NCBI GenBank assembly: GCA_964016885.1
Contig: CAXHJY010001529.1
Coordinates: 1-54,178 of the forward strand
Direction: 5' to 3'
From: Eledone cirrhosa
Lineage: Eukaryota
Length of the DNA stretch: 54,178 nt
Shown here: positions 1 through 54,178 of the stretch, one piece after another
Layout of the letters: each line of letters begins with the position of its first letter
Position numbering within the stretch: the first letter of the stretch is position 1
Notes under the pieces: generated by a model
Told to the model about the DNA's origin: nothing
Seen by the model: only the letters and a program-made list of their open reading frames with translations
The model's database searches: none
Position numbers and translations under genes: made by a program

Positions 1-2100
<2,100 letters not shown>

Positions 2101-2392
2101 ATAAAAACAAATAACGAAAAGAAATTAGATTTCGTTTCGCTTCTAACTCACTTTTGTATGACTGACGCTTAAGCAATTAAGTTAAAGTGTACATCTACGT
2201 ATGTATACGGAAGTATTAGTATGCATATAAATACACACATGTATACATATGTACATGTACTGAGTTTTTCACTAGACACTTTACAGTGAGTGTCAGCTAG
2301 TCTGTATGTAACCACACAGACGGACCGGCTTTTAGAGTCATACGAGCTTTCAAGGAAACACATTTCCTCTATTCTCCAGAGAGCCAGACAGG

Positions 2393-2437
2393 AATATTGG
2401 ACTAGTTTCGATGTTATTACATCTCATCAGCAATATT
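2393..2437 (-). ncRNA. Type I minimal hammerhead ribozyme
   Basis: Minus strand reads AAUAUUG-CUGAUGA-GAUGU(AAUA)ACAUC-GAAAC-UA-GUC^-CAAUAUU: 7-bp stem I, 5-bp stem II, full core, palindromic ACUAGU stem III. Confidence 0.92.
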
Positions 2438-2860
2438 TACCCATCTTCCGGCTTCTCTGGAGAATTGTAAAAGCACATATCGTTATATGCTTTTCTATGA
2501 AAATTAGTAGTGGGTAGACTAATTTGCATAGAACGTGAGTCATTGTACGCACCGGTTCAGCGGAAACGATAAAAACAAATAACGAAACGAAATTAAATTT
2601 CGTTTCGCTTCTAACTCACTTTTGTATGACTGACGCTTAAACAATTAAGTTAAAGTGTACATCTACATATGTATACGGAAGTATTAGTATGCATATAAAT
2701 ACACACATGTATACATATGTACATGTACTGAGTTTTTCACTAGACACTTTACAGTGAGTGTCAGCTAGTCTGTATGTAACCACACAGACGGACCGGGTTT
2801 TAGAGTCATACGAGTTTTCAAGGAAACACATTTCCTCTATTCTCCAGAGAGCCAGACAGG

Positions 2861-2905
2861 AATATTGGACTAGTTTCGATGTTATTACATCTCATCAGCA
2901 ATATT
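2861..2905 (-). ncRNA. Type I minimal hammerhead ribozyme (second copy)
   Basis: Identical to 2393-2437, 468 nt away. Confidence 0.92.
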
Positions 2906-3025
2906 TACCCATCTTCCGGCTTCACTGGAGAATTGTAAAAGCACATATCGTTATATGCTTTTTCTATGAAAATTAGTAGTGGGTAGACTAATTTGCATAA
3001 AACGTGAGTCATTGTACGCACCGGT

Positions 3026-3085
3026 ATATATATATATATATATATATATATACTTATTTATATATATATATATATATATATACAC

Positions 3086-3127
<42 letters not shown>

Positions 3128-3149
3128 TTATTTATATATATATATACAC

Positions 3150-3189
<40 letters not shown>

Positions 3190-3385
3190 TTATTTATATA
3201 TATATATATACTTATTTATATATATATATATACTTATTTATATATATATATATATATACTTATTTATATATATATATATATATATACACTTATATATATA
3301 TATATATATATACACTTATTTATATATATATATATATACTTATTTATATATATATATATACACTTATTTATATATATATATATAC

Positions 3386-3467
<82 letters not shown>

Positions 3468-3525
3468 TTATTTATATATATATATATATATATACTTATT
3501 TATTTATATATATATATATATATAC

Positions 3526-3558
<33 letters not shown>

Positions 3559-4473
3559 CTTATTTATATATATATATATATATATACTTATTTATATATA
3601 TATATATACTTATTTATATATATATATATATATACTTATTTATATATATATACATATATACTTATTTATATATATATACATATATACTTATTTATATTAT
3701 ATATATATATACACTTATTTATATATATATATATATATACTTATTTATATATATATATATATATACTTATTTATATATATATATATATATATACTTATTT
3801 ATATATATATATATATATACACTTATTTATATATATATATATACTTATTTATATATATATATATACTTATTTATATATATATATATAAACTTATTTATAT
3901 ATATATATATATATACACTTATTTATATATATATATATATACACTTATTTATATATATATATATATATATACACTTATTTATATATATATATATATATAC
4001 TTATTTATATATAATATATATATACACTTATTTATATATATATATATACACTTATTTATATATATATATATATATACACTTATTTATATATATATATACA
4101 CATATGTATATATATATTTGTAAATACACACACACATATATATATATACTTATATATATATATACTTATATATATATATACTTATATATATATATACATA
4201 TACTTATTTATATATATATATATATATACATATATGTATATAATACACATACATATTTATGTATATATATATAGATATATATACCTATATTTATGTATAT
4301 ATATACATATATAATACATACATATATATATATGTATATATATACATACATATATATGTATATATATACATACATATATATATGTATATATATACATACA
4401 TATATATATGTATATATATACATACATATATATTTATGTATATATATATATACATAGAAATATATATATGTAT
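3026..4473. repeat. (TA)n array with recurring TACTTATTTA unit
   Basis: Visible array. ORFs 2979..4274 and 3004..3888 are artefacts of it. Confidence 0.97.
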
Positions 4474-4474
4474 A

Positions 4475-4689
4475 AAGGATCGATCGACTTCCGTCAAATC
4501 GGACCGAGGAAACAATGTTTTCGTCGGTCTTTCCAGTTGCTAATACTATCTATCCGTCGCAACTCCTTGTAGGAGCAACGTGAAATAAAGTGTCTTGCTC
4601 AAGGACATAACGCATCGCCCGGTCCAGGAATAGAACTAACAATCTCAAGATTGTGAGTTCGATTCTCTAACCACTCAGCCACACGCCTT

Positions 4690-4690
<1 letters not shown>
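4475..4690 (-). mobile_element. tRNA-derived SINE, family B
   Basis: Minus strand has GGCGTGTGGCTGAGTGGTTAGA (A-box-like), AGTTCTATTCC (B-box-like) and TGTCCTTGAGCAAGACACTTT. Homologous to 8324-8543 and 35567-35781. Confidence 0.8.
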
Positions 4691-4741
<51 letters not shown>

Positions 4742-4991
4742 TTATATACATACATACATATATATGTATATATATAGATATATACATACATATATATATG
4801 TATATATATACATACATAATATATATATATGTATATATATACATACATAATATATATATACGTATATATATACATACATATATATATGTATATATATACA
4901 TATATGTATATATATATACATATATATATATGTATATATATACATATATATATATATATATACATACATATATATACATATATATATCTCC

Positions 4992-5052
<61 letters not shown>

Positions 5053-5214
5053 CATATATATATATATATGTAAATGCGCATAATAAAATACATGTAACTC
5101 TTTTAACCATCTTTTGTTCTTATATATTATATACATACATATATATACACACATATATTTGTATATGTATATATATATACATGTATATATATATGTATAT
5201 ATATATATACATAC

Positions 5215-5249
<35 letters not shown>

Positions 5250-5288
5250 CATTCATATATATATGTATGTATATATATATATACATAC

Positions 5289-5323
<35 letters not shown>

Positions 5324-5376
5324 CATACATATATATATATATATACATACATATATATATGTATATATATACATAC

Positions 5377-5409
<33 letters not shown>

Positions 5410-5790
5410 TACATATATATATATGTATATATATATATATACATACGTATATATATACAAATATATATATACATATATAAATATATGTATATATATATAT
5501 TTATATCCATACATATATGTAATGTAGATATATATGAACATATATGTATATATATATATATATAAACATATGTATATATATATAATATATATATAAACAT
5601 ATGTATATATATATATATATATATATGAACATATGTATATATATATGTATATATATATAAACATATGTATATATATATATAAACATATGTATATATATAT
5701 ATATAAACATATGTGTATATATATATATATATAAACATGTATATACATAAACATATGTATATATTTATATATATAAACATAATATAATAT
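4691..5790. repeat. (TA)n/(TACA)n microsatellite array
   Basis: Visible. Contains a short inverted piece (5072-5120) of the element starting at 5792. Confidence 0.95.
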
Positions 5791-5791
5791 C

Positions 5792-5925
5792 AAAAGATGG
5801 TTAAAAGAGTTCCAAGTATTTTACTATGCGCATTTCAAAAACAAATATCATCATGAGATGATATCTGTGTTTTTATCTGATAAAATAGAGATATATGATA
5901 CGAAGTTTAAAAAACACTTGTGAAT
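5792..5925 (-). mobile_element. HHR-bearing repeat with decayed core (same family as 16490-16630)
   Basis: Shares GATGGTTAAA..GTTCCA..TATTTTA.TATGCGCATTTC with 16502. The minus-strand core reads CAGAUAA instead of CUGAUGA. Confidence 0.65.
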
Positions 5926-6639
5926 AGTGAAGCTTTAAATCAACATATGAAAATTAATTTGAGATTGCTGTGTGATATTGGGAGAAAGAGGGGGGAAGGG
6001 TAAGGAAGAGGAGGAGATGAGAGTAAAGAATGGTGGGGGAGGAGTGTAAGAAGGAAGGATGAAAGAGGAGGAGAGATGGGTGATAGAGAGAGAGAGAGAG
6101 ATAGCCTTTACAACTGAGAAAAATATATATTGTCTCACAGAGAGAATTTAAAATGCCGTTGGAAGATGATAGATAATTTAAAAGAATTTGAAATTAACAG
6201 GTGATGAAGAGAAAAAGGGGTTAAGAATAATATTAAATTAAAATTGTATATTGAAGGGTTTAATAAATAGACGCACTGATTTATTTTCTCTCTGCTTGCA
6301 TAAATTCCGCAGAACATTCCATAAAGTATACAGCTAATATCTAATACCTTACTAGTTTAAAATCCGTTTTCTCAAAGACTTATATATATTTTTTAAAATA
6401 TACCCATCTTTCTACCTTATTTCAATATTATTTATTATATATTATATAATACAAGTTACTCATTCTATATCGTTCCTCTTTATCACTTTCTTTTCTTCCT
6501 CTTTTCTTTTTTCTTTTTAATTTCTAACCTCTAATCTGTACTTTTTCTTCTTAACTACTTCTCAATTCTTATTATTACTCACTACAACATTATCCATTCT
6601 TCCATCTTTCTTCATATCATTGGCCATAAAAATTAATAA

Positions 6640-7074
6640 TACTCCCTGGAACGAAGACGGGAGAGATACTCAGTGATCTACATGTGGAAAATCCTGGAGG
6701 GGCTAGCACCAAACTTTCGCATTGCGAGCTGGACCAAACGTCGAACAGGGCGTCACTCTGTGGTGCCAAAGATCACATCTTCCACATCTAGAATAAGTAG
6801 CAGATATTGCAAAAGCCTGAGAATTAAGGCCCCTCAACTCTTCAACAAGCTGCCGAGGGATCTGACATATCTGAATGGTGTGGATGTGGATGTCTTCAAG
6901 AAACATCTCGACACTTTGATTTCCAGGAGCCCAAAGCAAGACACGAGGGAAACCTAAGGGAAGCAGCAACGAACTAGTTCTTGCACCAGTGGCCAACCTA
7001 TACAGATAAAATGTGTAACAACAACGGCGATGCCCCAGCATGGCCTCAGCCGAATGGCTGGAACAGGTAAAAGA
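6640..7074 (+). mobile_element. 5'-truncated CR1/L2-group LINE 3' fragment
   Basis: Translation SLERRRERYSVIYMWKILEGLAPN...QLFNKLP...FKKHLD. 3' end CAGCATGGCCTCAGCC...GGTAAAAGA abuts (TA)n. Paralog of 17680 and 22030. Confidence 0.85.
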
Positions 7075-7075
7075 T

Positions 7076-7121
<46 letters not shown>

Positions 7122-7263
7122 TAGATATATAGGAATGTATTTCAATGCGTATGCTAGTGTGTACGTACATGTGGATTTCTGTAAATGTATATAGATTTAT
7201 GAAGTTATGAAGACATCTTAATAACATGAGGTGTTTTTTGTTTCTCTTCTTACTACTGAACAT

Positions 7264-7695
7264 CGCGTAATATGGAAATACGTCAGGATATATATATACA
7301 TATATATATGCAATGTATGTATGTATATATATGTAATGTATGTATATATATATATGTATGTATGTATATATATATATTTATGTATTTATATATATATGTA
7401 TGTATATATATATATATATGTATTTATATATATGTATGTATATATATATATATATGTATTTATATATATGTATATATATATATATGTATTTATATATATG
7501 TATATATATATATATGTATATATATACATGTATGTATATATATAGTAATAATAAAATATAGTAATAATAATATATATAGTAATAATAAAAATGTTAATAT
7601 ATATATATATGTATGTATATGTATGTATGAATATATATATGTATGTATATGTATTTGTATGTATCTGTATGTATATATATATATGTATATATATG

Positions 7696-7726
<31 letters not shown>

Positions 7727-8002
7727 ATATATATAATAACATTTTTCTTCGTAATTATTAATTTTATATTATTTATTATATTACATTTTATGTCTATTTT
7801 ATTTGTAAATTTATCTATATATGCATATATATATATATATACATATATACATATATATATATATTTATACATATATATACATATATATATATATACATAT
7901 ATACTTATACATATATACATATATATATATACATATACATGCATGTATATATACATACATATACATATATATATATACATATACATACATACAAACATAT
8001 AT

Positions 8003-8048
<46 letters not shown>

Positions 8049-8050
8049 CT
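7264..8050. repeat. Mixed (TA)/(TATG)/(CA) microsatellite
   Basis: Visible. Confidence 0.9.
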
Positions 8051-8323
8051 CCGTCTATACGTTCGTTATAAAAATGTTATAATTCAAACACAAATATGAT
8101 TTACTCTCCACCCAGCAGTCATAGCAATAATAATGAAAATGTCAAAACTGTTGCCAATACAAAAACGTGTGAGGAAATCAAATAGTTCAAAGGTGATGGT
8201 TGTTGTTGCCGTTAGTGGTGAAAATGCTGGTGGTGGTTTTGATGGTGGTGATGATTGTGATGGAAAGTGACGGGCCAGTTGGTATTGGTAACGCCGAAAT
8301 TATATATATTTATATATATATAT

Positions 8324-8543
8324 CAAGGAACGATCGACCTTCGTCAAATCGGACCGAGGAAAGAATGTTTCCGTTGGTCTTTCCAATTGCTAATACTCTC
8401 TATCGGTCGCAACTCCAGGTAGAAGAAATAACTTGAAATATAGTGTCTTGCTAAAGGACACAACGCATCGCCCGGTCCAGGAATCGAACTCACAACCTCA
8501 ATATTGCGAATCCAATTGTCTTACCACTCAGCCGCACGCATTC
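8324..8543 (-). mobile_element. tRNA-derived SINE, family B
   Basis: Colinear with 4475-4690. B-box-like GAGTTCGATTCC on minus strand. Confidence 0.8.
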
Positions 8544-8776
8544 ACAGTATATATATCCAGGGTGTGTAAAGTTACTGTAGGTTCACCCAGGTGAGCACTT
8601 GATATTTAGGTTCACGTTCATTACTACTGCAGAGGTCCAACGAACTTTTGATTCCAGAGTCGGTCTAGATCGATACAGATCGAACCTTCAGCTAATCAGT
8701 AGCGAAACGTGTGTCACCAACCAATAAAGGTAATGAAGGACTAACCATTCGTCATTGTATTATTATTACCAGTAAT

Positions 8777-8975
8777 GGCGGTGGATTGGCAGTATCGGTA
8801 GAGGGTCGGACGCCAGGCTTTGAAGCATAGAGTTACGTCCCTTTATGATCTGAGTTCCAATCCCGCCGAGGTTAACTTTGCCTTTCATCCTTACGGGGTC
8901 GATAAAATAAAGTACCAGTAATGCACTGGGTTTTTGCTGGCCTTGTGTCTAAAGTAGAAACAATTATTATTATTA
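8777..8975 (+). mobile_element. tRNA-derived SINE, family A (copy 1 of tandem pair)
   Basis: GGCGGTGGATTGGCAGTATCGGTAGA head, GAGTTCCAATCC B-box-like motif, ACTTTGCCTTTCATCC body, (ATT)n tail. Confidence 0.85.
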
Positions 8976-8997
8976 TATATACATATGCATACGGTGA

Positions 8998-9195
8998 GCG
9001 GTGGATTGGCAGTATCGGTAGAGGGTCGGACGCCAGGCTTTGCAGCATAGAGTTACGTCCCTTTATGATCTGAGTTCCAATCCCGCCGAGGTTAACTTTG
9101 CCTTTCATCCTTACGGGGTCGATAAAATAAAGTACCAGTAATGTACTCGGTAATTGCTGGCCTTGTGCCTAAAATAGAAACAATGATTATTATTA
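8998..9195 (+). mobile_element. tRNA-derived SINE, family A (copy 2 of tandem pair)
   Basis: Near-identical direct copy of 8777-8975. Confidence 0.85.
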
Positions 9196-9579
9196 TATAT
9201 ATATTCAAAATGTTATATTGGCTAATACTTTGTAGTTGTTTCTAATTAAACGGTAGACCTTCCACAGTGTCAGCTAGTTTTCATGAAAGTTTCAAGCTGC
9301 AATAATATCTTAGTAGTTCAATATCATATGTTCTACCTGTAGACTCATCATGTCTCACTTCTATATTATTTTACTGTAATCATTCATTGAAAGATGTCCA
9401 GAAGTCAACTGGGCTTCGTCCAAATGACCTTAAGACCATTTGGACAAATTCCAGTTGGCTCAGAACTGGGTTGAGTAAAATAAATACCAGTCTCTAAATC
9501 AGTGTTCCCTTAGCTGAGCCATGATATCAAATTTCTGCCCCACGGGAATCAATAGTCTGTTTGTTAGTGTCACTTTATC

Positions 9580-9850
9580 CTAGCAGTGAAAACCTACCCG
9601 TGGGTCTCAGCACAAAACAATAAGTTAGTCTGTGGTAACATAGTTGAGCAGTAAAAATTACATCTGGCCCTCAGCTGTAAGCACCTTGCTATTCAGTGTA
9701 AGTTTAGCTGAGCAGTGAAAGAACGGGTTTGGCTCTCAGCAGTTAGAACCACGCTATTCAGTGTTATCTTAGTTGAGTAGTGAAATCACACATCTGGCCC
9801 TCATCAGTCAACACCCTTCTTTCAGTGTCACCTTAGGTGAGCAGTAAATC
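9580..9850. repeat. Degenerate ~64-bp minisatellite
   Basis: GAG(C/T)AGT anchor at 9646, 9710, 9775 and 9839 with recurring TGGCCCTCAGC and TTCAGTGT. Confidence 0.7.
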
Positions 9851-10225
9851 TGTTGTCTATCGTGTGTGTACAACTGAGGCCACGTTTTGTCCCTCTCGGA
9901 AAACCCCCTGTTGATGGATGCGAAATCCAAAATATAGGGAAAATTAAATCACTCCTAAGGTAACTCTATCTCGTGTTATTATTTTTTGACTCTTTCCTAC
10001 GTTCCTCTACACCCTATACGTCTCATTCTTCATTTTTAGACTCTTTCCTACGTTCCTCTACACCCTATACGTGCCATTCTACATTTCCTCTTACATCTCT
10101 CTCATTACCACCTGATTCTGTTACCCGGAGATTTACCCATCTGCATTGTCGAGGCTTCCAAAACGACCAATTTTATATAATATATAAAAATGTATGTGTG
10201 TATATATATATATATATATTTATAT

Positions 10226-10488
10226 AGAATAGCAAATGAAAAATCAGTGATGCATCTGAACTCAATTATTGTATGTTACAATTGTTTCGCCGGCGGACAG
10301 CTCGAGACGCGATCATTGTGTGGATCTATCTGATTCTGGACCCGCAGGTTCGACGGACACGTCTAATTAAGTTCAGATACATCACTGATTTTTCGTTTTC
10401 TATTCTATCATACTCTGCTCTGTAAGTGCATGCATAGAGTGCTCAACGGGCATACCGCCTATGGAAGCATCTTTGCTACCATCAGACA

Positions 10489-10492
<4 letters not shown>
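10226..10492. mobile_element. Inverted-repeat-plus-tail element in TA array (Penelope-like remnant)
   Basis: 10228-10269 is an imperfect inverse of 10364-10405. Minus strand near 10270-10292 has an HHR right half, GAAAC-AAUU-GUA. Confidence 0.55.
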
Positions 10493-10526
<34 letters not shown>

Positions 10527-10531
<5 letters not shown>

Positions 10532-10640
10532 TGAGATTCTACAGGACTAGAACTGTTTCATCTATATTAAAACTTTTATACTCTGCAATGTATTGAGTAC
10601 CTTACTTACTGTGGTTACCTCCGATTCAACCCTGAATAAC

Positions 10641-10642
<2 letters not shown>
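10527..10642. mobile_element. Collapsed copy of the 53215-53390 hairpin element
   Basis: ATAGATGAGATTCTACAGGACTAGAACTGTTTCAT plus tail GTGGTTACCTCCGATTCAACCC shared with 53221-53390. Confidence 0.8.
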
Positions 10643-10677
<35 letters not shown>

Positions 10678-10776
10678 AGAGAGAGAGAGAGAGAGATAGA
10701 GATGGTGTATACTTAACAATACACACGTGTGCGTTTGTGTGTGTCCCTCTCATTTTTTCAATACTGTTATCTTTTC

Positions 10777-10962
10777 AATAATTGTTTCTACTTTAGGCAC
10801 AAGGCCAGCAATTACCCAGTGCATTACTGGTACTTTATTTTATCGACCCTGTAAGGATGAAAGGCAAAGTCAACCTCGGCGGGATTTGAACTCAGATCAT
10901 AAAGGGACGTAACTATGCTGGAAAGCATGGCGTCCGACCCTCTACCGATACTGCCAATCCAC
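10777..10962 (-). mobile_element. tRNA-derived SINE, family A
   Basis: Reverse complement of 8777-8975. Confidence 0.85.
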
Positions 10963-11084
10963 AATGTCAATTTGATGAATCAAAAAAGAAAAGCAGACCC
11001 CTAAATAAATTTTCCGTGTTATTTCCAGCTTCACCTTTTCTCTATATCTACTGTTTTGTATAGAATGCTTACTTTCCTTTCCTA

Positions 11085-11125
<41 letters not shown>

Positions 11126-11128
<3 letters not shown>

Positions 11129-11335
11129 GTAGAGCACTCAGTCGATGGGACGAGTTAGGTAGAAGTGGTTACACAACAGTTAGTTCACCATACCGAGAAC
11201 AATTGCTTCACCTTAGCGGATCCACACCTCGTAATGGACCCCCACGAGCTCGTAATGGTCCATTACGAGCTGATGATCTACTAAGGTGAAACAATTGTTC
11301 TCGGTATGGTGAACTAACTGTGTTGTGTAAGCATT

Positions 11336-11336
<1 letters not shown>
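11126..11336. mobile_element. Hairpin element (arms ~11169-11240 / 11256-11330) with HHR
   Basis: Inverted arms, extra tail on the left, TA arrays on both sides. Confidence 0.7.
11264..11306 (+). ncRNA. Type I minimal hammerhead ribozyme
   Basis: CGAG-CUGAUGA-UCUACUAAGGU-GAAAC-AAUU-GUU^-CUCG. Palindromic stem III, weak stem II. Confidence 0.7.
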
Positions 11337-11419
<83 letters not shown>

Positions 11420-11522
11420 TATATATATATAGTAATAATAATAACTTTGAAGGCTAAAATTCAAAGATGGCTCGATAAAGATAAATATATATCAAATATA
11501 TAAGAACCGTAGAGCAAATATT

Positions 11523-11640
11523 TATTAAAATAACAGATTAAAGTTTAAGCAAAGAATCGCTGCTTTTACCCTTAACGGGATCTTCTAAAGATCCCGTTAA
11601 GGGTGAAAGCAGCGATCTTTGCTTAAACTTTAATCTGTTA

Positions 11641-11648
<8 letters not shown>
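11523..11648. repeat. Near-perfect 126-bp palindrome
   Basis: TATTAAAATAACAGATTAAAG...GGGATCTT / AAGATCCC...CTGTTATTTTAATA, centre ~11586. Confidence 0.9.
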
Positions 11649-11672
<24 letters not shown>

Positions 11673-11949
11673 GGAAGAAATGGATAGATGAATGCTATCA
11701 ATAGTAAAGGTCATTCAAAACCCAAAGCCTTCTTATTATATCAGTTCACAGAGATTTTAAAACTTTCTGTCAATACATATAAGATCGGAACTCCCATGTC
11801 TCTCTACTTTATATATCTCTACATAACAAATTGTATATTCATGGATTGGCTGAAGAAGAGAATAAATGCATGTCTTCGTTTATCGTTTCTGTTCCGATAT
11901 CCATGTCCACATTTGCTAAATACATATGTATAAATAAATACCCCCCCCC

Positions 11950-11951
11950 CC

Positions 11952-11982
<31 letters not shown>

Positions 11983-11995
11983 GTAAACATATATA

Positions 11996-12035
<40 letters not shown>

Positions 12036-13310
12036 GATATATATATATATGTAGTTATATATATATATGTATATATGTAGTTATATATATATATATATGT
12101 AGTTATATATATATATGTAGTTATATATATATAAATATGTAGTTATATATATATATATGTAGTTATATATATATAAATATGTAGTTATATATATATAAAT
12201 ATGTAGTTATATATATATAAATATGTAGTTATATATATATAAATATGTAGTTATATATATATAAATATGTAGTTATATATATATAAATATGTAGTTATAT
12301 ATATATACAAATATGTAGTTATATATATATATATGTAGTTATATATATATATATATGTAGTTATATATATATATATATGTAGTTATATATATATATATAT
12401 GTAGTTATATATATATAAATATGTAGTTATATATATATAAATATGTAGTTATATATATATATAAATATGTAGTTATATATACAAATATGTAGTTATATAT
12501 ATATATATGTAGTTATATATATATATATATGTAGTTATATATATATATATATGTAGTTATATATATATATATATGTAGTTATATATATATATATATGTAG
12601 TTATATATATATATATGTAGTTATATATATATATATGTAGTTATATATATATATATATATGTAGTTATATATATATATATATATATATATGTAGTTATAT
12701 ATATATATATATATGTAGTTATATATATATATATATATGTAGTTATATATATATAGATATATGTAGTTATATATATATAGATATATGTAGTTATATATAT
12801 ATGTAGTTATATATATATATATATAGATATATGTAGTTATATATATATATGTAGTTATATATATATATATATATATATGTAGTTATATATATATATATGT
12901 AGTTATATATATATATATATATACATATGTAGTTTATATATATGTATATATATATATATGTAGTTATATATATATATATATATATATGTCGTTTTTTATA
13001 TATATATATATGTGTAGTTTTATATATATATATATATGTAGTTACACACATATATGCATATATATGTGTGTGTGTGTAGTTTTATATATGCATATATATG
13101 TGTGTGTGTGTAGTTTTATATATACATATATATGTGTGTGTGTGTAGCTTTATATATATATATATGTGTGTGTGTAGATTTATATATATATAGTTATATA
13201 TATATATATATGTGTGTGGGTAGTTTTATATATATATATAGTTATATATATATATATGTGTGTGTGTAATTTTATATATATGACATACATATATATATAT
13301 CACATACATA
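11950..13310. repeat. (TA)n array with recurring GTAGTTA unit
   Basis: Visible. Confidence 0.97.
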
Positions 13311-13929
13311 CATCTATTCTATGTCTCCTTGAAACATCTGGTAATATTAGCAATACACAATCAGTATAATAAGAAAGAATATTCGAAATCCAGGGGACTC
13401 CAAGTGTGATTGCATTTCTCTTTATCTAACAAAATTACCTATCACGCATAACCTTTCAGCTTATTCAAGTTATCCCTTTTCAATTTTCTTGTCCAATTCC
13501 CTTTCGTGCTAAAAGAATAGGAATCTAATCCCCTTGTGAAATAAAGCGTTATTGTAGACAATACGCCTATTCCCTACTACAAAGTCTTTAAGCTGTTTCG
13601 ATTACTTCAAACATCTTGCTATATTTCTTATCCATTTTACTTTAATTTCTGTAGGACACGTTTTACTATCATTTCGCTGTTTATTTCCCCATTCCTTTCC
13701 CTATAATCTGAATTTTGTAAGAATATAATTCCTTACAAGTGTATTACATCGTATACATGGCAAGGACGGGAGAGAATAGAACTTAGCAGGAATTTAATGA
13801 CATGCTTTAAAACATTTTAGACACTTAGCAATGAAGTAGTGGTATTGTATGTGTATGTATGTCTGTATGTATGTATTGTTTGAGGGATGCATGTATGCAT
13901 GCATATATGTGCAATCGCATGAACGAATA

Positions 13930-15965
<2,036 letters not shown>

Positions 15966-16442
15966 TAGGTGTGTGAGTGTATGTCAGTATGTACACATCT
16001 ATAAATTGAAAACGCGAAAGAAAGGTAGAGATGAGACAAGAAGTAAGTGTAAATGATAGATTGTTAGACAAAACGCAATTGTTTGACAGGAGGACATTGA
16101 AAGATTAAGAGAAACCTTTAGCTCTGGGATACAGTGAAGCTATCTATCCAATTGATATAGCCACAGTATTGCTAATCACAACGTCCCTAATTCCCACTCT
16201 ATTCTATAAGAGACAATAAAACATACTATCAATAACATATGACTTCGGTTACTACTTCAGTATTTTGATCCAACTTAGGAGATTCAATTCTATCAGTCGA
16301 TGTTTAAACTAGTAATAGGACATCCCTCAAATAATATCCTAACCTGCAAAAAGTATATATATATATATATATATATATCGGATTTGTTTATCGTAAATTC
16401 GTGAGCTGATTTTCCGATACTCGATTATTCTATTATATATAC

Positions 16443-16490
<48 letters not shown>

Positions 16491-16522
16491 AGAAATTAAA
16501 AGATGGTTAAAGAAGTTCCATA

Positions 16523-16592
16523 TATTTTATTATGCGCATTTCGAAAACATCATCATCCTGGGACAAAAATTGTGTACTCATCAGATAAAATA
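16523..16592 (-). ncRNA. Type I hammerhead ribozyme (AUA triplet, degenerate stem II)
   Basis: UAUUUUAU-CUGAUGA-[35 nt]-GAAAU-GCGC-AUA^-AUAAAAUA: 8-bp stem I, palindromic AUGCGCAU. Confidence 0.72.
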
Positions 16593-16788
16593 AGGTAACA
16601 TGATATGAGGCCTAAAAACACATGTCAACAAGAAAGTGTCCGTTCTACATATGACAGAAATGTAAGAGCAAGAAAAATATAGGAAAATAGAAGAAAAGGA
16701 AAAAGAAATAAAGGAGTTCTGCCAACTGTTGAGTGCTACTTATCTGATATATGCATAGTTTTATTGTTCTACAATATTACTCACCTTC

Positions 16789-16822
<34 letters not shown>

Positions 16823-16945
16823 TCTTTAATGCGAAGAAATACCGATGATAGCCAGAAGATCACTGATGACGGATAGTCCTGGTTTCTTGCACTATTTTTT
16901 ACTTCACATGTATCGCATTCGCAACAACGCAGCACGCCATTTTTC

Positions 16946-16987
<42 letters not shown>

Positions 16988-17679
16988 AAGTTTAGTAAAA
17001 TAGAAGTTTTGGCTGTGGCCAAGCTGACGATATACAATCATGTATGTGCAGCAAAGCACTTGATAAGGTTGTGTCACCTTAGTGTAATAACATACATTAG
17101 AAAGCTTGACAATTTGAAGACTGCGACCGTTGACCCAGCTACATGAACTAAAGCAACAAGAAAACCAATCAGGTATTGACAAACCTGGACCATCTCGATC
17201 GATATTAAGCAATATCTCCGATAGGTTTCTATGAATCCGAAATTCACAATTCCTTATATATATATATTACTAAAATTCTGTGATTGCTTGCTTGCTTGTC
17301 TGTCTGTAATGTAATACAGCCAGAAGGGCGCATAATGGGAAAATACTTTGAAATGAAGTTGACACTGAAATGGGGATACAAATGGAATAAATCGAGTTTC
17401 GCTTAAATTTCGCTTAAATAACAACAGAATCGGTACAGTATATGGAAGGAATATATTAATATAACGCTTGAAATAGCAAGAATGGGGTCTTAACCTTTCG
17501 GACGCTCGTCCTTAATGAAAAGAGAGAAAGAGAAATTAGAAAGATTGAAAGGACGGGCAGGGTGGCAAAAATGTCTTTAGAGAAAAATAACAGGTCCATT
17601 AATCTTGCCACCTCTTGGAAAACTGTTGTTGCTGACGTTTTGTGCATGATATACTTTGTTTTTAGAAAAGTGGATGATG

Positions 17680-18348
17680 GAGCGCGTCTTTCTGGCTGGA
17701 TCTTGAGGATTTTCCAGACAAGAGACCGAGACACCATGTTGACACTATGGAGGACATTTGTCCCAAGCCGCCTGGACTACTGCTCCCAGTTGTGGTAACC
17801 CCATAGTGTCAAACTAACCACGGAGCTTGAGGCAATACAGCGAAGCTACACCAAGAGCATTGTCACGATGAAGGAAACAAGCTACTGGGAGTGGCTAAAG
17901 GAACTGAACCTCTACTCCTTGGAACGAAGACGGGAGAGATACGCAGTGATCTACATGTGGAAAATCCTGGAGGGACTAGCACCAAACATTGGCATTGGGA
18001 GCTGGACCAACCGCCGAACAGGACGTCACTGTGTGGTGCCAAAGTTGCCGTCTTCCACATCTAGAGTAAGGAGCAGGTATTGCAATAGCCTTGGATACCA
18101 GGGCCCTCAACTCTTCAACAAGATACCGAGGGATCTGAGAAATTTGCATGACGTGGAGGTGGATGTCTTCAAGAAACATCTCGACACCTTGCTATCCAGG
18201 ATCCCGGATGAGCCCACAGCATGTCACGAGGGAAACCTAAGGGCAGCAGCAACAAACTGCCTCTTACACCAGGCTGGAGATAAAATGTGTAGCAACAAGG
18301 GTGGTGCCCCAGCATGGCCTCAGCCGGATGGCTGAAACAGGTAAAAGA
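17680..18348 (+). mobile_element. CR1/L2-group LINE 3' fragment (post-RT region, one stop)
   Basis: GWILRIFQTRD...[11 protein letters not shown]...ELEAIQRSYTK..SYWEWLKELNLYSLERRRER. 3' end runs into a TA array. Confidence 0.88.
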
Positions 18349-20791
<2,443 letters not shown>

Positions 20792-20844
20792 TGTATAAAT
20801 ATATATATATATATATGAATAAATATATACATATATATATATTC

Positions 20845-20881
<37 letters not shown>

Positions 20882-21588
20882 TAAATATATATATATATGA
20901 ATAAATATATATATATATATGAATAAATATATATATATATATGAATAAATATATATATATATATGAATAAATATATATATATATATGAATAAATATATAT
21001 ATGAATAAAAATATATATATATATATATATATATATGAATAAAAAAAAAAATATATATATATATATATGAATAAATATATATATATATATATATGAATAA
21101 ATATATATATATATATATGAATAAATATATATATATATATATATATGAATAAATATATATATGTATATATATATATTCATGTATATATATATGTATATAG
21201 TCATGTATGTATATATATATATGATAAATATATATAAATGAAAGGTATAGAAAACATTGCAGCGAAAAGCCAACAGTATTCCATAATATATAAGTGACTA
21301 TAGCGTCAAAATGGGAAAAATAGTTAACGTAAGATGTGGGAAAAATAATTCAAACTCATCCACAGAATTCAAACTCATCCACAGAATTTAGTGAAATCCA
21401 GGGAAAAATCAATAGAGCCTTAACTCATGATAAAATAAAGTTTAAAATACTCATCCTTCAATTTGGAAAAACTTCAAATGCTCTGTATAGTCTTAAAGAC
21501 TATTTCACGAAAACTTTATATATATATATATATGAATAAATATATATATATATATATATGAATAAATATATATATATGAATAAATATA

Positions 21589-21629
<41 letters not shown>

Positions 21630-21783
21630 TAAATATATATATATGAATAAATATATATATATGAATAAATATATATATATGAATAAATATATATATATGA
21701 ATAAATATATATATATGAATAAATATATATATATGGATAAACATATATATATATATGAATAAACATATATATATATATATTTA

Positions 21784-21817
<34 letters not shown>

Positions 21818-21875
21818 TAAATAAATATATATATATATATATATATAAATATATATATATATATGAATAAATAAA

Positions 21876-21921
<46 letters not shown>

Positions 21922-22029
21922 TATATATATATATGAATAAATAAATATATATATATATATATGAATAAATAAATATATATATATATATATATATATGAAT
22001 AAATAAATAAATAAATATATATATATATA

Positions 22030-22648
22030 TTTTGTCCTAAGCCGCCTGGACTACTGCTCCCAGCTGTGGTCACCCCATAGTGTCAAACTAACCACAGAGC
22101 TTGAGGCAATCCAGCGAAGCTACACCAAGAGGATTGCCAAGATGAGGGAGACAAGCTACTGGGAGAGGCTGAAGGAACTGAACCTCTACTCCTTGGAGCG
22201 AAGACGGGAGAGATACGCAGTGATCTACATGTGGAAAATCCTGGAGGGACTAGCACCAAACTTTGGCATTGGGAGCTGGACCAACCGTCGAACAGGACGT
22301 CACTGTGTGGTGCCAAAGGTCCCGTCTTCCACATCTAGAATAAGGAGCAGGTATTGCAATAGCCTGGGATTCAAGGGCCCTCAACTCTTCAACAGGCTGC
22401 CGAGGCATCTGCGAGACTTGCATGACGTGGAGGTGGATGTCTTTAAGAAACATCTCGACACCTTGTTATCCAGGATCCCGGATGAGCCCACGGCAAGACA
22501 CGAGGGAAACCTAAGGGCAGCAGCAACAAACTCCCTCCTACACCAGTGGCCAACCTATACAGGCTGGAGATAAAATGTGTAGCAACAAGGGCGGTGCCCC
22601 AGCATGGCCTCAGCCGGATGGCTGAAACAGGTAAAAGAGTAAAAGAGT
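22030..22648 (+). mobile_element. CR1/L2-group LINE 3' fragment
   Basis: [12 protein letters not shown]...SYWERLKELNLYSLERRRERY. Ends in GTAAAAGAGTAAAAGAG with TA arrays on both sides. Confidence 0.88.
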
Positions 22649-22836
22649 ATATATATATATGAATAAATATATATATATATATATATGAATAAATATATAT
22701 ATATATATATATATGAATAAATATATATATATATATATATATGAATAAATATATATATATATATATATATATATGAATAAATAAATATATATATATATGA
22801 ATAAATAAATATATATATATATATATATATGAATAA

Positions 22837-22879
<43 letters not shown>

Positions 22880-22898
22880 TAAATAAATATATATATAA

Positions 22899-22930
<32 letters not shown>

Positions 22931-23024
22931 CTATTAGTTCCGAAGAGATTGTGTTGGTAAAAACAGGTGGAAGGAGGAGAAAGCACTCAACCATCGTAGT
23001 TTGTAGTTACGATGGAGATTCAGT

Positions 23025-23216
23025 ATAATTATTGTTTCTACTTTTGGTACAAGGCCACCAAATACTCAGTGCATGACTGGTACTTCATTTTAACGACCCC
23101 GTAAGGATGAAAGGCAAAGTTAACCTCGGCGGGCTTTGACCTCTGAATGGCAAGGGCCGTAACTCTATGCGTCAAAGCATGGCGTCCGACCCTCTACCGA
23201 TACTGCTAATCCACCG
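23025..23216 (-). mobile_element. tRNA-derived SINE, family A
   Basis: Reverse complement of 8777-8975, more diverged. Confidence 0.82.
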
Positions 23217-24629
23217 AGATTCATTATAATAATAACATTAATAAAGATGCTGATGTTACATAAATCGTTCATTCATTCTAATTATTTCAACGGTTCTCCC
23301 ATGCAATCCAAGATGTAATTCATGCATTTGTTTTTGTTATGATAACGGTATGCTCAGATGAAATTCGATTTTGTGATATGCTGCTGTCAGGAAAAAACAC
23401 ACGTACTTTTGCTCGTGCGTCCAGCAGACATATGAGTTCCTGAATGCCCTCCCCCCAGCCGGTGTGTTTACTGAAGTAAAGTGCTACCCACGTGTCAATT
23501 AGCGAAATGAGGATCGCGCATCTCCCACGAAATTGGGGTCGTAAATCAGCAAAAGGGTAACCCCTTAAGTGTTGTATTTTCTGCATCAAACGATAGTCTA
23601 TGCGTAGCCAGAAACTAGTAGATAGTGGAACTCTGAGGGAGGGGTTGTTTATCGAAACCTCTAATTATTGTTTATTCATTTTAGCAGAATATAGAAAAAT
23701 TCTCTGACATCCGGTGAATATTTGTTGTTTCAGGAAAGGAAATAGATTTCCTACTAATTATCTTATAGAATTGTTGTTATTTCATTAGAAATATGCTAAT
23801 GAAAGGGTTAAGAAATCATGTTGATGGCCTCCCCACAGCCCCGGGGGACAGAATGAAGAAGGCGTTTCCCCGGAGGATGGTAAGGGAGATGCGCTGAAAG
23901 AGCCATTCCAACTCGCGAGGCTCCCTCCTGCGACTGGCCAGCTCGGCGCCTATGGTGGTGAATACGGAGGAGGCCCTAGGTTAGCCGTGAGGTACATATT
24001 TTGTTGACAGCCACATTCATATTGATGTTGTTCTTGTCGTTATTGTTGTTAGCTGGGTATTACTATCACTACGACTGCAACGGCCAGTGTAGGCGACGTT
24101 GGTCGGTGTTTGCTGTTGTTGTCGTCGTCGTTGTTGTGGTTGTTTTTGTAGCCGTTGTCTTAAATGTGACCACGCTACTTTAATCTCTAAACCACATACC
24201 TTCGCCCCTCTCCCCAACACACATACAAGCACGCACAAGGACGCACAGAAACACACACACACACACAAGCACACCCAGAAACACCCACTCACAGCAAAAC
24301 AGTAAACCACAGAGGAAATTGAACTCAGATCTTACAAATACCACAGTGGAGAGCAATTTGCTCTCCACTGTGGTATTCGCTGTCTTTTGTATACCGTTAT
24401 ATATACACAATTAAGAAACACAATTAATATATACAATCAACTTACATAATTAAATATATAAAATAATATAAAATTAATATAAAATTAAATGGCAAGCCGC
24501 TGCAGAAATTTGATTATATTGAAGAAATTTATGTAATTTAATTAATACAGAATAGAATATTGTAACAGAAATATAGTAATATGGAAATCCTATAATAATA
24601 TAAATATATTTATAAATCAAAACCGAGAA

Positions 24630-25200
24630 ACGAACGGGGGGGGGGGGGTAGAGACAGGGAGATCTGACTGTATAAGAATGTAGGAGAAAGGGCTTTAAAC
24701 GCACACATATATACACATATACGCATACATACACACACACATATATACACACATATATACACACACATACACACAGGAACATACACAAATACGCATAACA
24801 TACACACACACATATATACACATATTACATATACACACATATATACACACGCATACACACATACACACACAGAAGAATGAAAGGTAAAGAAAGTCAGATC
24901 TGACTGTATAAGAAAGTAGGAGAAAGGGCTTCATACAAACACATACGCACACACACACGCATACCCACGCACACTTACACGCGCACACATACATACACGC
25001 ATATACACAGATACACACACACGCATACACACAGAATGATGAAGGGTAAAGAAAGGTAGATCTGACTGTATAAAAAATTAGGAGAAAGGGCTTTACACAC
25101 ACACGCACGCACACGAACATGCACACACACATACACACAAACGCGCACACATCACACACACACACATGTACACATACACACACGCACACATACGTACATA
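24630..25200. repeat. Three-copy composite repeat (GATCTGACTGTATAA..TAGGAGAAAGGGCTT + CA-rich spacer)
   Basis: Core at 24661, 24897 and 25059. Confidence 0.8.
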
Positions 25201-25809
25201 TTTATATACCATAAATGAGAAGAAAATGAGGGACTATGAGGCCATGGAGGAAAGGGGGCGGGAAGAGAGAGAGAGGGTGATAGGCTCTCTGTATGGGGTG
25301 GGGCAGTGTTCTGACTGAACCCCGTGGAAAAAAAATCGCATAGATACTTCTGCTGACAATGGCCAGAGACACTCGCTGCAAAAGCCTCCCCACATCGCGT
25401 GTTTTCTTGCTCAGATGGGCTGCTGAGCATCTGATTTCACGGAGGAACTCGGCAGTACGGGGTACGAGAACGCCTGGGGCCTCGACAGTTACCAATGCGA
25501 AGAGGAAGCGGCCGGATAAGCCCCGGTATTTTCATGTTCGCTGCATTGCGGGACACCATGCCGAGGTTTGTGACGGAATCGACTAAATTTGAGGTGGGAA
25601 ACGAGTTACTATGGAAGTTATTCAAACCCACAGCAGTGTAGGACCTCTATAAATAAAGATAACGTGTGCAACAGTTGGTACGATCATCGGAAAAAAAAAA
25701 CTGATCTTGAAATTCATGAGCAAATGACTCAGCTAAACTCCGCCAGTTGCAGACTGCGCATTAACATGTGATATCTACCTCCACAAAGTTTGATCACCAC
25801 CAGCAGAGT

Positions 25810-26170
25810 TCAAATAGCAAAGAACAAGTCCAGTCTATACGTTGACGTTATCAAGCCATCGTTTTGGCTGCCGGCCTCTGCTTCTCTTACCAGCCAACCT
25901 TCCTTCCAGGCATAACCTGCTCCAACCAGGCATAACCTACTCAATAGTTTGAGTAGTCTTGACTTGACAATTGATATAATTGATCTAAGTTTGGTAATGT
26001 TGAGCAGCTCACTGATACAAATACGATCGCTGAGCCGCTTACCAGTCATACACTTAATGATGTGGCTCTGCAATGTAGAGAGCTTCTGAAGTAACCTTTA
26101 ATACAGTAAAGGCCATATAACACATGTATTCTTATCGTTGTTTTCTAGAAGATTTAGTGTGATGTAATGT
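25810..26170 (-). mobile_element. Decayed RTE-clade LINE C-terminal fragment
   Basis: IKCMTGKRLSDRICISELLNITKLRSIISIVKSRLLKLL resembles the RTE post-RT 'G...DRI.N.EL...T....I...V..R.L' segment. Confidence 0.5.
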
Positions 26171-26241
26171 GTGACATAGCTGAGCCTATGAATTACAAAT
26201 ACAACTATCATTCTCCTGCTGATTAAGACTACAGCAACACA

Positions 26242-26340
26242 AAATAAAATGTCTTAATCATGTTTAAAAAATGGTGTCTGGATTTGAACTCATGACTTTA
26301 CGATCGTGAGCCAAACATCTTAACCACTAAGCCCAGCATC
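26242..26340 (-). mobile_element. Partial tRNA-like SINE head
   Basis: Minus strand GGCTTAGTGGTTAAGATG...GAGTTCAAATCC. Confidence 0.55.
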
Positions 26341-26551
26341 CCATTGTAATAACATTAGATACAAGCATATATGCTAAAATTAATAGTGGAACATCTTTCT
26401 CGACTCTAGGTGAGATAATACACATTTTTTTCCCGTTCTAATTTCTTATACGCTCTGTTATCTTTAAAACAAATTTGGTGAAGTTACTGATTCAATTCTG
26501 TTATCAATTCCCACCGCCGCTTCTAATCACGCACGCACTACATAAGTATTT

Positions 26552-26583
<32 letters not shown>

Positions 26584-26596
26584 AATATATAAATAT

Positions 26597-26663
<67 letters not shown>

Positions 26664-26781
26664 AATGTAAGTAGCATACGTACACACATACACACAACAC
26701 ACACACATATATATATACATGCACGCATATATACATATATACGTATGAGTTATATTATACCCATACGTACATATGCATATT

Positions 26782-26812
<31 letters not shown>

Positions 26813-26908
26813 GATATATACATGTGTGTATATATATATATGTGTGTGTACGTATGCATATTTACATTTATGTATCAGCTGTGCTAGGGCGAGAAATAAA
26901 ATTGTAAT

Positions 26909-26950
<42 letters not shown>

Positions 26951-27843
26951 GCTATATCTAAGATAGGCAAGTGGCATGAATTTGGAAAACTTCGTTAAGG
27001 TATAATATGCTGAATGGTCAGACGCCAAAATAAAGGTACACATCTTTAAAAAAAATAAACGTCAAAATGCGACATGAAAATATAAAATATAAAAATAAAT
27101 AACAAACATTCGTGATGAAAAGAAAAGAAGACTGAAGCTCGGTTGGGCGATTTGCATATTTATTCGCTTCGAATGACCGCTTGCTTTGATGCGGCCATTT
27201 TGCGGAAACAGCCTGGCGCCATGTCGCCGCTCTGTGACAAAGTACATTCAAATTCATCTATGAAAATATGACAGAAGGAAATAACACATTCTGCAATTCA
27301 ATAGTTCCATTACTCTACATCACAGGAAGTCTAAATCAGTTTAATATAACGTAGCAACGTGGTTCAACTTTCGTTTGGTTTACAAATGTGTCTTTATGTC
27401 ATTACTAAACATGCTAGAAATAGTTGCCAAATCATTCCTTAAATCTTAGAATTATTGTCTCCCCATTCCACCCTGAAAGAGAATGCATTTGGTAGTGTTG
27501 TCCAAGGAACACTACCTCAGTATAACGGAGATATATTCATAGCCGGAATAGCTTTGATCATATGTCCGCTCATTCACGGCTAAGCTGGTTCTATACAAAT
27601 GCAGTAATATCATATTGACAGTAACCTGATATTCCAGAGTTGCTATAGAGATAGCAGACATTTTGAAATACAAAACATCAAAATAAAAACATATTACTAG
27701 ATAGACAGTGACTTGTTGACGAAGGTTTTGGTCACATCTACAACTCCTTAAATCGTGGGGTTCCTCAGTCAAGAATGGAATTGTATGTATGTGGGAACCC
27801 GTAACACATGATACAGTCGTAAGGGTGCCATTGAGACATAGAG

Positions 27844-28063
27844 CAGGCATTTCAAACTGAAGGTCCCCCTAGGGCCACAATGGTCACTTACGTGTTGTCT
27901 GAGAGCCACACATGACAACTATTTGTGCACATTATAACTAATTTTTTTAATTTTTATATTACGAAGATAAAACATGCTCGCGGTGTAAAAACATTTGTGC
28001 GGACCGCGGGTGTGCTTGTAAAGGGCCGCATGTGCCCCGCAGGCCGCAAGTTTGACATGCCTG
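27844..28063. mobile_element. hAT (Charlie-type) MITE, 220 bp
   Basis: TIRs CAGGCATTTCAAACT / AGTTTGACATGCCTG, subterminal GCGGCC motifs, flanking 8-mers ACATAGAG / CACTAGAG (imperfect TSD). Confidence 0.7.
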
Positions 28064-28699
28064 CACTAGAGTATGTCATGATTATTTTGAACATAGCATA
28101 GCCCATTCTTTCTTCAGTCAATTCCTTCGAGACACGAAGAAAGAGAGAGAGAGTGTGTGTGTGTGTGTGAGAGAGAGAGATAGTGTGCGCTTGTAGAGAG
28201 AGAGAGATTGTGTGTGTGTGAGAGAGGTTGTGTGTGTGTGAGAGAGAGAGAGAGTTAGTGTGTGTGTGTGTGTAAGAAAGGGAGAGAGAGAGATAGATAG
28301 TATGTCTGTGTTTATGTTTGTGAGAGAGAGAGAGAGAGGGAGATGTAGGCAAAAATAGCATCATGTGCTCCCTGCCCTCACCTTCTTTGACACCGATGCT
28401 TACCCTTTACTATTTGAACTGGCTGTATCCAGCCAGAATTCTCTAACATATTTCTGTTCAAACCGGCTGTAACTAGCCACTGATACTGATGTTAAGGTAT
28501 TGTTCTTAAATAGATAATATCAAAATATCATAGATTCGATATTATATGAGATATTATGTGAGGTAATATTATATGAGATATTATGTGCGTAGTTTCCAGT
28601 AGGTATATTGGTTTTGTACTAAGCAGTGTAATGAAGAAGTAACACCTCGTCCTTTTTATTATTATTATTATATTATATTATAGCATATATATACTATAG

Positions 28700-28751
<52 letters not shown>

Positions 28752-28752
<1 letters not shown>

Positions 28753-28920
28753 TTTTCGGATCGAACCTATATATGATCTCTGATAGTATACAGTTATGTA
28801 ACTGCTATACATCAGTCAATATGTCAATATGATCAACACTCCGTAACGATCGTAGAACAGTGATATGAATCTGTAAAATGACTTGACTTTGTCATTATTT
28901 TCATTGTTAAATTAATATCT
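28752..28920 (+). mobile_element. 5'-truncated relative of the 30090-30275 HHR element
   Basis: CTGATAGTATA.AGTT...TAACTGCTATA.ATCA...ATGATCAAC.CTCCG.AACGATCGTA shared. GAAAC mutated to GTAAC. Confidence 0.7.
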
Positions 28921-28995
28921 TATATATATATGTATATACATACACACACATATATATATATATATACACACACACATAAATGCACACACACACAT

Positions 28996-29047
<52 letters not shown>

Positions 29048-29222
29048 CGGCGATGAATTATTAATTCTGGCAATATTACACAAATATGACCCTCCCCAAG
29101 TATAACAATATATATATATATATATATATAATCAGTTTATGTTTTATGTGTCTCTTGGGTTGAAAAGGAGGTCAAGTATGCTCCGAAGAATCCAAACCTC
29201 GGTTTGGAAACAATTATTGTAA

Positions 29223-29255
<33 letters not shown>

Positions 29256-29551
29256 TAGAGGTAAACGACATATCGTTTAATGTTACCTAAGCTCAGGTTA
29301 CGAGTTATCTGTACCGAGGAAGAGTTAAGCCTATAGTACTTGACTCACTTGACTCAACGCGATGTTTAATTAGTTTTTGATAACTCATCTAGTGACTGCA
29401 TTGTTTTATGTATTTAAAATCGAATTTCACAATAGTAAATCAACTATTGATGATAGCAACTTCAAGACTTAATTAATTGCTTATTAGCCGATGTTACTGC
29501 TTGGAATAAAACCCTATTATATCGCTTATCCGTTAATCATGCTTTTACCTG

Positions 29552-29601
<50 letters not shown>

Positions 29602-29820
29602 CGTAAAATAAGGAGTGAACATTTTAGTAAGTAAGTTAATTTTTTTAAATTTTTTTTTAAATTTTCTTATTTTACGTCTTTTATATTATTGTTCTGCATC
29701 CTCCTACATTGAACCACCTAGGTACTATGACATAACCTGTGTATTTGCTGGCATTAGCGTACATCTGTACGCATATGTTAGTAGATATAATAAATTCTCT
29801 CTCTCTCTATATATATATAT

Positions 29821-30073
29821 ATTATATATGTAAGCTATCGCCGTATTTTGACTAAAGAAATTATTTAGCCTGATAGTGGCGTTAAGAACCCTCGGAGAAA
29901 TGGAAAAAGATGAGTATTGAAGTCAATACTCATCTTTTTCCATTTCTCCGAGGGTTCTTAACCCCACTATCAGGCTAAATAATTTGTTTAATTTCTTTAG
30001 TCAAAATACGGCGATAGCTTACATATATAATCATTTCAAACACACTCGCTGTTTCGAAAATATTCTTATTTGA
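29821..30073. mobile_element. ~210-bp near-perfect hairpin plus 40-bp tail
   Basis: 29821-29919 is the inverse of 29922-30031, centre TATTGAAGTCAATA. TA flanks. Confidence 0.8.
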
Positions 30074-30094
30074 TATATATATATATATATTATA

Positions 30095-30221
30095 ATTGTT
30101 TCTGAAGAAGACGGTGTGGTCTAAGTCATATATTATGTCTGATAGTATAAAGTTCTATAACTGCTATAGATCATTTCAAAATATTAATATGATCAACCCT
30201 CCGAAACGATCGTAAAATAAT
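30095..30221 (+). ncRNA. Type I hammerhead ribozyme with ~94-nt stem II domain
   Basis: AUUGUUU-CUGAAGA-[long stem II]-GAAAC-GAUC-GUA^-AAAUAAU: 7-bp stem I, palindromic ACGAUCGU. Confidence 0.7.
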
Positions 30222-30321
30222 GAATGGTGCATGTAAAATACTTGCCTTTGTTATCATTTTTAAAAACTAATACGTAATATATATGTTTGTGTGCATGTGT
30301 ATGACTGTGTCTGTGTGTGTG

Positions 30322-30368
<47 letters not shown>

Positions 30369-30498
30369 GTTCGTGGTAGGGTCTATACGGTAGTTAGAAC
30401 ACAATGTAATCCGTTAGCAAGTAATTCAGTCAGATCCAGAGATTGGTTCCATGTTTCGCTGAGTCAATTCTTTAGATCCAGAGTTTGTATCTGTATAT

Positions 30499-30541
<43 letters not shown>

Positions 30542-30542
30542 C

Positions 30543-31148
30543 AGGTCACCAGTTGGTGCTACTGGTAACATGTATCCCAGTACAATCTGTCTCATGGTCG
30601 GGTCGTTGGCGACTAAACTGGCAACCCCACCAAGGTTTCTTGGTGAGGAGGTGACTTTGGACATCCTGCAGGACTAAAAACAAAACCTGTCAAAGGGCAA
30701 AGGAGCTCTCGAGAGTCAATGGCCATCCAAAATCACCGGGATAGATGACCCCTTAGCCTTTGTCAAAGCAGAATTCTAGCAGAAGGAAAACTCTGATATA
30801 ACACCTGCAACCCTGATGGTATCCAATGATGTTGACTTGTTCTTCTTTTTGGTAAATATCATCTTGGTTAAGAGAGTGGGACTGGCTTTGTGCAGTGCCT
30901 TTGCTCACTATAAAAGCTTCACGGCACAGGCATTGCTTTATATCTGGAGATCTCTCTGCACTTGTCGTCACATGGTACCATGGGCCCAGCACTATGTGTC
31001 AATAATTGTCACAAGTGTAGTGTTTGTACCAGAGTTTTCAAGTCGCTGGCTGGACTAAAAAGTCACACTCGTTCAGCGCATCGGTAAGGGTTCTCCTACA
31101 TGGATATAAAGTAGTGGCCGTACTCGAAAACGTGTTGGCAGCCACCAT
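30543..31148 (+). mobile_element. RTE-derived element: 5'-UTR-like part plus 3' C2H2 zinc-finger end
   Basis: 5' part (GCTACTGGTAAC...GACTAAACTGGCAACCCCACCAAG) is repeated at 33750. About 31013-31080 translates [23 protein letters not shown]. Confidence 0.5.
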
Positions 31149-31151
31149 ATG

Positions 31152-31184
<33 letters not shown>

Positions 31185-31237
31185 GTATATATGTATATAT
31201 ATATATGTATATGTATATATATATGTATATGTATATA

Positions 31238-31269
<32 letters not shown>

Positions 31270-31433
31270 AGTATATGTATATATATATGTAAGTATATGT
31301 ATATAAGTATATGTATATATATATGTAAGTATATGTATATATATATATGTATATATATATGTAAGTATATGTATATATATGTGTCTATATATATATATCT
31401 GTGTATGTATATATATGTGTGTATATATATCTG

Positions 31434-31464
<31 letters not shown>

Positions 31465-31911
31465 ATATATATGTGTGTGTCTGTGTGCCTGTTTGTCTGT
31501 GTGTAAACGCAAACAAGAATTTCAGTAACTATTAAAAAAGTGAATGTTTAAATATGATAGGTGTAACATTCCGTTATTCGCGTCTTCTAACACTTTAAGT
31601 GTCATCTATGAAGAACAATATACTAAACATTCTCCCATAATTAACTTCGAGATCTGTCTACTGTTATTAATTCGTCTACCTTCCAAATAATTCAAATAAA
31701 GTTATAATTTACTATTAGATTTCTTAATGTATTAGAACTAATATAGTCTTACTGTTACCAGCACTTAGTCGTAATTAGACGCAGGATAAAAAAAAGAAAG
31801 AAAACTACTAAGAGCTTCATTCTGATTGGTCCATTTCTTTTATATTCTCAATTATTTTATATATAGTTATTTCATAGCGAACATTAATAACAATAACAGC
31901 AACAACAATGA

Positions 31912-32003
<92 letters not shown>
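31912..32003. repeat. (ACT)n trinucleotide repeat, ~30 units
   Basis: Visible. Confidence 0.98.
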
Positions 32004-32354
32004 ATAATAATAATTTAAAAGTCAACAGCAGATTCGTGTTTATATAAACATAGAGACGAATCTAAGCACACATACATACACACGCAGGCAGAGAATATAT
32101 ACACAGGAGCATGTCTACACCCCGCCACACACACACACACACACACGGGTACTCAGACTTATATGGCTAAACATATACGTATACACATACACACATACAC
32201 ATATACACACAATATCGTGACTGTAATTGCAAGACACATAAAAATATAAAGATTTTTTTCTATATAATATATCTATCTACCTAGATATCTATCTACCTAG
32301 ATATATATATACATACATATATACATATATATTATATATATATTATATATATAC

Positions 32355-32462
<108 letters not shown>

Positions 32463-32962
32463 GTATATCGATATATGTGTATATCTATATCTTTATATAT
32501 GTATATATTTATATCTTTATATATGTATATCTATATATGTGTATATGTGTATATATGTATGTATATATTTATATCTTTATATATGTGTGTCTATATATGT
32601 GTATATGTGTATATATGTATATATTTATATCTTTATATATGTGTGTCTATATATGTGTATATGTGTATATATGTATGTATATATTTATATCTTTATATAT
32701 GTGTGTCTGTATATGTGTATATATGTATGTATATATTTATATCTTTATATATGTGTGTCTATATATGTATGTATGTATATATTTATATATGTGTATCTAT
32801 ATATGTGTATATGTATATATATGTCTATATGTATATATATATATATAATTGTATGCATATATCTATATATATATATGGGTGTTTGTGTGTGTTGATATAT
32901 GTATATATGTATATATTTATGTATATATATATATATATATGTATGTATATATACATGTTTAT

Positions 32963-33000
<38 letters not shown>

Positions 33001-33349
33001 TTGTGCGGGTGTGTATAAAATCTAATAGCGTCTACAATGGAACATTTGCAAGTCTGTGAAACACACCATTAAAATACTATTACAACAAAACATTTTCGAA
33101 AATGACATAATAGGTTCAGTGATTCATTTAGTAATGTGTAGTTAGATAATACTATAAATAATTAACCAAAATGAATCGTAGTAGATGCAACTTTTGGTAA
33201 ATATATACATGTTGGTAAATATATAAGGATGTATGATAATAAGAATTGCAAGGGAAAATGGTGGTATGTATGTATGTATGTATGTATGTATGTATGTATG
33301 TATGTATGTATGTATGTATGTACGTACCTACGTACGTACGTACATATGT

Positions 33350-33697
33350 ATGTGTCTGCAATTTCTGTCAGCGTGTACTCCTCTGTAAGGTTGGTTATGT
33401 TAATCACCTGAAGTCACAACACCACTCAACAAAGATCTGGCGAAACAACATGCGTAGATCTAGTGTGTAGATGAAACAAAGTGTGTAGATCTAGTTCTGG
33501 ACTAAAAAAGCACATGGTGGTACATAAGATTGTGTCCCATAGGGTGCGCCCCACCGGTCCTATGAAAGCATAACTCTTTTCTGTCACCTGTGTCGTAAAC
33601 ATTGCAGATTCTGGTTTACGAAGTCATCTACGCTTATGGTGACAATGAAGAATCAATAAGAGATGGCAATCATCTGCGAAGACGCTGCAATCCTCAT
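33350..33697 (+). mobile_element. Decayed RTE-like C-terminal zinc-finger fragment
   Basis: VCNFCQRVLLCKVGYVNHLKS, CRSSSGLK and CHLCRK..GLRSHLR pieces across frameshifts. Confidence 0.45.
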
Positions 33698-33729
33698 GTG
33701 TGTGTGTGTGTGGGGGGGGGGGGGGGTAT

Positions 33730-34050
33730 GTGCCAGGTAGCTCTCGAGTGCTACTGGTAACATATAACTCAGTACAACCTGTTTCATGGTCTTGTCGTCG
33801 GTGACTAAACTGGCAACCCCACCAAGATTGCTTGGTGCGGAGGTTGATATTTGGACATCCTTCGGAAGGAAATAGAAGACTCGGCATAGGGCGGAGGAAC
33901 TCAGCAGAGTAAACGGCCATCTAAATAGTACTTTAGTACTTTTTTTAACCTGGGAGTGAAAAGCGCCCAGTTGTTGTCACAACACATTTCTAAGAGGGGA
34001 AAACTCTTTAAAAATACCCTGTGACTTCGGAAGCAGCCGATGATCTTGAC
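33730..34050 (+). mobile_element. Second copy of the RTE 5'-UTR-like repeat
   Basis: Homologous to 30543-30800. Confidence 0.55.
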
Positions 34051-34459
34051 CAGTTCTCCTTTTCGGGTAGTGTTTTCGATGGTCAGAGAGTGGAATTAGT
34101 CGAGTGCAAGGCCTTTCCCAACTTAAAAAAAAACACTTCAAAGCACAGGAATTGCTTGTTCAGGGTCTGTTACACTTTTGGGTGATTGGCCGTAGCCTAA
34201 AAGTGCACCAAACTGTATAACCTGACAAGCAATTGCAGTATTCTTAACAGAATTTGCAGCCATCATGTATGCATGTATGTATGCATGTATGTATGTATGC
34301 ATGCATGCATGCATGAGTGCGTATATGAATGTATGTATGTGTATATCTATGTATGTGTATATGTATGTAAGCATGTATGTATGTATGTATGTATGTATGT
34401 ATGTGGCAAGTTGTTTTTATGGAAGACCAGAGGTGGCCCTAGCATAACAATCTCACCAC

Positions 34460-34850
34460 CGATGTTGTCCAAGAGAAAGTCAAAAGTGTTTAAAACTTAT
34501 GAATCTTGGGTATCGACCGACAGAATATGATCGCAGATACAAGCGGGTGAAATGGGGGTTCTTCTGAAGGGTCTTTGGAGTAACGTTACTCGATAAAGTG
34601 TGTAACTCCGAGATAACAGAGTCACTCCAAGTAGAGACGCTACTTCTCCGAATTGCTTGATCACAGCTCCGATGCTATGGGCTTGTGGTTAAAATGTCTC
34701 ATGTCAGATTTTACGAGCGACACCAACAGGTAGGAGATCCGGAGGTAGACCCTGAGCAAGATGGTTGCATAACATCTATGAGTTTGGCTTGTCACGCCTG
34801 GGGATCCAGCTGGATCAGTTGGAGACGGTTGCTTCTGACAGGACACGCCG
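34460..34850 (+). mobile_element. RTE-clade (Rex3/Expander-like) LINE 3' fragment
   Basis: YESWVSTDRI*SQIQAGEMG..RVFGVTLLDKVCNSEITESLQVETLLLRIA*SQLRCYGLVVKMS. Confidence 0.72.
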
Positions 34851-34870
34851 GGGGGAGGGGGAGCGTTTGA

Positions 34871-34913
34871 TGACTCTGAAGACGCAAGCCGAAACCACTT
34901 AATGTCGCGGTCA
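34871..34913 (+). ncRNA. Hammerhead-like motif (imperfect stems)
   Basis: UGACU-CUGAAGA-CGCAAGCC-GAAAC-CACUUAAU-GUC^-gcGGUCA. Confidence 0.5.
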
Positions 34914-34928
34914 GGTCCATACCCGCTT

Positions 34929-35008
<80 letters not shown>

Positions 35009-35566
35009 TATATAATTATAAATCAGTAAAATCGAATCTCTGGCGGTTTGCAAGTAAATTCGGCCTACATATATGAAATGATGAGTTAGCAAACCACTCG
35101 ATAAGATAGGACCTTAGAGTAATAACATACGTTTAAATAGCTTGAAAAATCGAACATTGTGGTAGGCGAAACTAACACACAATATATACCAAAGTAACGA
35201 TAGAACTAATCAGGTTGAGAAAAGTACATCTGGACAAATCAAACGAACAATCGTTTAAAGTGTTTCTTTGAATCCGAAATCAAATATCAGACTTACGTAA
35301 ATGGCAAGCTCATGGTATTGGTGATCGAACGGAGGATTCAGTTTATCAACAGGATTTTCGTTCTGCCTATGACCGGAGTGATAAATTATATGTTGCTGCT
35401 ACATGCTGCTTATCGTATCTATAGCTATCACGTGTTAATTCCGGCATGGGAAATAACCCCCGGTTTTAGGCGAGTCGTTCAAAATGTTAGCGAAAGGAAA
35501 TATTTTAATTTCCGCTAGTCATCATAAGCTCTCAACTAGATGTTATATATATATATATATATATAT

Positions 35567-35781
35567 GGAGGTGCGTGGCTGAGTGGTTAGAGAAATAGAT
35601 TCACAATAATGAGGTTGTGAGTTCAGTTCTTGGACACCGGGCGATGCGTTATGTCCTTGGGCAAGGTACTTTATTTCACGTTGCTCCATCTACATGGATT
35701 TATGACTGTTAAATAGTATTGGAATTTCCAATGGAAACATTGTTTTCTCGGTCCGATTTGACGAAAGCCGATCGACTGTCG
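35567..35781 (+). mobile_element. tRNA-derived SINE, family B
   Basis: GGAGGTGCGTGGCTGAGTGGTTAGA...TGTCCTTGGGCAAGGTACTTTATTTCACGTTGCTCC. Confidence 0.8.
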
Positions 35782-35827
35782 ATATATACATACATACATA
35801 TATATATATAATTAAAACAGTGACATA

Positions 35828-35879
35828 GACAGCTACTCAAGTTTCGTTGGGTTGTGGGCCCCAATTTCTTCAGCCTCTC
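35828..35879 (-). ncRNA. Hammerhead ribozyme with mismatched stem I
   Basis: GAGAGG-CUGAAGA-aaUUGGG(loop)CCCAAc-GAAAC-UUGA-GUA^-GCUGUC. Confidence 0.55.
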
Positions 35880-35961
35880 ATGAGAAAAATTATTTATACT
35901 AAACTCGTCCTATTGACTGAGTGCTCTTACTCTTGGATATTACCACTTAACCTTTACTCCA

Positions 35962-36019
<58 letters not shown>

Positions 36020-36380
36020 AAGAGTAATGAATTCTTTTACAATGGAATTAGCTCGAAGAAGGAAATATTTCTGAGCCGTGTATAAACTAATATATATGAT
36101 GAAACACAGATACCAACACATCCGTATTTATATTGCAAAAGAAAATTTAGCCAGAATGAAGTATACTAATTATTATACTACAGTTTGTCCATATCGATTT
36201 AAAATAATAAATCAACAAAGACGAACTGCATTGCCAAATGGCTATGATGTTTAGACACATTTAAATTTCAAAATCAAACCTGTTCCGTAGATAAGTTTAA
36301 ACTTTAAAATCCAAATATGTTTCGAGATGAATAAGTGTAGGAATATCATGTCCTGCTCTCCTCAGTAAACATCCAGGGAC

Positions 36381-37123
36381 AAGTATGTATACGTACATAC
36401 ATATATGTATACAGACGTACAGTAGTATGTATACGTACATACATATATGTATACAGACGTTCCAGTAGTATGTATACGTACATACATATATATATACAGG
36501 CGTACAGTAGTATGTATACATATATATACATACATGCACACATATATATACGTACGTATGGATTTACCGAACATTTATTATAATGCTCGGTGTGTTTGTA
36601 AACAAACATCCCGAATTAATCCGTACAGTGTCTAGCAACCATCGTTGCCTTTTGTTCAACACTGACAAAGGAACGATGTACTAGTTTCAAGCTTATTAGC
36701 TATCGTCAGCACCGTATACCTTCCTGCCAGATCATTGAACGTCTGAAAGCATATATTTTCCTTATGCATATTAACGGCTGAGCAGCCTAATTTGCATATC
36801 GAGTGAGTTAATCGGCCGGGCACACCGAAAACGATAAACGGAAAAATGAAACGAAATTTCATTTCTCACTCTTAGTACAGCTGTTACTTAAATGTAAGTA
36901 TGTATACGTACATACATATATGTATACAGACGTACAGTAGTATGTATACATATATATACATACATGCACACTCATATATATGTACGTATGTGTGCATGTA
37001 TGTGTGCATGTATATATATATGTGTATACACACTACTGTACGTCTGTATACATATATGTATGTACGTATACATACTTATATTTAAGTAACAGCCGTATTA
37101 AGAGTGAGAAATGAAATTTCGTT
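36381..37123 (-). mobile_element. Sister retrozyme-like family (~425-bp unit): partial tandem plus inverted end
   Basis: Unit 36381-36833, then a new unit starts at 36834 after GAAAACG. 36848-36970 is inverted at ~37003-37123. Another copy at 39135. Confidence 0.75.
36673..36715 (-). ncRNA. Type I minimal hammerhead ribozyme
   Basis: ACGGUG-CUGACGA-uAGCU(AAUA)AGCUu-GAAAC-UA-GUA^-CAUCGU. Confidence 0.87.
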
Positions 37124-37208
37124 TCTCATGTATATATATTTATATATATACATACGTTTATATATATATCTATATATATATATACATTATGTATATATAT
37201 ATACATTC

Positions 37209-37247
<39 letters not shown>

Positions 37248-37721
37248 TATATATATATATTTATATATATGTTTATACATATATATATATATATACGTAA
37301 ACATTAAGAAAACAACACACATGCATCATATGGTTTCACATAGTAACAAAAGCCACTAAGAAACGAAGAATATGTCAAAGACAAAAAAAATTAAACTGGG
37401 AAACAAAAAAAACGCCATCACAAGAGTTGCTTGATTGCTGTTAATAACAACATAGACGAATGAGAAAAGCTGATGTTATCGATGTATTTTTAACAATCAG
37501 TCAATTAGTGTTAGTTTATTGCTAATCACAGCCTCGCTGTTACAACATCATTAGAGAAACAGTAGAAAGAATTGAAATAAGGAGTAGTGTGTTCTAGAAT
37601 TGGCAGTTGTAATGGGAGAGAGAGAGGCACAGAGAGAGAGAGAGAGAGAGAGAGAGGGTGATAAAGAGAGAGTGGTGTATAGAGATCGGGAAACGCATAT
37701 ATATATATGGAAAAAAATATG

Positions 37722-37756
<35 letters not shown>

Positions 37757-38112
37757 GGAAGAAGAATCAGGATGGAGAGAGAGGTGCTGTACCCCAGCAA
37801 GTTTTATGAAAGGTGGGTGAAAGTGGCGAGAATAGCCCGAGTGAATGGGCCTTCTCTCTATATCTGCCTGTAGGTTGAGGAAAAGGAGGAGGAGAGGAAG
37901 GGAGTACAAACTCTTCGTACTCCTGGAGATGAGAGTTGCACATTTTTTCGGGGGTATGTGTTACCCATATGAACTGTCTCCCCCTATTGGGGAAAATCGA
38001 CTAACTTTTTAAATTGCATTTGTGATAACATTTTACACGTTTTTATTGTATGTAAACTTCCCCCTTTGTATTTGTCCCCTTCTTGTTTGCCCCTGTGGCT
38101 AATAAAGAAACA
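37757..38112 (+). mobile_element. Tx1-type LINE extreme 3' fragment between (TATC)n tracts
   Basis: Homologous to the reverse complement of 41533-41880 (GAAAGGTGGGT..GTGGCGA..GCCCGAGTGAATGGGCCTTCTCT, CCCCTGTGGC.AATAAAGAAA). Confidence 0.75.
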
Positions 38113-38137
38113 TATCTATCTATCTACCTATCTATGT

Positions 38138-38174
<37 letters not shown>

Positions 38175-38178
38175 TCTC

Positions 38179-38219
<41 letters not shown>

Positions 38220-38221
<2 letters not shown>

Positions 38222-39106
38222 GATGTGTGTGTCAGAAAATTTCCAGGACTGATGTCACAAAAGATTTATTTCAGACACAAACTTCACACTATGAGTTTTC
38301 TCCTACAAAGTAAACCCCTTGGAGTCTAATGCACTTTTCCATCCTTTTCTGCCACGCTTGCATGCACTCCTGGAAGGATTTTTCCGGGATCCTAAGCAGT
38401 TCCGTCGTCACGGCCTTTTTGATGTCGTCCACATCTTCAAAACGGGTCCCCTCCGGGTTGTACTCGAAGATCAATGACTCATCACCTGTGATGACTGTCC
38501 CTAGCAAGTCTGGTTCGGTTTCAAGATGCTCGAGGATGGCCTGGCACACTTGCATGCGTTGACCCTTCTGGTCATCATCAGCAGTTTTGGCACCATCTTC
38601 GCGCAGATTTTCCGCATGTCCAAATCTTCAGTGAGAATCTTCCAGACGCTGTCGCGATTCATGTCCAGCTCATTTGCCATCAGTCTAACAGTCAGCCGAT
38701 GATCACTACGCACCATCTGCCTGACACGCTCAACGTCGACCTCAGTCCTGGTTGTTGAGGGCCTTCCGCTCCTGGGGTCATCATGCACCACTCAAAAACA
38801 CGTGAGGGTGACATCGTCTCATCTCCACACACTTGCTGCAGCTATTCCAGTGCTTCTGACGGAGTTTTCCCCAAACGTACCAGAAACTTCAAGTTTGTTC
38901 GTTCCTCTGTGCTCATTGCTTGACGACCTGAAACAGAGGACATGTATATAAAATTATGAAGAAGAAAGTTTGAACGCTGCAGAGAGCTAAGATTACGGTT
39001 ACATACGCCAGGGGGATTACTTTGAAGGAGAAAACTCTTAGAGTGAAGTTTGGATTTGAAATAAATCTTCTGTGACATCAGTCCTAGAACTTTTCTGACA
39101 CACCTC

Positions 39107-39108
<2 letters not shown>
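38220..39108 (-). mobile_element. Internally deleted mariner (Tc1/mariner) DNA transposon with ~100-bp TIRs
   Basis: 38220-38320 is the imperfect inverse of 39011-39108 (ACGAGGTGTGTCAGAAAAGTT). TA flanks. Confidence 0.9.
38289..38916 (-). pseudogene. Mariner transposase pseudogene
   Basis: ERTNLKFLVRLGKTPSE, DDPRSGRPST, ICAKMVPKLL (WVPxxL-like) and VITGDESLIFEYNPE joined directly to GTRFEDVDDIK. The segment with the 2nd and 3rd catalytic Asp is deleted, and there is a stop plus frameshifts. Confidence 0.9.
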
Positions 39109-39134
<26 letters not shown>

Positions 39135-39137
<3 letters not shown>

Positions 39138-39432
39138 AACGGAAAAAATGAAACGAAATTTCATTTCTCACTCTTAGTACGGCTGTTACTTAAATATAAA
39201 TATGTATACGTACATACATATATGTATACAGACGTACAGTAGTATGTATATATACATACATGCACACATATATATACGTACGTATGGATTCACCGAACAT
39301 TTATTATAGAGCTCGATGTGTTTGTAAACAAACATCCCGAATTAAGCCGTACAGTGTCTAACAACCATCGCTGCTCATTTGTTCAACACTGACAAAGGAA
39401 CGCTGTACTAGTTTCAAGCTTATTAGCTTTCG

Positions 39433-39436
<4 letters not shown>
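39135..39436 (-). mobile_element. 5'-truncated copy of the 36.4-kb HHR family
   Basis: Begins ATAAACGGAAAA directly after (TA)n and ends inside the HHR core (TCGTCA|TATA). Confidence 0.8.
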
Positions 39437-39472
<36 letters not shown>

Positions 39473-39769
39473 ACGCACGGATTAAGAAAGCAAAGATTAT
39501 AGTTATAGAAACAGATTTACGTATTTTGCATTATACATATCTCTCTCTCTCTATGTGTGGAGAGAGAAAGAGAGAGGGTGTGTGTGTGAATGCGGGGGAT
39601 TACCAACATTGCAGATAACAGCAAAATGGCGACCGAAATAAATTCATTTAAATACTGCTGTACAATGGAGATCCCATTCATCCGTGATATATTTTCCCTT
39701 TATCACACGTACAGATATATGCTTAAGTGGATATATCCACGCTTGCATATAATCGCACATATACACACA

Positions 39770-40145
39770 TACAGAATATATATATAAATAAATATAAATA
39801 TATATATATGAAAAAAAATATATATATATATGTATACATATATACATATACATATGTATGTATATATATATATGTATGTATTTTTACATGTATGTTTATA
39901 TATATGTATGTATACGTTTATATATGTATGTATACATATATATATATATACATATGTATACATGTATATATATACATATGTATACATATATATATATACA
40001 TATGTGTACATATATATATACATGTGTACATATATATATACATATGTATACGTATATTTATATATATATACATATGTATATATATATACATATGTATATA
40101 TATATACATACGTATATATATACATATATGTATAAATATATATAT

Positions 40146-40178
<33 letters not shown>

Positions 40179-40513
40179 GTGTGTATATGTATGTATATAT
40201 GTATGTATATATATGTGTATGTATATATGTGTGTATATGTATGTATATATATATGTATGTATATATATGTGTATGTATATATGTATGCATCTATATATAT
40301 ATATGTGTATGTATATATGTATATGTATTCATATATATGTATATGTATGTATATATATGTGTATGTATGTATGTATATGTATGTGTATGTATGTATATGT
40401 ATGTATATATGTAAAATGTATGTATATATATGTATGTATGTATATATTTATGTATACATACATATATATGTAATACATATATATGTGTATGTGTACATAT
40501 GTATATATAAGTA

Positions 40514-40568
<55 letters not shown>

Positions 40569-40570
40569 TT
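39770..40570. repeat. (TA)/(TATG) microsatellite
   Basis: Visible. Confidence 0.95.
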
Positions 40571-41255
40571 ACACATTCACACAAGCAACTGATTAGTTAT
40601 TTTGTCGAGTTTTTAAGTGGACACGCATCTAGTACATTTCAGCAGAATAATTGCTTTGATGTAGACGGAAGAAAATGAAGGGAGGTTTTTTTGGTTTTTT
40701 TTCTGACCAACATTGTCGCTTGTTAGAGTGTTGATGATTTCTGGAATAAATCCACCTCACAATTAATCAGGACAACTGTGAAATATGGAAAAATATAATG
40801 AATAAAATAAGGAAATAAAACAAATGACATATTTTGCTGGCAATTGTGCTTATTATGCATGTGTATGTATGTATATATATGTGTGTATGTGTGTGTGTAT
40901 GTGTGTATGTATATATATATATGTGTGTATGAATATGTGTCTGTATGTATGTCTGTCTGTCTGTCTGTCTGTATGTATGTCTGTCTGTCTGTATGTATGT
41001 ATGTATGTATGTATTTATGTATCTATGTATGTATGTAAGTATTTATGAATTTAAGTATGTATTCATGTATGTGGCTATGTAAGTATTTATGTATGCTTGC
41101 ATGTATGCATATGGCTATGTATGAATGTATGTATGCATGTATATATATACATATATATATATATACACACACACATAATGTTTATATGCACATTCACTTG
41201 TTCATCTTTCTCGGTGTATATATATATATATAGATATATATATATATACACATAG

Positions 41256-41357
41256 AATTAGGAAAGACCAATGGAAACATTACTTCCTCGGTTCGATTTG
41301 ATGAGCTCAACCCCTCTCGTTAAGCGAATGATGTCTGGGATCTTATCGATCGACTGT
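41256..41357 (+). mobile_element. 3' fragment of SINE family B
   Basis: GGAAAGACCAATGGAAACATT..TTCCTCGGTTCGATTTGA...GATCGATCGACTG. Confidence 0.6.
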
Positions 41358-41532
41358 ATATATGTATATATAATATATATGTGTGTGTGTGTGTATATAA
41401 AGTGTGATGAAAAGAATATAGATAGGTAAATAGATAGACAGATTGATAGACACATAGTTAGACAGATAGATAAATAGTAGACAGACGGACAAATAGATAG
41501 ATAGACAGACAGATAGATAGATAGATAAATAT

Positions 41533-44080
41533 CTTTCTTTATTTGCCACAGGGGCGTACATAAAGGGGACATTACAAGACGTGACGGCGGGGATTTTACA
41601 TAAAAATCATATAACTTTAACATTAATAAATAACAATAAAATATATATAATAAAATAATTGAAATCCCCAATAGGGGGGAACATTACTGCAGGGTTGTTT
41701 TACACCCAGTGGATAGAACAACCCTCAACACCAGGAACACGTGTTGTAGGTGTTCCCGTCTTACCTCTGTTTATCTTCCTCAACCTACAGGTTTATATAC
41801 AGAGAAGGCCCATTCACTCGGGCCATTTTCGCCACACTTACCCACCTTTCAGCGAATTTACTGGGGGTAGCACCTTCCTTCTGAAGTGATACTTAAAGAA
41901 GAGGATAAGTTGTTGTCCGGAGAGAAAGGTGTTTGCCCTCAGTCCTTTTAAACTCGTCCACCATATTGCCTCTTTCGCCATAGCCACCAGACAGAGGAAA
42001 ACCGCCTCGCCTACATTCTTAAATGAAGGCGGCGAGGTGATCCTCACGATGGACTCGGCTGACAACTGGATGCGTCCCACACGTGACAGCAGCTGTTCGA
42101 CATAATTCCACAGGTCGGTCACCCCTGGGTACTGAACAATTGCGTGCAGAACGGTTTCGATGTCCTGCTCGCACCTTGGACAGGTCCTTTTGGCAGGATC
42201 TCTTCCAGGGCGTCCGTGCCTGTAGATTTTGTCTCAAACTGGTAGAGCTCCTCGGTACCACTGCCAGGCCAGAGACCTCTGGAAGTTATCCATAGGCCCT
42301 GGACAGAAAGTCCTCCCGAACAGACTGGTCAGTTTGTCCTCCTCGATGCCTAAAGTTTTCCTCGAGAACGTCGTCGCACTTATCCTCCACTAATCCCCTA
42401 TAGAATGTCGAAGTGGAGGCTCCGCTGATTGCTGTTTCCGCTTGGTAGAGGGCTGTGAGCGCCTGTCGGCACTCGAGGTGCCAGGCACCCATTTTCGGTC
42501 TTCGCTTGACCCAGGACTGCAGCTCTGTTAGTGAGACGAGTTGTGGAAGAGCTTGTTTCACAAACGACAGCCACACCGGTTCACCGGTCAGGAATAGCTG
42601 GAGATGGCGTAGCCTCAGCGCATGTTTGCGCATCATCAGCCACAGCATGCTCAGCCCTCCGTTAGAAGGGTGTTGACAGCAAATGGATCTCCTCACGAAT
42701 GGAGCCTGTTTCTTCCAGAGGAACTTGAAGAGTAGGCGTTCCATTTTGGTAAGATATTCGCGGGGGCAAGGCACGGTTGTCAAGCTGTAGTAGATGACGG
42801 ACGCTAGGTAAGTGTTCGCCACCTCCTCTCGACCTTTCAAGGAGAGTTTTCACTCAGCCCACTTCTCGGTGAGTGCAAACACCTTCGCCGTGACCTCGTT
42901 CCAGTTCTTGTCCACCTGGAAGTCTGGACCGAACCAGACTCCGATCAATTTCACCAGTCCTTCCGTCCAGTGTCCAACGACACTGTCGGAAGGCATGAGT
43001 TTGCCTCTCCATGTGCCGAGTTGCAAAGCGACAGACTTGTTTGGGTTTAGTCTTGCTCCTGTCAACGTTTCGTATTCATGTAATAGGTTGCCGATTGCCC
43101 TGGTTTCCGAGGTTTTCGACACCATTACGGTTATGTCGTCGGCATAGGCTGACGCTGCTTTCCGCAGTCCTGGTTCGATCGGGATGCCCTGCAACAGCTC
43201 CAATTTCCGCAGTAACGGCTCGATAGTCAGTACATACAGAATGGAGGAGAGAGGGTATCCCTGACGAATGGAACGCATGATTTGGAATGGCTCTAATAGG
43301 TACCCATTCACCTTGACTACCGAGCAGATGCTGGTGTGCATGGCAGCGATCCAGCCTCTGAAGACGGGACCGAAGCCGGCCGCCTTGAGAACTGCTTCCA
43401 ATTATTGATGGTCGCCCCTATCAAATGCCTTAGACTGATCTAAATTGATCAGAGCCCCACCAAACCAGGTTTACACCCTACACTCTCTATGATGTATTGC
43501 CCGAGGGTGAGGTTGTCGTGTATGGACCTGGTCGGGATTGCACACGTTTCGGCTTCCCCTACCAGGTTCTCGACGACAAGCGCCATCCTTGCTGCTAACA
43601 CATTGGTCAAAATCTTTAACTCTGTGTTGAGCAGAGTTATGGGCATGAAATTGCTGATCTCACCCCCCTTGTTCTCATCTTTCCTGATCAGCGCAACTAC
43701 GCCTCTGCCTACAGAACTGGGAATCCTCCCGTTCTGCTGCCAGTTGCAGTAGACCGCGTCGAAGACGCCAGAGAACAAGTCAGCCATGCCTATGTAAGAC
43801 TCATAGGGTAGACCATCTAAACCGGGTGAGTTGTGTTTCCCTCAGCGGCCTAGGGCATCTTCTATTTTGCCCGCTGTGATCGGCCTTTCGCAGCTCTCCG
43901 CATCCTTGCTCAAGAGTCGCGGTACGCCGTCGAAGTAGGAGCTGAAGTCCATCACCTCGCTCGATGTACCGCTTTGCCCGAACAGTTGCTTAAAATGCTG
44001 CTGGAAGGCCGCGCACATCTGTTTGGATTCAAGTATAATGTGTCCATATTTGTCTTGCAAAGACCGAATTGTAGATTTGT
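41533..44080 (-). mobile_element. 5'-truncated Tx1/L1-clade LINE (ORF2 reverse transcriptase, frameshifted)
   Basis: FMPITLLNTELKILTNVLAARM, SIRQGYPLSSILYVLTIEPLL, AYADDITV, GGLSM and zinc knuckle CPRCEQDIETVLHAIVQY (~42125-42185). AATAAA near the 3' end. Confidence 0.93.
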
Positions 44081-44179
44081 ATATATAGATAGATATATTT
44101 ATATATAGATAGATATATTTATATATAGATAGATATATTTATATATAGATAGATATATTTATATATAGATAGATATATT

Positions 44180-44325
<146 letters not shown>

Positions 44326-44726
44326 AATATATATATATATATTTATATATTTATATATATATATGTATATAATATATATGTAATCCTTTATTTACTGCTA
44401 TATATATTTCGATGATAGCCATTGAATGGCTATGACCACCATCAAGAGTTAATCAGTTCTGTGTTTATAGTGTTGATGGTATCAGAGCCTTGGGACATAT
44501 GAGCTTGTTAGGAATAAATTAATGTTGTCAGCTGGAATAGTCTTGATTTTCATTGGTCAGTTTGTAGATGGTAGTAGGGTTGGTATTTGACCTCAAAGAG
44601 GCAGGTGGTTTTGTATAGTTCAAACCGTCAGGTATATATATCTATATGTATATATATATCTATATATATATTTATATCTCACTCTCTCTCTCTCTATATA
44701 TATATATTTATATATCTATATATATA

Positions 44727-44769
<43 letters not shown>

Positions 44770-44819
44770 TAGTTTAGCGAGGCTTTTTATATGAAATCGT
44801 GTGTCCCCAAGTATAACAA

Positions 44820-46149
<1,330 letters not shown>

Positions 46150-46150
<1 letters not shown>

Positions 46151-46705
46151 TTCGTTTCTGAATTTGTTTAGCAAGATTCTTTATCTGAAATCGTGTGTTG
46201 AAACCGATATTGTTATACTTTGGGAGGGTCATGTTGCCAATAAGAAACACACGCACCAGTTGCTTTCACTTCAATTTATATATTTATAAATTTATAAATT
46301 TACAAATCTACAAACTTATAAATTTCTGGTTGGTTGGTTGGTTCCACAACCAGATAGTTGTTTATATATATAGTCATAGTCCTTTCGTCACACACTCTGT
46401 GACCTCTTCAGTGACTGGGGATTCCTTTCTTCGTTTCTGTGCCTTTTCTTTCTTCTATCCTACGCCATTTTGTTTCTGTGTGTGTGTTTGTGACCTCTTC
46501 AAACTGAGCACACAGAGTGTGTGACGAAAGGACTATTACTATATATATAAACAACTATCTGGTTGTGGAACCAACCAACCAACCAGAAATTTATAAGTTT
46601 GTAGATTTGTAAATTTATAAATTTATAAATATATAAATTGAAGTGAATGCAACTGGTGCGTGTGTTTCTTATTGGCAACATGACCCTCCCAAAGTATAAC
46701 AATAT
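46150..46705 (-). mobile_element. Inverted-repeat (195-bp arms) plus tail element with HHR
   Basis: 46207-46401 is the inverse of 46511-46705. Tail 46150-46206. Related scraps at 44770-44821 and 29086-29110. Confidence 0.8.
46372..46416 (-). ncRNA. Type I minimal hammerhead ribozyme (CUA triplet)
   Basis: AGUCA-CUGAAGA-g-GUCACA(GAGUG)UGUGAC-GAAAG-GA-CUA^-UGACU. Confidence 0.78.
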
Positions 46706-46786
46706 ATTTATATATATTTATATATATTTATATTTATATATATTTATATTTATATATATTTATATATATTTATATTTATATATATT

Positions 46787-46847
<61 letters not shown>

Positions 46848-46977
46848 GCAAAGTTTTATTTAAATTGTTGGGTTAACAACGAGTAAATATTTATAACTGA
46901 TATAAAAGCACTCGACAAGTATTTGGAGTATATTTACGATATTAAATAAATGGAAACTATATTTATAAAACCATATT

Positions 46978-47043
46978 TATTTCATTATATATATTTCAGG
47001 GATATCATATTAAAAATATGTTATGCCTTCTTCAGACAAAATA
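46978..47043 (-). ncRNA. Type I hammerhead ribozyme (left arm)
   Basis: Reverse complement of 47713-47778. Confidence 0.78.
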
Positions 47044-47712
47044 CAATATAAACAGTCTTATAAATAGATAGATTCGACATATGATCATTATTTTTCACAC
47101 ATTATTGATACGTGTCTCATTCACGAATACTGATATTTACATTATATTGCCTGTTTTATACGAATTGATATTTTTTTACATTGATGAAACATAGTGTTTT
47201 AAATCTGCCTCGTTTATGTCTGGATATTTTTCTTTTCTCTCTATGTAACGGCTGTTTTCTCTCTTAACCACATATATCTCTCTCTACATTAATACTAGAG
47301 CTAAATAAATAAATAAATAAATAAATAAATATATCATTGATACGTCATTCAACTGGTGCCCAACTACCTATTTTCTTTCTCTCTATCTCTATCTATATCT
47401 ATCTCTCTATATTTTCTCTCTCTCTCTCTCTCCTCTCTTCTCTCTTTCTCTCTCTATCTATCTCCCTCTGTGTTTTTTTTCCTCTCTCTCTATATCTCTC
47501 TCTGTTTCTTTACATGAATTTCTTCTCTCTATCTATCTCTCTATATCTATCTCTCTCTATTTAGTTGCATGCATTTCTTCTTTTTCTTCGTTTTTCTTTC
47601 TTTCTTTTTATAACTGTCCCTAATATTTTTTCACTACCAAATCAACTTTTCAAATAGAAGTCGAAGTTGAAAGGTATGTCGAATCTATCTATTTATAAGA
47701 CTGTTTATATTG

Positions 47713-47778
47713 TATTTTGTCTGAAGAAGGCATAACATATTTTTAATATGATATCCCTGAAATATATATAATGAAATA
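47713..47778 (+). ncRNA. Type I hammerhead ribozyme (right arm)
   Basis: UAUUUUGU-CUGAAGA-AGGcAUAaCAUAUU(UUU)AAUAUGaUAUcCCU-GAAAU-AUAU-AUA^-AUGAAAUA. Confidence 0.78.
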
Positions 47779-47820
47779 AATATGGTTTTATAAATATAGT
47801 TTCCATTTATTTAATATCGT

Positions 47821-50800
<2,980 letters not shown>

Positions 50801-52362
50801 TGCTGGAAAGCATGGCGTCCGATCCTCTACCGATACTGCCCATCCACCGCAAATTTATAAAATAATAAAAGCAGAACAGAAGTACGTACAAATTATAATT
50901 TAGGTACAAATTATAATTTAGTTAGATCGCACTTACAAAATTTGCAAAACATTAGTTGCAATTCAAGGGATGATAATTTATTTTCTTTCATAACCTTGCC
51001 ACCAGGAAATGGCCGGTCAAAAATTTACTCGAAATTAAAAGAGGAACATACATACACACATACATACAAACCTACATACATATGAACATACATACATATA
51101 AACATACGCACATGCATACATACAACAAACCTACATACATACAAACAAACCTACAAACATGCAAGCAAACCTACATACATACAAATATACGTACATACAT
51201 ATCTACAAATGTACGTACATACATATGCATAAATACATACGTATTTACATAAATCCACACATACATAGATACGTAAATACGTATTTATTTAATTACGTGC
51301 ATACATACATACCTACCTATCTACATACATATCTACATATATGGATGTATACCTACATACCTACATACATACATACTACACACAATCACGTGTTCAACAA
51401 CACATACTCTCCCACATTCACAGAATTCTCCGTTGATTCGTATTTTTCTGAAAGACACCTACATACCTATTTGTAAATACAAAATACAATGATATTAATT
51501 AGTGTTTAATTAAGAAAGGACAGTTAATTAAAATTTCTTTTTAAAATATTCTCTTCACGAGTTCTTTTACTGTATGTTTATTTCCTTTGATTTAATTTTT
51601 ATGAATTCCTTTTTCTCTTTTGTTTTCCCAAATGCAATTCTCTGTTTGTTTAGAAAATTGGCCAAATTATTGTCGGAAAACTGTACCACAAGCTGAACCA
51701 ATACTCTTCGGAAATCTTCTCAGTAAAGACGGTTATTACATATGCATATTTAAGGTACAGCATTCTGCATTGTGATTATAACATGTGCCGGTATGTAGCA
51801 CGTGTGTTGCATATCTTCTGAGTATATATTTAATTGTAAGTGTGTAGTTGTTACATGACATATGCAGTTCTAAAACAATCATCATTTCTAATGAAATGGC
51901 TGAATGTAACCGCTTTTCACACAATTCGTCTATGCAAATATTAATCCAACACGAACTATCTATGTATGAAACGTATATAAGTTTGTATGCAAACACGAGA
52001 TTAATAACAATAGCGTTAGGGGTGTTTCTTATTGTTACATTAAATATTCCTTATCTACAAAAATATGCATACTTCACGTTTGTCAGAGGTCGCACGAGTA
52101 CGCCAATCCGGGTAAGGTACGCAGGAATTACTGGAATTTCATTCCAGATGGTAGGTTTCAAGGCCATCTTTGTAAAAAAAAATGTAAGGCACGTGGAGAG
52201 TTGAAGAAGCACTTGAACAATCCTAATATGCAAACCGAAAATGGAGCCAATACTGAAATGAGATATTGGTGCAGTATTTGATATCAGCTCTTCAAAAGCT
52301 TTTCAGGGCTCAAAAGCAATTATGTATGTAGAGGTCGAGCTCTCTAAGGAGCAGAGAACTAC

Positions 52363-52513
52363 AATATATATTATATATATATATTATATATTTATATTTT
52401 ATATATATATATATTATATATATATATTATAAATATATATATTATATATATATATTATATATATATATATTATATTATATATATATATATATATTATATA
52501 TATATATATATTA

Positions 52514-52559
<46 letters not shown>

Positions 52560-52791
52560 AATATTATATATATTATATATATATTATATAAATATTATAT
52601 ATATATATATTTATATTATATAATATAAATATATATATATATATATTATATTATATATATATATATATATATTTATATTATATATATATATATATATTTA
52701 TATTATATATAAATATATATATATATTTATATTATATATATATATTTATATTATATATATATATATATTTATATTATATATATATTTATAT

Positions 52792-52822
<31 letters not shown>

Positions 52823-52958
52823 TATTTATATATATATATATATTTTATATATATATATTTATATTATATATATATATATATTTATATTATATATATATTT
52901 ATATTATATATATATATATTTATATTATATATATATATTTATATTATATATATATAGT

Positions 52959-53004
<46 letters not shown>

Positions 53005-53697
53005 ATATTATATTATAATTTATATTATATATATATATTTATATTATATATATATATTTATATTATATATATATATTCATATTATATATATATATATATA
53101 TGATATATATATATTTATATTATATATATATATATTTATATTATATATATATATATTTATATTATATATATATATATTTATATTATATATATATATTTAT
53201 ATTATATATATAGTTTTAATATAGATGAGATTCTACAGGACTAGAACTGTTTCATTCATTAGAAATCATCAGGAATGAATGAAACAGTTCTAGTCCTGTA
53301 GAATCTCATCTATATTAAACCTGTTATACTCTGCTATGTATTGAGTACCTTACTTACTGTGGTTACCTCCGATTCAACCCGGAATAACGTATATTATATA
53401 TATATATATTTATATTATATATATATATATTTATATTATATATATATATATTTATATATTATATATATATATATTTATATTATATATATATATTTATATT
53501 ATATATATATATATTTATATTATATATATATATATATTTATATTATATATATATATATATTTATATTATATATATATATATATTTATATTATATATATAT
53601 ATATATTTATATTATATATATATATATATTTATATTATATATTTATATATATATATATTTATATTATATATATATATATATATTTATATTATATATT

Positions 53698-53728
<31 letters not shown>

Positions 53729-53917
53729 TATATATATATATATATATTTATATTATATATATATATATATATATTTATATTATATATATATATATATATA
53801 TTTATATTATATATATATATATATATATTTATATTATATATATATATATATATATTTATATTATATATATATATATATATATATTTATATTATATATATA
53901 TATATATATATATTTAT

Positions 53918-53991
<74 letters not shown>

Positions 53992-53993
53992 TG

Positions 53994-54024
<31 letters not shown>

Positions 54025-54026
54025 TG

Positions 54027-54057
<31 letters not shown>

Positions 54058-54178
54058 TGTATATATATATATATATATATTTTATATTATATATATATAT
54101 TTATATTATATATATATATTTATATTATATATATATATTTATATTATATATATATATATTCATATTATATATATAGTT
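52363..54178. repeat. (TA)n array with TTTATATTA units
   Basis: Visible. Interrupted at 53213-53390. Confidence 0.96.
53215..53390. mobile_element. Hairpin (46-bp arms) plus tail element with truncated HHR
   Basis: 53215-53260 is the inverse of 53274-53319. Minus strand reads CUGAUGA-UUUCUAAUGAAU-GAAAC-AGUUCUA-GUC with the 5' strand of stem I missing. Confidence 0.7.

Follow-up and report, generated by a model that had tools for sequence, protein, structure and literature searches.

The window, that is, the whole stretch of 54,178 nucleotides of Eledone cirrhosa DNA that was analysed, contains an insertion of 925 bases (2101-3025) that is flanked on both sides by (TA)n tracts and is almost certainly a member of a young non-LTR retrozyme family. 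The insertion comprises 1.97 head-to-tail copies, with a pairwise identity of 98.0% over 457 nt. The repeat period is 468 up to position 2494 and 469 past a 1-nt indel, and alternative periods of 460-475 gave an identity of 23-34%. Units are numbered here from u1, the base directly after the predicted ribozyme cleavage site, so that the element reads u312-469, u1-468, u1-299 and then (TA)n. This copy (299 + 468 + 158 nt) begins at the family-wide fixed end u299, is 5'-truncated at u312 and is one-armed, consisting of the u299 arm alone. The first-pass annotation had proposed a 468-bp tandem dimer; the two nearly identical copies within (TA)n were borne out, whereas the structure proved to be a truncated single arm and no clean dimer. 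The following features were distinguished:

5..2100: left (TA)n target tract
2101..3025, minus strand: whole insertion, a family-A retrozyme arm with its 3' end at u299 and 5'-truncated at u312
2101..2399, minus strand: terminal piece u1-u299, with five private changes in this copy; 2101 is the "long" end, the putative first reverse-transcription start
2101..2174, minus strand: tail of the Penelope-like element (PLE) type, u226-u299, 74 nt long (69 nt if counted from u231), bounded by the two 3' ends common to the family, 2175/2170 and 2101
2393..2437, minus strand: type I hammerhead 1, with a cut predicted between positions 2400 and 2399; core CUGAUGA at 2430-2424, stem II at 2423-2410, palindrome ACUAGU at 2406-2401
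2400..2867, minus strand: full monomer, 468 nt long against 469 in most of the family, predicted to be a circular RNA
2583..2607: near-perfect hairpin at u261-287 within the tail, matched by a counterpart near 2115-2139 in the terminal piece
2861..2905, minus strand: type I hammerhead 2, with the same sequence as hammerhead 1 and a cut predicted between positions 2868 and 2867
2868..3025, minus strand: 5' partial unit u312-u469, its truncation point joined to TA
3026..4450: right (TA)n target tract

A type I hammerhead is present in both units of the element, with a stem I of AAUAUUG/CAAUAUU (7 bp), the core CUGAUGA, stem II GAUGU/ACAUC, GAAA, C-UA-G and a GUC triplet. Its helices (I, 7 bp; II, 5 bp; III, 2 bp and palindromic) correspond to the canonical metazoan form and not to the min-HHR form. 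Identical minus-strand hammerheads, a spacing of 468 nt between their cleavage sites and the lack of a meaningful ORF had all been noted in the first-pass annotation, and each was confirmed: the sequences and parts at 2393-2437 and 2861-2905 match exactly, C17 lies at 2400 and 2868, and the longest stop-to-stop frame is 84 aa, with no RT + GIY-YIG ORF. Base counts give the unit a GC content of 36%; it shows no evident LTR layout. Rfam returned no match at the gathering score in the window. Both motifs match Hammerhead_HH9 at the E-value threshold (32.4 bits, E 4.8e-6, the gathering score being 52 bits), while Hammerhead_1, the model named in the first-pass annotation, was not among the matches listed. 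Matches to miRNAs at the E-value threshold were dismissed as AT-rich hairpins well under the cut-off.

The hammerhead strand of the unit is predicted to be highly paired, with a circular MFE of -159.5 compared to -93.7 ± 4.8 for 40 shuffles (z -13.7) and a weaker excess on the opposite strand (z -7.4). Pairing is kept in 99% of the cells across 24 representative units, and 7 of 144 pairs are altered on both sides in this set (shuffles, 3 of 500; relatedness not corrected for). The predicted fold pairs u1-30 with u404-437. In the monomer MFE the CUG of the core pairs with the UAG of stem III, tying up the core, and the two ACUAGU palindromes are predicted to form a duplex of -6.2 kcal/mol. Dimer-dependent cleavage, by analogy with newt and axolotl, would fit the mis-paired monomer core together with the palindrome duplex, and a double-hammerhead step through ACUAGU is plausible on this model.

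Several other hammerhead-bearing elements were observed in the window. A relative belonging to the more distant family C (see below) lies on the minus strand at 36380-37130, with a hammerhead at 36709, a CUAG stem III and an inverted arm. A head-to-head pair in TA at 46850-47830 carries another type I hammerhead with a UAUAUA stem III (47035, minus; 47721, plus), which has a relative at 20560 (plus). An inverted pair at 46150-46720, also in TA, belongs to a further family with a GGAC stem III (46411, minus), often found beside other loci. The region 16490-16700 holds a family with a palindromic UGCGCA stem III (16584, minus), of which two decayed pieces occur at 5750-5900 and 5070-5115. Short fold-back insertions from a hammerhead-bearing end are present at 53190-53400 (53272, minus) and 11190-11330 (11270, plus). 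The window also includes a reverse transcriptase fragment (RVT_1, E 2.4e-10) in a GC-rich stretch at 42850-43401 (minus), a 220-bp SINE-like tandem pair at 8778-9201 and a SINE at about 4480-4690.

In the 3.0 Gb genome, the exact 31-nt hammerhead was found in 1,463 copies (control 0), and the end junction between u299 and (TA)n recurs identically at 2,173 places across the whole genome (control 0); the family-A version of the u225 junction is present at 172 exact places. At least 426 sequence matches were obtained with 39 of 1,070 candidates scored, and arrays reach 39 or more units. Subfamily B, which is common and about 89% alike, has a GUU instead of a GUC triplet, and the A-U pair of its stem II is replaced by U-A. 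The homology of family C extends over u140-478 (64%, E 7e-26), the stretch over which its relative in the window matches, and this family likewise shows long and short ends, by eye, in four loci (L182, L193, L198 and L202). Genome-wide, 40,598 hammerheads share the CUAG stem III (control 11). The unit (window 2275-2670 compared) was also found in runs X2, X3 and X7, from three other organisms; in X7 the compensatory stem II pair of the B type is present, and a 499-nt contig of X2 wraps round the unit, as tandem DNA would also do.

An octamer, ATGCAAAT, is located at u340-347 (window 2522-2529 and 2991-2998, minus strand) and is common to families A, B and C. It may point to an snRNA-type promoter, as for newt satellite 2. 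An essential role as promoter is doubtful, as haplotypes that break ATGCAAAT fill entire arrays at many loci, and a contrast of 849 versus 4 was discounted as a test because it sets a single site against a single site and is inflated by a propagating sublineage.

Full cores are intact in 354 of 365 sampled copies, which were partly picked by their core. Among loci not picked via the hammerhead, no inherited change was seen in 385 core observations or in 140 of stem III, compared to 323 in 14,908 elsewhere; the tail, which is partly fixed by locus choice, showed 6 in 2,538. These counts indicate that the hammerhead core is under selection for propagation. Decay of the core as fast as the flanks had been put forward in the first-pass annotation as evidence against its reading, and is not what the copies display. 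That reading, a candidate retrozyme, is strengthened by the 1,463 exact hammerheads, the long arrays, the change-free core, the strong fold and the compensatory pairs. The retrozyme class and its link to PLEs are already in print, and the present family, evidently a young non-autonomous retroelement, is a fresh member of that class.

From 132 non-redundant loci, selected through similarity over the whole unit, through the hammerhead or through a single end pattern (so that one end was sometimes fixed, never both), 131 insertions were parsed, and setting aside six compound or cut loci left 125. Eighty of these are two-armed, and in all 80 the arms are head-to-head with their 3' ends outward. 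Four are incomplete; among the 76 complete ones, 71 have one end at u296-300 (the family end u299, "long") and the other at u224-231 ("short"), five have one odd end, and none combines two long or two short ends. Standard 3' ends adjoin TA in 184 of 203 cases, while 5' ends are scattered across the unit and the median arm is 583 nt. The cleavage site is crossed by 163 of 198 arms without any pile-up there, hammerhead-picked loci favouring such crossing, and 8 of 198 arms stop at u1 against about 7.6 expected, in an 18-nt span that BLAST cannot resolve. Of 410 unit junctions, 380 are perfect, 28 have substitutions and two have an indel. An inverted 5'-truncated arm, a one-sided tail and (TA)n targeting, features of PLE-mobilised copies, are all present in the family. 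As the paired long and short ends, the head-to-head arms and the TA targets match PLE anatomy, PLE-type priming is well supported, and we infer that the family very probably inserts in this way. Two further observations concern individual arms. The insertion L008:1343-1969 shares its start at u312 with the window copy and stops 1 nt beyond the cleavage site, so that it was possibly primed on a cut RNA end; the arms of L007, L023 and L052 halt at u457-458, in the 3' strand of hammerhead stem II, a possible pause of the reverse transcriptase.

The nature of the template can be approached through sequence variants. Arrays have haplotypes of their own, common to the two arms. Where a site was covered in each arm and also at another index (16,604 sites), rare alleles were insertion-wide in 36 cases, confined to the same index in seven, distributed over other subsets in 17 and private in 255. 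Insertion-wide rare changes are dominated by A>G (32, against 6 T>C, 3 C>T and 2 G>A), while private changes are strand-symmetric (39 A>G, 52 T>C, 43 C>T and 50 G>A; Fisher p 1.4e-5). This excess rests on three clusters, without which it stands at 12 vs 6 (p 0.24), and counted by insertion it is 14 vs 6 (p 0.12). The 5' neighbours of the insertion-wide A>G changes are A in 15, U in 10, C in 4 and G in 3 cases (background 98, 98, 52 and 49), a direction that we take to be that of ADAR and that is insignificant alone. Some T>C "clusters" were rejected as partly alignment noise at palindromic junctions (L064, L217).

All three informative A>G clusters are insertion-wide. In L080, 11 A>G changes within u311-435 are repeated in two full units and a partial third, and the three genome matches of this motif all lie in L080. 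In L223, seven rare A>G changes occur in each covering piece of both arms, and all four genome matches of the motif lie in L223. The third cluster, a haplotype equal to B with three clustered A>G changes added, is found in 70 units across seven insertions; in the four insertions examined, each covering unit has all three changes and hardly any other substitution. As these arrays are nearly free of other changes, the long arrays appear to have been born long, and very recently. The youngest insertions lie at 30.83 Mb on C1 and at 30.95 Mb on C18. In a linear multimer, editing would act on each unit separately. A circular monomer read repeatedly is the simplest explanation of the haplotypes, the insertion-wide clusters and the exact junctions, and the template was probably a covalent circle. 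The seven same-index variants, together with higher-order repeats in the long arrays L061, L062 and L065, imply that multimer templates or later duplication at the DNA level also happen. Conversion following a single edit, with loss of the donor, is another possible source of shared changes.

A linear self-cleaved monomer would explain the shared edits equally well: stem I would hold its two ends together and the reverse transcriptase, on reaching the 5' end, would jump back to its 3' end, without any need for a covalent circle. The predicted pairing of u1-30 with u404-437, the end of L008 and a 13-nt duplication just past the cleavage site in L054 are in line with it. Template jumps, as known from work on R2, usually leave indel scars. 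Yet 408 of the 410 junctions lack any inserted or lost base and there is no surplus of arms halting at u1, which makes this route unlikely. No more probable is transcription of a pre-existing array into a linear multimer that serves uncut as the template, with the order of the array inherited and the hammerhead being protein-assisted or a passenger. The weak stem III, the mis-paired core of the monomer and the same-index variants shared by the two arms (as with G79C, present in units 1-2 of each L067 arm) speak for such a template, as does the uptake of unprocessed RNA by an Anolis PLE in vitro (PMC11167929), but the independently edited units it predicts are at odds with three insertion-wide clusters, two of them unique in the genome. 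The selection on the core also counts against it, and at the observed median arm length most copies are too short to have templated the 7-17-unit arms of the youngest lineage.

Amplification as a DNA-level satellite (unequal exchange, gene conversion or circular DNA), in which selection for G-U wobble would favour A>G changes, is highly improbable. It accords with the preservation of pairs by A>G on the hammerhead strand and with the higher-order repeats at 95.62 Mb on C1, but not with 2,173 dispersed sites at which the ends are fixed and asymmetric between strands, or with mutation-free arrays bearing both standard ends, and wobble selection would have lifted C>T too, which accounts for 3 of 55 changes. 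As an origin, DNA-level amplification is largely refuted, and it would act secondarily, in a small number of long arrays. At 95.62-95.68 Mb on C1 (genome G000; L062, L063) an array of at least 60 kb consists of a 470-nt variant with higher-order repeats, in which 39 units were read and matches, spaced at a period of 2,817 nt, run on as far as 95.68 Mb; this array is a retrozyme becoming a satellite.

The genome contains 10,596 GIY-YIG candidates, of which 150 were scored. Its coding PLEs comprise a reverse transcriptase, a CX4CxxC linker and, at the C terminus, a GIY-YIG domain, in frames of 478-938 aa (one reverse transcriptase frame reaches 1,096 aa), and their domain make-up places them in the Neptune type as defined in the available text of Craig et al. 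2021 (PMC8557442). Like the retrozymes, they have paired long and short ends that lie in TA; for one of the proteins the named relatives are bivalve (45-50% identity). No homology of the unit to PLEs or pLTRs beyond low-complexity matches was found in ten reference copies and 50 PLE loci, a minority of the families in the genome, and no CUAG-stem hammerhead is attached to a PLE at 50 GIY-YIG loci. Variant hammerheads with U3 (U3-A8 pair) and CCGG as their palindromic stem III are present in the pLTRs of three coding families (L161:2452 and 7431, minus; L167:2576, minus; L135:2205, plus), and in the GPRLNTSP family, named after the end of its protein, GCAA replaces GAAA. A longer-stem hammerhead pattern was rejected as a lead to the partner (984 vs 496 in the control, mostly retrozyme variants or chance), and a resemblance between the retrozyme long end and an end of the RPTLNKV family was dropped, that end being the short end of the PLE.

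Among 249 outer ends, 23 lack nearby TA and three match PLE references. At 41.49 Mb on C1, a family-A long-end arm is joined via u85-125 to 2.4 kb of a PLE of the GPRLNTSP family, the PLE part ending at the short end of that family with no TA between; at 69.44 Mb, a B arm enters the final 250 nt of the same family and ends at its long end. Both fusions (n=2) are thus with the 3' part of one PLE family and are TA-free. The PLE arm of L348 differs by 1.6% from the family majority and has a stop and a frameshift, while its retrozyme arm differs by 0.4-1%; the fusion in L229 combines two long ends. A third presumed chimera, L192, was rejected as a junction to an old fragment of another PLE. The GPRLNTSP family is therefore proposed only tentatively as the source of the partner enzyme. 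Two other families, RPTLNKV and KPKLNEQ, in which most copies are less than 1% from the majority, look younger.

The explanation that we consider likely is that a Neptune-type PLE, starting at two sites, reverse-transcribed an ADAR-edited circular monomer by rolling circle. The hammerhead strand of an array would be transcribed, and the RNA would self-cleave into monomers of 468-469 nt, probably as a double hammerhead via ACUAGU or with the assistance of a protein. A host ligase would close the monomer into a circle, and ADAR would now and then edit the highly paired RNA. The PLE protein would nick both (TA)n strands, with one nick priming at u299 and the other at u225/230. Each cDNA would circle the template for 0.1 to more than 14 turns, and the far ends of both cDNAs would join via short homology. 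A more specific proposal, on which we are evenly divided, is that a PLE protein dimer loads a single circle and copies it from two fixed, strand-specific starts, that the family is still active, that ADAR edits found arrays and subfamilies and that the GPRLNTSP family supplies the enzyme.

Metazoan non-LTR retrozymes (PMC7229834) resemble the present family in that their tandem units are non-coding and carry a single type I hammerhead, and further in a GC content below 50%, a highly self-paired predicted circle and coexisting PLEs, those of axolotl and newt also in the short palindromic helix III. Their units span about 170-450 nt, compared to 468-469 nt here, and their expression and cleavage have been demonstrated, whereas for the family in E. 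cirrhosa both are predicted. The available text of that paper (Cervera and de la Pena 2020) proposes circle-templated reverse transcription by PLEs and describes no two-armed insertions, fixed starts, TA targeting, editing marks or cephalopod. Target-site duplications of a non-LTR retrozyme, where present, would be expected to exceed 4 bp; here they are unreadable because the ends lie in (TA)n.

Retrozymes have been regarded by Li, Clavereau and Pollet 2026 (10.64898/2026.07.22.740005) as non-autonomous derivatives or clients of PLEs, on the evidence of co-occurrence and pLTR homology and with the mechanism left open. Their units measure 51-972 bp in 35 genomes, with no mollusc among those in the available text, and only one of nine Xenopus retrozyme dimers cleaved. 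Arrays are attributed there to local amplification, whereas in the present family ends and edits argue for arrays born long, and in contrast to the pLTR homology reported there, no pLTR homologue was found among the sampled PLEs.

In the accessible text on EN+ PLEs, copies are inverted and truncated with a usually one-ended tail (PMC8557442; bioRxiv 2021.04.23.441226), and Frangieh et al. 2024 (PMC11167929) place the tail between two internal reverse-transcription starts, with both strands extended. The present family shares with these elements (PMC8557442, PMC11167929) the inverted 5'-truncated arm, the tail at one end, AT-rich or (TA)n targets, the extension of both strands and a hammerhead upstream of two internal starts, and its (TA)n targeting is shared with Neptune, Naiad and Hydra PLEs. 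Unlike them, it has no ORF, a tail of 69-74 nt instead of 30-40 and tandem arms of many turns. For the Anolis PLE in vitro, the hammerhead was dispensable, uncut RNA was preferred and the start site was the same on both strands (PMC11167929); genomic copies here are strictly one-long-one-short, in contrast to this lack of a strand difference in Anolis Poseidon PAc. The min-HHRs of PLEs (PMC4209133) are likewise of type I with a predicted action as dimers, but have a helix II of 7-8 bp, a helix I of 4-5 bp and no helix III, compared to 5 bp, 7 bp and a palindromic helix III of 2 bp here.

In the literature outside subscription journals, Repbase and Dfam, neither a report of a cephalopod retrozyme nor one of editing marks in retrozyme arrays was found, and the supplements of PMC7229834 and 10.64898/2026.07.22.740005 might include related repeats. 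The insertion footprint and the editing barcode do not appear in the available retrozyme literature. The re-entry of retrozymes into DNA and the circle as its template have been proposed, yet are undemonstrated, in the accessible text of the retrozyme papers. If a PLE dimer indeed copies one circle, the present family would provide direct genomic proof of a circle-templated step hitherto assumed, and the PLE-linked hammerhead would acquire a role. With its near-identical young unit, two mapped starts, a known target and a candidate enzyme family, it represents a test system in which A>G clusters serve as natural barcodes tracing an array to one RNA molecule. It would also imply that RNA editing is able to found new transposon lineages and, given the abundance of hammerheads with the same stem III, that ribozyme repeats may make up a sizeable fraction of this genome.
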